A stretch of 64,000 bases of DNA from Desulfatiglandales bacterium (GTDB taxonomy: Bacteria > Desulfobacterota > DSM-4660 > Desulfatiglandales > Desulfatiglandaceae): positions 3,136,001-3,200,000 of the forward strand of contig OY762721.1 of NCBI GenBank assembly GCA_963666345.1, written 5' to 3'. The stretch's first letter is position 1. Each line of letters opens with the position of its first letter. Under the pieces are notes generated by a model, which did not search any database, was not told the DNA's origin, and saw only the letters and a program-made list of their open reading frames with translations. Below are positions 1 through 64,000 of the stretch, piece by piece. A program made the position numbers and the translations under genes.

Positions 1-2
1 CA

Positions 3-2033
3 AAGCAGGAAGGTCGGATTTTGGGAGTGCTGGCGGATCTGATACAGGTGGAACCTGAATATGAACCTGCTGTCGAGGCCGCCCTCACAGACAGACTTCA
101 ATATGTAATCGTTGAAACAAAGGAGGATGGGGAAAAGGCTGTAGGCTATTTGAAAAACAAGGAAAAAGGCAGAGGCAGCTTTGCGCCGCTTGATGAACTC
201 AATCTTCCTGTGAAATCTTCAGAGAACTGCAAACTCCCGTTTTTGTGTGACTATGTGTCCATAGACGAACCTCTAAGGCGTCTTGTTGAAAATATACTGG
301 GAAAGACCGTGTTAGTCAAAAGCCTCCATGAGGCCTTTGAGCTGAGAAATGGAGATGAAAACGGTTTTTCTTATGTAACCATGGAGGGTGATTTTGTCGA
401 TCAGCATGGAATAATAACCGGGGGAAGAATTTCTCGCAGCTCTCAGGGTATCCTGGCCAGAAAGCGTGAAATCGTACAACTCAAGGAGACATGCGCCGGT
501 CTTGAAAAAGGCGTTGCCAAGCTCGCAGGTGAAATGGAAGAGACCGTCAGCAGGCTTCGGAACAGCAAAAAGCTGCTTGAAGATCTGACTGATAAGAGGT
601 GGGAGTGCCAGGGGGAAATAAATGAGCTGGACAAAATCGTCTTCCGTTTAAGCCAGGAACTGGATCAACTTGAAAGACAATCGGAAAATATAACGCACGA
701 CCTCAAGACAAAGGATACGGAAAAAAACAGGCACAGGGAGGAATTGAAAAGGGTCGAAGAAGAACTTCAGATGTGCAGGACAAGGCGCAAGGAGGAATCT
801 GAATATTTTCAGAAAAAAGAAGCGGAACTGAGGGAATGTGAAGAGGAATTTGATAAATTTCGTGAAGAGATAAACAGACTGGAGGGGGATTCCAGGGTGC
901 TGAAAGAGGAACAGCGAGGTCTTAAACGGGAACTGGAACGAATTCAGGACTATGGTAATGAATCAAAAAACAGGCTTGAAAAGATCGGAGACGACATCCT
1001 GACGGCCCGCAGGCGTGGCGAGGAATGCGGCGAGGAGGTCGAGATCTTAAAAGAGGCTATTTCATTCCTGTACGATGAGGTCAATGGGGCACAGGAGTCC
1101 GTATCTCAGGCCGAAAGGGAGCGGCATTCGTTTCAGGATCTAATAAGGGAACAGGAAGACAGGACCGGGCTTTGCAGAAGCGAGCTGAACGAGACAAAAG
1201 AAAAGATAAATATGGCCAGGATGGAGAGCTCGGAGATTCAGTACAGGATGAATACCCTGAAGGATACCGTCAGTGAAAGATTCAATATGGATCTGGCCTC
1301 CTGTTACGAAGAATACCTGGATGAGAATTTTTCGGCAGGCGAGATGGAAAAGCAGATCATTCAGGACAAAGACGCGAGACAGAAACTGGGAGAGGTTAAT
1401 CTTACCGCGATAAAGGAACATGAGGCATTAACGGAACGATATGAATTCATAACAAAGCAGAGAGAAGACCTTGTGGGATCCATCGATTCTCTAAGGGTTG
1501 CGATCAACAAGATAAACAAGACCTCTCTTGAAAGATTTAATGAGACCTTTACTGCCGTTGACAGCAAACTTAAGGAGATATTCCCCATACTATTTAACGG
1601 CGGAACAGCTGGCCTTGAGTTGACGGACGAGTCCAGACCGCTTGAAAGCGGTGTCCTGGTCACTGTTCAGCCACCAGGCAAGAAACTTGGGCATATGGGG
1701 CTGCTTTCAGGAGGGGAGAAGGCCCTGGTGGCGATGGCGCTTCTTTTCGCTATCTACATGATAAAACCGAGCCCTTTTTGTCTTCTTGACGAGGTCGACG
1801 CCCCGTTGGATGAAGCCAATGTGGATCGGTTCAATAACCTCCTTAAAAGGATAAAGGGCTCCTCCCAGATTATAATGGTTACGCATAATAGAAGAACGAT
1901 GGAAATCGCGGACCGTCTCTACGGCATGACCATGGAAAAGGCGGGAGTATCCAAAACCGTATCCGTGGATCTTCAGGTTATAAAGGAAAAGCTCTCAACC
2001 GGTGATAAAGCCGAACAGATCACCGTCCATTAG
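3..2033 (+). CDS. smc: Chromosome segregation protein SMC, C-terminal part (5'-truncated by window edge)
   Basis: Frame open from the window start; hinge remnant, long coiled coil, ABC signature LSGGEKAL, Walker B/D-loop LLDEVDAPLD. Confidence 0.96.
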   Translation, partial: KQEGRILGVLADLIQVEPEYEPAVEAALTDRLQYVIVETKEDGEKAVGYLKNKEKGRGSFAPLDELNLPVKSSENCKLPFLCDYVSIDEPLRRLVENILGKTVLVKSLHEAFELRNGDENGFSYVTMEGDFVDQHGIITGGRISRSSQGILARKREIVQLKETCAGLEKGVAKLAGEMEETVSRLRNSKKLLEDLTDKRWECQGEINELDKIVFRLSQELDQLERQSENITHDLKTKDTEKNRHREELKRVEEELQMCRTRRKEESEYFQKKEAELRECEEEFDKFREEINRLEGDSRVLKEEQRGLKRELERIQDYGNESKNRLEKIGDDILTARRRGEECGEEVEILKEAISFLYDEVNGAQESVSQAERERHSFQDLIREQEDRTGLCRSELNETKEKINMARMESSEIQYRMNTLKDTVSERFNMDLASCYEEYLDENFSAGEMEKQIIQDKDARQKLGEVNLTAIKEHEALTERYEFITKQREDLVGSIDSLRVAINKINKTSLERFNETFTAVDSKLKEIFPILFNGGTAGLELTDESRPLESGVLVTVQPPGKKLGHMGLLSGGEKALVAMALLFAIYMIKPSPFCLLDEVDAPLDEANVDRFNNLLKRIKGSSQIIMVTHNRRTMEIADRLYGMTMEKAGVSKTVSVDLQVIKEKLSTGDKAEQITVH

Positions 2034-2060
2034 TCCTTCCCCCCCCCATTTGCTGATGAA

Positions 2061-2093
2061 TGAAGCGCCCCGCCGCATCTTGAACGGGGTATC
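2061..2093. repeat. Short REP/IS200-IS605-end-like hairpin (TGAAGCGCCCCG...CGGGGTATC)
   Basis: CCCCG/CGGGG stem between convergent smc and comEC; resembles recurrent intergenic hairpins of this type from memory only. Confidence 0.3.
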
Positions 2094-2184
2094 CCGGATT
2101 GAAATACCTGTGGCCGGCGTATCGTTTAACCGGCGGCCGCCGGGATTGATATAGGGAGGACACGGATGTTCCGATTGGATATCT

Positions 2185-4623
2185 TCAATCAGGCGGAGCG
2201 GTCCCTGTTTCCAGAAAGGTGTCTATCTCAATATCTCCGTTTTCAACCTTGACGGTTGCTGCGCCTGATTTATCTATCCTTATGACGGCGCATCCGTAAC
2301 CCTTCAGCCTTTCAACAACCTCTTCGTGGGGGAAACCGAACGGGTTTGCGCGACCGCAGGAAATAATGCATTGTCCGGGCCTTACCATCTCAAGAAAATC
2401 AACCGAGCATGAGGTACTGCTTCCATGATGAGGGCAGAGCAAAAAATCGCTTTTAAGGGCCGCACCTGACCTCGATACAAGTATGCGTTCTCCTTCAGCC
2501 TGAATATCCCCTGGAAACAGAAATGTTTTACCCATGTAGGAAATCCTGAGCACAAGTGAGTTGTTGTTGAGGTCCCTACCAGACTTATATGGAAAGGGGA
2601 GCCTTTTATCGCTTAAAGGATGGAGCAGCCGGACCTCGGCGCCGTTTATGTCTATGGTACCTCTGAGGTGTTCGGGAAGAAGCATGTCGATGCCCTTTTT
2701 ATCTATTATACCCATAAGCTCTTTAAAGGAATCGGTGTATGACCTGTCGCCGTTACACCAGAATTGAGTGGGGCTGAAGTTTTGGGCGATAAAGCGAAGA
2801 CCGTTCATATGATCTGTCTGAGGGTGGCTTAAAACCAGATAGTCAACATCCATTATCTTGGATCGCCAGAGAAACGGCGCTATTACCATCCTGCCTGAAT
2901 CAAAGGTGTCGCCGGGAAATCCACCTCCATCTATTAACATCTTTTTCCCCATTGGAAATTCCACCAGGGCGGAGTTCCCCTGACCAACGTCCAGGTATGT
3001 TACCTTAAGGGAATCCCTGAAATGGACATCGTGGATCCAGTAGGCGACATCCGACAGCCAGAAAAGCGTGATAGCAAGGATCGCGGCCCCGGCCCATCTC
3101 TTTTTCAAAACAAAGGGGAGAACAATGAGACAGTAAAAAAAAAGGGTCTCGAGCATGTTCGGTTTCGGAAGCCACATGTAAGACCATGAAAAGGAAGAAA
3201 AAAATCTGATTATGCCGATCATGATGTCAAGCCCCGCCGCCCCGATATTTATCAGCAGCAAGGCGAGTTGCCCGGAGACGGGCAACAGCAGGGCTGCCAT
3301 GAATCCGAAAGGGATTACCCATAGCCCAAGGATCGGAACGACGGTTATGTTCGCTGGTATGCCGACGACGGATACCCTGTTGAAATAAAAGGCGATAACC
3401 GGCAGAAGAAACAGGGTCGCAGAAACCGTCACCGCGGCAAGGCCGGCAAGGTATTCAAAGACCTTATCCCTCAGGTTTTTTTCAGGCCTCTTTAACCAGC
3501 CGAAGAGGATGGGTGAAAGCCATACGATTCCGACCACCGCGCAGAAAGAAAGCTGAAACGATACATCAAACAGGGCAGGGGGGTTGACTGCCAGGATTAT
3601 GAGTCCTGCAAGGGCAAGTGTGGACCATACGTCCTTTTCCTTACCGAGGATAATGGAAAGGAGATAGACTAGCACCATGATCATGGCCCTCTGGCTGGAG
3701 ATCTGAAATCCTGCCAGAACCGTGTAGCCTATAACCGGAAGACAGGTGATTGCGGCTGCAGTCTTCCTGATGTCTATGGTCAGCATGAGTCTGTATGATA
3801 TGGAAAGAAGAGCCCTCACGATGAAGAAGCTTACCCAGGCCACAAGTCCTATGTGAAGGCCGGAGACTGCAAGTATATGCCCCAGGCCTGTTCTGTCAAA
3901 AGGCTCTCTGAGATTTCCGTCTATTCCCTGGCGTTCTCCCAGCAGAAGGGCCCTGTAGAGGGCGAAGCCCTGTGAACTGAGTCCCTTTTTCAGGAGGACC
4001 CTGACAGGTCTTTGAAACCTTTCAACGGCCGAGTAGGGAAAGGGAAGGAAACCGGGTCCCATAGGCACTATTCCCCTTCCGTCTGATACAGACAAGGCAC
4101 ATGAAACACCCTTTAATTTCATTGCGGATCTGTAGTCGTAACTGCCAGGGTTGTTAAAGTTTTTGAACGGCTTAAGCCTTCCGCGCAGCCTGATTTTATC
4201 TCCCGGCTTCAAGTTCGGAATGTCTTTGTAGACCTTTACCAGTAAAATCGCTTTTACTTCTTTTGAACCGCTTTCAGAATAAACGGATTCGGTCCTGAGC
4301 CTGAACCTCCCCCTTGCTTGTGAAATCCTGGGAGGTTCGAGCACCGTACCCTGCACCGTTACTTTGGGGTGCGCATCTGCGATATCATCCAGAAGGGTTG
4401 AGGTGTCTCTTGAGATATAAAGGGCTATTGCTGCGAGAAAAAATACGCCGATTATCAGAAAGTTTGCGGCCCTGTATGGGATGAAAAGAACGGCCGTCAG
4501 CAACAGACAGATAAAAATTGCCGACACAATCGTAATAAAGGGGTTATGGGGGAGAAACCGGTGGGCAAAAAGAACGCCCCCGGCAAATGCCGTGAAGATG
4601 GGTATCAGGGGGCGATGGAACAT
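2185..4623 (-). CDS. comEC: DNA internalization competence protein ComEC/Rec2
   Basis: OB-like N-terminal domain, competence motif GLGHILAVSGLHIG, C-terminal MBL domain (LDVGQG, SHPQTDH, PHHGS). Confidence 0.95.
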   Translation of the reverse strand: MFHRPLIPIFTAFAGGVLFAHRFLPHNPFITIVSAIFICLLLTAVLFIPYRAANFLIIGVFFLAAIALYISRDTSTLLDDIADAHPKVTVQGTVLEPPRISQARGRFRLRTESVYSESGSKEVKAILLVKVYKDIPNLKPGDKIRLRGRLKPFKNFNNPGSYDYRSAMKLKGVSCALSVSDGRGIVPMGPGFLPFPYSAVERFQRPVRVLLKKGLSSQGFALYRALLLGERQGIDGNLREPFDRTGLGHILAVSGLHIGLVAWVSFFIVRALLSISYRLMLTIDIRKTAAAITCLPVIGYTVLAGFQISSQRAMIMVLVYLLSIILGKEKDVWSTLALAGLIILAVNPPALFDVSFQLSFCAVVGIVWLSPILFGWLKRPEKNLRDKVFEYLAGLAAVTVSATLFLLPVIAFYFNRVSVVGIPANITVVPILGLWVIPFGFMAALLLPVSGQLALLLINIGAAGLDIMIGIIRFFSSFSWSYMWLPKPNMLETLFFYCLIVLPFVLKKRWAGAAILAITLFWLSDVAYWIHDVHFRDSLKVTYLDVGQGNSALVEFPMGKKMLIDGGGFPGDTFDSGRMVIAPFLWRSKIMDVDYLVLSHPQTDHMNGLRFIAQNFSPTQFWCNGDRSYTDSFKELMGIIDKKGIDMLLPEHLRGTIDINGAEVRLLHPLSDKRLPFPYKSGRDLNNNSLVLRISYMGKTFLFPGDIQAEGERILVSRSGAALKSDFLLCPHHGSSTSCSVDFLEMVRPGQCIISCGRANPFGFPHEEVVERLKGYGCAVIRIDKSGAATVKVENGDIEIDTFLETGTAPPD

Positions 4624-4642
4624 CTTTTATCCTTTAACGGCT

Positions 4643-5905
4643 TTATCCTGTTTCCCGCCGCATGTTTGCCCCTAGGCTTATGAATTTTTTTTCCAGGGAC
4701 TCATATCCCCGGTCAAGGTGATAGATCCTTTGAACCTCTGTTTCGCCGCCCTTTGCGACAAGACCTGCCAGGATGAGAGATGCGCTTGCCCTCAGATCGG
4801 TTGCCATGACAGGGGCTGCCAGGAGGTGCTCTCTGCCCCTTACCAGCGCCTGATTTCCGTTGATTTCAATATCCGCACCCATCCTCTTGAGCTCGCCTAT
4901 GTGAATGAACCTGTTTTCAAAGACGGTCTCTCTTATCATGCTCCATCCATCGGCCACGCACATGAGCGCCATGAACTGCGCCTGCAGATCCGTTGGAAAG
5001 CCGGGAAAGGGCATTGTCTTTATATCAACGCTTTCTATGGTCTCGGATCCCTTGACTATAAGATCTTCTCCCGATGTCCTTATGTCCGCGCCCGAGGATT
5101 CAAGCTTTTCGGTAATGGCTCCAAGGTGTTCGCTTCTGCATCCCTTGAGTCGTATCTCTCCTTTTGTCATTGCGGCGGCTATCATGAAGGTGCCGGCCTC
5201 AATCCTGTCGGGAATAACGGTATGAACCGCGGGCCTCAGTTCCTCGACCCCCCTGATTTTGATAGTGTTGGTGCCGTCTCCCTCGATATCGGCACCCATG
5301 TTGCGCAGCATGTCTGCCAGGTCATTTATTTCAGGCTCCTTTGCCGAGTTCCTGAGGATGGTTTCACCCTTTGCCGTGACAGCCGCCATCATTATATTTT
5401 CAGTGCCTGTTACGGTAGGTATATCGAAAAATAGATCGACGCCTTTGAGTTGCGATGCCTTGGCGTTTATATAGCCCTGCTCAAGATATATGTCCGCTCC
5501 CATGGAAACGAGCCCTGAAAGGTGCATGTTGACCGGCCTTGCGCCGATGGCACACCCTCCCGGAAGAGATATCCTGGCCCTGCCGTAACGGGCGAGCATC
5601 GGTCCAAGAAGCAGGATCGAGGCGCGCATGGTTTTTACCAGTTCATAAGGTGCCTTATAGCCCTTCAGGCCCTCGGAGTTTACCTCTAATGAGTCCTGTT
5701 CATTCCCCTGTCTGAACTGAACGCCCAGCCCCGACATTATGCGTTTGATGGTTTTAACGTCTTTGAGACCGGGGATGTTTCTCAGTTTGTGCCAGCCACC
5801 GGTCAAAAGACACGCGGCCAAGGCAGGAAGGGCGGCATTTTTTGCCCCGCTTATATTCACAACACCTTTCAGCGGATCACTCTGTTTGATTAATATCCTG
5901 TCCAT
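4643..5905 (-). CDS. murA: UDP-N-acetylglucosamine 1-carboxyvinyltransferase
   Basis: SGAKNA, LPGGCAIGARPV (catalytic Cys), PDRIEAGT, PGFPTDLQAQ, ATDLRA; start placed at MDRILIK. Confidence 0.97.
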   Translation of the reverse strand: MDRILIKQSDPLKGVVNISGAKNAALPALAACLLTGGWHKLRNIPGLKDVKTIKRIMSGLGVQFRQGNEQDSLEVNSEGLKGYKAPYELVKTMRASILLLGPMLARYGRARISLPGGCAIGARPVNMHLSGLVSMGADIYLEQGYINAKASQLKGVDLFFDIPTVTGTENIMMAAVTAKGETILRNSAKEPEINDLADMLRNMGADIEGDGTNTIKIRGVEELRPAVHTVIPDRIEAGTFMIAAAMTKGEIRLKGCRSEHLGAITEKLESSGADIRTSGEDLIVKGSETIESVDIKTMPFPGFPTDLQAQFMALMCVADGWSMIRETVFENRFIHIGELKRMGADIEINGNQALVRGREHLLAAPVMATDLRASASLILAGLVAKGGETEVQRIYHLDRGYESLEKKFISLGANMRRETG

Positions 5906-6309
5906 TGAAATATCAACATCTCCATTTTCTCCGGGCAATTTTATCTCGAAAATGCCCTAACGATTCCCTGCAGCCTGCTGCCGGGAGTTTGAATCCTTGA
6001 GGAAAATCTATTTCCGCGGGGGTGGGCCTTGTAAATAAGCAAAAAGGAGCGCAGAATACAGGTTCCCTTTACCCATTTTTTCTGTCTTGTTTCAATATGA
6101 AAAACCTTATCCTCCGGGCCGGGACTCTCTGTTTCCCGTTAAGTCTTTTCGGAAGTATTTCTATGTATCTATAACAATTAAAAGGTGTCGTCAATAAATC
6201 TGGAATCCCTGATAAAGCTTCAACAAGCAATATGCGGCCTATGACCCCTACGCCGCGGTAATTTGATAACAGTTCGTTCAGACATATGCATTTCCGAGGA
6301 TGATGAACC

Positions 6310-6792
6310 TTGAAATTTTTGGCAGACTCCATGCTGGGAAGACTGGCAAAGTGGCTTAGGATACTCGGCTTTGACACCATTTATCTTCGTCAGCCGCACG
6401 AAGATTCCCTGGATCGACTGCTTGAGGAAGAAAGGCTTCTTTTGACGCGTCACAGGGCCACGGCCGAAAAATACCGGAACTCCCTGCTTATTACTCAAGA
6501 CCATGTAGAGGGGCAACTGGCCCAGCTGAAAAGGGAACTCGATCTCGCACCCGCGCCTTCGGCCATTTTCAGCAGATGCATCCTGTGTAATTCTCTTCTG
6601 ACGAATGCGGACCCTGAAGAGGTAGAGGACCTTGTGCCTGAATATGTCTTTTACAGAAAAGTTGATAAGATCAGATATTGCCCCCAATGCGGCCGCTATT
6701 TCTGGCCCGGGACTCACAGACAGAGTATGCTGGACCAGGTCCGGAGATGGGGGCTTTTGCCGGAGAAAGCGCAGGACAATGCCGTTTATTGA
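6310..6792 (+). CDS. Mut7-C RNase (PIN-like) domain protein with Zn ribbon
   Basis: FLADSMLGRLAKWLRILGFDT, SRCILCN, CPQCGRYFWPGTH; TTG start. Confidence 0.9.
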   Translation: MKFLADSMLGRLAKWLRILGFDTIYLRQPHEDSLDRLLEEERLLLTRHRATAEKYRNSLLITQDHVEGQLAQLKRELDLAPAPSAIFSRCILCNSLLTNADPEEVEDLVPEYVFYRKVDKIRYCPQCGRYFWPGTHRQSMLDQVRRWGLLPEKAQDNAVY

Positions 6793-6983
6793 TGGACAAG
6801 CCTTCCCTCCGGCGCAGGTTTTTCTTTCCTTTTTTCAGGATGGGCTTGTCTGTTTTTTAAGGTTTTGATATCCTTATTATAATAAACGGCGAAAAAGTCC
6901 TATTCCAGAAAGAAAGGAGGTGTTCCCGGAAGGTGCGGTAAGTCATTGACCTTAACATCATAGATAAGAAAAGGAGGATCAAA

Positions 6984-7199
6984 ATGGCTGGAAGCACTTA
7001 CAAGGTCATACAACTGGTGGGTTCAAGCGATCAGTCCTGGGAGGATGCCGCAAAGACAGCCCTGGAGACGGCATCTTCAAGCCTGAAGGATCTCAGGATC
7101 GCTGAGGTGACCAAGATGGACGTTACAGTCGAGAACGGCAAGGTAACCTCTTACAGGACGAGGCTGAATGTCTCCTTCAAGTACCAGAAGGACGATTAA
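6984..7199 (+). CDS. Dodecin family flavin-binding protein
   Basis: 71 aa, YKVIQLVGSSDQSWEDAA...YRTRLNVSFKY; strong RBS AAGGAGG. Confidence 0.92.
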   Translation: MAGSTYKVIQLVGSSDQSWEDAAKTALETASSSLKDLRIAEVTKMDVTVENGKVTSYRTRLNVSFKYQKDD

Positions 7200-7349
7200 C
7201 CGGCGAATGCCCTCTGACCTTTTGCCCCTTTCATATGAAAATCTATCGGCCGTCCCTTAAATCTGTCTTCAGGACTCTCTTTTCTAAAATAGGCGTGCGA
7301 ATATTTTAAAGTCAGGGTCCAGGACCCGGGAAAAAGGTCAGGGGCGGAA

Positions 7350-8006
7350 TTAATGCTTTTTGAACAACAGGGTATGCCTTTTGGCCCCTTTCTGAGGAAG
7401 ATCGTAGGATACTTTTTCATGCAGGAAGATGCCGGTTTTTCTCATTATCTTTGAGCTTTTTTTTATGGCTTCCGCAAAGTCGCCGCCCTGAAAATTTATC
7501 ATAAGGCCTGTCTGCTTGAGATGGGGGGCACACCACCTGATGACCTTTTCGAGAGGCGCCACGGCCCGTGCGGTTATGATATCATAACCTGCCGGATCGA
7601 GAAGATCTCCGTCCGTCTCTATCCTTCCCCTTTTGACGTTTATCCCTGAAAGCCCTGTAAGGCGGATCACATGTTTGAGGAAATTGACCTTCTTGTTGTT
7701 CGCTTCCATAAGGTGGGTGTTAAGACCCATTCTGCAGATCTTGATCGGAATTATGGGAAAACCGGCGCCTGAGCCCAGATCAAGTATGCTCCCCTGTTCA
7801 GGAATATAGGAAAGGGGAACCAGGGAGTCGAGCAGAAGTTCCTTTATGATCCTGTCCCTTGAGCTGATGCCTGTCAGGTTCGTTTTCTTGCTCCATTCAC
7901 AGAGTTCATCAAGAAATAGTCCCATAGTCTCCGCCCTTTCGGGAGTCAACTCAATCCCCATTTCAAGGGCACAGTCAATCATTTGCCGCTGTTCACGTTC
8001 TTCCAC
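7350..8006 (-). CDS. rsmG: 16S rRNA (guanine(527)-N7)-methyltransferase
   Basis: NLT, LLDSL, DLGSGAGFP, ARAVA motifs. Confidence 0.92.
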   Translation of the reverse strand: MEEREQRQMIDCALEMGIELTPERAETMGLFLDELCEWSKKTNLTGISSRDRIIKELLLDSLVPLSYIPEQGSILDLGSGAGFPIIPIKICRMGLNTHLMEANNKKVNFLKHVIRLTGLSGINVKRGRIETDGDLLDPAGYDIITARAVAPLEKVIRWCAPHLKQTGLMINFQGGDFAEAIKKSSKIMRKTGIFLHEKVSYDLPQKGAKRHTLLFKKH

Positions 8007-8008
8007 CC

Positions 8009-8662
8009 CTATATTATAACTCTCCTTTTTATGATCTTTACCGCCTCTTCAGGGCTGTCGACTACATTGAATATCTCGAAATCCGATTCCGTTATCATGT
8101 CATTTTTGATAAAGGCCTCCTTTATCCAGCCGAGCAGCCCCTTCCAGTATTCCGAGTCCATGAGTATGACGGGGAAGTACCTTATTCTCTTGGTCTGTAT
8201 CAGAGTAAGTGCCTCGAAAAGTTCGTCCATGGTCCCGAATCCGCCGGGCATTATAATATATGCCACCGCGTATTTTACGAACATGACCTTTCTGATGAAA
8301 AAATACCTGAACTGGAGGCTTATATTGGAGTATTGATTGGCCTTCTGTTCATTCGGAAGATGTATGTGCAGGCCCACGGATTTCGCTCCCCCGTCTGAAG
8401 CGCCTTTATTTGCGGCCTCCATAACGCCCGGCCCGCCTCCCGATATGACGTTGTAGCCCTCCTCGGCAAGAAGCCTGGCAGTCTGCTCGGTATTCTTATA
8501 TGTAAGGCTTTCAGGCTTGACCCTGGAGGAACCAAAGATGGAAACCGCCGGGTATACATCGGGAAGGTACTCGAAGCCCTCCACGAATTCGGCCATTATA
8601 TTGAACATCCTCCATGAATCGTTGAGTGTGAGTTCGTCTACCAGGTATTGTTTTTCAGGCAT
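8009..8662 (-). CDS. LOG family nucleotide monophosphate nucleosidase (TIGR00730-type)
   Basis: GGGPGVMEAANKGA, FFIRKVMF, PGGFGTMDELFE. Confidence 0.93.
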   Translation of the reverse strand: MPEKQYLVDELTLNDSWRMFNIMAEFVEGFEYLPDVYPAVSIFGSSRVKPESLTYKNTEQTARLLAEEGYNVISGGGPGVMEAANKGASDGGAKSVGLHIHLPNEQKANQYSNISLQFRYFFIRKVMFVKYAVAYIIMPGGFGTMDELFEALTLIQTKRIRYFPVILMDSEYWKGLLGWIKEAFIKNDMITESDFEIFNVVDSPEEAVKIIKRRVII

Positions 8663-8852
8663 GTTTTTTTCCTTTCAGAAACAATGTCCCAACGGTTGAT
8701 GATATTATACCCCTTTTTTGCCCCAAAAGGCATCGCCGATGTAGTATAATCAGTCCTTACGGCCGTGCCCGGGGCTCAAACGACCCTGATAAATGAAAAA
8801 TTAATTGATCTTTCAGCATTTTTCGTTTAGCTTTCTCTGGCATATAGCGCCC

Positions 8853-8881
8853 ATAATAAGTTCGGCCTTTGATGGTGTCAA
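8853..8881 (-). promoter_or_regulatory. Sigma70-type promoter for LOG-rsmG
   Basis: Minus strand TTGACA-17 nt-TATTAT. Confidence 0.6.
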
Positions 8882-9045
8882 GAAACCATAATCGGTCGCT
8901 GCTGCAGGGCAGGAAAAAATTCACCCTTATCAAGGGTGGTTTTTTTTAAGGTGCCTAAAAAGAAATGCCTGAATGTCCAGATAACGTGGCATATAAGAAG
9001 ATCGGAACTATATTTTATAATGAGAGGGGCTAACGTATTTTTGTT

Positions 9046-9249
9046 ATGGCAAAGATAGAATTTAGAGAAGAAAGGTGCAAGGGCTGCGGGCTTTGCGTGA
9101 CGGTCTGTCCCAAGAACCTTATCTCGGTTGATTCAAAGATAAACAGATCCGGTTACCATGTCGCCTGTATCGACGATCAGGAAAGATGCACCGGTTGCGC
9201 ACTATGCGCGGAGATGTGCCCCGACATGGTGATTACCGTCTTTAAATAG
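9046..9249 (+). CDS. 2-oxoacid:ferredoxin oxidoreductase delta subunit (2x[4Fe-4S] ferredoxin)
   Basis: Two CxxCxxCxxxCP motifs; first gene of the OFOR operon. Confidence 0.93.
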   Translation: MAKIEFREERCKGCGLCVTVCPKNLISVDSKINRSGYHVACIDDQERCTGCALCAEMCPDMVITVFK

Positions 9250-9266
9250 GTAAAAGGAGTCTAAAA

Positions 9267-10328
9267 TTGAAGGACCTGTCACTTGTAAAAGGCAATGACG
9301 CGGTTGCAATGGGGGCTATTGAGGCCGGATGCCGTTTTTATTTCGGGTATCCCATTACACCGCAAAACGAGATCCCCGAATATATGGCAAAGCACCTTCC
9401 TTCAGTGGGCGGGACATTTATACAGGCGGAAAGTGAAATAGCATCCATAAATATGCTCCTGGGGGCCGGGGTAACGGGGGTAAGGGCCATGACGTCCTCC
9501 TCAAGTCCCGGGATCTCGCTCAAGCAGGAGGGAATATCCTACATGTGCGGAAGCCGCATTCCGGGGGTCATAGTGAATATGAGCAGGAGCGGTCCCGGCC
9601 TTGGCGGTATTTCTCCTTCCCAGGGGGATTATTTTCAGTCAACAAGGGGGGGAGGCCATGGAGACTACAGGACGATAGTGCTTGCGCCCCATTCGGTTCA
9701 GGAAAATTACGATCTTACGATGAAGGCCTTTGATCTGGCCGATAAATACAGAAACCCGGTCGTTATACTGGGCGACGCTCTGATGGGTCAGATAAAGGAA
9801 CCCCTTGCAAGGCGTAAATACAGAAAGAGGGAGTATCCAAAGGACTGGACCCTGACAGGCGCGACCGGAAGGGAACCGAGACTCGTAAAGTCACTTTATC
9901 TGTCTGAAGGGGAACTGACCAAGCATAACTGGAACCTGAACAGGATATATAAGAGCATGAAACGGGAAATAATGTTTGAGACCCATCTGCTCGAAGATGC
10001 AAGGCTCGTGCTCGTGGCATTCGGTTCGGTTGCAAGGATACTCAAAAGTTCCATTTATATGGCAAGACAGAAGGGTATGAAGGTGGGGCTTTTCAGGCCG
10101 ATAACCCTTTATCCCTTTCCTTCGGCGCAGCTCGCGAAGGTGGCTCTTTCAATAAAAAACTTCATGGCCATCGAGCTTAACACCGGTCAGATGATCGAGG
10201 ATGTTATGCTTGCGGTCCGTCATAAAGGGCACCATGTGGATTTTTACGGAAGACCTCCCGGTTCTATCCCGTCACCTGATGAACTCTTTGATGAAATAAA
10301 GAAGATTTATAAAAAAAGGATAAGATAA
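9267..10328 (+). CDS. vorB: 2-oxoacid:ferredoxin oxidoreductase alpha subunit (Vor-type, 3-methyl-2-oxobutanoate dehydrogenase)
   Basis: GYPITPQ, QAESEIAS, MTSSSSPGISLKQE, GGGHGDY. Confidence 0.88.
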   Translation: MKDLSLVKGNDAVAMGAIEAGCRFYFGYPITPQNEIPEYMAKHLPSVGGTFIQAESEIASINMLLGAGVTGVRAMTSSSSPGISLKQEGISYMCGSRIPGVIVNMSRSGPGLGGISPSQGDYFQSTRGGGHGDYRTIVLAPHSVQENYDLTMKAFDLADKYRNPVVILGDALMGQIKEPLARRKYRKREYPKDWTLTGATGREPRLVKSLYLSEGELTKHNWNLNRIYKSMKREIMFETHLLEDARLVLVAFGSVARILKSSIYMARQKGMKVGLFRPITLYPFPSAQLAKVALSIKNFMAIELNTGQMIEDVMLAVRHKGHHVDFYGRPPGSIPSPDELFDEIKKIYKKRIR

Positions 10329-11069
10329 ATGAAACAGGTTTTCAGAAGGCCTGAGGCCCTGGTAGATGTGCCTTTCCATTTCTGTCCGGGATGCCATCAT
10401 GGCATAATCCACAGACTGGTGGCCGAGGCGATTGATCAATTCGCTCTGAGGGAAAAGACGATCGGAGTCGCCTCTGTGGGCTGTTCGGTTTTTCTCTATG
10501 ATTATTTTAACGTTGACGTTGTCGAGGCGCCCCATGGAAGGGCCGCCGCCGTGGCTACAGGCGTAAAGCGTGCAATGCCGGATAATTTCGTTTTTACCTA
10601 TCAGGGTGACGGCGATCTGGCGGCTATCGGGACTGCCGAGATAATACATGCCGGTAACAGGGGTGAGAATCTTACGGTGATATTCGTCAACAATATGGTC
10701 TTCGGAATGACCGGAGGTCAGATGGCTCCCACCACCATGGCCGGCCAGGAGACGACAACCACCCCTTACGGAAGGGATCCCGAATCAAACGGTTACCCGA
10801 TCAGAATGTCCGAGGTCATGGCACAGCTGCCGGGTACCACGTTCGTGGCAAGGGCGTCAGTGAGCGATCCAAAGAACCTTATGAAGGCCAAAAAGATGAT
10901 CAGGAGGGCGGTAGAGGTTCAGGTAAACAGGGAGGGTTTCGGATTTGTTGAATTGCTTTCAGCCTGCCCTACCAACTGGAAGATGAGCCCTCAGGACGCC
11001 ACAAAGAGGGTTCAGGAGGAGATGTCCTCCTATTTTCCGTTAGGAGTCTATAAAGGGGAGGTTGATTGA
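10329..11069 (+). CDS. 2-oxoacid:ferredoxin oxidoreductase beta subunit (TPP-binding)
   Basis: [35 protein letters not shown]. Confidence 0.93.
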
Positions 11070-11617
11070 TGTATTTTGACTGTATATTCGCTGGGTTCGG
11101 CGGGCAGGGGGTCATGCTCATGGGAAATATCCTTGCCTACGCCGCAATCGGTGAAAAGAAAAAGGTTACCTATATGCCCGTATACGGCGTTGAGATGAGG
11201 GGTGGAACCGCAAACTGCACGGTTGTTATCTCGGACAGGGATATCGGCTCCCCTATCATACAGAGCCCCTTGACCGCGGTGGTGATGAATCTTCCATCCA
11301 TGGAAAAGTTTGCTCCCAGGGTGAAAAAAGGGGGCCTGGTCGTGGTGAATTCATCCCTGGTGCCGAAGGAGGAGGTAAATACAAAGGGAGTAGAGAGCCT
11401 CATGGTGCCGAGTAATGAACTGGCGGAGGAGCTTGGAAACGACAGACTTGCAAATATGGTCGTGCTTGGCGCGGCAATAGAAAAGAGCGGTGTCGTGGCG
11501 CTTGATTCCGTTAAAAAGGCCCTTTATCCGGCACTTGACCCCAGGTATCACAAGATGATAAACATTAATACAGAGGCCCTTGAAAGGGGAGCCAGGTTTG
11601 TACGGGAAGGAGTATAG
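11066..11617 (+). CDS. 2-oxoacid:ferredoxin oxidoreductase gamma subunit
   Basis: [27 protein letters not shown]. Confidence 0.93.
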
Positions 11618-11664
11618 GACGACCCTTGTGCAGTTAAGCGAGCGACTTGAGCTGAAAGGTCATT

Positions 11665-12366
11665 ATGGAAAAAAAAGGTGAAAAGGATGTCGAAAGGGAT
11701 GCCTACCAGGATTTTCTAGGTGAGGTTTCAGGTCGGTTTTCAGGTGGAGATGAAGAGCGGGCCTTTATGGACAGCATCGGATCCGGCACGCCTGATGAGG
11801 AGTTACCGGTAAAGGTGGGAGAGCGGGTCCGGATGGTGAGGGAAGAGCGTGGATTGAGCCTCAACGATATCTCCCGGAGGACCGGTATTGATGTGCAGAT
11901 TCTTGAACAGGTGGAGGATGGGTCTGTGGCGCCTCCTTTGGGAACGGTCATAAGGCTTGCAAAGGCGCTTGACATGAAGATGGGCTATTTTATCTCAGGT
12001 GAGGAAAACCAGCCCTACACCATTGTGCAGCAGGGAGATCGAAAGGTGGTGTCCCGCTACGATTCGGAAAAAGACAAACAATACGGATACGAATATGAGT
12101 CTCTGGCACCGCACAAAAAGGACAGGCACATGGAACCCTTCCTTGTAACCCTGAGCCCCTCCAAGACGGAAGAGGAGAGATCCACCCATGACGGGCAGGA
12201 ATTTATATATGTCATCAGGGGGCAGATGGAGGTGCGCCTGGGAGATGAGGTACATGTCCTGAAACCTAGGGACAGCATATACTACGACTCGACCATGCCT
12301 CACCTTGTGAAATGTCACGGGCAAGAGGAAACCAAGATCCTGGCGGTACTTTACACAGAAAGATGA
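11665..12366 (+). CDS. XRE-family HTH regulator with C-terminal cupin
   Basis: HTH (VGERVRMVREERGLSL...), cupin HDGQEFIYV...YYDSTMPH. Confidence 0.9.
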   Translation: MEKKGEKDVERDAYQDFLGEVSGRFSGGDEERAFMDSIGSGTPDEELPVKVGERVRMVREERGLSLNDISRRTGIDVQILEQVEDGSVAPPLGTVIRLAKALDMKMGYFISGEENQPYTIVQQGDRKVVSRYDSEKDKQYGYEYESLAPHKKDRHMEPFLVTLSPSKTEEERSTHDGQEFIYVIRGQMEVRLGDEVHVLKPRDSIYYDSTMPHLVKCHGQEETKILAVLYTER

Positions 12367-12367
12367 T

Positions 12368-13228
12368 ATGCCCCTTTTAGGCGCCCATATGTCTATTGCA
12401 GGGGGGCTGGAAAACGCCCTTTTGAGGGGTAGAAAGAGGGGTTGCAGCGCAATCCAGATCTTTACCCGAAACAGCAACCGCTGGGATGTAAAACCCCTTG
12501 AAAAAGATGAAACAGGCAGGTTTCAAAGGGCTAGAAAAGAAACCGGGGTTGAGCCTGTAGCGGTCCATGACAGTTATCTCATAAACCTTGCATCCCCGAG
12601 GCAGGAGGTGAGGGACAGGTCGCTTAAGGCGCTTTTCGAGGAGATAAAAAGGACCGAGGCGCTCAACATACCCTATCTTGTCATGCACCCGGGGGCACAT
12701 CTTGGGCAGGGCGAGAAGGCGGGAATCAAAAGGGTGTCGGATGCCTTTGACCTTATATTGGAACGCTGCGGTAAGACTACTGTAACCATACTGCTTGAGA
12801 CTACCGCAGGGCAGGGCTCGTCACTGGGATACCGTTTTGAGCATATTGCCGGAATAATCGAGCGCGTCAGAAAAAAGGAGCGCTTCGGTGTGTGCCTTGA
12901 TACATGCCACATATTCGCTGCAGGCTATGATTTCAGGACGCCTGGGACATATGCGGATTTGATCGGGAGTTTTGATGAAACAATAGGCCTTGACCGGCTC
13001 AGGCTTTTTCACTTCAATGATTCGAAAAAGGATCCCGGTTCCCGTGTCGATCGGCATGAACATCTTGGCAGGGGTAAAATAGGGAAGACCGGATTGTCCT
13101 TTTTCCTCAAGGACCCCCGCTTCCGGGACATTCCTTTTGTGCTTGAAACGCCTAAGGGGGCCGACCCGAACGGTGATGACTGGGATGAAGTTAATCTGAA
13201 ATTCATGAGAGAGATTCTGGAGGAATAA
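12368..13228 (+). CDS. nfo: Endonuclease IV (AP endonuclease)
   Basis: GAHMSIAGG, HDSYLINLAS, LETTAGQG, CLDTCHIFAAGYD, HFNDSK, DRHEHLG. Confidence 0.96.
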   Translation: MPLLGAHMSIAGGLENALLRGRKRGCSAIQIFTRNSNRWDVKPLEKDETGRFQRARKETGVEPVAVHDSYLINLASPRQEVRDRSLKALFEEIKRTEALNIPYLVMHPGAHLGQGEKAGIKRVSDAFDLILERCGKTTVTILLETTAGQGSSLGYRFEHIAGIIERVRKKERFGVCLDTCHIFAAGYDFRTPGTYADLIGSFDETIGLDRLRLFHFNDSKKDPGSRVDRHEHLGRGKIGKTGLSFFLKDPRFRDIPFVLETPKGADPNGDDWDEVNLKFMREILEE

Positions 13229-13235
13229 TTTCCAA

Positions 13236-13655
13236 ATGATGGTGTTTGATCTTGAGTGCTCCAGGGGCCATACATTCGAGGGCTGGTTTGACAGCCTTGA
13301 GGCCTTTGAGGAGCAGCAGATAAAAAAGATGATCACCTGCCCTTTCTGTGATGATATCGAGATCAGAAAAGTCCTTTCACCCGTGTCTGTAAGCAGCGGG
13401 TCTTCCAGGCCGGTGCCGCAGGGGGCCATTGACTACAAAAAACTGGCGATGGAAGTCAGCGATTACATGCAGAAAAATTTTGAAGATGTGGGAACCAAGT
13501 TCGCCGCCGAGGCCCTTAAGATGCATTACGGCGTCTCTGAAAAAAGAAATATAAGGGGTTCTGCAACACAGGAAGAGGAAAATACCCTTGCCAGCGAAGG
13601 GGTGGAGTTTTTCAAGGTGCCTTTACCGAAAACGGATGACAAAAAAAAGAATTAG
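13236..13655 (+). CDS. DUF1178 family Zn-ribbon protein
   Basis: FDLECSRGHTFEGWF, CPFC, FEDVGTKFAAEALKMHYG. Confidence 0.88.
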   Translation: MMVFDLECSRGHTFEGWFDSLEAFEEQQIKKMITCPFCDDIEIRKVLSPVSVSSGSSRPVPQGAIDYKKLAMEVSDYMQKNFEDVGTKFAAEALKMHYGVSEKRNIRGSATQEEENTLASEGVEFFKVPLPKTDDKKKN

Positions 13656-13703
13656 GAATTCAAGGATAAACCCTTTCACGAAATGAGAACAGGAGGAGTA
13701 TTA

Positions 13704-14300
13704 ATGGCAAAGATAGAGAGGGCGATAATCAGCGTGACCGACAAGACCGGAATAGTGGAATTTGCAAAAGCCCTTTCCCCATTTGGCGTAAAGATCCTGT
13801 CCACAGGCGGAACGGCCCGCGTAATGAGGGATGGAGGAATCGATGTCACGGATATCTCTGCATATACCGGATTTCCTGAAATGATGGACGGCCGCGTTAA
13901 GACCCTTCACCCGAAGGTGCATGGAGGCCTTCTGGGCCTGAGGAGCAATGACGAGCACATGAAGGTTATGAAGGAACATGGCATAGACACCATCGATATG
14001 GTGGTGGTAAACCTCTATCAGTTTGAAAAGACGGTGGCAAAGCAGGGAGTGAGCCTGGAAGAGGCGATAGAAAATATAGATATCGGAGGGCCCTCCATGC
14101 TCAGGTCTTCCGCCAAGAATTTCAAGGACGTGACCGTGATCGTGGACCCAGCGGACTATGAGACGGTCTTAAAGGAGATGGCGGAATCGGGCGGGGAAAC
14201 AACCCTTGAAACCAGGTTCAGGCTTGCCAGAAAGGTATTCAGGCTTACTCATGAATATGACGGCGCCATATCCGATTATCTTGAAGGGGTAGAGGTATAA
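13704..14300 (+). CDS. purH: Stand-alone IMP cyclohydrolase (N-terminal MGS-like domain of PurH only)
   Basis: [32 protein letters not shown]; stops after 198 aa with no AICAR transformylase domain. Confidence 0.88.
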
Positions 14301-14476
14301 GACACCTCTTCGCTTTTGAGACGACTCGCTTTTTCAGCACAAGGCATGTTCTTATGGACATGCCTTTTCTTTTTGGCGCAATAGATCGCCTGAAAGGTCC
14401 GGCAGCTGCCTGAGCCGTCCATGTCAGTTTCTTTTGGCCAGGATGCGTACTTGCAGTTTAGGTCGCAGAAATCCAT
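14276..14476 (-). CDS. Small Cys-rich hypothetical protein (66 aa)
   Basis: [14 protein letters not shown]...[13 protein letters not shown]...KNMPC; five Cys; 25-nt tail-to-tail overlap with the IMP cyclohydrolase gene. Confidence 0.6.
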
Positions 14477-14490
14477 TACTGTTCCATAAT

Positions 14491-14581
14491 GGTGTTGTAA
14501 AGCCCGCATCTGCCGAGTTGCGTTCGATCTTCGTCATTTCAACGTGCTCATGCACTTTGCATCTGCAGCTTTTTCAACACC
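14491..14581. repeat. Degenerate REP/MITE-like inverted-repeat element
   Basis: Ends GGTGTTGTAAAG / CTTTTTCAACACC are inverted; internal GCATCTGC occurs twice; intergenic. Confidence 0.55.
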
Positions 14582-14606
14582 CTTTTAGATCCGAAATTAT
14601 TCCGAA

Positions 14607-15290
14607 TTACTCACATTGTTTTACCCAGCGGCACACAAGAAACGCCCCGGTATCGAGACCCTCCTTTTCACCTTTTTCTTCAAGCACCTTTGCCCTGCCC
14701 GGCTCATCGGTTTTTTCGAAATGTATGGCTGATCTTGCCTCTCCCTTAAAAGGTGTGCATGACATAAGATCGTCAGGGGATCTGAAAAAGGCCTTTTTAA
14801 AAATTGCGTGTCCCTTTTTACCCGCATCCTTCCTGCGCTCCGCCCAGGGGCTGAGGCTGTTGAGAGTGGCAACTATGACCGAACCGCCCGGCCTGGTCAC
14901 TCTGAACAGTTCTTCTATGGCGATGCAGGCATCCTCGATAAACTCGATTGCTGTGACGGAAACCGCCTTGTCAAAGTAATTGTCTGAAAAGGGAAGCCTT
15001 GTCATATCCCCCGGAACCATGTGGAATGGATGGCCCGTAAGTTTTTCCCGAGCCCTTTTGAGCATCGGAATTGAAATCTCAAGTCCCACAACCTCAGCGC
15101 CCAGATCAAGCAGATCCTTCGTAAACACCCCTGTGCCGCAGCCCGCATCCAGTATCTTTTCGCCCTGTTTCGGCTCCGTCATGTCAAGTACGAGCCTTCC
15201 CTCATAATACCTGATCAGTTTACCGATCGGTGTCTGAAACCATTTGTCATATTTTTCCGGCCAGTCATCAAAGACCGTTTTATCGTTCAT
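14607..15290 (-). CDS. Class I SAM-dependent methyltransferase
   Basis: ILDAGCGTG, LPFSDNYFD, RVTRPGG; RBS GGAGG before MNDKTV. Confidence 0.9.
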   Translation of the reverse strand: MNDKTVFDDWPEKYDKWFQTPIGKLIRYYEGRLVLDMTEPKQGEKILDAGCGTGVFTKDLLDLGAEVVGLEISIPMLKRAREKLTGHPFHMVPGDMTRLPFSDNYFDKAVSVTAIEFIEDACIAIEELFRVTRPGGSVIVATLNSLSPWAERRKDAGKKGHAIFKKAFFRSPDDLMSCTPFKGEARSAIHFEKTDEPGRAKVLEEKGEKEGLDTGAFLVCRWVKQCE

Positions 15291-15700
15291 TATTCCTCCA
15301 AGCCTTAACGTTAAAAAAGCGTATAGCAATTTATCAAAATTATGAGTAGCGAAGTATAGATAATGGATGAATCAAAATCAAGAGTCATGACAGGTCCTTT
15401 TTTACTGGGGCGAGAAAAAACAGGCCTTATGCTGAACTTTTTGCCTCGGATAAAGGATTATAGAAGGCTTTCAGGGGGTATCAAATGATCTTAAGATAGC
15501 TGAATCGACGGAACATTCATAAAATGGTTATAACCGTCGTGGCTGGTGCCAAAAAAGGCTTTCTCCAATTGTCGGCTGAATCACCGCAGAGTCAATTCCA
15601 TATACCCCGTCGTGTGGTCCGGTGGGGGGAAGTCCTTTTCAGGAATTGCGGTGTCATCACTATATCGTGAGTCGTAATAGAATAATGACTTCCTGGCGCC

Positions 15701-16186
15701 TCATTTGGAAATAAACGATTCAAAGTAGAGATTTTCAACCGGTTTATCGATGTGACGGTTTACTATCTTAAGGAACTCGGCCTTTATGGCCCTCAAGTTC
15801 CCCTCTTTTACCCATTTATCTATCTGTATCTGATCAAGGCTGGTCAAAAAATCGCTTTTTATAATATGCAGCTTGCTTGTTAAATCAGATACCTGATCTT
15901 CATCTTCACAAGGAATGACCATTTCCATGGACAGTAAACCTTGTTTGCCGATATTCAGGACCGTAGCGCACTTAACTTGTTCGTTGCTTTTTTCACCCCT
16001 TATCGTCTTTAAAATCGATATGTTGGAAAGATTAAGTCGCTTCTCATAGTGAAAAAAGGCCCATGAGCAAAATATCAGGGACCCTACAATGAAGGTTGTT
16101 ACAAACCAATTTTTCTTCACATTATGTCCCACTGAGATTCTCTGATAAATTTCTATAAATAATAGCCTGACAAGTTGCTCATTCAT
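15701..16186 (-). CDS. FliL-like membrane-anchored protein (start uncertain)
   Basis: Single N-terminal TM helix; C-terminus IKAEFLKIVNRHIDKPVENLYFESF resembles the FliL end. Confidence 0.6.
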   Translation of the reverse strand: MNEQLVRLLFIEIYQRISVGHNVKKNWFVTTFIVGSLIFCSWAFFHYEKRLNLSNISILKTIRGEKSNEQVKCATVLNIGKQGLLSMEMVIPCEDEDQVSDLTSKLHIIKSDFLTSLDQIQIDKWVKEGNLRAIKAEFLKIVNRHIDKPVENLYFESFISK

Positions 16187-16281
16187 CAGTGTGAATTATA
16201 TCGCAGAAGCTTCAAAGGCTACCACGGGAGCCTGTTTGTCCGAATGAAACAATCCGTCCTTTGTTCAAAGGGGAAGCTCCA

Positions 16282-16296
16282 ACAATTACCCTGCCA
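16282..16296 (-). promoter_or_regulatory. Possible sigma54 promoter upstream of the FliL-like gene
   Basis: Minus strand TGGCAGGGTAATTGT, correct -24/-12 spacing, imperfect -12. Confidence 0.4.
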
Positions 16297-16637
16297 CAGC
16301 ATTTTCAATTAAACGCCATGCCGCTAGTTTTCACAGGGTTTTTGACATTACCTCTCGTATCATGGTTTTTCAAGCTTTTTCACAAGAAAAGCGCCTTAAT
16401 GCCGCCAGTCAGGTTCAGGCCGGAAATTGCAACCCGGTCGTTGGTTTTATGTCGTAACCATAAGAATTCGATATATCCGGATAAAAATCGAAGATAGGGC
16501 CTGTGGTGACAATTTTAATTGTGAAAAGAAAATATGGCCTTTCTAAGTTGGTGGTTTTGAGATATTATTCGATTAATCAGTGTGTTATCGAAAGCTGGAA
16601 GGCGAGGAAACCGTTAGATGTGCAGGGTTGGTGTTAG

Positions 16638-17249
16638 ATGCTGGATGATCTTATGAAGACGCAAAAAATTGGGCAAAAATGCTATAATACCGTGGGCCTG
16701 CTCAGTATTGCCGCTTTTACAATAGGCTGCGTACTTGCAATTGCTGTCAACCTGTTACATGCGGAGGAAAAAATGTCGTTTACTCTTACATCTGATGCAT
16801 TTGTCAATGGGGGGGAAATTTCCATGAAATATACATGTGAAGGCAAGGATATTTCACCGCAATTGGAATGGGAAGGGGTGCCGGAAGGTGCGCGCAGCCT
16901 TGTCCTGATAGTCGATGACCCGGATGCCCCTGATCCTGAAGCACCTAAGATGACATGGGTGCACTGGGTCCTCTACAACATACCTCCGGATGCGACCGGT
17001 CTGGCTGAAGGGGTTGTCTCGACGAGCCTTCCACCCGGAACAGAGCAAGGCGCAAATGACTGGGGAAGGACCGGCTACGGTGGCCCGTGCCCTCCTATCG
17101 GCCGACATAGATATTTTCACAAGTTATATGCCCTGGATACGGTTTTAAAAGGGCTCAATAAGCCGACCAAGCAACAGGTCGAGGCTGCTATGAAAGGGTG
17201 TATCATCGCCGTAACCGAGCTTGTCGGGACCTATGAGAAATCCAGGTAG
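16638..17249 (+). CDS. YbhB/YbcL (PEBP/Raf kinase inhibitor-like) protein, probably exported
   Basis: DDPDAP, WVHWVLYNIP, GYGGPCPP, HRYFHKLYALD; hydrophobic N-terminus. Confidence 0.92.
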   Translation: MLDDLMKTQKIGQKCYNTVGLLSIAAFTIGCVLAIAVNLLHAEEKMSFTLTSDAFVNGGEISMKYTCEGKDISPQLEWEGVPEGARSLVLIVDDPDAPDPEAPKMTWVHWVLYNIPPDATGLAEGVVSTSLPPGTEQGANDWGRTGYGGPCPPIGRHRYFHKLYALDTVLKGLNKPTKQQVEAAMKGCIIAVTELVGTYEKSR

Positions 17250-17454
17250 CCTATCGGCCGGTTTATTCCGATTTCCATTGAGGATTTCAATAAAATTCAC
17301 TATACCGGCATACTCATGACAAAGATCGCGTCAGGAGCTGTCAGGCTCGTGATTAAACAAAGGCGGGCACAAGGTCACAAGGGATAGCGATGCGAGAGAT
17401 ATCCAAGTGCCATGCCTTGAGTAACAGGTAGAGACAATTAATCGGGGGGATTAA

Positions 17455-17970
17455 ATGAATAATTTTACTGATCGTATCATAAGGGCCGCGAAGCTGGATA
17501 AAAATCTTTATGAGGAGGTGGAAGCGGACAAGGGAGCCCTGGGCCAGGCTATGACCGTGGTAGTTCTTTCCAGTCTGGCGGCAGGCATCGGGGGGCTTCA
17601 AAAGGGTGGATTAGGCATGTTTTTTATCGGAATGATTCTGGCCCTTGTCGGATGGTTTATATGGGCATACCTGACATACATCATAGGGACCAAGATTCTT
17701 CCCATGCCTGAGACAAAAGCGGATTACGGCGAACTTTTAAGGACCATCGGTTTTTCCAGTTCTCCCGGTCTGATCAGAGTGTTGGGTATCATCCCGGGAC
17801 TTGCGAATTTCATATTCATGATCGCAGGGATATGGATGCTCATAGCCATGGTCATAGCGGTAAGACAGGCGCTTGATTACACAAGCACCATGCGTGCGGT
17901 CGGTGTCTGTATTATCGGCTGGATCATACAGGCGATAGTGCTTGGAATATTTTTTGGAATGATTCATTGA
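17455..17970 (+). CDS. Yip1 family membrane protein
   Basis: About five TM helices; YEEVEAD, LLRTIGF, AVRQALDY. Confidence 0.8.
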   Translation: MNNFTDRIIRAAKLDKNLYEEVEADKGALGQAMTVVVLSSLAAGIGGLQKGGLGMFFIGMILALVGWFIWAYLTYIIGTKILPMPETKADYGELLRTIGFSSSPGLIRVLGIIPGLANFIFMIAGIWMLIAMVIAVRQALDYTSTMRAVGVCIIGWIIQAIVLGIFFGMIH

Positions 17971-18067
17971 ATTTGATTCAAGACCTGAAGCCTTGAGTGC
18001 CGGACGGAACCGATACGGGACGCCTATCGGATCAGGTCCGCTATTATTAATATCAGGAGAATGCAAA

Positions 18068-19381
18068 TTGAACTTACTTAGTAACGTTCTTAAACATGAC
18101 GTCTTTCCTTCGCTCGGCTGCACAGAACCGATTGCCGTTGCCCAGGCAGCAAGTGCCGCAGCCAGACAGCTTGACGGCGAAATATCTAAGGTCCGTATAT
18201 CCGTGGATCCGGGGGTCTACAAAAACGGTTTTGCCGTGACCATTCCAAATACCGGAGGAGAACGGGGTAACCTGATCGCAGGTGTTATCGGGGCACTGAT
18301 CAGGCGGCCCGAATTGAAAATGGAGATAATGGGGGCGGTAACCGAGGAGATCCTGGACCGCGCCAAGGAGATTATAAAAACGGGCAGAGCCGATATCGGT
18401 TGTGACAGATCAAAAAAACAGCTTTACATTGATGTGTCTGTCAGCTCGGGAAAGGATACTGCCAGGGCGGTCGTAGAAGGCTCTCACAATAACCTTGTGA
18501 GCCTGGAAATAAACGACAGGGAAATTTTAAAATCGGATAATGCCGTTGATCGCACAGGTGATGATGAGTTGAAGAACGCGTTGAGGAATTCAAGGGTCGC
18601 AGATCTGGTTGACATGGCGGAGCAGATCGACCCTGATGACTATGAATATGTAAAGCGCGGAATCGAAATGAATCTCCGCATCAGTGAAGAGGGAAAAGGC
18701 CTGAAAAAGGTGGGTTATTATATCTCCGAATTGATATCGGAGAGGCTTCGACAGGACGATCTCATTTCATCATGTGAAGTAATAACTACCTGTGCGGCTG
18801 ATGCCAGAATGGCCGGGCTGGATCTTCCCGCCATGACAAGCGGAGGAAGCGGAAACCAGGGAATTGTCACTATCCTGGTACCCTATTTGGTCGGAAAACA
18901 CTATGCCCTGGCCGAAGAAACTATTGTTCGAAGTATCGCCCTGTCCCATTTGATAAACAGTTATATAAAGAGTTTTACCGGGGATCTGTCTCCTCTTTGT
19001 GGGTGCGCTATAGCGGCGGGGGTGGGTGCCGCAGCCGCCCTCGTATATCAACGCGCAGGCAAGGATATGGAAAAGATAACCCTGGCCGTGAACAACCTGG
19101 TCAGTGACCTGGGCGGCATGCTCTGCGACGGTGCAAAGGAGGGTTGCGCCCTGAAGGTTGCAAGTTCGACAAATTCCGCAATACGTTCCGCTCACATGGC
19201 CTTGAACGGGCATGGTATTACACAGGTTGAAGGTTTTGTCGGCGATACGGCTGAAGCCACTATCCGTAATTTGAGTATTATCGGCACGGAAGGTCTGTCT
19301 CTTGCAGATAATACAACTATCGGGATAATGATAGACAAGGAGGCCAGACGAGCCGCTAATGATCAGGCTCCGGATCAATGA
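18068..19381 (+). CDS. L-cysteine desulfidase / serine dehydratase alpha-like protein (YhaM/CyuA, UPF0597)
   Basis: PSLGCTEPIAVA, SGGSGNQG, LSPLCGC, GMLCDGAKEGCALK; TTG start after AGGAG. Confidence 0.87.
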   Translation: MNLLSNVLKHDVFPSLGCTEPIAVAQAASAAARQLDGEISKVRISVDPGVYKNGFAVTIPNTGGERGNLIAGVIGALIRRPELKMEIMGAVTEEILDRAKEIIKTGRADIGCDRSKKQLYIDVSVSSGKDTARAVVEGSHNNLVSLEINDREILKSDNAVDRTGDDELKNALRNSRVADLVDMAEQIDPDDYEYVKRGIEMNLRISEEGKGLKKVGYYISELISERLRQDDLISSCEVITTCAADARMAGLDLPAMTSGGSGNQGIVTILVPYLVGKHYALAEETIVRSIALSHLINSYIKSFTGDLSPLCGCAIAAGVGAAAALVYQRAGKDMEKITLAVNNLVSDLGGMLCDGAKEGCALKVASSTNSAIRSAHMALNGHGITQVEGFVGDTAEATIRNLSIIGTEGLSLADNTTIGIMIDKEARRAANDQAPDQ

Positions 19382-19404
19382 TCAAACCTCTTATAACCAA
19401 ATAT

Positions 19405-19718
19405 GGTTCTTCTCCAATTTAGTTGTGTGAAAAGGGTTCAAGGATTCTTCGCCCTCGCTTAGCTCAGCTCAGTCCCACAGCTTCGCAGCGGGTTCCCAGC
19501 TTCCAGGGTTCCAGGGTTCAAATGGTTGATATTTAAGAATGTTATTGCTGACACATTGAATTTTATTTTGTTTGTGCGCACATATTTTATCGACTAAAAA
19601 TCAGAGTTCCATTAAATTTTTCTTTGCTTTTCACTCGCACCCTTGAACCCTCGAATCCTGACATGTTGTGCCGTGTAAAAAAGATATGCTAATTGACCAA
19701 CTAATCGGGAGAAGATCC
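19405..19718. mobile_element. 314-bp non-autonomous MITE with 21-bp TIRs and 8-bp target duplication
   Basis: Left GGTTCTTCTCCAATTTAGTTG vs right revcomp GGATCTTCTCCCGATTAGTTG (17/21); flanks CCAAATAT / ACAAATAT; internal inverted 8-mer arrays (GGGTTCMA...CCCTYGAA). Confidence 0.75.
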
Positions 19719-19774
19719 ACAAATATAGAGTTGGCGCTGCCTTGACGGGGATATCAACTGCATGAATTTATTCA

Positions 19775-22700
19775 TCAATTGACGGCGGATGAGAAGTAAT
19801 GCTCTACTCCCGCCTTGAATCCTCCCTCGAACCCTCCGAGGTCTATCTTAGGATCTTTGGCCATATCGTACAGCCCCTTGAGGTTCTTATAGGTCCCGAC
19901 TGCTCCTGATCCAGTGCCCGTGTATGAGGCCTCAGGTTTTGAGTCTCCCGGCTTGGCCTTAAACTCGAAGTCACCCACCTTGATGGTGGCGCCGAAGTTG
20001 TCGGCTATTCCAAGCGCGAACTTCTTGGCTGCAGCCATAATCTCCTTGTAATCGCTCATCTGAAGGGAAAAGGCGCTCACCGACCAGATGGAGGAACTGA
20101 CGCCGACCAGGCCTCCCACGATGAAGTCAAGGCCGTCCTTCCACAAATCACTGAAAACCCTTTCAACCATGGCCCCCCTGTCTCCCGTGTGGAGCATCGA
20201 GATGGTCTCAAAGGTGTTCGGATTTACCTCAAGCCAGGCCCAGTGGGGTTTACCCCTGATTATTGCCGGCTTGGAAGGAAAGAGGGCCACGTTAGGGCTT
20301 TCTTCAAGCAGCCGGATCATCCGCTCCGGGTATCCCTGTTCCCTCATGGAGTCGTAGAACTGATAACGGTCGTTAGCCGAAAGCCACATGAGCCTGGTGT
20401 CTGCCGGATAACGAGCGAGCATCCCGAAGAACCCGCTCCCCCCCCGGGGCAGGACGCTTTCCTCCAGTTTGGATGCGTATATGCCGCTCATGATGTTGAA
20501 GGCGTGTTTTGCCTCCTCTGTCGGGCCTGAATCGGGAATGGCCCGGTCAAGCATGGCCTTGCGGGTTCCCTCGTGCACCTGATTAACGGTCCGTGCCAGA
20601 TCTATGGTAGTTATGAGAGATTTATCCCGGGCAGATTTTCGCACACTTACGGCTACGCACCTGGGTCTTTCGTTTCGGCCGGTCAACAGGTCCAGTTTTT
20701 CGGCGATCTCGTTTTCATATCGGCTCTGGGCGCAGACAAAACGGTAGATCAGATTCCTGGTAAACCACCTGAGAGCCGAAAGGTTGGAGGGGGCCTCGGA
20801 TGTGCCATGTCTTTTTTCCATGGCCTCATCAAGTGCCTCAAGACCTTTTTGATTTAGGTCGGGCAGGTTGATGCCCAGGGTGTGGAAGCGATCAACTATT
20901 TGCTCTTTTTCCTCAAGACTGTTTTCAAGTACCACTGTTTCGCTTCCCATGGAAATCTCTATACGTTCACCAACGATGTTGTATTGACCGGTATCGATAA
21001 TCTCACTTCCGATAACGCGTTTATCCACCCCTTCAAATATCGCCTTCACCACAGGCCCGTTCTGGAAACCAACAACTGTGTAGCCTATGTCGACCGCACC
21101 CCTGGAAAGTTCCGGCAGGGAGGGGTTGGCGGTTAACATATAGATAGAAGCAGGTTCATCCGAGTCGCTTTCACCTGCCAGGCCGTTTGAAAGATCCCTT
21201 GCCGCCTGATTCTGGCCCTCCTGTATCGGTATTGCCAGCAGTGACACAGTTATGGTCGTTCCCTGTGGATCCAAAGAAATTTCGTACGGTTCAACGGGCT
21301 TTACCAGCCCTTTGAGACGGGTTATGTGTTCCATGAAAGGTGCAACCAGGACATATTTGAGCCCTTTGGGATCCCTGTAGGAAAGGGCTGGGAGTTTTTC
21401 AAGCTCGACATCCACAAGCCCGGCCCTTGCCGCAAGGGCTTCTCTTCCCTTTTCTGTCAGCAGGACTTCGCTGCGTTCGGCTGCAAAACCCTGCCTGGCA
21501 AGAACTATTTCCGCCATGCGGGCAAAGTCACCCTCCGTGCCCCATGACTGGGCCATCACGGCTTCAGGTGCGAACATGTGCGCCCAGCCCGTCTGCCGTG
21601 AGGGAAGAAAGCGGATGCGGCAAAGTCTTTTCCTAAGTGCCTCTATATCCCTGATATCTTTGAAGCTCAAAGCCCCTGCCTGTACAAAGTCGGGTACTGG
21701 TACGGATTCGGCAGGAGGCGCCTCGTTGTCGAACCGCTTCTGTTTCGGTTTGTATGCACCCGGTCTCTTAATGTTTTGAGACTCATGCCGTCTTTTTGCG
21801 CACGCCACGGCTTCGTTGAGGGCGGCAATGTAGCTGTCGCTTAATTCAAGATCGATATCCATGCGTTCGGCAAGCAGGCGTTCGTGACTGTATATTCCAT
21901 CACCCAGCTCCGCCTTAAGGTCTTTGAACAGGGGGGAGGTCAGCTCCCAATCCGCCGGATCTGTATCACCGAAAGGAAGCTTGAAAACCACCAGCCCCCT
22001 GAGACTCCGTCCGTCCGGAATAACCGTTTCATCCGTGATACCAAAGATGAGTTGTTCTGTAACGGAGTCAGGCGGCATGATTCCGACAGGTATTATGGCA
22101 TTACCGGCGGCAAAAGAGGCAAGACCCTTTGACCGGGTAAGCTCCGGGCCGGCCATCTGCGTGCCGGAAGTCCTCTTTTCAGTGAAGCCCTTTTTCTTGA
22201 GTATGAAGGCCCCTGTCATGGCCGTAGCCTTGCCGTCTCTGGCATCAAAGAGGGTGAGATCGGCCACGAACATATCCTCCGAGTCCCTGTAGCGCTCGAT
22301 CCGGTTAACTTTCAGATCGATGCCGTCTCCTTTCAGGCTGTCCGCAGGGGAAGGAACGACAGGTGCCTTTTCAGCCTGCTCATCAAGGGGAATGACGACG
22401 CCTCCCCCTTTGACATCCACGACCAGTTCGCCCTTTCCGGCCTCGGCAGCGATATCGCCCGGCACTCTGAAGACAAGACGTATCCGGTTGTTGGAGCCGG
22501 GTGCCAGCATGGTGGGTGCCATGAAACCGAGCGGCAGAAGTCCTGTTAAGTTATGGAGCCTGACAGGGAGCGCACCTTCCCTGGTGTTCATGCGAAGTGA
22601 GAAGCGTTCGGCAGGCCTGATATCCAGGAGGGCCTGGACCTTCGAGATCATGTCCGCCTCGACAATACGGAAGATTGCATCGGAACCGGCTTCATGACGG

Positions 22701-25700
22701 CCGATTTTTTCAACATCCCTTACCTCCCTGATGGCGAGAGCAAAGGTCTTGGAAAGCTCTGACGGCGGTTTTGCGGGAAGGTCACTTATGCGGTCCGGAT
22801 CTAAAGGCAGGGTTCCAACCAGCGGCAGGTCGAAGTGCCCGTAGTTCATGTCGTAAAAATGCAGTGACATCTGATGCATGGCCGCCTCCGGGACCATAAA
22901 AACGAGCGCGCCGACAACGGTCTCTTCGGGACTCACTGCCAGGCTGTTTTCACCAGGCATGGTCAGGGGCGCCTGCGTAAGCCATGTGGCAGGTGACAGA
23001 GGCACCATATGCTCACTGTTCCAGCGAAGAAAAAGGTGCCTTTTCATATCAGGTATGACATAGGTCGGTACCATCTTAACCGTCTTTCCTCTGGTAGCAG
23101 CCTCATTTCCAACCCAGGAAGCGGGATGGCTGGTACCGTCCGGATAGACCGTCACCTCCTGCTCAGGCAGGACATTCCGAATTTCAAGGACAAGCGAGAG
23201 AAAACGGCTGCCTTCAGGTGCATCCAACCCCTTGAGACGGTTTAAGAACAGTGCCTCTTTTGCGGTGAACAGGGCCGCCTGATTTTTACCGCTGACACCT
23301 ATCGGAATACGCTTGATTATCCTGGCGTCTCGTACCGGCATTGCGTCCCCTGTCACCAGACTGGCTGTCCCTGAATCATAGCGGGTCTTAAGGGGCCTTA
23401 TCCGGTAACTGATGCTGGCGGGTATTTCTATCCCGGCGCCTTCCCCGGGAGCGGGCATTAATGCCTGGGCGGCATTTGCGAAGGTCAGGTTACGGCCTGA
23501 TTTTTGACGATATCTCAATGTAAGTTCTATAAGGGTTTCTGCGTCACCGGTTTTCCTGGGTAGCGATTTGATATCCGAGGTTACTTGCGAGAATGTCTGT
23601 TTCAGCTTCTTGGGGTCTTCGGTAATGATATAGCGCCCGGCCGACAGTTCGGCGGCACGCTTAAACGGCTGATCATTCAGATTACCGATACCCACCCAGA
23701 GGCATTGTATGTTTTCATCGGCAAGACGGCCAAGCAGGGTCTCGAACTGAATCTGCTTTTCCTCGTCCACGCCCAGAGCCGCATCGGTTATAAATATCAT
23801 GTATCGTTTGTTTGAGGGGATGGCCGCCTGGGAGTGAAGGGCACTGTCGACCGCACCCAGGATGTTGGTGCCGCCTCCTGCGTAGAATTGCGCGACCCCG
23901 GTTAGCAGTTCGCCTTTGTTAGAGGTGGTCACCTGGTTGACGTAGACATCGTCCTCAAAGGCCATGACCTGGCCCAGGATATCATCCGGAAGGGTGACGA
24001 TAAAATCGTGGAGCAGGTTTTTTACCTTGTCGATCCGGTAGTCACAACCCGATTTATCAGGAGTGGTGTCCATGGACCCGCTTATATCGACCATGAATGT
24101 GACGACCGGGACATCAGATGGACGCGCTCCGGCAGGTCTTTTATAGCGGGCAATAAAGGTGCTGGTCAAACTGGAGTTAATGACTGAAAAGGCATCACTG
24201 AGCGCGTTCGGGTCACTTGCCGGATAATAGTTTCCTCCTGAAAGCGAGGAGATGCGGTTGAGGGTGTTGACATCATGCCCTTTTCCAAAACCTATGGTAA
24301 AGACAGGAATGCCTGCCTGGGAGACCCTGTCAAGGACTTCTTTTTTAGTGGCCTTGCTGCCCGGCCCGGTGTCGTTATAATTGGCGTCAAAGCCGTCGGT
24401 AAACACCAGCAGGGCGGGACGGTCGGCCCCTTGAAGCATATCAAGCCCCATCAGGATGGAATCGTTAAGAGCAGTGGCGCCGTTGGCCCTTACGCCTTTA
24501 AGCCCCTTTAAGACCTCGGCCCTGCTCTTGCCTTTTATGGGGCGGGGTTTGGTGTCAAAATCTACCACGCGCAGTGATGCGTCCTCAGGCAGGGACTCGA
24601 TAAATTTGCGTGTGGCATTCAGCGCCTTTTTCATCTGCCCCTTCATCGATCCGGAGGAGTCTATCAGCATTACAATTTCGAGAGGTACCGGGCTGCGTTC
24701 CACGCCGAGCACATGTGCGGGCGCACCTCCCTCCTTTATTTCGAGACCGCCTGGCTCAGGTAAGACAGCGGCTGCATCACGGCCCAGCAGTGTGAAAGTG
24801 ACATCCACCTCGTCTCCGGATCTCTTGACACGGTTTATCCTGAGACCTGCGTCCCCTTCTTCACCGAACACCGTTGTCATGGCCAGGGGCCAGTCAAGCA
24901 GGGTTTCCTTTCCAGAGTGGACCGGTATATGGAGCGCGCGGAGGGCGCATGCCTTCTGCCTGGCCTTGGGGCCTACCTCCACCTGCCAGAGCCCTGCCGG
25001 CAGGAGAAAAAAGGAGTCACCTTCAGGGGTGACATCGCCATTTTCGAATCCGCTGCCGCCCGGAAATTCAGGGTGCTCGGTGTAGGTCGTGGTGCCGAAG
25101 GGTATGGCAGGGAGCACCTTGGCAAGGCCGTAGGGTATGTTTTTTATGCGGATGGCACCCGGTTTCTGGCCCATTTCGACTTTGGGGACAGGAAAGTCAT
25201 ATTCGACAAGTTCTACCGTGATGTCTGTCAGTGGATTTCCCTGGTCACTGGTTAGGCTGAACAGGCACCTTCCCGCCTCCTGCGGGATATCGTCTATGAC
25301 GAAACGGTTGGATCTGATGCTTGCCATGTACCACTTGTTATTGATCACGCGTCTATAGGCGCCTGACCTGATGGTCAGTTCGGCCTGAAGGCTGACTTCT
25401 CCATCAGGCACTGTTACGATGATGGAACGGAATTTCCCACCCGGGTTGTCTGTATGGAAACGGACATCAAGAACCCCCTCATCCCCCATCTTGAACGTGG
25501 CAGGGCGGCCGGGAATAAGCCTGAATTCCTTCACTATGGTAAGGTCCATGCCGTATTCGATAAGCGCCTTGCACCACCATAGAGTGGTATCATTTTCTTC
25601 AACCGAAAAAATGGCCATGTAGTTGTCAAAGTGATGGATCTTGCCGTTGATCGATTCTGCGTAGGCCCTGAGCTGATCGCGCACCGCCTCCTGATTTTTG

Positions 25701-26014
25701 CTTTCAGCCGCCTGCAGGTACCAGGTCTCACCTTGGACAAGGACTGTGCGCAATGCGTCTCCCTCAGGTATCTGCAATTCAAGCGAGCTGTCTTTGGAGT
25801 AGTTGAGATTCTGGTATAGAGACAAATCTCCTGCAGGATTTATAAGAGGAGCCGGGATTTCATCCGGGTCCATGCACAGACCTGTTGAAAAGGTGATCAT
25901 GATCGAAAGGGAAGCGAATGTCAGGGCGGAAATATAATGTCGGATTAGGCCTGCCTTCAGGGATTTGCAGGTTAGGCTTCGCTGTAGGCTGATAACAGAT
26001 CTAAAGAAAGTCAT
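19775..26014 (-). CDS. Giant secreted multidomain protein (~2079 aa) with two VWA domains
   Basis: RBS AAAGGA before MTFFRS; hydrophobic N-terminal segment; MIDAS motifs LIDSSGSM and MVDISGSM; three repeated beta-rich segments ending LVFMVP/LVFRVP/VVFKLP. Confidence 0.85.
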   Translation of the reverse strand: MTFFRSVISLQRSLTCKSLKAGLIRHYISALTFASLSIMITFSTGLCMDPDEIPAPLINPAGDLSLYQNLNYSKDSSLELQIPEGDALRTVLVQGETWYLQAAESKNQEAVRDQLRAYAESINGKIHHFDNYMAIFSVEENDTTLWWCKALIEYGMDLTIVKEFRLIPGRPATFKMGDEGVLDVRFHTDNPGGKFRSIIVTVPDGEVSLQAELTIRSGAYRRVINNKWYMASIRSNRFVIDDIPQEAGRCLFSLTSDQGNPLTDITVELVEYDFPVPKVEMGQKPGAIRIKNIPYGLAKVLPAIPFGTTTYTEHPEFPGGSGFENGDVTPEGDSFFLLPAGLWQVEVGPKARQKACALRALHIPVHSGKETLLDWPLAMTTVFGEEGDAGLRINRVKRSGDEVDVTFTLLGRDAAAVLPEPGGLEIKEGGAPAHVLGVERSPVPLEIVMLIDSSGSMKGQMKKALNATRKFIESLPEDASLRVVDFDTKPRPIKGKSRAEVLKGLKGVRANGATALNDSILMGLDMLQGADRPALLVFTDGFDANYNDTGPGSKATKKEVLDRVSQAGIPVFTIGFGKGHDVNTLNRISSLSGGNYYPASDPNALSDAFSVINSSLTSTFIARYKRPAGARPSDVPVVTFMVDISGSMDTTPDKSGCDYRIDKVKNLLHDFIVTLPDDILGQVMAFEDDVYVNQVTTSNKGELLTGVAQFYAGGGTNILGAVDSALHSQAAIPSNKRYMIFITDAALGVDEEKQIQFETLLGRLADENIQCLWVGIGNLNDQPFKRAAELSAGRYIITEDPKKLKQTFSQVTSDIKSLPRKTGDAETLIELTLRYRQKSGRNLTFANAAQALMPAPGEGAGIEIPASISYRIRPLKTRYDSGTASLVTGDAMPVRDARIIKRIPIGVSGKNQAALFTAKEALFLNRLKGLDAPEGSRFLSLVLEIRNVLPEQEVTVYPDGTSHPASWVGNEAATRGKTVKMVPTYVIPDMKRHLFLRWNSEHMVPLSPATWLTQAPLTMPGENSLAVSPEETVVGALVFMVPEAAMHQMSLHFYDMNYGHFDLPLVGTLPLDPDRISDLPAKPPSELSKTFALAIREVRDVEKIGRHEAGSDAIFRIVEADMISKVQALLDIRPAERFSLRMNTREGALPVRLHNLTGLLPLGFMAPTMLAPGSNNRIRLVFRVPGDIAAEAGKGELVVDVKGGGVVIPLDEQAEKAPVVPSPADSLKGDGIDLKVNRIERYRDSEDMFVADLTLFDARDGKATAMTGAFILKKKGFTEKRTSGTQMAGPELTRSKGLASFAAGNAIIPVGIMPPDSVTEQLIFGITDETVIPDGRSLRGLVVFKLPFGDTDPADWELTSPLFKDLKAELGDGIYSHERLLAERMDIDLELSDSYIAALNEAVACAKRRHESQNIKRPGAYKPKQKRFDNEAPPAESVPVPDFVQAGALSFKDIRDIEALRKRLCRIRFLPSRQTGWAHMFAPEAVMAQSWGTEGDFARMAEIVLARQGFAAERSEVLLTEKGREALAARAGLVDVELEKLPALSYRDPKGLKYVLVAPFMEHITRLKGLVKPVEPYEISLDPQGTTITVSLLAIPIQEGQNQAARDLSNGLAGESDSDEPASIYMLTANPSLPELSRGAVDIGYTVVGFQNGPVVKAIFEGVDKRVIGSEIIDTGQYNIVGERIEISMGSETVVLENSLEEKEQIVDRFHTLGINLPDLNQKGLEALDEAMEKRHGTSEAPSNLSALRWFTRNLIYRFVCAQSRYENEIAEKLDLLTGRNERPRCVAVSVRKSARDKSLITTIDLARTVNQVHEGTRKAMLDRAIPDSGPTEEAKHAFNIMSGIYASKLEESVLPRGGSGFFGMLARYPADTRLMWLSANDRYQFYDSMREQGYPERMIRLLEESPNVALFPSKPAIIRGKPHWAWLEVNPNTFETISMLHTGDRGAMVERVFSDLWKDGLDFIVGGLVGVSSSIWSVSAFSLQMSDYKEIMAAAKKFALGIADNFGATIKVGDFEFKAKPGDSKPEASYTGTGSGAVGTYKNLKGLYDMAKDPKIDLGGFEGGFKAGVEHYFSSAVN

Positions 26015-26241
26015 GGTAATATCCTTTCTTATGTATATTGAAGATATAGCGGCATAGGTGCTGAAAAGGGCAAGGGTCTTAATAGTCATAAAGCGTATTA
26101 ATGCCTCAGTGAGTTCAATCCTTTTAACATACGGTATCGTTTTGTTCAACAATACCGTATGTTCCCATACCCAGGGAAACTTAGGATACATATCTGAAGT
26201 GAAAGGGAAAGGCGGGTGTTTTGTTGATTGAATGAAAATTT

Positions 26242-26270
26242 GCCTGGAGGAATTGTTAATCCCTCCAGGC
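26242..26270 (-). terminator. Hairpin terminator after the osmoprotectant-binding protein gene
   Basis: GCCTGGAGG...CCTCCAGGC stem. Confidence 0.6.
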
Positions 26271-26284
26271 CTTTAACCGAAAGG

Positions 26285-27196
26285 TTAATTTATTGCATCT
26301 ATTTCCTTGAGCCAGGCAGTTGCTACCTCGCGTACCTGCTTGTGTTCCACATCGACTGAGGCATTGAGTTGCTGCATTTTTTCAGTTGTCATATTATCTG
26401 CAATGGGCTTCAAGATTTCCCTGATCTCAGGATATTTATCTAAAACCTCTTTTCGAACAACCGGCACGGGATTGTAGACAGGGAAAAATAGTTTGTCATC
26501 AATCAGGTTGACAAATCCAAAGGCCGCTATGCGGCCGTCCGTGGCAAAACCCATCGCCGAATTAACCAGGCCTTCCTTGAGGGCCTTATAGGTGAGGCCG
26601 ATAGACATCTTTTTGACCTGTTTGGCGGGCAATTTGAATTTATAGGTCTTCATGACTTTCTTGAAACCATCTGGTCGTTCCCAGAATTCCGAATCAAGCG
26701 CAAAGATGAGTTCGTCCGGATTTTCATTTACGTACCCTGCAAGGTCGGAGATGGTTTTGAGACCAAGGGAGTCGGCCTGGGATTTTTTCATCATCAGCGT
26801 ATAGGTGTTGTTGAATTTTACAGGGTCGAGCCATATAAGGTTTTTTTTCTCGTCCGCTTTTTTGACCCAGTCGTAGACCTTTTCAGGTACGGTCATGATT
26901 TCCATGTCCTTTTGCTTGTAGTAAAGAGTGTAGGCCGTACCGGTGTATTCGAAATAGATGTCGAACTGGTCGCTTTCCAGAGACTTTCTTGCGATAACCG
27001 AACCGACCCCCGTTTTCAGGGTTACGTCAAATCCCTTATCCTGAAGAAGGATGCCTGCCAGCTCTGAAAGGAGATACTGCTCAGTAAAGTTTTTGCCGCC
27101 CACGATGATCTTTTTATCCTTGGCAAGAAGAGTGCCGGGCAAAAGAAAAGTTAGAACGATAATAGCGGACACAAATAGTTGAATGATTCTTTTCAT
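26285..27196 (-). CDS. Osmoprotectant (glycine betaine/choline-type) ABC transporter substrate-binding protein, OpuC/OsmX-like
   Basis: Signal peptide; VGGKNFTEQ, YFEYTGT, FNNTY, TDGRI, FFPVYN. Confidence 0.92.
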   Translation of the reverse strand: MKRIIQLFVSAIIVLTFLLPGTLLAKDKKIIVGGKNFTEQYLLSELAGILLQDKGFDVTLKTGVGSVIARKSLESDQFDIYFEYTGTAYTLYYKQKDMEIMTVPEKVYDWVKKADEKKNLIWLDPVKFNNTYTLMMKKSQADSLGLKTISDLAGYVNENPDELIFALDSEFWERPDGFKKVMKTYKFKLPAKQVKKMSIGLTYKALKEGLVNSAMGFATDGRIAAFGFVNLIDDKLFFPVYNPVPVVRKEVLDKYPEIREILKPIADNMTTEKMQQLNASVDVEHKQVREVATAWLKEIDAIN

Positions 27197-27266
27197 ATCT
27201 TTTTCTCCTTATTTTGACTTTCGGCGCAATGTGAAGCGCCTTGCATGGTTAGTGTTTGTAATCTTT

Positions 27267-27998
27267 TCAGCCGGAAAGGCGCAGCCCTTTTGAGATCAGG
27301 ATGTATCCCATAAAATCGGCGAGGCCGTCTGCAATAAGGGCCATGAGGGTGATCGGGATGGCACCGGCCAGGAGTTTTTCCGTCTGCATCAGACTGATTC
27401 CGGTAAATATGAGATCCCCCAGCCCCCCGGCGCCGATTAGATAGGACAGAGCGGCTGTTCCGATATTGATAATGAGGGCGATCCTGAATCCTGTGATAAT
27501 TACCTTCATGGCATTGGGAAGTTCTACTTCAAAAAGGATCTTTAAGGGAGTCATTCCCATGCCTCTGGCTGCATCTATGAAAGAAGTCGGTACCGCCGTT
27601 ATGCCGGCCAGGGTGTTTCTTGCTATGGGAAGAATGGAATATATGGAAAGGGCAAAAATCGCCGGCTTCAAGCCGATACCGAGAAAGCTCATTGCGATTG
27701 CGAGAACCGCAAGGGAAGGGATGGTCTGTCCCAGCCCTACAATGTACATGCAGATACCGGCGTACCGGCGAAACCTCTTTCTGGTGAGAATAATTCCCGC
27801 ACCTAATCCTATGATCGTTGCAAAGGTCATGCTTATGGCCACGATATAGAGGTGCTGCACCAAGAGTTCTATAATGACGGGATATTCGTAAGGGTCGGAA
27901 AGATATTCAACCAGGCCGGTTCTCTCGGCCATGACTCCGGCAATGAGGATTATGAGCATCAGCATGAGTCGGTATGTCTTTCCCATAAGTTTATTCAT
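27267..27998 (-). CDS. Osmoprotectant ABC transporter permease 2
   Basis: QTIPSLA, DAARGMGM, ELPNA, GAGGLG; start placed at MNKLMG, which overlaps the upstream stop. Confidence 0.92.
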   Translation of the reverse strand: MNKLMGKTYRLMLMLIILIAGVMAERTGLVEYLSDPYEYPVIIELLVQHLYIVAISMTFATIIGLGAGIILTRKRFRRYAGICMYIVGLGQTIPSLAVLAIAMSFLGIGLKPAIFALSIYSILPIARNTLAGITAVPTSFIDAARGMGMTPLKILFEVELPNAMKVIITGFRIALIINIGTAALSYLIGAGGLGDLIFTGISLMQTEKLLAGAIPITLMALIADGLADFMGYILISKGLRLSG

Positions 27999-28663
27999 CT
28001 CAGGATATTCCTTTGAAGTTTGATGCCTTCGGGTGTTGCTAGTCTCTCCAGCATAGCCATGAAACCATCCACAATTATAGCCAGGAGAGAGACCAGAATA
28101 GCTCCGCTCATGATCATCTCCGGATACACACGGTCGATTCCCTGTTGGATGTAAACTCCCAGTCCCCCTGAACCAATGTAGACGGCTATGGCTGCGATAC
28201 CTATATTCATGACCGCGGCCGTCCGCAGACCTGCAATTATGATAGGGGTGGCAAGAGGTATCTGGACCTCTTTGAGGAGTTCCCACCTGTTCATTCCCAT
28301 ACCCCTGGCAGCATCCACAAGTGGACCGGGAACGTTTTTGATGGCCGTATAGGTGTTTCTGATTATGGGAAGCTGGCTGTATAGAACGAGGGCTATAACC
28401 GCCGGGACCTTGCCCAGGCCGAGATTGACAAGTGCCAGGATTGGCAGCATTATTCCGAAAAGTGCAATGGACGGGATGGTCATAAGAATGTTGGCTCCGT
28501 TCAATACACGGGAGGCCAGATTCTTATGCCCTGTAATGAAGATTCCCAGAGGAACCCCGATCACGGTTGCGATCATAAGTGCCAACCCGACGATCCATAT
28601 GTGCTCCCAGGAAAGAAAGAGAACCTGTGCATAGTTATCTATGATAAATTGAATAGTGCTCAC
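27995..28663 (-). CDS. Osmoprotectant ABC transporter permease 1
   Basis: TIPSIALFG, LPIIRNTY, DAARGMGM, GSGGLG. Confidence 0.92.
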   Translation of the reverse strand: MSTIQFIIDNYAQVLFLSWEHIWIVGLALMIATVIGVPLGIFITGHKNLASRVLNGANILMTIPSIALFGIMLPILALVNLGLGKVPAVIALVLYSQLPIIRNTYTAIKNVPGPLVDAARGMGMNRWELLKEVQIPLATPIIIAGLRTAAVMNIGIAAIAVYIGSGGLGVYIQQGIDRVYPEMIMSGAILVSLLAIIVDGFMAMLERLATPEGIKLQRNILR

Positions 28664-28665
28664 CG

Positions 28666-29808
28666 CTACACCTCGTTTCCGTTTGCCTCGGCCTCGTCCG
28701 CATAGCTTTCCCTGACTACTTTCTGTATGTCATTATAGGTAACGGTTCCGGCAAAGTTCCCGTTTTCGTCCAACACGCAAAAGGTACCGGTATCGTACAT
28801 GAGCATAAAGGAGAGGACATCCCGAAGCGAGGTCCTCTCTTTAAGCAGGAGAGGATATGATTCCGCCAGGTCTCTGACCAGGCTTTCTTCATATTTAAGT
28901 ATTTTTTGCGTGACGGATCCTATCGGTTTGCCGTTCTCTATAACGATGCCGTAGCGAAATCCATTGTCGTCAAGGAATTTCAAGGCATCCTGTGCCGGAT
29001 CACTTCCGGGGATCATATTTTTCGGTTTGCGATTGATTACATCCATGACCCTCATAAGACCCAGGACTTTCAATGCCCTGTCCGCACCTACGAAGTCCGC
29101 CACAAACTTATTCTTGGGGTGTGTCAGTATGACTTCGGGTACTTCGTACTGTATCAGACGACCTTTGTCGAAAAGTGCGATGCGATCCCCCATCTTCATT
29201 GCCTCGTGTATGTCGTGAGAGACAAAGGCGATGGTTTTTTTCAGCTTTGCCTGAAGCTTGAGGAATTCGTTTTGAATTTCTTCCCTGTTTATGGGGTCTA
29301 TGGCTCCGAAAGGCTCGTCCATGAGGAGTATTTCCGGGTCTGCCGCCAGTCCTCGCGCCACACCTACCCTCTGCTGCTGTCCACCCGAAAGCTCAACAGG
29401 ATAACGATCCCGGTAGAGCTCCGGTTCCAGATTGGTCATTTCAAGCAGTTCATCAACCCGTTCCCGGATACGTCTTTTGTCCCATCCCAGAAGCCTCGGA
29501 ACGATTGCGATGTTTTCGGCTATGGTCTTATTGGGAAAGAGTCCGATGGCCTGTATGACATAACCCATCCGCTGCCTGAGTTGTATGATGTCCATGTCCA
29601 TTATGTTTTGATTTTCTATGGTTATGTTTCCGCGAGTGAGGGTTTCCAACCGGTTGGTAAGCCGAAGAGTGGTGGTCTTGCCGCATCCTGAGGGGCCGAG
29701 AAAGACCACGATTTCGCCTTTGGGTATGGTCAGGCTTACATTGTCGAGGGCAGTTACCGCATCTCTTCCGGATCCGAATATTTTTGTAACCGACTCATAG
29801 GTGATCAT
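28666..29808 (-). CDS. Osmoprotectant ABC transporter ATP-binding subunit with CBS pair
   Basis: GPSGCGKTT, LSGGQQQR, LLMDEPFGAIDP; C-terminal CBS-like region. Confidence 0.93.
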   Translation of the reverse strand: MITYESVTKIFGSGRDAVTALDNVSLTIPKGEIVVFLGPSGCGKTTTLRLTNRLETLTRGNITIENQNIMDMDIIQLRQRMGYVIQAIGLFPNKTIAENIAIVPRLLGWDKRRIRERVDELLEMTNLEPELYRDRYPVELSGGQQQRVGVARGLAADPEILLMDEPFGAIDPINREEIQNEFLKLQAKLKKTIAFVSHDIHEAMKMGDRIALFDKGRLIQYEVPEVILTHPKNKFVADFVGADRALKVLGLMRVMDVINRKPKNMIPGSDPAQDALKFLDDNGFRYGIVIENGKPIGSVTQKILKYEESLVRDLAESYPLLLKERTSLRDVLSFMLMYDTGTFCVLDENGNFAGTVTYNDIQKVVRESYADEAEANGNEV

Positions 29809-30005
29809 TCGGTGTATCTCCTGTTGCAGGTCATAGCATTATCAAATGGTGGTGATTTTAGCAGAAGGGTTTCATCTGTTTCTGTATTAGTATATGCCTG
29901 TTGATGAGCCTGTGTTTCTTTCTGCGATAAAACCATAGGCAGATCAAGGAGTATGGATGGAACCGCCGCGTTTGAATCTTTTTGACTTTAAAAAGTTTAA
30001 ATAAA

Positions 30006-30088
30006 CAAATTTCTATCATGAAAATTTGAATGAGTAGTAGTTTCAACTAATACTAAATTTAAATACCATAAGATATATTTGTTGTCAA
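30006..30088 (-). promoter_or_regulatory. Putative promoter and palindromic operators of the osmoprotectant ABC operon
   Basis: Minus-strand TTGACA at 30083-30088; palindromes CAAATTT-N9-AAATTTG (30006-30028) and TAGTT-TC-AACTA (30038-30049). Confidence 0.45.
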
Positions 30089-30208
30089 ATCAGGCTGTCT
30101 GATCCAATATTAAGACTTAATCTTCGGCTCTGAGTAACGAGTGCCTGAATTTTTGCGGCAAACTGGGCAATAGTGGTAGGAAGTTGTATAAAGTAAAGAT
30201 AATATATC

Positions 30209-30236
30209 GGGAGAGGACCCGATATGGCCCTCTCCT
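30209..30236 (-). terminator. Hairpin after the FAD oxidoreductase gene
   Basis: GGAGAGG...CCTCTCC stem just after the stop codon. Confidence 0.5.
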
Positions 30237-30245
30237 GATGGTCAT

Positions 30246-31604
30246 TTATTCTTTGACTGCGGCCCGCATCATGGCAAGCGCCTGGTGCGAGGCATTGATC
30301 AGGGGATGTACAGTCGGCGCTGCAGTAAGGAGCGGATGAGTGGCTATCTGAATCATGTCCAGTTCCCTTACCGTAACGCCCTTCTGTATTGCAAGGGCTA
30401 TCACATTGATTAATTCACCCACGGCTGCACATCCATATACCTGGCCTCCCAGTATGATCCCTGATCTGGGTGAAAAACAGAGTTTGACTTTGCATTCACA
30501 GGCATCAGGAAGGGTTATTGGGTGCCTGTCGTAGGCTGCCGCGCTTGAGGAGATTGAATGGAAATTTTCTTTCTTGCCTGTACGGCATATCATTCCGGCA
30601 CTCGCGAAGGAGACTCCTCCCAGCCTGGTTGAAAATGCGGCAATGGTTCCAGGCATCTGATTGAGCACGCGAATTCCGTATAGATTGACCCCGGCGTTCC
30701 TGGCCTCCGAGGTCGCAGTCGAAGCGAGCCATACCGGGACCTCCCGTCTTGTGAAAAAATCCCGTTTGAGCGCGCAGTCGCCAACCGCAAATACACCTTC
30801 CGTGTCTGTCTGCATATAATCATCAACCCATATGGAGCCTTTGTCCGTAATACGCAGGCCTGCCTGCCTGGCAATCTCAACCGAAGGTTTTGCCCCTGCA
30901 CTGAGAATAACGACGTCCGCGGGGATGATCCGGCCGTCTTCCAGCGTAACCGAGTCCACGTGGCCGTTACCGTTTATCGACATAACACGGCTGTCTGTAT
31001 GCAGGTTGACCCCTTGTTCAACCAGCACCTCTTCCACCTTGTCACAAAACTCGTCATCAAATGCCGCCGACAGAAGCTTGGGCAGAATTTCAACGAGGTG
31101 AGTTTCCATCCCGTCTATCTTGCTTAATTCATCCGCAAATTCGGCCCCGATAAATCCGCCTCCGATGATCACTATTTTTCTCGAGTGCTCTATTTTATCA
31201 CGAAGACTTGTCATGTGAGACAGGCTTTTTCGAATGGTATAGACTCCCTCTTTTTCGATTCCCGGAATAGGCGGTTTGACGGATTCCGTACCTGTGGCAA
31301 GGACAAGCCTTTCGTAGGAAATCGTCTGTCCTGACTCTATGGTAACGGTTTTTGCCTTTCTGTCAATGGAGACAACCTTGCCGACAATGATTTTCACCCC
31401 TGCATTATTGAGCGGTTGATCACCCATTGCGTTTTGTTTGGGGTCAGGCATGGTATTCATCATATATGGTATGGCGCAGGGGATGACGCTGTCTCCGATT
31501 TCCTTGATAAGGCAAACTGATTTTTCAGGGTACACGCTTTTTGCCGTCATACCTGTTATTACGCCTGCAGGGCCACCACCAATGATAACAACGTTAAATT
31601 CCAT
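30246..31604 (-). CDS. FAD-dependent pyridine nucleotide-disulfide oxidoreductase (NADH oxidase/CoA-disulfide reductase family)
   Basis: IIGGGPAG, single redox Cys in IPCAIPY, IGGGFIGAE, FAVGDCA; RBS AAGGAG. Confidence 0.9.
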   Translation of the reverse strand: MEFNVVIIGGGPAGVITGMTAKSVYPEKSVCLIKEIGDSVIPCAIPYMMNTMPDPKQNAMGDQPLNNAGVKIIVGKVVSIDRKAKTVTIESGQTISYERLVLATGTESVKPPIPGIEKEGVYTIRKSLSHMTSLRDKIEHSRKIVIIGGGFIGAEFADELSKIDGMETHLVEILPKLLSAAFDDEFCDKVEEVLVEQGVNLHTDSRVMSINGNGHVDSVTLEDGRIIPADVVILSAGAKPSVEIARQAGLRITDKGSIWVDDYMQTDTEGVFAVGDCALKRDFFTRREVPVWLASTATSEARNAGVNLYGIRVLNQMPGTIAAFSTRLGGVSFASAGMICRTGKKENFHSISSSAAAYDRHPITLPDACECKVKLCFSPRSGIILGGQVYGCAAVGELINVIALAIQKGVTVRELDMIQIATHPLLTAAPTVHPLINASHQALAMMRAAVKE

Positions 31605-32049
31605 AAAAGTCTCCTTAAAATTGATCTTGATTGAAGAAATGGTTGAATACAAACTTCTCTGCCGTCTCAATTATCATGTTATTACAGCTGATTAATTTGT
31701 ATAAGGTAATCCACCCAATGGAGGCTAAAGTCCCCGGACAGGAAACGGAATCCGCGGTTGAGACAGTCCTGCAGCGCGGGTCAATGCCGGTCCTCTAACA
31801 GATTATTTGAGCGGATTTACAGTAAAGGCGGGATATCTCCGGTGTCAAAAACTTGAAATATCTTTGACTCTGACAGGGGAGGCATCCCGGGGAATGTGTG
31901 AAGTCACTGTTTCCAACAGCTTCTTATATGAATTCAAAGATGGGGTTCAAAGATATGCGGTATTTCTGTCATGTTTTAGTTTTTTGACCTTCCTGAATTT
32001 CCGATCGATCAAGGGCTGCCATGAGAACGATCAGTAAAAAAATATACCA

Positions 32050-32064
32050 GCAAATAATATGCCA
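32050..32064 (-). promoter_or_regulatory. Sigma54 (-24/-12) promoter
   Basis: Minus strand TGGCATATTATTTGC, near-consensus. Confidence 0.65.
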
Positions 32065-32319
32065 TGTTTTCAGGGCCAGTCGAAACGGGATAATATGCCG
32101 ATATGAATGGAAAATAAAATTGGCTTTTAGCCGGGCAGGGAAAAATGGGGACAGGCCTGTGTCAGGTTTTTTTACTATCTGACAAAAAGAGGGGGTGATA
32201 ACACCTGAAGCGGACTATTGCAGAGGCCTTCCATCCGGGGGGATAGGTCATAATTAAACAAATCCGCGTCTCAGGCATTTCAGATGCACTGTGACAGGAA
32301 AGAGGTGAATCCTCGGCCT

Positions 32320-33621
32320 TTATCTCATGAGACCGGGGAGAAAGAGTGCGATACCGGGAAACGGTATCAGTATCATGGCGCATGCGATAAGGGCGAGCAG
32401 GAATGGAAAGGCACCTTTAAAGATTGTCTGAAGCGGCACGTCCTTTGCCACTCCGTTTACCACATAGACATTTACCCCCACAGGAGGTGTTATCACTCCC
32501 ATCTGTGTTACGAGTACAATAATTACACCGAACCAGATAGGATTGTAACCCATCTCCGTAACCACGGGGTAAAATATGGGTATGGTGAGGAGAATCAAGG
32601 CCAGGGCGTCGATGAAACAACCGCCCACCAGGTAGATTAATATGATAAATGCCATAATGGCGAAATTGGGCAGGGGCATTTCACTGACCCAGGTTGCAAC
32701 CGCATAGGGAATCCTGGTAATGGCCAGAAAATGGCCGAAAAGGGTTGCCCCTGCCACTATCACCATCACCATGCATGAAATTCTGGTGCTTTCGTAGACC
32801 GCCTGCAGGCATTTTTTCCATGTGAGGCGTCTTCTGAGGAAACCCAGCAGGATCGCTCCTCCGGCCCCGATAGCGCCGGCTTCAGTGGGTGTGAAAAATC
32901 CTACAAACAGGCCTCCCATGACCAGCACAAATAGCGCCAGGGTTTCACCCACCCCTGAAAGGGATATGATCTTCTGCCTGAAGGTCGTCTTTGGACCCTT
33001 GGGTGCAATGTCTGGCCTCAAGCTGACCCAGATATATATGGTGAGAGCGAAAAGCAGAGAGAGCAATATCCCTGGCAATACACCCGCCACAAAAAGCTTG
33101 CCGATCGACTGCTCGGTCAGAATTCCGTAAACAATGAAGATCACGCTCGGAGGGATGAGTATCCCGAGGCTCCCCCCCGCCGCTACAGTGCCGCTGCCCA
33201 GTGCCATGCCGTATTTATAGCGTTTCATTTCAGGCAGGGCGACCGTGGCCATGGTGGCTGCTGCGGCATTTGTCGAGCCGCATATTGCGGCAAAACCGGC
33301 ACAGGCGCCGATGGTGGCCATGGCAAGACCTCCCGGCATATGCCCTACAAAGGTATAGGCGGTGTCAAACAGGCGCCTGCTTATACCTGCATGAAAGGTT
33401 ATCTGACCCATAAGTATGAATAGGGGAACCACCGTGAGGCTGTATGAGCCGAAGACATTGAAGAAGTCCTTGGCCAGCATCCTCATCCCGGCCTCCCAGG
33501 AGACCACGTAGCTGAACCCCACGACCCCGAGAAGGGCCATTACAAAGCCTACAGGCATGCGCGAGAAAAGGATGATAATGAGTATGATTAATCCGATGAA
33601 ACCTACCGTTGTTGGGTCCAT
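32320..33621 (-). CDS. dctM: TRAP transporter large permease
   Basis: VPLFILMG, GGSLGILIPPS, FTPTEAGA, GVITPPVG; start MDPTTVG. Confidence 0.94.
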   Translation of the reverse strand: MDPTTVGFIGLIILIIILFSRMPVGFVMALLGVVGFSYVVSWEAGMRMLAKDFFNVFGSYSLTVVPLFILMGQITFHAGISRRLFDTAYTFVGHMPGGLAMATIGACAGFAAICGSTNAAAATMATVALPEMKRYKYGMALGSGTVAAGGSLGILIPPSVIFIVYGILTEQSIGKLFVAGVLPGILLSLLFALTIYIWVSLRPDIAPKGPKTTFRQKIISLSGVGETLALFVLVMGGLFVGFFTPTEAGAIGAGGAILLGFLRRRLTWKKCLQAVYESTRISCMVMVIVAGATLFGHFLAITRIPYAVATWVSEMPLPNFAIMAFIILIYLVGGCFIDALALILLTIPIFYPVVTEMGYNPIWFGVIIVLVTQMGVITPPVGVNVYVVNGVAKDVPLQTIFKGAFPFLLALIACAMILIPFPGIALFLPGLMR

Positions 33622-33664
33622 GGGGCTGCTCCCTTCAATCTGCGCCTTTTTATGAGTGCCCGAA

Positions 33665-34174
33665 TCACATAGCGTCTTTCCAGCGATACCAGGGTCCGGC
33701 CTTTCCTGCCACAACCCTCACGAAATCGACTATCAGAACCACGCAGACTACTGCCGAGGAAAAGGCAATTCCATACAGGACAGGGAAAAACGGGAATCGC
33801 AAAGTGAGAGATACCTCACCCGATGCACGAAAATCATTTCCGTATTGTATGGATTCCCATGCAAGAAGGGCGAAGAGAAATATGCCAAGAAGCTGAGAGC
33901 TCAGATATATAACTTTGCGGGTACCTGAAGGCAGGGCTGCTACAAGTACCTCAACCGCGACATGGCCCCTGTTGATAGTGGTGTGGGCCATGGCAAAGGA
34001 GGCAACGGCGGCCCCCAAGAACCCTACCAGCTCATAGGTGCCCAGAATGGGGTGCCTGAAGAGTCTCAGTATGACATCTGCACAGGTCAGGGCGGTCATT
34101 CCGAGGAGAGACCATCCTGCAATTATATTCAAGAAATCGGCGAGTCTTCGAACCTGTTTCGGGGCGGAGGACAT
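33665..34174 (-). CDS. dctQ: TRAP transporter small permease
   Basis: Four TM helices; DVILR...P...ELV, GHVAVE. Confidence 0.9.
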   Translation of the reverse strand: MSSAPKQVRRLADFLNIIAGWSLLGMTALTCADVILRLFRHPILGTYELVGFLGAAVASFAMAHTTINRGHVAVEVLVAALPSGTRKVIYLSSQLLGIFLFALLAWESIQYGNDFRASGEVSLTLRFPFFPVLYGIAFSSAVVCVVLIVDFVRVVAGKAGPWYRWKDAM

Positions 34175-34201
34175 GGCGTAACTCCCGTTTCTTTTTTTTA
34201 A

Positions 34202-34239
34202 GCAGTGAGATCACCCTTTTAGGAGCGTGATCTCACTGC
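34202..34239 (-). terminator. Strong intercistronic hairpin between dctP and dctQ
   Basis: 13-bp perfect stem GCAGTGAGATCAC/GTGATCTCACTGC. Confidence 0.6.
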
Positions 34240-34250
34240 CTGGTTACAGT

Positions 34251-35279
34251 CTATTTCGCTGCGTATTTGTCGATGGATTCACGAATGAATTTAACATATT
34301 CATCACCCGGCAGGCCTTTATCCTTGAGTGATGATGCATAGTCGTCGATTACAGGAGAGACGGCCTTTGCCCAACGCGCGCTTTCCTCATTTGAAAGGGA
34401 GATAATCTTATTGCCCAGACTTTGGGTGTATTTCTTGCCCGCGGCGTCGGCAGTGTCCCACCCCTCTGCATGTTTGGCTATCCATTCCTTGCTGACCTCG
34501 TCAAAGACCTTCTGGATATCGGCGGGAAGCGCGTTCCATTTGTCCAGGTTCATGATTACATACATTGCCGTTGTGTAACCGACGCTGAAACACTCGGTAG
34601 TGGATTTGATCACTTCCGCCTGTTTCCAGCCCTTAAGTACCTCGATAGGGGCAAGGGTCCCTTCCACGACACCTTTTTGAAGGGCCTCATAGGCACCACC
34701 CTGTCCCATTGCAACGGGAACCCCACCAAGGGCCTTTGCGGCCTTTGCGCTGAAACCTGTGCAGCGGATCTTCAAACCTTTCAGATCCTCCATCTTATAT
34801 ACGGGTTTCTTGCTGTGGAGAAGTCCCGGGCCATGTGCATGCAGGTAGAAGAGTTTTACCTTTGAAATGGCCTTGGGCTTGAAGCGATTGTAAAAATCAT
34901 TGGCAACATAGGTAGCGACCTTGCCGCTCGGGTAACCCATCGGAAGGTCGAGCGCCTCCATTGAAGGGAATCTTCCTGCGGTGTAGGCGAAAAGAGACAT
35001 TCCGATATCTGAAACCCCCTTGACAACACCGTCGAACATGCCGGGTCCCTTTAATAGCGCCCCACCTGGGAAGTAAGTGAACTTTACCCTTCCATCGGTT
35101 CGTTTTTCTATTTCCTTTGCCCATGAGTCGCCCAGCTTTGCATTGAAATGGGAGGGCGGAAAGAAGTTGCTGTATGTGAGCATGATCGTCTTAGGTCCAG
35201 ACGCATGGGCGCTAATAAGGGGTAGTGCCATAATGCACAGACCCAGGATTGAGATTAAGAACCACTTTTTGTTTTTCAT
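34251..35279 (-). CDS. dctP: TRAP transporter substrate-binding protein
   Basis: Signal peptide; IEKRTDGRVK, DLKGLKIR, YEALQKGVVEG. Confidence 0.93.
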   Translation of the reverse strand: MKNKKWFLISILGLCIMALPLISAHASGPKTIMLTYSNFFPPSHFNAKLGDSWAKEIEKRTDGRVKFTYFPGGALLKGPGMFDGVVKGVSDIGMSLFAYTAGRFPSMEALDLPMGYPSGKVATYVANDFYNRFKPKAISKVKLFYLHAHGPGLLHSKKPVYKMEDLKGLKIRCTGFSAKAAKALGGVPVAMGQGGAYEALQKGVVEGTLAPIEVLKGWKQAEVIKSTTECFSVGYTTAMYVIMNLDKWNALPADIQKVFDEVSKEWIAKHAEGWDTADAAGKKYTQSLGNKIISLSNEESARWAKAVSPVIDDYASSLKDKGLPGDEYVKFIRESIDKYAAK

Positions 35280-35559
35280 AATTTCCTCCCCTTAAAATTT
35301 AAATTGACGTCTTACCTAAACCGTACCCTTAAGTCCCACCTCCTTTCTTCATGGGCAATTGAACGGCTCAAAGTTATTAAACGGAAATCTTTGATGAACT
35401 CCATAGTTAAGAGTTAAGGGGTAAATAATAAGAAACCCAAAAGTGGAAAGCTTGATAACCGAAAGAAAAAATGACAAGACCATACATGAGTCCCCCATAT
35501 CCCTGGATGGAGTGCTCAGGCAAAAAAAAGAAAGGTAGCTATAAAATAATTACAATGTA

Positions 35560-35588
35560 TTTATAAGCCAGCGCTCATGGTCTGTCAA
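35560..35588 (-). promoter_or_regulatory. Sigma70 promoter of TRAP operon 1
   Basis: Minus strand TTGACA-17-TATAAA. Confidence 0.6.
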
Positions 35589-36085
35589 GAAACTTTTGGG
35601 CCTCTTCCATCTAAAAACCGGAAGTCGATTTGTACCGGAATATAGGTCGGAGAACCTTTATGTGATGGATGCGACGGCTTATCTCTTTTCTACAGGTGGT
35701 GTAGGGGCAAAAACCGATTAGGAGATGTTAGGTGATCGCATATCAAGGAGAATTATCCACCAATGACGACCTAAGATAATATAATATGGAAAAAAGCTAA
35801 AAAGGTCAACATATTGGTGAAAACGTATAAAAACAGTAGATTAGTGCTATTATTTTTTTTGATAAATCAAATAAATATTAAAATCCTTGATTCACCATCA
35901 AAAACCCGGTATGGGAATTTGTTACTTTTCAGGGGTAAATCGATGCCGGGTTGCCTGGAACGGGATTTTCTACCGTATGTTGATCAGGTGGTGGGTTGCT
36001 GGAAATACAATCAAGGTAAAGGACCGGAGATAAGACATTTATGTGGTTAGGTGTCCGTGGAAAATAGCGTGGTCTCATGATGAGC

Positions 36086-36114
36086 TTGACAAACCTGAAT
36101 GGTATGTTTATAGT
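36086..36114 (+). promoter_or_regulatory. Sigma70 promoter of the Gld-like ABC operon
   Basis: TTGACA-17-TATAGT. Confidence 0.65.
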
Positions 36115-36212
36115 TGTTACCTATTATAATTAGTGTAATTATATCAATATGTTAGATTCTTGCAGTCATGGCTGGCTCTGACTGCAGTACTCTAAAAAAA
36201 GGAGTGTTGCCA

Positions 36213-37148
36213 ATGATTGAGGCAAAGAACCTCGTTAAGTACTTCGGTCATAAGTTGGCGGTCGATGATATATCCTTCACCGTTGAAAAGGGAGAGGTCC
36301 TCGGCTTTCTCGGACCCAATGCGGCTGGAAAGTCAACTACAATGAGAATGTTAACAGGTTTTATCTCTCCCAGTTCAGGCACCTCCGTTATCGGAGGGAG
36401 AGATATTGTAAAAGAGCCCTTTGAGGCGAGAAAAATGATCGGCTACCTTCCTGAAAACGCTCCAACCTACCCGGATATGACGGTAACCGGGTTCCTCGAA
36501 TTTATTTCAGAGATAAGGGGATTTTCAGGTAAGGAAAAATTTGCAAGGGTCGAAAAGGTACTTGAAAGATGCTTCCTTTCAGAGGTACGCTTTCAGACCA
36601 TCAATACCCTTTCAAAGGGATTCAAACAGCGGGTCTGTTTTGCCCAGAGTATCCTGCACGATCCTGAGTATCTGATCATGGACGAACCGACCGACGGGCT
36701 TGACCCCAACCAGAAGCACGAAGTGAGGGCCATGATAAAAGAGATGGCCCTGGACAAGGCTATAATACTTTCCACCCACAATCTAGAGGAGGTGGAGGCG
36801 ATCTGCTCAAGGGCGATCATCATAGCTAAAGGAAGGATCGTGGCAGATGATACCCCCTCGGGACTCAAGGCCGGGTCATCACTTCACGGGGCGATCTGCG
36901 TGACTCTCATGTGCGGTTGTGATGAAGCGGTCATTGAAGAGATCCGGGGACTTCCGGGAGTCGGTTCGGTTGAAACAGTGGAAAAGACGGAATCTGAAGT
37001 CACGCTTCGAATATTTGCTGAAGATGGCGGGGGGTGCGGTTCTCAGGATCTGATTCGGTTTTTTATGAAAAAGGAGATGCCGACGGAAAAAATATTCATT
37101 GAAGAAGGTCGTCTGGATGAGGTCTTCAGGAAGGTAACGACAAGTTGA
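36213..37148 (+). CDS. ABC-2 type ATP-binding protein (GldA-like)
   Basis: GPNAAGKST, LSKGFKQR, MDEPTDGLDPNQ; RBS AAGGAG. Confidence 0.92.
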   Translation: MIEAKNLVKYFGHKLAVDDISFTVEKGEVLGFLGPNAAGKSTTMRMLTGFISPSSGTSVIGGRDIVKEPFEARKMIGYLPENAPTYPDMTVTGFLEFISEIRGFSGKEKFARVEKVLERCFLSEVRFQTINTLSKGFKQRVCFAQSILHDPEYLIMDEPTDGLDPNQKHEVRAMIKEMALDKAIILSTHNLEEVEAICSRAIIIAKGRIVADDTPSGLKAGSSLHGAICVTLMCGCDEAVIEEIRGLPGVGSVETVEKTESEVTLRIFAEDGGGCGSQDLIRFFMKKEMPTEKIFIEEGRLDEVFRKVTTS

Positions 37149-37224
37149 TATCTGAAAACCGGTATCAGGATGCGGGTGCCGGTTAAAACAAAAATAAACG
37201 GAGATGCTTTAGAGGTTAATCTAT

Positions 37225-37956
37225 ATGACTAATATCTGGGCTATAGTAAAGAGGGAACTTGCAGGCTATTTCTGTTCGCCTGTGGCATATGTGTTTATCG
37301 TGATATTTTTACTGCTTTCAGGTTTTTTTACTTTTTCCGTAAGCCATTTCTATGAAAACGGACAGGCAGACCTGGCAGCCTTTTTCGGATGGCAGCCGTG
37401 GATTTTTCTTCTCCTGGTCCCGGCCGTAGGCATGAGACTCTGGGCCGAGGAACGGCGCACCGGAACTATAGAACTGCTCCTTACACTTCCTGTCACCCTT
37501 ACGGAGGCTGTTCTCGGAAAATTCATTGCAGCATGGCTGTTCCTGGCGCTTGCCCTGTTCTTGACATTTCCACTGGTCATCACAGTGGCATATCTGGGAA
37601 ATCCTGACATGGGCGCCATATTTTGCGCTTATTTTGGGAATATTCTAATGGCCGGGGCTTATCTGAGCGTGGGAAGCATGACTTCATCCCTGACCAGAAA
37701 TCAGGTGGTCAGTTTTATCCTTGCGGTGGTCATCTGCCTTTTCCTGGTCATTGCCGGGTGGACTCCGGTGACCGAGGTCCTTTCAGGTTGGGCCCCACTC
37801 TGGCTGGTTGAGACAATATCCAGTTTCAGTTTTATCTCCCATTTCTCCTCCATTCAAAGGGGAGTCCTGGATGCCAGGGATCTCATTTATTATGTCTCAG
37901 TGATATTTTTCATGCTCTATGCAAACGGCGTAATCCTGCTCAACCGCAGGACCTGA
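37225..37956 (+). CDS. ABC-2 permease (GldF-like)
   Basis: RELAGYFCSPVAY, MRLWAEERRTGTIELLLTLP. Confidence 0.92.
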   Translation: MTNIWAIVKRELAGYFCSPVAYVFIVIFLLLSGFFTFSVSHFYENGQADLAAFFGWQPWIFLLLVPAVGMRLWAEERRTGTIELLLTLPVTLTEAVLGKFIAAWLFLALALFLTFPLVITVAYLGNPDMGAIFCAYFGNILMAGAYLSVGSMTSSLTRNQVVSFILAVVICLFLVIAGWTPVTEVLSGWAPLWLVETISSFSFISHFSSIQRGVLDARDLIYYVSVIFFMLYANGVILLNRRT

Positions 37957-37972
37957 TAAAGGAGGATCTTAC

Positions 37973-39853
37973 ATGGTAAAAAAAAGAGGATATGATTCCA
38001 AAAAAATACTCCTCTCGTTAACCGGACTGGTAATACTGTTTGTCATACTTATCCTCGGCAATGTTCTGCTGTCATTTGCAAACATCCGTTATGACGCTAC
38101 AGAGGAAAAGATTTATTCCCTGTCCAAGGGTACGGAAAACATCATCTCGGCACTGGATGATAAGATTACCGTCAAGTTCTTCTTCAGCCGCAGTAATCCC
38201 GATTTTCCGGCGAATCTCAAGTTGTACGCCAAAAGAGTCAGGGATTTCCTTTCCGAGTACGAGAACTCAAGCGGCGGCAGGATAGACGTGGAAATATATG
38301 ATCCCAAGGCCGATTCCGATGAAGAGGAATGGGCCCTCAAATATGGGGTAAAGCCGATGCAGCTCGCCAGCGGGGAAAAGATCTTCTGCGGGCTTGTATT
38401 TCTTTCGCTTGAGCAGGAGCAGACGATCGGGCTGCTGGATCCTGCCAGGGAACCTCTTCTTGAATACGATATAACAAGAATAATAAATGACCTCAGGACG
38501 TTCAAAAAAAAGAAAATAGGAATTATCTCAACCCTGCCTGTTTTCGGCCAGCAGGGGTACCAGATGCCGGGGCAGCCCGGAAGCGAGGCCTGGTACTTTG
38601 TTACCGAGCTGAAAAAGACCTACGAACTGAGCAATATCCCGATTTCCTCGGAAAAGCTCGACAACTCTCTGGACCTATTGATAGTCATTCATCCCAAGGC
38701 CCTGAGTGAAAAATTGCTCTACGCGGTTGATCAGTATGTAGTATCAGGGGGTAATGCCATTATATTTGTTGATCCGGCCTGTGTCAGCGCGTCAACTCGG
38801 GGTCCCGGCGGCATGGTAAGGCCTTCAAGTTCTTCCATGGACAGGCTTTTTACGGCCTGGGGCATTTCAATGGATTCCACAAAGGCCGTGGTGGATTTTG
38901 ATCAGCCCACAAGACTCAGAACACGTGATAACCTTATAGAGAATAATCCTGCCTGGATTTCAGTCAGACAAGGGGCCTTCAATGAGTCGGATGTGGTGAC
39001 TTCCGGCCTTGAGAGGGTGTTACTGCCTGTTGCAGGGGCTATAAAGAAGACGGAAGGAAGTAGCTGCGAATTCGAGCATCTTCTGCAATCAGGCACAAAC
39101 GCGGGGCTGGTGGATCCATTTACCGCAAACGCAGAGGTGCGGGACATAAAAAAAGCGGTTGTGCCTTCAGAGAAACCGCTGAATCTGGCAGTGCGTGTCC
39201 GGGATATTTTCAAGACCGCCTTTCCTGAAGGCCTGCCTGAGTCAAAGAAGGAATCGGATAAAAAGGACCAGAATAGCAGCCACATAGATAAGGGTACAAA
39301 GAAAAGCACCATAATAGTAATTGCCGACGTGGACATGCTTGCGGACGGTTACTATATCTCTAAAGGCAGTTTCCTTGGCTTTCCCGTATCAGAGGTCTTC
39401 AACGACAATCTTAATCTACTCTCCAACGCAAGCGAGATGCTTACAGGCAGTGAGGATCTTATAGGACTGAGGTCAAGGGGTTCATTCGAAAGGCCCTTTT
39501 CCGTGGTTCTTGAGCTTGAAAGAAGGGCTCAGGAAAGATGGATGAGCAAAGAGAAGGAGCTTGTAAAAAGGGCGGAAGAGACAAACAGGCTTCTCAATGA
39601 ACTTCAGCAGAGAAAAGACGAATCGCAGAAACTGATAATAAGTCCTGAACAGGAGGCTGAGATAGCCAAGTTCCGTGAGCAGAAACGGGCAATCGACAAG
39701 GAGTTGAAAGAGGTCAGAAAAAAGCTGAGAGAGGATATCGAGGCCTTGGGTGCCATGCTGAAGGCGGTAAATATCTTTCTGATTCCACTTATTATATCGA
39801 TCTGCGGGATAGGATTTGCCGTTTACAGACAAAGAAGGATTAAGAAAAAATGA
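37973..39853 (+). CDS. GldG-family ABC auxiliary protein
   Basis: N- and C-terminal TM; DATEEKIYSLS, LEYDITR, DQYVVSGG, IADVDML. Confidence 0.88.
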   Translation: MVKKRGYDSKKILLSLTGLVILFVILILGNVLLSFANIRYDATEEKIYSLSKGTENIISALDDKITVKFFFSRSNPDFPANLKLYAKRVRDFLSEYENSSGGRIDVEIYDPKADSDEEEWALKYGVKPMQLASGEKIFCGLVFLSLEQEQTIGLLDPAREPLLEYDITRIINDLRTFKKKKIGIISTLPVFGQQGYQMPGQPGSEAWYFVTELKKTYELSNIPISSEKLDNSLDLLIVIHPKALSEKLLYAVDQYVVSGGNAIIFVDPACVSASTRGPGGMVRPSSSSMDRLFTAWGISMDSTKAVVDFDQPTRLRTRDNLIENNPAWISVRQGAFNESDVVTSGLERVLLPVAGAIKKTEGSSCEFEHLLQSGTNAGLVDPFTANAEVRDIKKAVVPSEKPLNLAVRVRDIFKTAFPEGLPESKKESDKKDQNSSHIDKGTKKSTIIVIADVDMLADGYYISKGSFLGFPVSEVFNDNLNLLSNASEMLTGSEDLIGLRSRGSFERPFSVVLELERRAQERWMSKEKELVKRAEETNRLLNELQQRKDESQKLIISPEQEAEIAKFREQKRAIDKELKEVRKKLREDIEALGAMLKAVNIFLIPLIISICGIGFAVYRQRRIKKK

Positions 39854-40995
39854 AATTCAAGAGTGTCGTTATACTGTCGATTGTGATGGCTGTCGCGGGG
39901 GCGGCCCTATTTGCCTTTTTGCAATTTAGAAACGAGGATCAGCCTGACCGTGAGCTTGGGGCCTATTTCCTGGAGGGGCTTCCGGCAAACAAGATAAACT
40001 CTATTGAAATAAAGTCGAAAGACGGGGCGGTTTCCCTCAAAAAGAGCGATTCCGAATGGGTTGTGACGGATCGCTACAATTACCCCGCTCAATTTTCAAA
40101 GATCTCAGGCCTTGTGAGGAAACTCAAGGATCTCAAGGTGGGAAGACGCTTTGAGGCCTCTGAGGGGAGCCTTGAAAGACTTTCACTTTACTCGCCTGAT
40201 GATCCTCAAGCCCCTGATAAGGCCGAGGGCACTCGGATTGAGCTCAAAGACGAAAAGGGAAATCTGCTTTCTGGGATAGTCCTTGGAAAGGTAAGAAAAA
40301 GCGGCCCTGACAGGAATATCTCCGACGGACACTATGTGATCAGGGATGGAGCCCCTGACATATATCTGGTCGACAAGCACTTTGAATATCTTGATAAGGC
40401 TCCTTCCGAATGGCTTGAAAAAGAACTTGTCAAAGTTGAGCAGAAAGATATCAAGGAGATAGTTTGTCTTGACAATAAAAAGGTACTGTTTTCTCTAAGG
40501 AAACAAAAGGAGGGTGAAGATTTCAGACTATCACCCATGAGAAAAGGGGAGAAGGTGAAGGAGCAGGCCGTAAAGAGGCTTTCTACCGCCATCTCTTCCC
40601 TGAGGCTTGAAGATGTTGCTGATCCTGGGCTCCCGCTCAAAGATACCGGGATAGATGAGACTCCCGACCTGGAATTCAGGCTGTTTAACGGGATGGTCTA
40701 TCGTCTGCTGCCGGGTAAATCGGTTGCTGATGAAGACGGATTCTATCTCAGGATCGTGGTATCATGCCAAAAGAAACCTGTGACTGAAAATAAGGCAACA
40801 GGCGATAAGGGGTCCGAGGAGGAGGGAGCCGAGGCTGAAAAGCTTGAAGAGGATACTCTTCCAAGGTCCGAGCAGTTGCGGAAACGTTTTTCTCCCTGGA
40901 CCTTCAAGATATCCAAGTGGCAGTATGAATCCTTTATCACTGAGAAAGATGAGTTATTCGAAACGCCTGAAGACAAAAAAAAGGAGGGGGCATAA
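39850..40995 (+). CDS. DUF4340 domain membrane-anchored protein
   Basis: N-terminal anchor, repeated beta-rich units, usual position after a GldG-like gene. Confidence 0.75.
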   Translation: MKFKSVVILSIVMAVAGAALFAFLQFRNEDQPDRELGAYFLEGLPANKINSIEIKSKDGAVSLKKSDSEWVVTDRYNYPAQFSKISGLVRKLKDLKVGRRFEASEGSLERLSLYSPDDPQAPDKAEGTRIELKDEKGNLLSGIVLGKVRKSGPDRNISDGHYVIRDGAPDIYLVDKHFEYLDKAPSEWLEKELVKVEQKDIKEIVCLDNKKVLFSLRKQKEGEDFRLSPMRKGEKVKEQAVKRLSTAISSLRLEDVADPGLPLKDTGIDETPDLEFRLFNGMVYRLLPGKSVADEDGFYLRIVVSCQKKPVTENKATGDKGSEEEGAEAEKLEEDTLPRSEQLRKRFSPWTFKISKWQYESFITEKDELFETPEDKKKEGA

Positions 40996-41063
40996 TAATT
41001 GCCGAGACACAAAAAGTTGTCCGGATAAGCAGCCTGTGTGATAAAAAATATTACGGGCATGCG

Positions 41064-41236
41064 TGATCACTTAACTCGTCCCCTCCAGAAATGATTCATT
41101 TCTGGATGTTTCCTTCAGCTGTCAGCTATCAGCAAGTAGCCAACAAATTGATATCTCAAGTGTTTTACTGACTGTTGAGAGCTTATTGCTGATAGCGTGA
41201 GTCCATAAATCTTGATTTATGGATGATCACTAACTC
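41064..41236. mobile_element. Palindromic MITE/REP-like element
   Basis: Two palindromes TCCAGAAATGA-T-TCATTTCTGGA (41084-41106) and TCCATAAATC-TT-GATTTATGGA (41202-41223); inverted 7-mer GCTRTCA arrays; flanked by TGATCACT(T)AACTC direct repeats. Confidence 0.65.
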
Positions 41237-41298
41237 ATAATTGTGAAATTATAGAAACAGGCAACGAAAGCTGGAGGATGAAACACGCAGCTTCATAG
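41230..41298 (+). pseudogene. istB: IS21-family istB 3' remnant
   Basis: Translates LTHNCEIIETGNESWRMKHAAS*, which matches the IstB C-terminal motif (LxHxxxIIETGNxSxR). Confidence 0.8.
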
Positions 41299-41346
41299 GT
41301 AAAAAAGAGCTCAACTCTTAAACTATTTAACCATTTTTTTACTCAA

Positions 41347-41370
41347 GGGTGGGTCAATTTTCAACGCCTG
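41347..41370 (+). mobile_element. IS21-family right terminal repeat remnant
   Basis: GGGTGGGTCAATTTTCAACGCC, ~50 nt after the istB stop; typical of IS21 ends. Confidence 0.65.
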
Positions 41371-41488
41371 TCGGAAACCATTTTTACCTGTTCGGTATTT
41401 TCCCGGATTTTTAATACCTTGAACAAAGCGCTTCAGGGTTTATATTAAAAAGGCATGAGTTGCTTTATGAAAATCGGGGAGGTCTGAA

Positions 41489-41689
41489 ATGGGTGAAAAA
41501 ATCAATGACCTGAATGGCAGTTATTGTAAGATACCGGCAAAAAAGAAGGGGTGGTGGGGCAGATTTCTGGAAAAGCTCGAAAATTCCAGGGAAAATCAGG
41601 CCGCCTGTGTAGCCTGAGGGGGACCTGATGTCGTCCGGGCCGGACGAGAAAAATGGAATGAGAATAAAGGGATAAAGCAGGACCTTTGA
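41489..41689 (+). CDS. Small candidate selenoprotein (CxxU); 42 aa if UGA 41615-41617 is a stop, 66 aa if read as Sec
   Basis: RBS GGGGAGG; MGEKINDLNGSYCKIPAKKKGWWGRFLEKLENSRENQAACVA-UGA-GGPDVVRAGREKWNENKGIKQDL*; SECIS-like hairpin; downstream terminator. Confidence 0.6.
41631..41647 (+). promoter_or_regulatory. Putative bacterial SECIS element
   Basis: 7-bp stem TCGTCCG/CGGACGA, G-rich loop GGC, loop 20 nt after the in-frame UGA. Confidence 0.55.
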
Positions 41690-41775
41690 ATAAGGTTCAA
41701 ATTATTTCTGATCTGCATGGATTAAATTATTTGGTAATAGCAAGGGAATAAAACAGCAACTTGGATGATTTTTTT

Positions 41776-41806
41776 AAGGCAGGGTCTTTATGACCCTGCC
41801 TTTTTT
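41776..41806 (+). terminator. Rho-independent terminator
   Basis: AAGGCAGGGTC-TTTAT-GACCCTGCCTT followed by a T-run. Confidence 0.85.
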
Positions 41807-41829
41807 ATTGATCTTTTACGCGTTGATAA

Positions 41830-41898
41830 TATTTCGTATATAGATATTTTGTGTACGAAAAATATATCATTGACATGTCCTAACCTGCATGATATCTG
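41830..41898 (+). promoter_or_regulatory. EctR/CosR-like operator(s) and promoter of marR-proVWX
   Basis: TATTTCGT-AT-ATAGATAT and TATTTTGT-GT-ACGAAAAA just upstream of TTGACA (41870-41875). Confidence 0.55.
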
Positions 41899-41999
41899 AT
41901 GATATGATTTCAGCTGGATATAATTTATGGTGAAAATTTAATTGCCAAATAAATAAATTTCCGCAGTAAACAGATCGTGAATCGAAAAGAGGTTAGCAA

Positions 42000-42446
42000 G
42001 TGGAACGGGCGGTAATGCATGCCGAAAGCATATTTCATTCTTTGAGGCGTATAACCCACGCACTTGCCCAGCATAGCAGGCAATTGAACGACAGGTTTAA
42101 CCTGACTGTTCCTCAGGTCTTATGTCTGAGGCAATTGCTCGGTAAGGGGCCGTCTACGATCGGAGACCTGGCTAAAAGTTCTTACTTCAGTCAGGCCACT
42201 ATAACCGGCATTGTTGACAGGCTGGAATCCCGCGGACTTGTGCAAAGGGACCGTAACGACTTTGACAGGAGAAGGGTGATCGTATCTCTCACCGATAAGG
42301 GAAAGGAGCTTGCATGTGATATGCCTGGTCCGCTGCAGGACCGGTTTGCGACTGAATTGAAAGCGTTATGTGAGGAAGATCGAGACCGGATCGACATGGT
42401 ATTGAAGCAGTTGGTTGACATGATGGAGGGGAGAAAAGGTACATAA
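42000..42446 (+). CDS. MarR-family regulator (EctR/CosR-like)
   Basis: SLRRI...HSRQL...LTVPQVLCL, SQATITGIVDRLE, DRRRV; precedes a betaine ABC importer. Confidence 0.88.
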   Translation: MERAVMHAESIFHSLRRITHALAQHSRQLNDRFNLTVPQVLCLRQLLGKGPSTIGDLAKSSYFSQATITGIVDRLESRGLVQRDRNDFDRRRVIVSLTDKGKELACDMPGPLQDRFATELKALCEEDRDRIDMVLKQLVDMMEGRKGT

Positions 42447-42612
42447 GATTAAAGATAAGTTTCAAATATAGGATCGTTCAAGTCAAATTGATCCTATTTC
42501 CTTTTTGCCTAAGCAGTTTTAGCCCAATTTTCGACGAAAATATTTTCAAGAAAAGCCTGTCTGCAAAAACGTCCCATAACAGGTAAATGCGCAAATAGAT
42601 AAGAGGACACGA

Positions 42613-43815
42613 ATGGAAGAGAAAATAGCAATAGAAAATCTTTACAAGATCTTTGGGCCTCATCCTGAAAAGGCGATAAAGCTTTTGAAGGAAGGGCAGA
42701 CCAAAGATCAAATAATGGAGAAGACGAAACATGGAGTGGGTGTTGCAGATGCCTCTTTCGTGGTCAACGAGGGAGAAATCCTTGTTGTGATGGGGCTTTC
42801 GGGTAGTGGAAAATCGACCCTGATAAGATGCATAAACAGACTCATTGAGCCGACTTCCGGGAAGGTTATCGTGAACGGTGAGGATGTTACATCTCTTTCC
42901 CCCGAACGGCTAAGGATGTTCAGACAGCATCATTTTGGAATGGTCTTCCAGAATTTCGCGCTTTTTCCCCACAGAACGGTTATCAAAAATGTTGAGTACG
43001 GACTGGAAGTCCAGAATGTGGATCCAAATATCAGGTATGAAAGATCCATGCAGGCCCTTGAGCAGGTAGGCCTTAAAGGGTGGGAGGACGTATATCCCGC
43101 GCAGCTCAGCGGTGGAATGCAGCAGCGGGTGGGACTTGCGAGGGCACTTGCCCTGGATGCCGATATTATGCTTATGGATGAGGCATTCAGCGCACTTGAT
43201 CCTCTTATCCGCAGGGACATGCAGGATGAACTTCTGGCCCTTCAGGAGAGCGTGCATAAGACAATCGTTTTCATAAGTCACGATCTTGATGAGGCACTTA
43301 AACTGGGAGACAGAATCGTTCTGATGAAGGACGGAGTTATAGTTCAGGAGGGAACCGCAGAGGAGATATTGACTAATCCCGCCAATGACTATGTTGCAAA
43401 ATTTGTGGAAGAAGTGGACATGAGCAAGGTCATCACGGCGGAGTCGGTGATGGTTAAGCCTGCGGCCATTGCCTCGTTTAAAACGGACGGCCCCCGTGCG
43501 GCCATGAGAAAGATGAAGCATGCAGGCATATCGAGCATATTCGTAAGGCATGAAGGCAACCTGATCGGAATGGTTACGGCCGACTCGGTAATAGAAGCAA
43601 TCAAGAACGGGGAGAAAAGCCTGGAAAGTTCATTGATAAAGGATTTGCCAACGGTAAGTCCCGACACTCGTGCCATAGATCTTTTCCAGCATCTTGCGGA
43701 ATTAAGCTATCCCTTGGCGGTTGTGGATGAGAATAAAAAATTGAAGGGAATAATAATAAAGGGGACGCTCCTTGCTGCCCTTGCCGAGGGAAGACATAAC
43801 GGGGGGACGGAATAA
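42613..43815 (+). CDS. proV: Glycine betaine/L-proline ABC transporter ATP-binding protein (ProV/OpuAA) with CBS pair
   Basis: NLYKIFG, MGLSGSGKST, LSGGMQQRVGLARAL, MDEAFSALDPLIR. Confidence 0.94.
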   Translation: MEEKIAIENLYKIFGPHPEKAIKLLKEGQTKDQIMEKTKHGVGVADASFVVNEGEILVVMGLSGSGKSTLIRCINRLIEPTSGKVIVNGEDVTSLSPERLRMFRQHHFGMVFQNFALFPHRTVIKNVEYGLEVQNVDPNIRYERSMQALEQVGLKGWEDVYPAQLSGGMQQRVGLARALALDADIMLMDEAFSALDPLIRRDMQDELLALQESVHKTIVFISHDLDEALKLGDRIVLMKDGVIVQEGTAEEILTNPANDYVAKFVEEVDMSKVITAESVMVKPAAIASFKTDGPRAAMRKMKHAGISSIFVRHEGNLIGMVTADSVIEAIKNGEKSLESSLIKDLPTVSPDTRAIDLFQHLAELSYPLAVVDENKKLKGIIIKGTLLAALAEGRHNGGTE

Positions 43816-44651
43816 TGGAACAGTTCAAGATACCCATCGGGTCGGTAATTGAAGGTATAATTAATTTTTTCGTTGATCATTTTGCCTTTCTTACAAAGGC
43901 CTTTTCCAAGGTCACTGAACATGGCATAGAAATGCTTGTCAATCTCATGATGTTTTTCCCGCCCTGGCTTCTGATCCTGTTTTTTGCAGCCCTTGCCTAT
44001 ATCCTTACAAAGAAAAGGGGCATTGTCCTTTTCACTTTTCTGGGGCTCTGTCTCATATGGAACCTGGGACTGTGGCCGCCTACGGTGAGCACTCTTTCGC
44101 TGGTTCTCATATCGACGCTATTTGCAATTGCCATAGGTGTCCCGCTAGGCATTCTGGCGGCTATAAGCAATATCTTTTACAGGATCATAATGCCGATTCT
44201 TGATTTCATGCAGACAATGCCTGCGTTTGTGTATCTGATCCCGGCGATTCCCTTTTTCGGGCTTGGTCCTGTGGCCGCCATCTTTTCAACGGTTATTTTT
44301 TCCATGCCTCCGGCCATAAGGCTTACCTGCCTCGGCATCAAGCAGGTACCTAAGGAACTGGTGGAGGCCGCCGATGCGTTCGGCAGCAGCAAGGCCCAGA
44401 AACTTTTCAAGCTCCAGCTCCCCATTGCCACTCCTACAATTATGGCGGGAATCAACCAGACCATCATGCTTGCCCTTTCAATGGTCGTTATAGCCGCGAT
44501 GATCGGGGCGAAAGGCCTAGGAGGCGAGGTATGGAAGGCGATACAGAGGCTTCAGCCTGACAAGGGATTTGAGGCTGGTATCGGTATAGTTATAGTTGCA
44601 ATTATCCTTGACAGGATAATGCAGCAGTTCGGCACCAAAAAGGAGTCCTGA
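43815..44651 (+). CDS. proW: Glycine betaine/proline ABC transporter permease
   Basis: PILDFMQTMPAFVYLIP, AGINQTIMLALSMVVIA. Confidence 0.94.
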   Translation: MEQFKIPIGSVIEGIINFFVDHFAFLTKAFSKVTEHGIEMLVNLMMFFPPWLLILFFAALAYILTKKRGIVLFTFLGLCLIWNLGLWPPTVSTLSLVLISTLFAIAIGVPLGILAAISNIFYRIIMPILDFMQTMPAFVYLIPAIPFFGLGPVAAIFSTVIFSMPPAIRLTCLGIKQVPKELVEAADAFGSSKAQKLFKLQLPIATPTIMAGINQTIMLALSMVVIAAMIGAKGLGGEVWKAIQRLQPDKGFEAGIGIVIVAIILDRIMQQFGTKKES

Positions 44652-44733
44652 TCAGGATCGAAGATCAGACCTGGTGATTCGTGATTTATGTCGAAACTTT
44701 TAATAACAACAGATAAAAAGGAGGATAACAGGG

Positions 44734-45588
44734 ATGAAAAAGACTTTGAATATTTTGCTTGCAGCGGTTTTTATGGTTGCTTTTACTCTCGCCCCTTCAG
44801 CTATGGCCGCGAAGGAAAAGGTTGAACTTGTATATGTGGAATGGTCCTGCGCGACAGCAAGCGTTAATGTTGTAAAGGCGGTGCTCCAGGAAAAGATGGG
44901 TTACAAAGTAGAAGTAACTCCCGTAAGCGCGGCCGCCATGTGGCAGGCCCTGGCAACCGGCGATGTCGACGGAATGACGACGGCATGGCTGCCTATCACC
45001 CATGGTCATTATTTGGACAAGGTAAAGGATAAGGTCGTAAACCTGGGGCCCAACTGCAAAGGGGCCGGGATCGGCTTGGTGGTGCCGAAATATGTCACCA
45101 TAGATTCCATAGATGAGCTGAACGCCAATGCGGACAAGTTTGATAAAAAGATCATTGGTATCGACCCTGGTGCTGGAATAATGTCCAAGACCGAAAAAGT
45201 GATTAAGGATTACGGTCTTGATAAATTCAAACTCATGGAAGGTACCGGTGCTATGATGACAGCGGTTCTTGGCGACAGGATCAAGAACAAGGAGTGGGTC
45301 GTCGTTACCGGATGGACGCCTCACTGGAAGTTTGCCAGATGGGACCTAAAGTATCTCAAGGACCCCAAGGGAGTATATGGCGGCGAGGAATATATCGCGA
45401 CCATCGTAAGAAAGGGCCTGGACAAGGACATGCCCGAGGTCTATAAGTTCCTGGATAATTTTTACTGGACCTTGGCTGACATTGGAACAGTCCAGGGATG
45501 GAACACCGAAGAAGGGGCGGATCCCTATAAAAACGCCGTAAGATGGATTAATGAGAACCCGGAAAAGGTCAAAAAATGGCTTGAATGA
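44734..45588 (+). CDS. proX: Glycine betaine ABC transporter substrate-binding protein (OpuAC-type)
   Basis: Signal peptide; AWLPITH, GIDPGAG, GWTPHWKF, LKYLKDPK. Confidence 0.92.
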   Translation: MKKTLNILLAAVFMVAFTLAPSAMAAKEKVELVYVEWSCATASVNVVKAVLQEKMGYKVEVTPVSAAAMWQALATGDVDGMTTAWLPITHGHYLDKVKDKVVNLGPNCKGAGIGLVVPKYVTIDSIDELNANADKFDKKIIGIDPGAGIMSKTEKVIKDYGLDKFKLMEGTGAMMTAVLGDRIKNKEWVVVTGWTPHWKFARWDLKYLKDPKGVYGGEEYIATIVRKGLDKDMPEVYKFLDNFYWTLADIGTVQGWNTEEGADPYKNAVRWINENPEKVKKWLE

Positions 45589-45606
45589 TGTAATTAAGAT
45601 AAAGAA

Positions 45607-45642
45607 AGGGCGTCGCCGTTTTTACCGGCGTCGCCTTTTTTT
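45607..45642 (+). terminator. Rho-independent terminator of proVWX
   Basis: GGCGTCGCCG...CGGCGTCGCC imperfect stem followed by a T-run. Confidence 0.75.
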
Positions 45643-45749
45643 ATGTGCGCCCATGCTTTATTAAAAAAAGTTGCGCTAAAATTCCACTGTTTTTTTATCC
45701 AAACATGTCTCAATCATGTCATGATGCGACTACCCTTTTTTGCTTTGCC

Positions 45750-45778
45750 TTGACCGGCCAATCCGGTTGGCTTATAAT
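45750..45778 (+). promoter_or_regulatory. Sigma70 promoter upstream of the small ORF and USP gene
   Basis: TTGACC-17-TATAAT. Confidence 0.65.
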
Positions 45779-45886
45779 AAACTAATAAAATCTGATTTTA
45801 CTATAGTAAATATGGTTTCCTGATTCGTTTCTTAAGAAATGATTTTGCCTTTGTAGATCGAGATAAGTGACCGTATAGAACTGAAA

Positions 45887-46030
45887 TTGAACGTGCTTAA
45901 AGCCATTGAGTTCCTATGTCCCGTGTGTTCCCTGATAGACCGTGAAAATCTTTCCGAGTCCGAGCTCGACAACTGCGTCGATGATGCTGCTGTCGGCAGA
46001 TATGCGGGAAATATCGATCTACTTGAATAG
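45887..46030 (+). CDS. Possible small CxxC protein (~47 aa, start uncertain)
   Basis: (M)NVLKAIEFLCPVCSLIDRENLSESELDNCVDDAAVGRYAGNIDLLE*; lies between a promoter and the USP gene; no clear RBS. Confidence 0.35.
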   Translation: MNVLKAIEFLCPVCSLIDRENLSESELDNCVDDAAVGRYAGNIDLLE

Positions 46031-46100
46031 CTTAGTCAGTCTGAGGCGGCACGGAATATGCGACTTGTTCGGACAAGCCTAAAATTAGGGAGGGATTAAT

Positions 46101-46547
46101 ATGGAGATAAAAAGTATCTTATGGCCCACTGATCTTTCGGAAAAGGCCGCAGAGGCCCTGCCGCTTGTAACTTCTCTGTCAGAGAAATATCAGGCTGAGA
46201 TTCACCTGGTTTACGTTGTAGAAGATATAGGTCGTTTTGGTGCCTGGTACGGAGACTTTGATTACTCCCACATTGAAAAACTCCAGGAGATTGAACGTAA
46301 AAAGGCTGAACAAGAACTCGAGAGCATTTGCAGTAATCACCTTAAGGGCTGTCCCCTTTACATACGGCATATCGCAACGGGTGATCCGGCAAGTGAAATA
46401 CTTAAGGCCATTGATGATGAAAAGCCGGATCTGGTGATTCTTGCGACTCAGGGCAGACAGGGCCGTTTCGGGTTCGGAGGCGTTGCCGAGAAGGTAATCA
46501 GGCACTCCCCCGCACCGGTGCTTTCAGTTCCGGTAAAGGCTGTTTGA
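46101..46547 (+). CDS. Universal stress protein (UspA family)
   Basis: ILWPTDLS, GDPASEIL, ATQGR...GGVAEKVIRHSPAPVL. Confidence 0.93.
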   Translation: MEIKSILWPTDLSEKAAEALPLVTSLSEKYQAEIHLVYVVEDIGRFGAWYGDFDYSHIEKLQEIERKKAEQELESICSNHLKGCPLYIRHIATGDPASEILKAIDDEKPDLVILATQGRQGRFGFGGVAEKVIRHSPAPVLSVPVKAV

Positions 46548-46570
46548 GGACCGGAAAATGTTTGATAAAA

Positions 46571-46604
46571 GGGCTGCGGAAATTTTTCCCCGCGGCTTTT
46601 TTTT
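46571..46604 (+). terminator. Rho-independent terminator after the USP gene
   Basis: GGCTGCGG...CCGCGGC stem followed by a T-run. Confidence 0.65.
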
Positions 46605-46685
46605 ATCTCTGGACAGAAAGCCGCATCCTAATAGCGGGAGACTAACTGCAAAAGGAATGTTGATTTTCAGATAAAGGGTGACATC

Positions 46686-47558
46686 ATGATGAGAAGAAGC
46701 AGAGTATTTCGCCTTTCAGACGGCAGATCCCTCGGATTTTGCGAGGGGGGTGCCGGGAAAGGCCTCCCCCTTTTTTACTTCCATGGGTTTCCCGGTTCGC
46801 GTCTTGAAATAGAATTTACAGACTCTGCCTCGGAGCATAATAATGTTCGCATAATCGGTGTTGAAAGGCCCGGTTACGGACTTTCTAGTCCAAAGAAAGA
46901 AAGGACCATAAGCGACTGGCCCGCTGATGTTGTCGAACTGGCCGATTTTCTTGAGATCAAAAAATTCTCAATTTTGGGTGTTTCAGGGGGTGGACCATAT
47001 GCGGCTGCATGCGCCCGCTTCATACCTGACCGACTGGAGCGGGTTGGGATAGCCGCGGGTTTGGGCCCTGTGGAGCAACCTGGATCAATGGAGGGCATGA
47101 TATGGCTCAACCGGATAGGGCTCAGACTTGCAAAAATACTTCCTGCCGTTGCGCAGGGGCTTCTAATAACCGGTCTGGCAATTCTGAAATCCAACCCTGA
47201 GGGAATCATGGGATATCTCGCCTCCCATGTGAACCGATACGGCGAGACAGGTCTGTGTAATCCTGAGGCAAGGAAGACCTATGCAAGGTCTTTTAAGGAG
47301 GCGTTCAGAAACGGTTACTGCGGTGTTGCAAGCGATCTTGTCCTATACAGCAGACAGTGGGATTTCAGGTTGGAAGACATCAGGGCCAGAGTGGATATCT
47401 GGCAGGGCCTGGATGATGTCATTGTCCCTTACTGCATGGGCAAGAAATATTCAATGGCTGTTTCAGGTTGCAAGGCGCACTTCTACAAAGGGGCGGGTCA
47501 CTTTTCTCTTATATTTAAATATATGGATGAGATAATAGAAACCCTTTCAGCCGGATGA
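46686..47558 (+). CDS. Alpha/beta hydrolase
   Basis: FHGFPGSR, RPGYG, nucleophile elbow GVSGG, D and GH catalytic residues near the C-terminus. Confidence 0.9.
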   Translation: MMRRSRVFRLSDGRSLGFCEGGAGKGLPLFYFHGFPGSRLEIEFTDSASEHNNVRIIGVERPGYGLSSPKKERTISDWPADVVELADFLEIKKFSILGVSGGGPYAAACARFIPDRLERVGIAAGLGPVEQPGSMEGMIWLNRIGLRLAKILPAVAQGLLITGLAILKSNPEGIMGYLASHVNRYGETGLCNPEARKTYARSFKEAFRNGYCGVASDLVLYSRQWDFRLEDIRARVDIWQGLDDVIVPYCMGKKYSMAVSGCKAHFYKGAGHFSLIFKYMDEIIETLSAG

Positions 47559-47781
47559 TTTGAGAGTTTTACTGGCCTATGTAGCACTTTTTATAAACGT
47601 TGCAGCCCTTCAGGGAATAAAGAGGGCCCTGATTGCCGATTGCCGACCCTTGAGTGCCGGATGGACAGCGGGTAAGAACAGGGAGAAGGACGAACCGATG
47701 TGGGCTGTCTTGAAGAAGTATGATAAGACAACTTAACAAGACAGATCAAAAGGATTTCTTAAACCGCTTGAGTTGAGGCTG

Positions 47782-48075
47782 TTATATCTTTTCGGCCTTT
47801 CCAACCAGGCGGTCGAATTTTTCCACCTCAACGACAGGCGACGTCCTGAAGGTGATTCCGGTTATCTTCTGAAGTTCCACCGAGCTTGCCATGGCCGCTT
47901 CAGAGTTGGGGAAATCGACTGTAAAGACAAGGTCATCCTCCCCCATGACGGCATACATGCTCTTTACATCTCCGCCGTGTCTCTTTATCGCCTCTACGGC
48001 CTTCTCCGTGCGCTCGGCGCTTATTCCTTCCAGCGATTCAGGATTGTAGCGTCCAAACATCAGGAAAATAGACAT
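47782..48075 (-). CDS. GYD domain protein
   Basis: ~97 aa; GGDVKSMYAVMGEDDLV; RBS GGAGG before MSIFLM. Confidence 0.8.
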   Translation of the reverse strand: MSIFLMFGRYNPESLEGISAERTEKAVEAIKRHGGDVKSMYAVMGEDDLVFTVDFPNSEAAMASSVELQKITGITFRTSPVVEVEKFDRLVGKAEKI

Positions 48076-48304
48076 GATTTCACCTCCCGCTAAATTTGTT
48101 AGGCCTGTTTTGAATGAAATTATATCATTAATTCTACTTTGTGAAAATATCTGAAAACTATCTGCAACCAATTAACCCCTTAGAGGGCGGTATTTTTTTG
48201 CATTGTTTGAATGCGTTGCTCGTGTTAGGTTGTATTGTCAGTCAGATTGTGAAAACAAGTCCCGCCTCTAACGAATGATGCGGAGAAGGAATCAGGAGGG
48301 CCTT

Positions 48305-48712
48305 ATGAGGGTGCTTTACTGGTATTGTGACGATTTCAACTGGGATCCCGCAATCAAGGCCCTGGATGACGCGGGGGAAGCTGAAGCGGGCCGTAATGAA
48401 AAGTGCGTGGTCGCCTTCATACATGTTGAGCCGGAGGATGTTTCAGAGACCGGCTCTGCGGAGACAAAGCTGGTAAAAAATGCCAAATGGCTTGCCAGAA
48501 AGTGGAAAACAGATCTGATAATCCTGCATTCCTTTACCCATCTGGGGGAAATCAAGGCTGAACCGGAAGAGGCGCGAAGCCTTCTGGACAGGGTAGAGCA
48601 AAGAATCAAAGGTGCGGGATATCGGACTGTGCAGACCCCTTACGGCTATTTTCTCGATCTTGATCTCAAGGCGCCCGGCCACCCGCTTGCAAGGATATAT
48701 AAGGAATTTTGA
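48305..48712 (+). CDS. Stand-alone archaeal-type threonyl-tRNA synthetase editing domain (Ser-tRNA(Thr) hydrolase-like)
   Basis: VVAFIHVEPED, LHSFTHL, TPYGYF, GHPLAR; RBS AGGAGG. Confidence 0.85.
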   Translation: MRVLYWYCDDFNWDPAIKALDDAGEAEAGRNEKCVVAFIHVEPEDVSETGSAETKLVKNAKWLARKWKTDLIILHSFTHLGEIKAEPEEARSLLDRVEQRIKGAGYRTVQTPYGYFLDLDLKAPGHPLARIYKEF

Positions 48713-48788
48713 AAAGGGCTGATTATCCCTTGCAAGGAAGGCGAAATATGGGCGCCAAGGATTAATTGTTTAAAAATTATATGAAAGA

Positions 48789-49781
48789 TCAATCATTGTC
48801 TCCGTCAAGCAGCCCTCCCAGAGAACCGAGGATAGAACCCTCGCCCTTGCTGCCTCCCCTCTGAGGAGCGGATTGGAGCATTCGGCCGGCCAGGCGTGAA
48901 AAGGGGAGGGACTGAAGCCACACCCTGCCCGGGCCCTGCATGACCGCGAAAAAGAGACCTTCACCACCGAAGAGCGCTGTCTTGATATTGCCTGCCTGCT
49001 GGATATCAAACCCGACGTTGGCTTCATAGGCCACTACGCATCCGGTATCAACGTGAACAACTTCGCCGGGCGCAAGTTTTCTTTCGACAACCGTGCCGCC
49101 TGCGTGCATGAAAACCTGTCCGTCTCCTTCCAGTTTCTGCATTATGAAGCCTTCGCCTCCGAACAGCCCGGTCAGTATCTTTTTTTGAAATGCGATACCG
49201 ATTGATACCCCCTTGGCGGCGCACAGAAAGCAATCCTTCTGACAGATAAGCGTTCCTCCCACGTTATCCAGCTTTACCGGGATTATGTTGCCGGGATATG
49301 GGGCCCCGAAGGCAACGTGTGCCTTGCCCTGTCCCGTATGGGTAAAAACGGTCATAAAGAGGCTTTCGCCGGTCAGGAGCCTTTTCCCGGCACCCATCAG
49401 CTTGTTCATGAAACCGCCCCCGTCGCAGTGGGAGCCGTCTCCGAAGACCGCCTCCATCTGAACCGTACTGTCCTTGTACATCATGGCGCCTGCCTCCGCC
49501 ACCGCGCTTTCCCCCGGATCGAGCTCAACTTCCACAAACTGCATCTCGGCACCCATAATCCTGAAATCGATTTCATCAGCGCCTCTGGTAACAGGTGGAG
49601 GAGGTGCAGCCGTAGGATAAGCCGTCTGATTCAGCTCAGCGACCTGGCAGATAGGGAGCCATTCGGCGAATCCCTCTTTCCAACAAAAACCGTTGGAATT
49701 CTTTTTCGATTCCGCCCGGGCCTGGGAAATATCAAAAGGCCCATACTGCTGACCATCATAGCTTAAATACCATTGTGCCAT
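48789..49781 (-). CDS. TIGR00266/AIM24 family protein with N-terminal GYF_2 (DUF4339) domain
   Basis: WY...GQQYGPF...WKEGFAEW; AEAGAMM, GESLF, GGEGF, VDTGCVVA. Confidence 0.9.
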   Translation of the reverse strand: MAQWYLSYDGQQYGPFDISQARAESKKNSNGFCWKEGFAEWLPICQVAELNQTAYPTAAPPPPVTRGADEIDFRIMGAEMQFVEVELDPGESAVAEAGAMMYKDSTVQMEAVFGDGSHCDGGGFMNKLMGAGKRLLTGESLFMTVFTHTGQGKAHVAFGAPYPGNIIPVKLDNVGGTLICQKDCFLCAAKGVSIGIAFQKKILTGLFGGEGFIMQKLEGDGQVFMHAGGTVVERKLAPGEVVHVDTGCVVAYEANVGFDIQQAGNIKTALFGGEGLFFAVMQGPGRVWLQSLPFSRLAGRMLQSAPQRGGSKGEGSILGSLGGLLDGDND

Positions 49782-49845
49782 GTCTATACTCCTGTCATAT
49801 AGTGTGTTTTCAATATGCCACCACCAGTATATTGTCGGGGCAAAG

Positions 49846-50493
49846 TCAGATCATGACGCCAAGCTCCCGGTGAATCAGATGACATTCGTCCTGGTTTAGC
49901 TTCAGCCTATCCGCCAGGCTTTTCAGGTAGTTCCTTTCAGCGTCCGTATCAACCTCAATTGCCATCAGGGATACAGCATAAACCTGTTTGGCAATATCCT
50001 TTGATTTAACCTGGCCGACAACCGTCTCAAGGTCACAGGGCGAGGCCAGTTCATTATCTATGAATTCCCGTTCTTCGCGGCTAAGGTCTAGGGAATCAAG
50101 CTTTTTCATTATGTTCCGCCGTTCGTCCTGGTCGATCGTCCCGTCGGCGTTTGCTGAAGAAATCATGGCCCTTAATAGCAGGATCGCACCATTTTCATCT
50201 TCGCTTTGCGGCGGGGAGTCTCCCTGCCTGCCGGGAGGAGGCGGTGGAGAATTTGTGCCAGGCACCGGAGGTGGAGTTCTTTGTGCCTGGGGAGGTGCGG
50301 GCGGGGGACCGCCTGCAGGTGGGCCGGGAGGTGCCTTACCCGTGGGGGTCTGCCCCGGTTTGTTCATGAAGTGTTCGGCTGCTGCCATGGCAGCACCAAG
50401 GACTCCCATGCCGACAGCCGCTCTGGTGCCGAGCCGGCCCATTCCGGTACTTTGTTTAAGCAGACCTCCCAGAAGTTTTTCAGGATTAAACAT
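49846..50493 (-). CDS. DUF533/TerB-family protein with Pro-rich linker
   Basis: LLRAMISSANADGTIDQDER, YAVSLMAIEVD...ERNYL; N-terminal hydrophobic helix and PPG-rich tract. Confidence 0.85.
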   Translation of the reverse strand: MFNPEKLLGGLLKQSTGMGRLGTRAAVGMGVLGAAMAAAEHFMNKPGQTPTGKAPPGPPAGGPPPAPPQAQRTPPPVPGTNSPPPPPGRQGDSPPQSEDENGAILLLRAMISSANADGTIDQDERRNIMKKLDSLDLSREEREFIDNELASPCDLETVVGQVKSKDIAKQVYAVSLMAIEVDTDAERNYLKSLADRLKLNQDECHLIHRELGVMI

Positions 50494-50928
50494 GGTGATT
50501 CCTTTCTTGATTGTTGTTTCAGGAAAACAGCGGGTTACAGCAGAAAAATCGAATATTACAATTTTTCCAAAAGTTATGGAAAAGTATAGCAGTCTGATAG
50601 ATGTTTTGCAATTTTTTGTTTGGTTACCCTTAAGCAGGCGTTAGAATTTTTCTAAGATATTCGGGCAATCCGGAATTGGAAAAGGATTGCATTTTACTTC
50701 TCTGTAAAATTAGAGCGGGCAGGGGCACATGGGGCAAAAAAAATTGTCTGATATCCGGATGCCATACCAGATAAGGAGTCAGAAACCGGGATAAATATTG
50801 TGATTGATTTCCCTTGTTTACTGTGGGCAGATTTTGTCGGGAACCACAGGTTTATTTTGTTATGTCGGGGAGTAACGGCTTGAATTAATACAGGGAATGT
50901 TAGGAATCCGGGAAAATGGAAAAAATTA

Positions 50929-50970
50929 TTGACAAGGAAAATTAAAAAGTGATAAAACTGGTCCGACCAG
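50929..50970 (+). promoter_or_regulatory. Promoter with FadR-type operator
   Basis: TTGACA at 50929; palindrome CTGGTC-C-GACCAG (50958-50970) fits the TGGTCNGACCA pattern of GntR/FadR operators. Confidence 0.75.
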
Positions 50971-51012
50971 TAGCTAAGAATCTAAGATGTCGCTAACCTG
51001 GAGTTTCTGCCG

Positions 51013-51720
51013 ATGGATCTAAAACCGATCAAAAGAAAACGTCTTTCAGAATCCGCCATTGATGAGATAAAGGATTTCATCATGAGCAACGAACTCAAGG
51101 AAGGGGACCAGCTCCCATCTGAAAGGGTGCTTGTCCAGAAACTTGAGATAAGCAGGAGTTCCATAAGGGAAGCCCTCCGCATGCTGGAGATCACCGGGTT
51201 GGTTGAAGTAAAGCCCGGCAGAGGCATATTCGTAAGAGACCTTACCGGTGACATATTTACTCCGCTTTCCTCGTGGGTGTCGAATAACAAGGATGCGATA
51301 TACAAACACTTTGAAGCCCGTCTGATACTTGAGCCTGAAATAGCCGCTCTTGCCGCACGAAGGATATCTGAAAAAGATATCCGCCTAATCGAAGAGAACA
51401 TAAAACTTCAGAAGGGCTACGCCGAAAATGAAATCGTTTCCATTATCCGCGCTGATATCGAATTCCACCGTCTTGTTGCCGAATCGGCAAAAAATGAAAC
51501 CATAACCATGCTGATGCATTCTCTGGCCAAGATCTCCTTTCAGGGCTGGAAGGCCGCCCTCAGGGTCGAAGGGAGAAATGACACCGCATGCAGGGAACAC
51601 ATCGAACTGGTGGGCCTTCTGGCCAAGGGAGATGAGAAGGGTTCGCGAAAAGCGATGCGGGAGCATATGCTCGGATCTATTAAGTTGCTGAAAGAACAGG
51701 GTTTGGATTTTCTAGGTTAA
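51013..51720 (+). CDS. GntR/FadR-family transcriptional regulator
   Basis: GDQLPSER, SRSSIREAL, FCD domain (DIEFH, EH...MREH). Confidence 0.94.
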   Translation: MDLKPIKRKRLSESAIDEIKDFIMSNELKEGDQLPSERVLVQKLEISRSSIREALRMLEITGLVEVKPGRGIFVRDLTGDIFTPLSSWVSNNKDAIYKHFEARLILEPEIAALAARRISEKDIRLIEENIKLQKGYAENEIVSIIRADIEFHRLVAESAKNETITMLMHSLAKISFQGWKAALRVEGRNDTACREHIELVGLLAKGDEKGSRKAMREHMLGSIKLLKEQGLDFLG

Positions 51721-51976
51721 TAACTTTTTAAGCAATTCCAGAAAAATATGATTTTTGATATTTCTTCCACCTTTTGAAGGCGTATCGATTATGCCTGAAA
51801 ACAGAGAGTCTTCCTGATAGGTTAAACCGGTTCCGCAACCGGTATCGCTTTCAGCTCTTTGCCGGGAGCGTCTCTCCGTCATGAGAGTCTAAAGGGGGAA
51901 GGAGTATGTCTGTTCCGGTAAAACGTTCCGGGACCCGGTCAATAACCATTAAACGTGATTTATGGAGGGGAATTTC

Positions 51977-53164
51977 ATGAAAAAGAGAATTTTTTTTCCG
52001 GCAGTAGTTGCGCTATTGGTCTTTAGCTTGGCGATACTCGGTTTTTCAGCTTCACCATGTCAGGCCAAGCAGAAGGTAATCAAGTGGCGGGTTCAGGACA
52101 CCTTTGCCGCTGGAATCGCGCTTTCATGGAGCGGTGAGATCCTGGCAAAGACGCTGGAGGATATCGTCCAAACCCCCAATTACCGTCTTGAGGTGGATTA
52201 CCATTACGGTTCGGAACTTTTCCCCATGGCTGAGACCTTTGAAGCGGCAAGAACCGGCGCGCTTGATGCGGCCATCGGCTGGCCGGGTTTTCTGAAGGGT
52301 CTCAACAGTGCCTTAACCTTATTCGGCTCTTTTCCATGCTCGATGACTCCTGAAGACTATGCAATATGGTATTACTATGGCGGCGGCAGGGAACTGGCAA
52401 ACGAGGTCTACGGCAAATACAACATGAAGCCCTTTGCAGCTGGCGGAGGCAGCATTGAAGGCGGACTTTGGTCGCACCACGAAGTAAAGAAACCTGCCGA
52501 TTTTAAAGGCCTTAAGATCAGATGCCCCGGGTTCAGTGAGGATATCCTTACCATGCTGGGGGCGACAACAATGGCCATAAGTCCTGATGAGATATATCTG
52601 GCGGTTGACAGAAAGGTCGTGGACGCGGCGGAGTTTACGTTCCCCTGCGGCGATCTGTCCATCTCCCTGCACGAAGTCGCCGATTATCTGATCGTTCCGG
52701 CCTGGTGGCAGACATATATGATCACCCTGCTTGCCGTGAACACGGACACCTGGAACAGACTTCCCGATGAATTAAAACCTCTTGTTGAGTATGCCACCAA
52801 GGCGTCATACATGGTCGCATATTCAAAATGGGAATATTCTAATATCAAGGCGGTCAAAACGTTTCAGAAGGCGGGCACAAAGATTACAAAACTGGATAGC
52901 CAGACCATAGAAGAACTTGAAAAATTGACAGTCAAACTGGCGGAATCGGAAGCAGCAAAGAATCCCGATTTCCTCAAAGCTGCCAAGTCCATGTACAATT
53001 TTCTCAAAGGCTACGGAGAGTGGCGGGCAATGGCGAAACCTTACGGACAGGGCAAGGTTCACAAATACTTTCCCAAGTTTGTGGATGAAAATCCAACCTT
53101 TGAATGGATCACAGACAAGACCGATCCGAAGTACTATGCTATTTTTGAAAAAGGGGCAAAATAG
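51977..53164 (+). CDS. dctP: TRAP transporter substrate-binding protein (TakP/keto-acid-like)
   Basis: Signal peptide; WRVQ, WYYYGGG, FKGLKIR, VVDAAEF. Confidence 0.9.
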   Translation: MKKRIFFPAVVALLVFSLAILGFSASPCQAKQKVIKWRVQDTFAAGIALSWSGEILAKTLEDIVQTPNYRLEVDYHYGSELFPMAETFEAARTGALDAAIGWPGFLKGLNSALTLFGSFPCSMTPEDYAIWYYYGGGRELANEVYGKYNMKPFAAGGGSIEGGLWSHHEVKKPADFKGLKIRCPGFSEDILTMLGATTMAISPDEIYLAVDRKVVDAAEFTFPCGDLSISLHEVADYLIVPAWWQTYMITLLAVNTDTWNRLPDELKPLVEYATKASYMVAYSKWEYSNIKAVKTFQKAGTKITKLDSQTIEELEKLTVKLAESEAAKNPDFLKAAKSMYNFLKGYGEWRAMAKPYGQGKVHKYFPKFVDENPTFEWITDKTDPKYYAIFEKGAK

Positions 53165-53223
53165 GATTCTTTGAAATCATTGTTTAAATAAACAGATTCA
53201 ATGTAAGACATTAAGTATCCCCG

Positions 53224-53250
53224 GCGGGCGGGGAGCTCGGACTCCCCGCC
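53224..53250 (+). terminator. GC-rich intercistronic hairpin after dctP
   Basis: GGGCGGGGAG...CTCCCCGCCC stem, no T-tail. Confidence 0.5.
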
Positions 53251-53304
53251 CACATTCCGGGGAGGCTCAGCATTGCATCCTAAAACATTTAAGAGAGGAA
53301 TATA

Positions 53305-54147
53305 ATGCAGGTACGGACTACGACAATATCTGAAAATTCCGCAAGCTGGCTGGGAATGCTTGCAGAATGGGGTTTGAGCATCCTGGTGGAAGCCGATGAC
53401 AGTACAATCCTGGTGGATACCGGAGGAGGCATGGTTGCGGCCCATAACGCGCTTTTTATGGACATCGATCTGTCTAAGATTGATAAAATACTTTTCAGCC
53501 ATGGTCATGAGGACCATACGGGCGGACTACTGAACTTATTAAGACTTCGTAAAAAGCCGATCGAGATAATTGCCCATCCTGACGTATGGGATCTGAAGTA
53601 TTGGAAAACATCGGAAAAGGAGGATTTCGGTTATATCGGTATCCCCTATCCCCGGGAAATGGCCGAGAGCCTGGGCGCTTCCTTTAATTTGACGGCCGAA
53701 CCGGTTTGGATCACAGACAATATCGTTACAAGCGGCGAAGTTCCTATGGTGACTGAGTATGAGAAGATCGACAACAGCGCCTTTGTCAAGACGGAAGACG
53801 GCTTTGGCCCGGATCCACTCAGAGATGACCAGACCCTGTTTATCAAATCCGATAAGGGCCTTATAATAGTGTCGGGTTGCGCCCACAGAGGTATCATCAA
53901 CACAATCAAGCATGCCCAGAAACTGACAGGTTGTGACGATGTCTATGCGGTCATAGGAGGCATTCATCTGTTCGGTGCCTCTAAGGAACGACTCGATCGG
54001 ACAGTCGAGGAATTCAGGCGGCTGGATATAAAGAAAATAGGGGTATCTCACTGCACAGGTCCATATGCCGGCGCTGTTCTTTCCCAGGAGTTTAAAGACA
54101 GGTTCTTTTTCAATCTTTCAGGTACTTCTACCGTTTTTCAGGTCTAA
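53305..54147 (+). CDS. MBL-fold metallo-hydrolase
   Basis: AEWGLS, LVDTG, SHGHEDHTGG, GCAHRG, GGIHL, SHCTG. Confidence 0.9.
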   Translation: MQVRTTTISENSASWLGMLAEWGLSILVEADDSTILVDTGGGMVAAHNALFMDIDLSKIDKILFSHGHEDHTGGLLNLLRLRKKPIEIIAHPDVWDLKYWKTSEKEDFGYIGIPYPREMAESLGASFNLTAEPVWITDNIVTSGEVPMVTEYEKIDNSAFVKTEDGFGPDPLRDDQTLFIKSDKGLIIVSGCAHRGIINTIKHAQKLTGCDDVYAVIGGIHLFGASKERLDRTVEEFRRLDIKKIGVSHCTGPYAGAVLSQEFKDRFFFNLSGTSTVFQV

Positions 54148-54189
54148 GAACTACCGGTTTTGAGTATGTTTATTTTAGAAGGGGTTAAT

Positions 54190-54702
54190 ATGGAAATACT
54201 TCGTATCATTGCAGACAAAATTGACTCCATAAATGAATGGATAGGAAAAATCAGTCAGTGGGGGATAGTGGTACTTGTGACGGTATTCATTATCGAATCC
54301 GTACTTAGAAAGGTTTTTTCAGCGCCACAGATATGGTTTACAGAGACTTCCTATTTTATTTACGGTTACTATATGATGTTCGGGTCCGTCTATACCCTGC
54401 TTCATAAAGGGCATGTGGGCATCGACCTGTTTTCTGAAAAGCTTCCCGAAAAAGGGAGGCACCTGCTGTCAATAACATGCTACCTCGTGTTTACCTGTGT
54501 GTTCGCTTTAGCCATGATAAAGGGGGGGATACCCATCGCCGTCAAATCATGGCAGGCAATGGAACAGGGTCACAGTGTATGGCGTCCTCCTATCGCTCAT
54601 TTCAGAACCGTAATCCCCGTGGCTTTTTTCTTTTTGCTCATACAGGGGATCTCCTCAATCCTAAAACACATAGTTGCACTCAAAGGGACGAGTTATGAAT
54701 GA
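54190..54702 (+). CDS. dctQ: TRAP transporter small permease
   Basis: IDSINEWIGK, APQIWFTE, YTLLHKGHVGID. Confidence 0.9.
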   Translation: MEILRIIADKIDSINEWIGKISQWGIVVLVTVFIIESVLRKVFSAPQIWFTETSYFIYGYYMMFGSVYTLLHKGHVGIDLFSEKLPEKGRHLLSITCYLVFTCVFALAMIKGGIPIAVKSWQAMEQGHSVWRPPIAHFRTVIPVAFFFLLIQGISSILKHIVALKGTSYE

Positions 54703-56011
54703 TAATCTATTTCTGGCTGTTATCGGAGTAATAACTATAGGTAGCCTTTTCCTCGGCCACCCTGTCGCCCTCACCTTCGGCGGACTCGGTATAATACTGG
54801 GGCTTATTTTCATCGGGCCTGCAGCCTTGCCCATAGCGATAACCAAGACCTATTCCGTAATGGTGAGCTTTCCTCTTATCGCTATTCCCCTTTTCATCTT
54901 TATGGCCTATATACTGGAAAAATCGGGTGTGGCAAAAATCATGTTTGACGGAATACGGGAGCTGGTTGCGCCCATTCACGGAGGGCTCGCCATTGCCGTT
55001 ACCATAGTCTGCACCGTCTTTGCCGCGAGCACGGGAATTATCGGGGCTTCGATCGTCAGCATGGGTGTGCTGGCAGGGCCTTATCTGCTCGAACATGGCT
55101 ATGACAAGAAATTGACTGTCGGAACGATCATGGCGGGAGGGACCCTGGGGATTTTGATCCCTCCCAGTTTGCTTCTGATAGTTCTTGGAGCGGTGGCAGG
55201 GATCTCCGTTGGTCAGCTTTTTATAGGGGCTATAGGCCCGGGCCTTTTACTTTCAGCGCTTTACGTCATCTATATATATGTAAGATGCAGAATTAATCCT
55301 CAAATGGGGCCGCCTGTGCCAAAGGAAGAGATCGGGCCCCTGAAAGATCGTCTCAGGGTAGGGCTGAAAAGTGTAACACCTCCGATCCTTCTCATGTCCG
55401 TTGTCCTTGGTTCCATCTTCTTCGGTATTGCGACTCCATCCGAGGCGGGGGCGATCGGGGCATTCGCCGCAATGATACTGGCACTCTGTTACCGAAAACT
55501 TACGATTGCCAATCTCTACTATGCCACCACCGCAACGGTCAAGACCTCATGTATGGTGCTTTTCATTATTGTAGGGGTTAATATCTTCTCGGCCATGTTT
55601 ATGGCAATGGGATGCGGCAAGACCCTGGGAACCCTTTATATGGCCCTGGGAAGTAAATGGATGTTTTTTGCCCTTACAATGGCACTTATTTATCTGCTTG
55701 GAATGATAATTGACTGGACGGCTATTCTGATGCTTCTCATTCCGATATTTTTCCCGATAGCTCAAAAAATATACGGACTGGATCCCTTCTGGTTCGGGAT
55801 GCTGGTTGCGGTCAATCTTCAGGTTTCCTTTTTGTCGCCGCCTTTCGGTTATGCCCTGTTTTTCATGAAATCCCTGAAATTGCCGGGGGTGACCCTGGGG
55901 GATATCTACAAAGGTTCTGTCCCCTTTATCGGGTTGCAGATTGTGGGGTTGATCCTGATTGCAATGTTCCCCGGACTTGTTACATATCTGACGGATCTGG
56001 CATTTAAATAG
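54695..56011 (+). CDS. dctM: TRAP transporter large permease
   Basis: AIPLFIFM, GGTLGILIPPS, ATPSEAGA, SFLSPPFG. Confidence 0.93.
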   Translation: MNDNLFLAVIGVITIGSLFLGHPVALTFGGLGIILGLIFIGPAALPIAITKTYSVMVSFPLIAIPLFIFMAYILEKSGVAKIMFDGIRELVAPIHGGLAIAVTIVCTVFAASTGIIGASIVSMGVLAGPYLLEHGYDKKLTVGTIMAGGTLGILIPPSLLLIVLGAVAGISVGQLFIGAIGPGLLLSALYVIYIYVRCRINPQMGPPVPKEEIGPLKDRLRVGLKSVTPPILLMSVVLGSIFFGIATPSEAGAIGAFAAMILALCYRKLTIANLYYATTATVKTSCMVLFIIVGVNIFSAMFMAMGCGKTLGTLYMALGSKWMFFALTMALIYLLGMIIDWTAILMLLIPIFFPIAQKIYGLDPFWFGMLVAVNLQVSFLSPPFGYALFFMKSLKLPGVTLGDIYKGSVPFIGLQIVGLILIAMFPGLVTYLTDLAFK

Positions 56012-56059
56012 GCATTAACGCTATGAAATGATTAATGATCTGAAGTTTATCTTTTCGTT

Positions 56060-56091
56060 CAAAAAAGGCAGGGGCTAACCCTGCCTTTTTT
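56060..56091. terminator. Bidirectional rho-independent terminator
   Basis: AAAAAAGGCAGGG-GCTAA-CCCTGCCTTTTTT. Confidence 0.85.
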
Positions 56092-56177
56092 GTCCGGGAC
56101 AGTGGCCAATATGCCAAAAGGCCCCTTCCGCAGGGAAAACCAAGGCTTATGGAAAGAAGACAAGCAGAACGGAGTTT

Positions 56178-56465
56178 CTAGGTGGGATCGGTATAATGCC
56201 TTGAAACCATTTTTATATGATGCCGGCAAGGTCCATCAGGCCGTTTTTCCTTTGGCAGGGAATTGATCTCGGGATCAAATCTGTCGAATCTGTCGGAATC
56301 TCTTTCATTTTTTGGAATAAACATCAGTCTTGTGGAACTTAACTCAATGACCTTGTAATCATACCTGTAAGGACTGATGTCTATTCCTGAAAATCTTTTT
56401 CTTTTGCCATCTGAGCGCTCTTTTTCCGGGATACCGGAATCTGTCCTGTTTTCATGCCTTGACAT
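56178..56465 (-). CDS. Hypothetical protein (95 aa)
   Basis: Directly follows the 59-aa ORF on the same strand; no recognisable motif. Confidence 0.4.
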   Translation of the reverse strand: MSRHENRTDSGIPEKERSDGKRKRFSGIDISPYRYDYKVIELSSTRLMFIPKNERDSDRFDRFDPEINSLPKEKRPDGPCRHHIKMVSRHYTDPT

Positions 56466-56477
56466 AAGATGTGCCTT

Positions 56478-56657
56478 TTACTGGGTAAGATTTTTCTCTT
56501 TCAGCAGTTTGATCAGGTGTTCAATCATGGAGCGCCTCATTTCCGGAGAAAGTCTTAGAGCCCTGTTGAGCACGTATATGCTGCATTTCAATGCCTCTTC
56601 CCTGGTCTTGTTTGCCTCATTTACGGCCTTTGAAAATGCGTAGAAATCGACGTCCAT
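56478..56657 (-). CDS. Small hypothetical helical protein (59 aa), not in the ORF track
   Basis: RBS AAAAGGAG; MDVDFYAFSKAVNEANKTREEALKCSIYVLNRALRLSPEMRRSMIEHLIKLLKEKNLTQ*. Confidence 0.7.
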   Translation of the reverse strand: MDVDFYAFSKAVNEANKTREEALKCSIYVLNRALRLSPEMRRSMIEHLIKLLKEKNLTQ

Positions 56658-56701
56658 ACAATCTCCTTTTGAGTTTAATGGCCTTCAGCAAAAATATATC
56701 T

Positions 56702-56844
56702 TTCAATAAATGTGCCAAATTGTGTGATATTAGAAAAAAAGCCATAAATTAAGTTAGTTGGGTGGTCTGAAGTTATGGAAGTTGTTTCACTGAAAATAGG
56801 CGCGATGCACATTTTAGTGTGCATTGCGCACTGAAAAATGTGCA
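56702..56844 (-). promoter_or_regulatory. Sigma54 promoter with tandem upstream enhancer palindromes
   Basis: Minus strand TTGGCACATTTATTGAA (56702-56718); TGCAC-N8-GTGCA (56806-56823) and CGCAC-N8-GTGCA (56827-56844). Confidence 0.65.
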
Positions 56845-57248
56845 AAAAGTGCATGCTCATTAAAGGAATGCTTTTGAAGGAGGCTGGAGAATCTCTTAAT
56901 AATTTGCAATAAATTGAGATCGATAAAAATTTGATTTTTTTAGAAAATTATGCTGTAAATATTAGGGATATTGACCTTTATTAAATCATTCTCGCCTCTT
57001 AAAACCTGACTTTGGTAATAAGAAATAGGTGCAACACCTGGGACACCTTTTTGGAGTTCCGCTTATCAGCTGTACTATTATCTCTAATGAATAACGTCTT
57101 GTGCTTTCTTTTTTGAAATTATTCTATGAGGAACGTTAAACCCCTCATAATACTGGTGAGCCGGAGGTAGCTTTCCAAATGTCCTGAGTAATAGTTGGGC
57201 TTGTATAATCAATCGTATTTCAATGTTTCACGTTTGGAGCAAGGGAAA

Positions 57249-59414
57249 ATGTATGAGTTCAAGTATTCCAACATTGAAAGGGAGATGAAGGTCTATGGTT
57301 ATGATTCAGTAACGAAGAGTCATTGCCGGATGTGTCATGGCGGGTGCGGGGTTCTTGTCTACGTGAAGGACGACAAAGTTGCAAAGATCGCGGGTGATCC
57401 TGACTGCCCGATCAATCACGGCACCCTATGCAGCAAAGGAATCGCATCCGCGCAGCTTGCCTATCACCCTGACCGGATCACCTATCCGGTCAAAAGGATG
57501 GGGGCCAAGGGGAGCGGCAGATGGAAACGGATCTCCTGGGATGAGGCCCTCGACCTGATTGCAGCCAGAATCCTTGATTATAAGGATAGATACGGCGCTG
57601 AATCGGTCGTCATGGGATATGGGACAGGAAGGGAGAACGAGGCCGTTATCTATCGTTTTGCAAACCTTCTGGGCAGCCCCAACGTTCTGACCGCAGGTCA
57701 TTTCTGTTACGGCCCCCGGATTGCCACATCCATAATTACCTGTGGTACCAACCCGATCGTGGATTATGAAAACAAGCCCGAATGCATAATGGCCTGGGGA
57801 AGCAACATCGTCATCAGCAACCCCGACGAGTATAAGGGAGAGTCTTTATCCGTTGCTCTGGATAATGGGGCAAGGCTCATTGTAGTGGATCCCAGAATGA
57901 CGCGCCTTGCGGCAAGGGCCGATATATGGCTTCAGCTGAGACCCGGCACCGATGCGGCTCTTGCCCTCGGAATCCTGAATGTTATCATTAATGAAGGTCT
58001 GCATGACAAGGAATTTGTCGAAAATCATGTCCATGGGTGGACTCCTTTTGTGGAACGGGTAAACCAGTACCCTCTTGAGAGGGTGGAAGAAATTACCTGG
58101 GTGCCGAGGGATAAGATAGAGAGAGCTGCACGGGTCTTTGCCTCTGCCGGATCTGCCGCGGTTCAATGGGGTGTCGCCATCGAGCAGCAGGTCAATTGCG
58201 CGGACAATGACAGGCTGCTGGTAGCTATCATGGGGATAACCGGCAACATCGATGCCCCAGGCGGGCAGGTCCTTTTTCAGCAGCCCAAGATCAGGAATGT
58301 GGGCCATTTCGGAGCCCACAGGATACTGCCGGACATTCAACGCGAAAAAAGGCTCGGCGGGGACCGGTTCCGGCTTGGGGGTAACTTTGCCATAATCAAT
58401 CCCAAATGCGTGTGGGACGCCGTTCTGGAAGAAAAGCCCTACCCTGTAAAGATGCTCTTTTTTATAAGTTCAAATCCGCTTATGACCAGGGGAAATGCAA
58501 AAGAGGTCTACCGGGCGCTTGAAAAGGTTGATTTTATGGCGGTGTCCGATTTTTTTATCACGCCAACCGCCGAGATGGCGGACATAGTCCTGCCTGCCGC
58601 CACCTGGCTTGAGATGGATTACATAGGTGATTTCTGGAAACGGCACGGGTACATCCTGCCGAGAAGAAAAGTGGTTCAGGTGGGGGAGTGCCGCTCGGAC
58701 CATGAGATGCTCAATGACCTGGCGCACAGGGTAGGGCAGGGTGAGCAGTGGTGGGATAATTTTGAACAGGCACTTGACTGGATACTGGAGCCGCTTGACA
58801 TTACATGGCAGGATTTCAAGAAAATGGACTACCTGAGAGGGGAGGTCGTCAACCTGAAATACAGGGAAAGAGGATTTTCGACCCCTTCACGAAAGCTGGA
58901 GCTCTACTCCACGAGCTTAGAAAAATTGGGGTATGACCCCCTGCCTCAATTCAGGGAACCACCTGAAAGTCCTTACAGTACACCTGAATTATATAAGAAA
59001 TTCTCCTATATCCTGATCACCGGGCGAAGGCTTCCGGGTTTTTTTCATTCAGAGAACAGGCAACTGCCATGGATGCGGGAACTCCATAGAGATCCAGTGG
59101 TTGAAATCCATCCTGAAGCGGCTGAAAAGGAAGGTATTAAAGAGGGCCAGTGGGTGATAATCGAATCCCCCCGCGGCAGGATAAGGCAAAGGGCGAAACT
59201 TTTTGCCGGGATGGACAAAAGGGTCATATCCGCCGAGCATGGCTGGTGGTTTCCGGAGCAAAAGGACCCGAGTCATGGCTGGCAAGAGTCAAACGTGAAC
59301 ATCCTGACCGACAATGCCTATGAGGCGTGTGATCCGGCAATGGGCGCAACGCATGTGAGGACGCTTCTCTGCAGGGTGTATCCTGAAGAGGCAAAAAAAG
59401 GAGACACGGCATGA
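57249..59414 (+). CDS. Molybdopterin (Mo/W-bisPGD) oxidoreductase, acetylene-hydratase-like clade
   Basis: CRMCHGGC...C [4Fe-4S], ISWDEALD, GHFCYG (Cys ligand), LRPGTDAAL, ADIVLPAA, HGWWFPE; no Tat signal. Confidence 0.9.
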   Translation: MYEFKYSNIEREMKVYGYDSVTKSHCRMCHGGCGVLVYVKDDKVAKIAGDPDCPINHGTLCSKGIASAQLAYHPDRITYPVKRMGAKGSGRWKRISWDEALDLIAARILDYKDRYGAESVVMGYGTGRENEAVIYRFANLLGSPNVLTAGHFCYGPRIATSIITCGTNPIVDYENKPECIMAWGSNIVISNPDEYKGESLSVALDNGARLIVVDPRMTRLAARADIWLQLRPGTDAALALGILNVIINEGLHDKEFVENHVHGWTPFVERVNQYPLERVEEITWVPRDKIERAARVFASAGSAAVQWGVAIEQQVNCADNDRLLVAIMGITGNIDAPGGQVLFQQPKIRNVGHFGAHRILPDIQREKRLGGDRFRLGGNFAIINPKCVWDAVLEEKPYPVKMLFFISSNPLMTRGNAKEVYRALEKVDFMAVSDFFITPTAEMADIVLPAATWLEMDYIGDFWKRHGYILPRRKVVQVGECRSDHEMLNDLAHRVGQGEQWWDNFEQALDWILEPLDITWQDFKKMDYLRGEVVNLKYRERGFSTPSRKLELYSTSLEKLGYDPLPQFREPPESPYSTPELYKKFSYILITGRRLPGFFHSENRQLPWMRELHRDPVVEIHPEAAEKEGIKEGQWVIIESPRGRIRQRAKLFAGMDKRVISAEHGWWFPEQKDPSHGWQESNVNILTDNAYEACDPAMGATHVRTLLCRVYPEEAKKGDTA

Positions 59415-59887
59415 AAAAATTCGTCCTGATTGTCGATCATGAAGCCTGCTGGGGATGCAGGACATGCGAAGTGGCATGCAAACAGGAATTAGATGTGCCT
59501 GATGGAGTCAAATTGATTTCAGTTACCGAAGACAGCCCCAGGATGGTTGACGGCCGTCCGGAGTTTGTATTTCGCGTTAATATCTGCAGACACTGCGATG
59601 ATCCCCCATGCGCAGCAGTATGCCCTGAAGAGGCGATAGAAAAAAGAGAAGACGGAATCGTTATAATGAACTATGACAGATGCACGGGTTGCCGGGCGTG
59701 CATCGAGGAGTGTACTTATGATGCCATCTCTTTTGACGGAGACAAGGGCATCGCCCAGAAGTGCAATCTCTGTTATCACAGGGTTGATGCAGGTTTGATC
59801 CCTGCATGTGCGGACAATGTCTGCCTTGCCCACTGTATCTATTTCGGTGATCCGGATGAGATGAAAATCAGGCACAAGCCGGATTAA
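59411..59887 (+). CDS. 4Fe-4S dicluster (DmsB/NrfC-like) electron-transfer subunit
   Basis: CWGCRTCEVACK, CRHCDDPPCAAVCP, CTGCRACIEEC, KCNLC...PAC. Confidence 0.93.
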   Translation: MKKFVLIVDHEACWGCRTCEVACKQELDVPDGVKLISVTEDSPRMVDGRPEFVFRVNICRHCDDPPCAAVCPEEAIEKREDGIVIMNYDRCTGCRACIEECTYDAISFDGDKGIAQKCNLCYHRVDAGLIPACADNVCLAHCIYFGDPDEMKIRHKPD

Positions 59888-59894
59888 TGTTTTC

Positions 59895-60116
59895 TTATAT
59901 CGTCTCCCTGACTACTTCTTCGATCTGGTTGGCATTCATAATGCCGAGATCCAGCAGTATCTCTCCTACCTGGCGGTGGGCCTCGAACTGTACATCCTCT
60001 CGAATCTGAATGGAAATTGCCTTTATGAGATCTTCCTCCGTGATAAATCCCTTTTTAATAGCGATGAGTCCGAAGCGTTTCTCGTAATGTTTTATCCCTT
60101 TTGGCTTATCGGTCAT
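59895..60116 (-). CDS. Small stand-alone MshEN/GSPII_N-like protein (73 aa)
   Basis: RFGLIAIKKGFITEEDLIKAISIQ...QVGEILLDLGIM; RBS AAGGAG. Confidence 0.75.
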   Translation of the reverse strand: MTDKPKGIKHYEKRFGLIAIKKGFITEEDLIKAISIQIREDVQFEAHRQVGEILLDLGIMNANQIEEVVRETI

Positions 60117-60311
60117 TAAATGGAACTCCTTTATCAATTTGTCAGTTCGTGTGCGCCGAATTTCCCCTGCTGGCGATATCGGGTTAAGATTCGTCTGCTC
60201 ATGCAGGTCCGGCTTCTTCATCCGATAGAAGTATTGTCGTGTCGTGAGCCTTTCGGCCCCAAACATTAAACAGTCCTTTATGCAGAAGGTGTTCTCAGAT
60301 CGCTCCGGATT

Positions 60312-61244
60312 TCAAGTTGCTAGTTGTTGGGCATTCAACAGGCCGGGTTTAAGTGCCGCATAGGCGATTTTCATCACAGGCGTGGGAACTCCAAGTTCTT
60401 TTCCCAGGCGTACCACGACTCCTATTATCGATTCCAGTTCGCTTATGCCTCCTGCCTCGACATCCCTCTGCATTGAGGGTTTTATACCCGGTGCGCTTTC
60501 ATCAAAGAATGCAAGTGTCTTATCCACGATGTCAGGGTCGAGCATCACGCCCTTCGCATCCGCCACGGCCGCCACTTCCCTCATCGCCTCTCTCAGGATC
60601 TCTCGCGATTCCGGCACATCTTTGTACTCGCCGAATGTCACGCGGGTAAGCGCACCGAGTGTGCTGACCGATGCTATAAAAACGAATTTGGCCCAGATGA
60701 CCTCGGAGATATTATCCACGGTTTCAACCGTAGCGCCTGTGTCTTCAAACAGTTTGCCGACAGCCTGAAGGCGCTGGCTCATGCGTCCGTCAGGCTCACC
60801 CAGTTTTATTCGCCTGAATTTACTGTATTGCCTGATAACTCCGGGTGACTCAATAGCGGCCGAGACCCATGTGGCTCCCCCCAGAAGGTGTTCATCGCCC
60901 AGTATGGCCCCTGTTCGCTTCAAAGAATCAACCCCGTTCTGGAATGATAAGACCGAGGTGTCAGGCTCAACTATCGGCATGATAAGCCTTGCAGCCTCCT
61001 CTGTGTGATATGTCTTTATGGTGAATAAAACCAGATCCACAGGCTCTATTTCTTTTGGGTTGTCGGTTGCCCTGGCAGGAGAAACAAGAAAATCACCATA
61101 CACGCTTTTTATCTGAAGACCTTTCTCGCAAATGGCCTTAAGATGTGCACCACGCGCAATGAATGTGACATCATGGCCCGAGCGGGCCAGCATGCCCCCG
61201 TAATAACCTCCCACACCGCCGGTCCCCATGATTGCGATTTTCAT
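60312..61244 (-). CDS. panE: 2-dehydropantoate 2-reductase (ApbA/PanE family)
   Basis: GTGGVGGYYG, IKTY, FQNG, WAKF, SMQRD...ELE. Confidence 0.9.
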   Translation of the reverse strand: MKIAIMGTGGVGGYYGGMLARSGHDVTFIARGAHLKAICEKGLQIKSVYGDFLVSPARATDNPKEIEPVDLVLFTIKTYHTEEAARLIMPIVEPDTSVLSFQNGVDSLKRTGAILGDEHLLGGATWVSAAIESPGVIRQYSKFRRIKLGEPDGRMSQRLQAVGKLFEDTGATVETVDNISEVIWAKFVFIASVSTLGALTRVTFGEYKDVPESREILREAMREVAAVADAKGVMLDPDIVDKTLAFFDESAPGIKPSMQRDVEAGGISELESIIGVVVRLGKELGVPTPVMKIAYAALKPGLLNAQQLAT

Positions 61245-61648
61245 ACTGCCTCCATTTTTTAATGACTTCTTTTTTTGAAACCAAAGCTATCCGTGCCATT
61301 GATCTCTCGGCCGGTATTTTAATCGGGCCGGGAAAATATGTTCCACTATAGCAGAAGAATCTGCAAATGTGGACCATCTCCCGATCAGTCGGTTCAAAAC
61401 AGGGCTGAATAAGGAACCTTCCTTGGTTGAGCAGGGGTGCGGCATGGAAGGGGCCGAAGGGGGATGACCGAGTTATATGTGCTGTGCATCAGGGATGATG
61501 CTGCGGGGGTTACTCAGGGCGTAACTGGACATTTTGCCTATCTGATGTTAAAAAATATTATCGGGCTATGGTATTGATATGGCAAAAGAATAAAATATCG
61601 GCCGGTTCATGACCAAATTCCTGTAGCGATTATCTTAAGAGGAAGTAT

Positions 61649-63181
61649 ATGGGCAAGAAGATTTCCCTTGTTCTAGGGCTTTTGATATCCATGGCTACTG
61701 TTTTCATCACTCCTGTATATGGTTCTACAAGGGGCCTTGTCGTAAGCTCAAGCGACGGCCGGAAGATTCATTTCTATGATGATTATCATGCCCTGGTGAT
61801 AGGGGTATCAAATTACAGACACTGGCCCAAACTTCCATACGCAGTGGATGATGCAAAAGAGGTGGCGGGTAAGCTGAAACAGCTTGGTTTTGAGACAAAA
61901 TTGTGTCTAGATCCAACTTACAGAGATATGAAGGCGGCCCTGACAGATATGACTTACAATGTGGGCGATGAACCAGACCGGGCACTGCTATTGTACTATG
62001 CAGGTCACGGAGAGACCGAGTCTCTTGCCGACAAAACAAAGATGGGATATATCATCCCTTCAGACTGCCCTCTTATAAGAACAAATCCCCTTGAATTTTC
62101 CAACCGTGCAATAAGTATGCGGGAGATAGAGTCCGTGTCTCTCAAGATAAGATCCAGGCATGTACTGATGCTTTTTGATTCATGTTTCTCAGGATCGATA
62201 TTTTCCCTTGTGCGGGCAGTACCTGACGATATTTCAGAAAAGAGCACCCTTCCGGTAAGACAATACATCACTGCAGGAAAAAGCGACGAGGTCGTGCCTG
62301 ACAGAAGCATGTTTAAAAGGTGTCTTCTTATAGGTCTTGAAGGGGATGCCGATTTTACGGGTGACGGATATATAACGGGAACCGAACTTGGCATGTATCT
62401 TTCAGACAAGGTGGTCAACTATACCAAACGGAGGCAGCATCCCCAATACGGAAAGATAAACAACCCTCAGTTGGACAGAGGTGATTTTATCTTTATACCC
62501 AGGAAACCGGTCCCTGATGATGTGGCCGATTCTAAGGCGGTAAAAGATGAACAAGACAGGCTCGTTGCTCTGGAAATGGAAAAATTGAGGAGAGAGAATG
62601 AAGAGCTGAAAAAGATGAAAGACCTGATCGATGAAAATAGAAGGCTTAAGGAGGGATTCCGACCAGTTGAGTCACAAAAGGAAATAAAAGGGGCCTCTTT
62701 ATCCCGGCACAATGACAGGACAAGGTTTAAGGTAGCTATTTTCCCATTTTATTTAATAGAATTTGACAGACAATTTCATTCAGAGGTTGTTGGTAATATC
62801 TTTGAAACCCTGGAAAAACAGATGGATATTGAAACCCTGTTTACCTGTTACCGTATCAAAACCGATAAAAAATATGTGAAAGACATAAAGGGGTCAATCG
62901 GGCGAAAAGAGATATGGAAAGAAGGTTTTTTCTCCGAGCCCGAACCTATCCTGGAAACCATAACAAGGAAAGGGAATGATATCGGTGCGGATCTGGTCAT
63001 AACCTATTATCTTGAAGGCGTTAATGAGGGGGATTTATCCGCCTATCTGATTGATATAAAAAAATCCAAAATATATAACGTCAAAGGCTCCTATATGGGG
63101 CGTGATGTTCGGACGGTTGAAACCGAGATGTTAAACAATCAGCTGGTTGAAAAATTTTTGAAAAACCGTCAGGCACCTTGA
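61649..63181 (+). CDS. Secreted caspase-like (peptidase C14) protein with coiled coil and unknown C-terminal domain
   Basis: Signal peptide; HALVIGVSNY, YYAGHG (His), FDSCFSG (Cys). Confidence 0.88.
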   Translation: MGKKISLVLGLLISMATVFITPVYGSTRGLVVSSSDGRKIHFYDDYHALVIGVSNYRHWPKLPYAVDDAKEVAGKLKQLGFETKLCLDPTYRDMKAALTDMTYNVGDEPDRALLLYYAGHGETESLADKTKMGYIIPSDCPLIRTNPLEFSNRAISMREIESVSLKIRSRHVLMLFDSCFSGSIFSLVRAVPDDISEKSTLPVRQYITAGKSDEVVPDRSMFKRCLLIGLEGDADFTGDGYITGTELGMYLSDKVVNYTKRRQHPQYGKINNPQLDRGDFIFIPRKPVPDDVADSKAVKDEQDRLVALEMEKLRRENEELKKMKDLIDENRRLKEGFRPVESQKEIKGASLSRHNDRTRFKVAIFPFYLIEFDRQFHSEVVGNIFETLEKQMDIETLFTCYRIKTDKKYVKDIKGSIGRKEIWKEGFFSEPEPILETITRKGNDIGADLVITYYLEGVNEGDLSAYLIDIKKSKIYNVKGSYMGRDVRTVETEMLNNQLVEKFLKNRQAP

Positions 63182-63275
63182 AGCTCTATTCGTATGAGGC
63201 ATCCCCTGACAGATATGACCTGCAATATGGTGTTCGCATCCAGTTCAAACTGATACTCCAAAGGAGATGAAATTA

Positions 63276-64000
63276 ATGGCAGATAACAAACTCGTAGTGA
63301 CGGTAAGCGTTACAGGCAGCATGGGGGCGGCAGATACCCCTTACCTTCCGGTCACTCCCAGGCAGATAGCCGAAAGCGCCGTTGAGGCAGGTAAAGCAGG
63401 TGCATCAGTGGCCCATATACACGTGCGGGATCCGGAAACAGGAACACCGGCCATGGGATTTGATCTCTACAGGGAGGTGGTGGAGCGCATCAGGGATCAC
63501 TCCGATCTTATCATCAACCTGACCACGGGGGCGGGTGCCAGGGTAATCCCGGATGGAAACGATCCGGTCGGGCTGGCAGAAGGCTCCACTCTTGCCCCGC
63601 CTGAAAAGCGCGTGGAGCATGTGCTCAAGTTAAGGCCTGAGCTCTGTTCCCTGGACGTGGGGTCCATGGATTTCGGTCCGCATGTGTTTGTAAACTACAG
63701 TGCGCATGTCGATATTATGGCCGAGCAGATCCGAGATGCAGGAGTTATTCCTGAACTGGAGGTGTTCAGCCTGGGGCATATCGAAATCGCCAAACGCTTG
63801 ATTGAAACAGGAAGGGTCAAAAACCCGCCCCTTTTTCAGTTGTGTATGGGAATCCCCTGGGGCATTCCCGCCAACACTCAGAACATGGTGTCCATGGTCC
63901 AGGCACTGCCCAAAGACGCCATCTGGGCGGGCTTTGGAGTCTCCGCCGGCTGCTTTCCCATGATGGCGCAGTCCGCGATCCTGGGCGGAAATATCAGGGT
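63276..64000 (+). CDS. Beta-keto acid cleavage enzyme (BKACE/Kce, DUF849), 3'-truncated by window edge; not in the ORF track
   Basis: MADNKLVVTVSVTGS...PVTP.QIA...AGASVAHIHVRDPETG...INLTTG...PELCSLDVGSMDF...PELEVF...LGGNIR; RBS AAGGAG. Confidence 0.92.
   Translation, partial: MADNKLVVTVSVTGSMGAADTPYLPVTPRQIAESAVEAGKAGASVAHIHVRDPETGTPAMGFDLYREVVERIRDHSDLIINLTTGAGARVIPDGNDPVGLAEGSTLAPPEKRVEHVLKLRPELCSLDVGSMDFGPHVFVNYSAHVDIMAEQIRDAGVIPELEVFSLGHIEIAKRLIETGRVKNPPLFQLCMGIPWGIPANTQNMVSMVQALPKDAIWAGFGVSAGCFPMMAQSAILGGNIR

What the first reader, a model, noticed from the sequence alone, without database searches (positions are those of the whole stretch)
41489..41689. Unannotated small protein with CVA-UGA and a SECIS-like hairpin: candidate new CxxU selenoprotein
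Seen: a strong RBS (GGGGAGG) and ATG at 41489 open a frame reading ...KKKGWWGRFLEKLENSRENQAACVA, then TGA at 41615-41617 three codons after a Cys (CxxU). The frame continues for 23 more codons (GGPDVVRAGREKWNENKGIKQDL). A perfect 7-bp hairpin (TCGTCCG-GGC-CGGACGA) has its G-containing loop 20 nt after the UGA. It has no U-tail, and a clear terminator lies at 41776-41806. A possible promoter TTGAAC-16-TATATT is at 41419-41446. Known: bacterial SECIS elements sit immediately 3' of the Sec codon with a G in the apical loop, CxxU is a common redox motif, and many Desulfobacterota use Sec. Inference: a monocistronic 66-aa selenoprotein with an amphipathic Trp/Lys helix for membrane or partner binding, invisible to standard gene callers. 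I do not recognise it as a named family.
Basis: partly seen in the sequence, partly recalled or inferred. Interest (0 to 1): 0.85.

Follow-up and report, generated by a model that had tools for sequence, protein, structure and literature searches.

The report
New small CxxU selenoprotein family
This short gene does not end at its apparent UGA stop: the UGA is almost certainly read as selenocysteine, which makes it a member of an uncatalogued family of tiny Cys-x-x-Sec proteins found in sulfate-reducing bacteria of one order.

Summary
RBS, ATG 41489, ...AACVA, TGA 41615-17, a 7-bp hairpin with loop GGC 20 nt after the UGA, a second stop at 41687-89 and a terminator at 41776-41802 are all present.

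The gene is not an orphan. In 93 related loci from genomes of the same order:
- 56 are stand-alone small ORFs (KKGWWxRFLERLAKAN...GC-x-x), one per genome. All 56 stop at TGA, against 41.6% TGA among this genome's long ORFs.
- A hairpin follows at a fixed distance from the UGA. Its first loop base is an invariant G, and 5 of the 6 core pairs show compensatory changes.
- 32 relatives fused to a YHS domain end in CC/CH. They use all three stop codons and lack the hairpin.

The genome has selA, selB, selD and tRNA-Sec, and its own selD hairpin has the same geometry.

The upstream ORF shows codon periodicity. It folds as one amphipathic helix homologous to the first half of NCBIfam "LDCC motif" (CC_mini_metal).

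No selenoprotein model, Pfam family or paper I could search covers the family, and sources call its truncated forms "hypothetical protein". No homologue has Cys in place of Sec.

Function (soft-metal or redox Cys/Sec tail) is inferred. There is no expression or selenium-incorporation evidence.

The parts
41419..41446 (+). promoter-like site TTGAAC-16-TATATT (weak, 9 of 12 consensus matches)
   Evidence: Consensus scan. Not tested further; inferred only.
41476..41482 (+). Shine-Dalgarno GGGGAGG, 6 nt before the ATG
   Evidence: Read directly from the sequence.
41489..41614 (+). First 42 codons of the selenoprotein ORF (M1 to A42). They include Cys13 (41525-27), conserved in the window's own subfamily, and Cys40 (41606-08), invariant in the family.
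   Evidence: invariant C40 and C43, the latter standing for U. Codon periodicity in 41 homologues: entropy 0.77, 0.54 and 1.36 at codon positions 1, 2 and 3.
41552..41596 (+). Codons for the amphipathic helix WWGRFLEKLENSREN (residues 22-36). This is the part homologous to the first half of CC_mini_metal (NF040898).
   Evidence: AlphaFold2 helix at residues 22-36; block pLDDT 88. hhalign against the YHS-fused relatives: 98.5% probability, E 2.2e-15 over 24 columns. NF040898 profile positions 1-14 match residues 20-33.
41615..41617 (+). UGA read as selenocysteine (U43), completing Cys40-Val-Ala-Sec43
   Evidence: TGA at the aligned position in 56 of 56 stand-alone homologues, against 41.6% TGA among 2114 long ORFs of this genome. 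Sec machinery is present.
41631..41647 (+). SECIS hairpin: 7-bp stem and loop GGC (41638-40), with the loop starting 20 nt after the UGA
   Evidence: -10.7 kcal/mol. Family covariation. Same geometry as this genome's selD hairpin (loop GGA, 20 nt after the UGA).
41618..41689 (+). 23-codon tail after Sec (GGPDVVRAGREKWNENKGIKQDL) and the second stop, TGA 41687-89. The tail is conserved only within the window's subfamily.
   Evidence: Family tails are 2-25 residues long. Only the first codon after the UGA (GGN) is constrained.
41776..41810 (+). Intrinsic-terminator-like hairpin (11 pairs) plus a T-run, the likely end of the monocistronic transcript
   Evidence: Inferred; no transcript data.

Best explanation
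This is a real, monocistronic selenoprotein gene, and a member of a previously uncatalogued family.

Decoding. Translation starts at ATG 41489. At UGA 41615-17 the hairpin at 41631-47 acts as a bacterial SECIS: it recruits SelB with Sec-tRNA(Sec), so selenocysteine is inserted as residue 43. Translation then ends at 41687-89, giving a 66-residue product. In relatives the tail after Sec is 2-25 residues long.

The protein. It has a basic N-terminal stretch, one amphipathic Trp-rich helix (residues 22-36) and a flexible end that carries Cys40-x-x-Sec43.

Origin. The helix is homologous to the first half of the 'LDCC motif / CC_mini_metal' module. In relatives that module is fused behind YHS domains and ends in a CC or CH pair. 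Here a Cys/Sec pair replaces that pair.

What is shown and what is inferred:
- Shown by comparison: the invariant UGA, the co-varying hairpin at fixed spacing, coding constraint on the upstream ORF, and the presence of Sec machinery.
- Inferred (about 45%): the Cys/Sec tail binds a soft metal ion such as Cu(I), or handles a comparable thiophilic species, with the helix serving to dock on the membrane surface or on a partner.
- Inferred alternative (about 30%): the tail cycles as a selenenylsulfide redox centre.
For: 1. The anatomy is exactly as described.

2. Sec machinery in the same genome:
- tRNA-Sec, 74.6 bits, over the cut-off.
- SelB and SelA.
- SelD with one in-frame TGA.
- Two FdhA-like genes with one in-frame TGA each.

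3. Family. A profile of 9 members matched in 89 of 209 genomes of the order. In 93 loci examined:
- 56 are stand-alone ORFs ending ...C-x-x. They lie in 56 different genomes.
- 56 of 56 have TGA there.
- The 32 YHS-fused relatives have 23 TGA, 7 TAA and 2 TAG.
- The background in this genome is TGA 41.6%, TAA 32.2%, TAG 26.2% of 2114 ORFs of at least 250 codons.
- An independent pattern-based retrieval from named species genomes gave 15 of 15 TGA for stand-alone forms, against 7 TGA, 11 TAA and 3 TAG for 21 fused forms. These genomes overlap the first set.

4. Hairpin, in an alignment of 55 distinct sequences:
- RNAalifold finds one 6-bp helix, and 5 of its 6 pairs have compensatory changes.
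- 81.1% of 440 cells are paired, against 62.5% in shuffles.
- The covariation score is 0.484, against 0.184 in shuffles (0 of 500 shuffles reach it) and at most 0.162 when the partners are slid.
- The first loop base is G in 55 of 55.
- The strict hairpin criterion is met by 40 of 55 members, 1 of 32 fused relatives and 14 of 879 TGA-ending ORFs of the genome.
- The window's hairpin meets all four bSECIS constraints quoted in PMC13188914 (section 5, read): loop of 3-9 nt, stem of 4-16 bp, G in the first two loop positions, 16-37 nt spacing and at most -7.5 kcal/mol.
- The genome's own selD has loop GGA 20 nt after its UGA. Its two fdhA-like genes have loop GGUCU 18 nt after theirs.

5. The hairpin is conserved as RNA, not as peptide. 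In several members a TAG inside the 5' arm closes the frame 5 codons after the UGA.

6. The upstream ORF is coding: third-position entropy is 1.36, against 0.77 and 0.54 at positions 1 and 2, in 41 members.

7. Fold and kinship:
- One helix at residues 22-36.
- hhalign to the fused relatives: 98.5% probability.
- 4 of the 12 fused-relative loci scanned lie next to heavy-metal genes: an HMA-SurA_N gene upstream in two, and a YHS-HMA gene downstream in two.
Against: - There is no direct evidence that the gene is transcribed, translated or carries selenium. No RNA run holds the stretch.
- No homologue with Cys at the UGA position was found in 93 loci, in the 70 best representative clusters, or in 48 word-index hits. 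Nearly all accepted selenoprotein families have such homologues (PMC13188914, passages seen).
- The peptide after the UGA is not conserved, so the usual 'homology continues past U' criterion is met only for one codon (GGN).
- In the Cys-only relatives the protein ends at about the place where the UGA sits. A plain stop is therefore not absurd by alignment alone.
- TGA is also frequent in that first set of fused relatives (23 of 32).
- No Rfam family, SECIS families included, matched at E up to 10.
- SelB is nearly universal in the order (179 of 209 genomes), so co-occurrence with Sec machinery does not discriminate. 3 of the 56 carrier genomes show no SelB hit; they are 65, 83 and 86% complete.
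- The family members are related, so the counts overstate independence.
- The metal-binding role rests on relatives and motif chemistry. The stand-alone genes themselves showed no metal-related neighbours in the 14 loci scanned.
Confidence: 0.85

Rival explanations
1. The UGA is an ordinary stop. The product would be a 42-residue peptide ending ...C-V-A, a single-Cys variant of the CC_mini_metal tail. The downstream hairpin would be an mRNA-stabilising, processing or protein-binding element unrelated to Sec.
For: - The Cys-only relatives end within a residue or two of the aligned position.
- Gene callers already predict the truncated forms.
- The tail after the UGA is not conserved.
- There is no Cys-for-Sec homologue.
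- TGA is the commonest stop in this genome, at 41.6%.
Against: - A plain stop would not be TGA in 56 of 56 diverged members when the fused relatives use all three stops.
- A stabiliser or terminator hairpin does not need a fixed 20-22 nt spacing from the stop (39 of the 40 members that pass the strict criterion), an invariant G as first loop base, or a purine after the UGA in 56 of 56.
- The hairpin has no U-tail, and a separate terminator follows.
- Its geometry equals that of the genome's selD SECIS.
Confidence: 0.08
2. The ORF is a selenium-sensing leader. Whether the ribosome passes the UGA would depend on the Sec-tRNA supply, and that would alter downstream RNA structure and so the expression of the neighbouring MarR and betaine-transporter genes. 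The peptide itself would have no function.
For: - The short ORF is followed by about 90 nt, a terminator, and then a MarR gene and an ABC transporter on the same strand.
- A weak second hairpin overlaps the second stop at 41680-41698.
Against: - The peptide is under clear purifying selection, with a conserved helix.
- The downstream gene is not conserved. In 5 of the 14 loci scanned it is a convergent aldolase gene, so in those loci there is nothing downstream to regulate.
- The helix is homologous to a protein module that occurs inside larger proteins.
Confidence: 0.03
3. It is not a protein gene at all. The conserved thing would be a small RNA, and the open frame would be incidental.
For: - The locus is short and intergenic-looking, with promoter-like and terminator-like sites.
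Against: - Three-base periodicity of substitutions in 41 homologues.
- A strong RBS at the right distance from the ATG.
- Amino-acid-level homology to a domain of larger proteins.
- No Rfam match above noise.
Confidence: 0.01

Closest known systems
NCBIfam NF040898, CC_mini_metal ('LDCC motif putative metal-binding protein')
   Same: - It shares the basic stretch plus amphipathic helix KKGW[WF]xR[FY]LxRLxKxN.
- hmmscan aligns profile positions 1-14 or 1-18 to the family.
- hhalign between the stand-alone set and the YHS-fused set gives 98.5% probability.
- Both carry their chalcogen ligands at the very C-terminal end.
   Different: - All stand-alone CxxU forms score below the curated cut-off of 30 bits. 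The window scores 14.7-15.6 bits and relatives 14.4-29.5 bits.
- The second half of the profile, with its FG...CC motif, is not matched.
- The vicinal CC or CH is replaced by C-x-x-Sec.
- A SECIS hairpin follows, which the CC/CH forms lack.
- I found no paper on NF040898 (search). What I say of its LDCC motif beyond the model's name is recalled.
Selenoproteins with Sec at or near the C-terminus and the SECIS outside or at the end of the ORF: SaoC (Cys-Cys-COOH / Cys-Sec-COOH, NF040734) and the DUF466 'KCU-star' family (NF033934)
   Same: - These are proteins in which a terminal CC pair is replaced by a Cys/Sec pair.
- The UGA is followed by a perfect stem with a GGU-type loop, and no homology is needed after U (Haft preprint 10.1101/2022.07.06.499078, passages read).
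- Database entries are truncated at the UGA, as here.
   Different: - There is no sequence similarity. Neither model matched at E up to 10.
- Their motif is CU, not CxxU.
- SaoC is about 158 residues long with a signal or lipoprotein peptide. This family is about 35-65 residues with a polar N-terminus.
- Those families have Cys forms at the Sec position. This one has none.
'CC/Se motif family selenoprotein', NF041239 (CxxU), in the catalogue of PMC13188914 (Table 1)
   Same: It is a small CxxU selenoprotein family named for a CC-or-Se motif (Table 1, read).
   Different: The 91-position model hits two other loci of this genome (52.6 and 42.8 bits) and not this one. It is a different family.
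YHS domain-containing (seleno)protein, NF041384 (GxU)
   Same: The Cys-only relatives of this family are fused to YHS domains. One of them gives a faint NF041384 hit (E 0.012, below the cut-off).
   Different: The window's protein has no YHS domain. In NF041384 the Sec motif is GxU.
The bacterial SECIS consensus (bSECISearch model) and this genome's selD SECIS
   Same: - The loop is 3 nt long and starts GG.
- The stem is 7 bp, the loop starts 20 nt after the UGA, and the free energy is -10.7 kcal/mol.
   Different: - There is no match to any Rfam SECIS model.
- SelB binding has not been tested.

Membership tests
Bacterial selenoprotein gene (UGA decoded by SelB through a SECIS) | In-frame UGA conserved at the same position in homologues | tested here: met
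   56 of 56 stand-alone homologues and 15 of 15 in a second, overlapping retrieval.
Bacterial selenoprotein gene (UGA decoded by SelB through a SECIS) | [quoted passage not shown] | tested here: met
   Window: loop GGC, 7 bp, 20 nt spacing, -10.7 kcal/mol (constraints read). Family: covariation, and invariant loop G.
Bacterial selenoprotein gene (UGA decoded by SelB through a SECIS) | selA, selB, selD and tRNA-Sec in the same genome | tested here: met
   Other genes with in-frame TGA.
Bacterial selenoprotein gene (UGA decoded by SelB through a SECIS) | Homologues with Cys aligned to the UGA | tested here: not met
   None in 93 loci, in the 70 best representative clusters or in 48 word-index hits. 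Only CC/CH-ended relatives exist.
Bacterial selenoprotein gene (UGA decoded by SelB through a SECIS) | Protein similarity continuing past the UGA | tested here: inconclusive
   Only the first codon (GGN, Gly) is constrained. Tails are 2-25 residues and follow the hairpin sequence. Accepted C-terminal-Sec families also lack this feature.
Bacterial selenoprotein gene (UGA decoded by SelB through a SECIS) | Selenium demonstrably incorporated into the product | not testable with these tools
   No RNA run listed and no proteomic data to hand.
NF040898 CC_mini_metal (LDCC motif) | Score at or above the curated cut-off (30 bits) over the whole 31-position profile | tested here: not met
   Window 15.6 and 14.7 bits on profile positions 1-14, and 14.3 bits in the genome search. 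Eight relatives score 15.1-29.5 bits. A YHS-fused relative passes at 34.3 bits.
NF040898 CC_mini_metal (LDCC motif) | C-terminal vicinal Cys pair (the CC of the model's name) | tested here: not met
   The family ends C-x-x-UGA. There is no CC in any of the 56 members.
NF041239 CC/Se motif selenoprotein | Match to the family model | tested here: not met
   The model hits two other loci of the genome and not this one. No hit in hmmscan at E up to 10.
SelW-like / Rdx CxxU selenoproteins (Pfam PF10262) | Match to the Pfam model (thioredoxin-like fold) | tested here: not met
   No Pfam family at E up to 10. The model shows a single helix only.
Rfam bacterial SECIS families | Covariance-model match | tested here: not met
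   None of the 17 matches at E up to 10 in 40900-42100 is a SECIS family.

The most novel reading that the evidence does not exclude
This would be a Sec-only mini-protein family of about 40-65 residues, among the smallest selenoproteins. It would have no Cys orthologues at all. It would have arisen when the C-terminal CC 'claw' of a copper-handling YHS/CC_mini_metal module was freed as a stand-alone gene and rebuilt as Cys-x-x-Sec. Its Trp/Lys amphipathic helix would park the selenol at the inner face of the membrane, where it would act as a carrier or buffer for a thiophilic metal or for selenium itself. Because it has no Cys counterpart and its ORF is so short, it would escape both homology-based and ORF-based selenoprotein finders. 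That would imply more such families are hidden in anaerobes.
Probability: 0.3. Interest if true: 0.7.

Novelty: new member of a known kind. Interest (0 to 1): 0.58.

Why it matters
- The decoding mechanism is the textbook bacterial one, but the family is not in the 119-family catalogue of 2026. I read Table 1 of PMC13188914. Of the models listed there, those that belong to NCBIfam or Pfam gave no hit.
- Sources hold its members only as truncated 'hypothetical proteins'.
- It would add one selenoprotein to the count for at least 56 genomes of an order of sulfate reducers.
- It is an unusual case of a selenoprotein family without any Cys-for-Sec homologue. Families of that kind are missed by Cys/Sec-pair pipelines (PMC13188914; PMC12013277).
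- It ties selenium use to a putative metal-binding module, CC_mini_metal next to YHS and HMA genes, whose function is itself unstudied.
- A peptide of about 45 residues with one helix and a Cys/Sec tail is easy to synthesise and test.

Tried and rejected
- Rfam scan of 40900-42100 at E up to 10: only noise. The best hit was L20_leader at 27.3 bits against a cut-off of 58.7. No SECIS family matched.
- Word-index protein search with the 42-aa ORF alone: it found only itself. The profile searches were needed.
- DNA search of the locus in 40 relatives: only short terminator-like matches and no conserved DNA.
- Co-occurrence with SelB: not discriminating, because 179 of 209 genomes of the order have it.
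- Covariance model R1, built from the 55 hairpins and run over the whole genome: only the locus itself scored (E 0.0014, and it is part of the training set). The next hits had E of 0.27 or more and were not selenoprotein genes; four belong to a repeat. The model is family-specific and not a general SECIS finder.
- Neighbour analysis of 14 stand-alone loci: there is recurrent local synteny. A divergent single-domain response regulator occurs in 9 loci, and an aldolase_II or FAA-hydrolase gene is found in 8 of them. No metal or redox partner was seen. The window's own neighbours differ: DUF4340 upstream, MarR and an ABC transporter downstream. The other 109 of the 216 candidate neighbour ORFs were not scanned.
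- Sequencing runs: no RNA holder is listed. Three DNA or unknown-kind holders from two studies were found.
- ESM Atlas: the best score was 0.81, which is chance level.
- Fold search was not run, because the model is a single helix with mean pLDDT 61.
- Self-association test with complex prediction: not carried out, so nothing is known about oligomers.
- The listing of cluster members could not be queried. Names come only.
- Papers not held: Haft and Tolstoy 2025 (PMC12013261) and Deng et al. 2026 (Cell Rep; found only as a reference). Their candidate lists may bear on novelty. The NCBIfam models that the review's Table 1 credits to Haft and Tolstoy 2025 (one of its entries is a Pfam model) gave no hit.
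- The supplements of the deep-Sep paper were not opened.
- Earlier notes of this scan: nothing on this locus or sequence.
Full report
**What is there**

- GGGGAGG lies at 41476-82, six bases before ATG 41489.
- The frame encodes MGEKINDLNGSYCKIPAKKKGWWGRFLEKLENSRENQAACVA and meets TGA at 41615-17. This is three codons after Cys40, giving C-x-x-TGA.
- The same frame runs on for 23 codons to TGA at 41687-89.
- A perfect 7-bp stem (41631-37 and 41641-47) closes a GGC loop that begins 20 nt after the TGA. The hairpin alone folds at -10.7 kcal/mol.
- No T-run follows the hairpin. A strong terminator-like hairpin with a T-run lies at 41776-41802, and a weak promoter-like site lies at 41419-46.

**Sec machinery**

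The genome that holds the window has:
- tRNA-Sec, 74.6 bits, over the Rfam cut-off;
- SelB and SelA;
- a SelD gene that itself carries one in-frame TGA;
- two FdhA-like genes with one in-frame TGA each.

The organism therefore decodes UGA as Sec.

**A family, and its stop codon**

A six-frame protein search in 40 relatives gave weak hits. Read in context, they revealed a shared pattern, KKGWWxRFLERLAKAN...GC-x-x-TGA.

A profile of nine members (A1) matched in 89 of 209 genomes of the same order. I examined 93 loci: the 30 best, 60 more fetched, and 3. They sorted as follows:
- 56 are stand-alone small ORFs ending ...C-x-x. They lie in 56 different genomes, one each.
- 32 are longer proteins in which the same helix follows a YHS-type domain and the protein ends ...CC-x or ...C-H.
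- 5 rows were set aside: L107 (Arg in place of the Cys), L125 and L145 (the frame does not reach the motif), and L141 and L155 (weak or spurious).

The stop codon differs sharply between the groups:

| Set | TGA | TAA | TAG |
|---|---|---|---|
| 56 stand-alone ORFs | 56 | 0 | 0 |
| 32 YHS-fused relatives | 23 | 7 | 2 |
| 2114 ORFs of at least 250 codons in this genome | 41.6% | 32.2% | 26.2% |

A second retrieval by peptide pattern from named species genomes overlaps the first set. It gave 15 of 15 TGA for stand-alone forms, against 7 TGA, 11 TAA and 3 TAG for 21 fused forms.

The base after the TGA is a purine in 56 of 56 stand-alone members.

**The hairpin**

Folding the 62 nt from the UGA gave two clear results:
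- In most stand-alone members the hairpin has a 3-nt loop, GGN or less often GUN. The loop starts 20-22 nt after the UGA, and the core reads GYGCC-GGN-GGCRC.
- Only 1 of the 32 fused relatives has such a hairpin at that place.

One locus (L071) reaches its contig end and was left out, leaving an alignment of 55 distinct sequences (A2). On that alignment:
- RNAalifold predicts a single 6-bp helix, and 5 of its 6 pairs show compensatory double changes.
- For an 8-pair version, 81.1% of 440 cells pair, against 62.5% in shuffles.
- The covariation score is 0.484, against 0.184 in shuffles (0 of 500 reach it) and at most 0.162 when the 3' partners are slid by 1-3 columns.
- The first loop base is G in 55 of 55, and one C-G pair is invariant.

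A strict criterion was then applied: at least 5 uninterrupted pairs, a 3-nt loop starting with G, and 19-24 nt after the stop. It is met by:
- 40 of 55 members; the other 15 have 4-6-nt loops or bulges;
- 1 of 32 fused relatives;
- 14 of 879 TGA-ending long ORFs of this genome (1.6%).

The hairpin is conserved as RNA and not as peptide. In one sub-group a TAG inside the 5' arm closes the frame five codons after the UGA, and the tails range from 2 to 25 residues.

The window's hairpin meets every constraint of the published bSECIS model (PMC13188914, section 5, read). The genome's own selD has a GGA loop 20 nt after its UGA, and its two fdhA-like genes have a GGUCU loop 18 nt after theirs. No Rfam SECIS model matched.

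**The protein**

- The ORF before the UGA is coding. In 41 members the entropy at codon positions 1, 2 and 3 across the helix region is 0.77, 0.54 and 1.36.
- After the UGA only the first codon (GGN) is constrained.
- AlphaFold2, run on a 54-row read-through alignment (A3), gives one helix at residues 22-36 with block pLDDT 88. Everything else has low confidence (mean pLDDT 61). W22, W23, F26, L27 and L30 fall on one face of the helix; this is my reading of the sequence.
- Invariant in the family are Cys40 and the UGA. W22, W23, R25 and F26 are conserved in at least 90% of members.
- The window's closest relatives are L130, L151, P0065 and P0071. They share a further Cys at position 13 (YCxIP) and the ending ...ACVA-UGA-GGPxVVRAG.
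- The N-terminus is polar, so I see no signal peptide. This is an inference.

**Kinship**

- The only family hit is NCBIfam NF040898 (CC_mini_metal, 'LDCC motif putative metal-binding protein').
- It covers only the first 14-18 of the model's 31 positions and always falls below the cut-off of 30 bits. The window scores 15.6 and 14.7 bits, and eight relatives score 15.1-29.5 bits. One YHS-fused relative passes at 34.3 bits.
- Pfam gives nothing.
- Profile-profile comparison of the stand-alone set with the C-terminal 34 residues of the fused set gives 98.5% probability and E 2.2e-15 over 24 columns, which is the helix.
- The stand-alone CxxU proteins therefore share a module with proteins that end in a CC or CH pair.
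- 4 of the 12 fused-relative loci scanned lie beside heavy-metal genes. An HMA-SurA_N gene is directly upstream in L012 and L024. A YHS-HMA gene, which I take for the start of a P-type ATPase, is downstream in L159 and L161.
- Stand-alone CC forms also exist (P0043, P0044, P0054, P0070).

**Distribution**

- In an even sample of 401 genomes of the phylum, only 7 genomes outside the order matched, and all 7 are YHS-fused CH forms.
- Named records carrying the stand-alone form are titled Desulfobacteraceae, Desulfobacterales, Desulfatiglandaceae or 'delta proteobacterium'.
- Fused forms also occur in records titled Pseudomonadota, Nitrospinaceae and Hyphomicrobiales.
- A search of 1.84 billion representative proteins gave 70 clusters at E of 0.001 or better. 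Of these, 48 end C-x-x (35-89 residues long, as called by gene finders), 15 end in CC, CH or CG, and 7 end otherwise.
- Where sources name these proteins, the name is 'hypothetical protein'.
- SelB is present in 179 of 209 genomes of the order and in 53 of the 56 carrier genomes. The three without a hit are 65, 83 and 86% complete. This is my comparison of the lists.

**Neighbours**

- In 14 stand-alone loci scanned, 9 have a divergent single-domain response regulator upstream. In 8 of these an aldolase_II or FAA-hydrolase gene is also found.
- Two further loci sit between a phosphoglucomutase-like gene and an enoyl-CoA hydratase or methyltransferase gene.
- The window sits between a DUF4340 gene and a MarR gene followed by an ABC transporter.
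- The gene stands alone, and its context gives no functional partner.

**Is it known?**

- I read Table 1 of the 2026 catalogue of 119 prokaryotic selenoprotein families (PMC13188914, section 7 parts 1 and 2). No entry describes a helix-plus-CxxU mini-protein.
- The nearest names were tested. NF041239 ('CC/Se motif') hits two other loci of this genome and not this one.
- NF040734 (SaoC), NF033934 (KCU-star), NF041384 (YHS selenoprotein), NF041197 and the other NCBIfam selenoprotein models did not match at E up to 10.
- Searches for 'LDCC motif', NF040898 or CC_mini_metal found no relevant paper. The one hit concerns an unrelated ldcC RNA motif.
- A five-term search combining selenoprotein, small protein, SECIS, Desulfobacter and hypothetical protein found none.
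- Haft's criteria for new families are at least ten examples, 100% TGA and a SECIS-like stem with a G loop. His precedents are SaoC and the KCU family, where Sec is terminal and no homology follows it (preprint 10.1101/2022.07.06.499078, passages read). This family meets those criteria.
- Two papers that may list further candidates were not available: Haft and Tolstoy 2025, and Deng et al. 2026.
- Entries of Table 1 that are defined only by cd or PTHR identifiers could not be tested.

**Mechanism and weighing**

The best-supported reading is standard SelB/SECIS recoding of UGA-43, about 0.85. It rests on the invariant UGA, the co-varying hairpin at fixed distance with its invariant loop G, the match to the genome's own selD SECIS, and the contrast with the hairpin-less fused relatives that use all three stop codons.

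Against it stand three things:
- no expression or selenium data;
- no Cys-for-Sec homologue;
- a tail that is not conserved.

A plain stop (about 0.08) cannot explain why TGA, the spacing and the loop G are all fixed. A selenium-sensing leader (about 0.03) conflicts with the conserved peptide and the unconserved, often convergent, downstream gene. An RNA gene (about 0.01) conflicts with the codon periodicity.

What the protein does is inferred, not shown. By analogy with the CC/CH relatives and their metal-gene neighbours, the Cys40/Sec43 tail most likely binds a thiophilic metal (about 45%) or cycles as a selenenylsulfide (about 30%). The helix would dock on a membrane surface or on a partner.

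**Limits**

- The family members are related, so raw counts overstate independence.
- The fused-relative set from the order is itself rich in TGA (23 of 32).
- The structure model is of low confidence outside the helix.
- A self-association test could not be made, and cluster names could not be looked up.

Noticed in passing
L167:1501-1557 (G000:C1:1285906-1285962, +), L168 (G000:C1:3072848-3072904, -), L171 (G000:C1:1541409-1541465, +) and G000:C1:1770411-1770470 (-): A four-copy repeat lies outside the window. Short open frames end ...KSSKCKAC[KE][SP]-TGA. Three of the four copies are then followed by a 7-bp stem (GGCGTAC...GTACGYC) whose loop has no leading G, and all four by a conserved GCAATGACGAAAGAYGAAGC stretch. 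The hairpin model R1 picked it up only weakly (E 0.57-1.6). It does not look like a SECIS and may be the end of a repeated or mobile element.
   Followed up: partly
window 57303-58037 (G000:C1:3193303-3194037, +): An FdhA-like molybdopterin oxidoreductase gene (open frame 739 aa) has no in-frame TGA. The two FdhA-like genes elsewhere in the genome each carry one TGA.
   Followed up: no
window 42000-44651: A MarR-family regulator (42000-42446) is followed on the same strand by an ABC-transporter ATPase (42613-43815) and a permease-like ORF (43815-44651). Only the MarR gene and the start of the ATPase were checked against Pfam.
   Followed up: partly
window 41680-41698: A weak second hairpin (GGACCTTTGAATAAGGTTC, 7 pairs) overlaps the second stop codon of the read-through frame. 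I did not test whether it is conserved.
   Followed up: no
L012:1888-2859 (-), L024:375-1361 (+): The YHS-like/CC-ended relatives in two genomes sit directly downstream of a gene that combines an HMA heavy-metal domain with SurA_N-like domains. I did not look into this architecture further.
   Followed up: no
L107 (G151:C5:14304-15178): One family member has Arg where all others have the invariant Cys (...RKGRRT-TGA), yet it keeps the TGA. Its post-TGA peptide (GTRTSGAGGIRK) resembles those of L096 and L105, which suggests the hairpin region is kept too. It may be a decaying copy or an assembly error.
   Followed up: no
G000:C1:3215263-3215400 (about 15 kb beyond the window's end): The selB gene lies close to the window, about 38 kb downstream of the small selenoprotein gene. 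This is probably coincidental.
   Followed up: no
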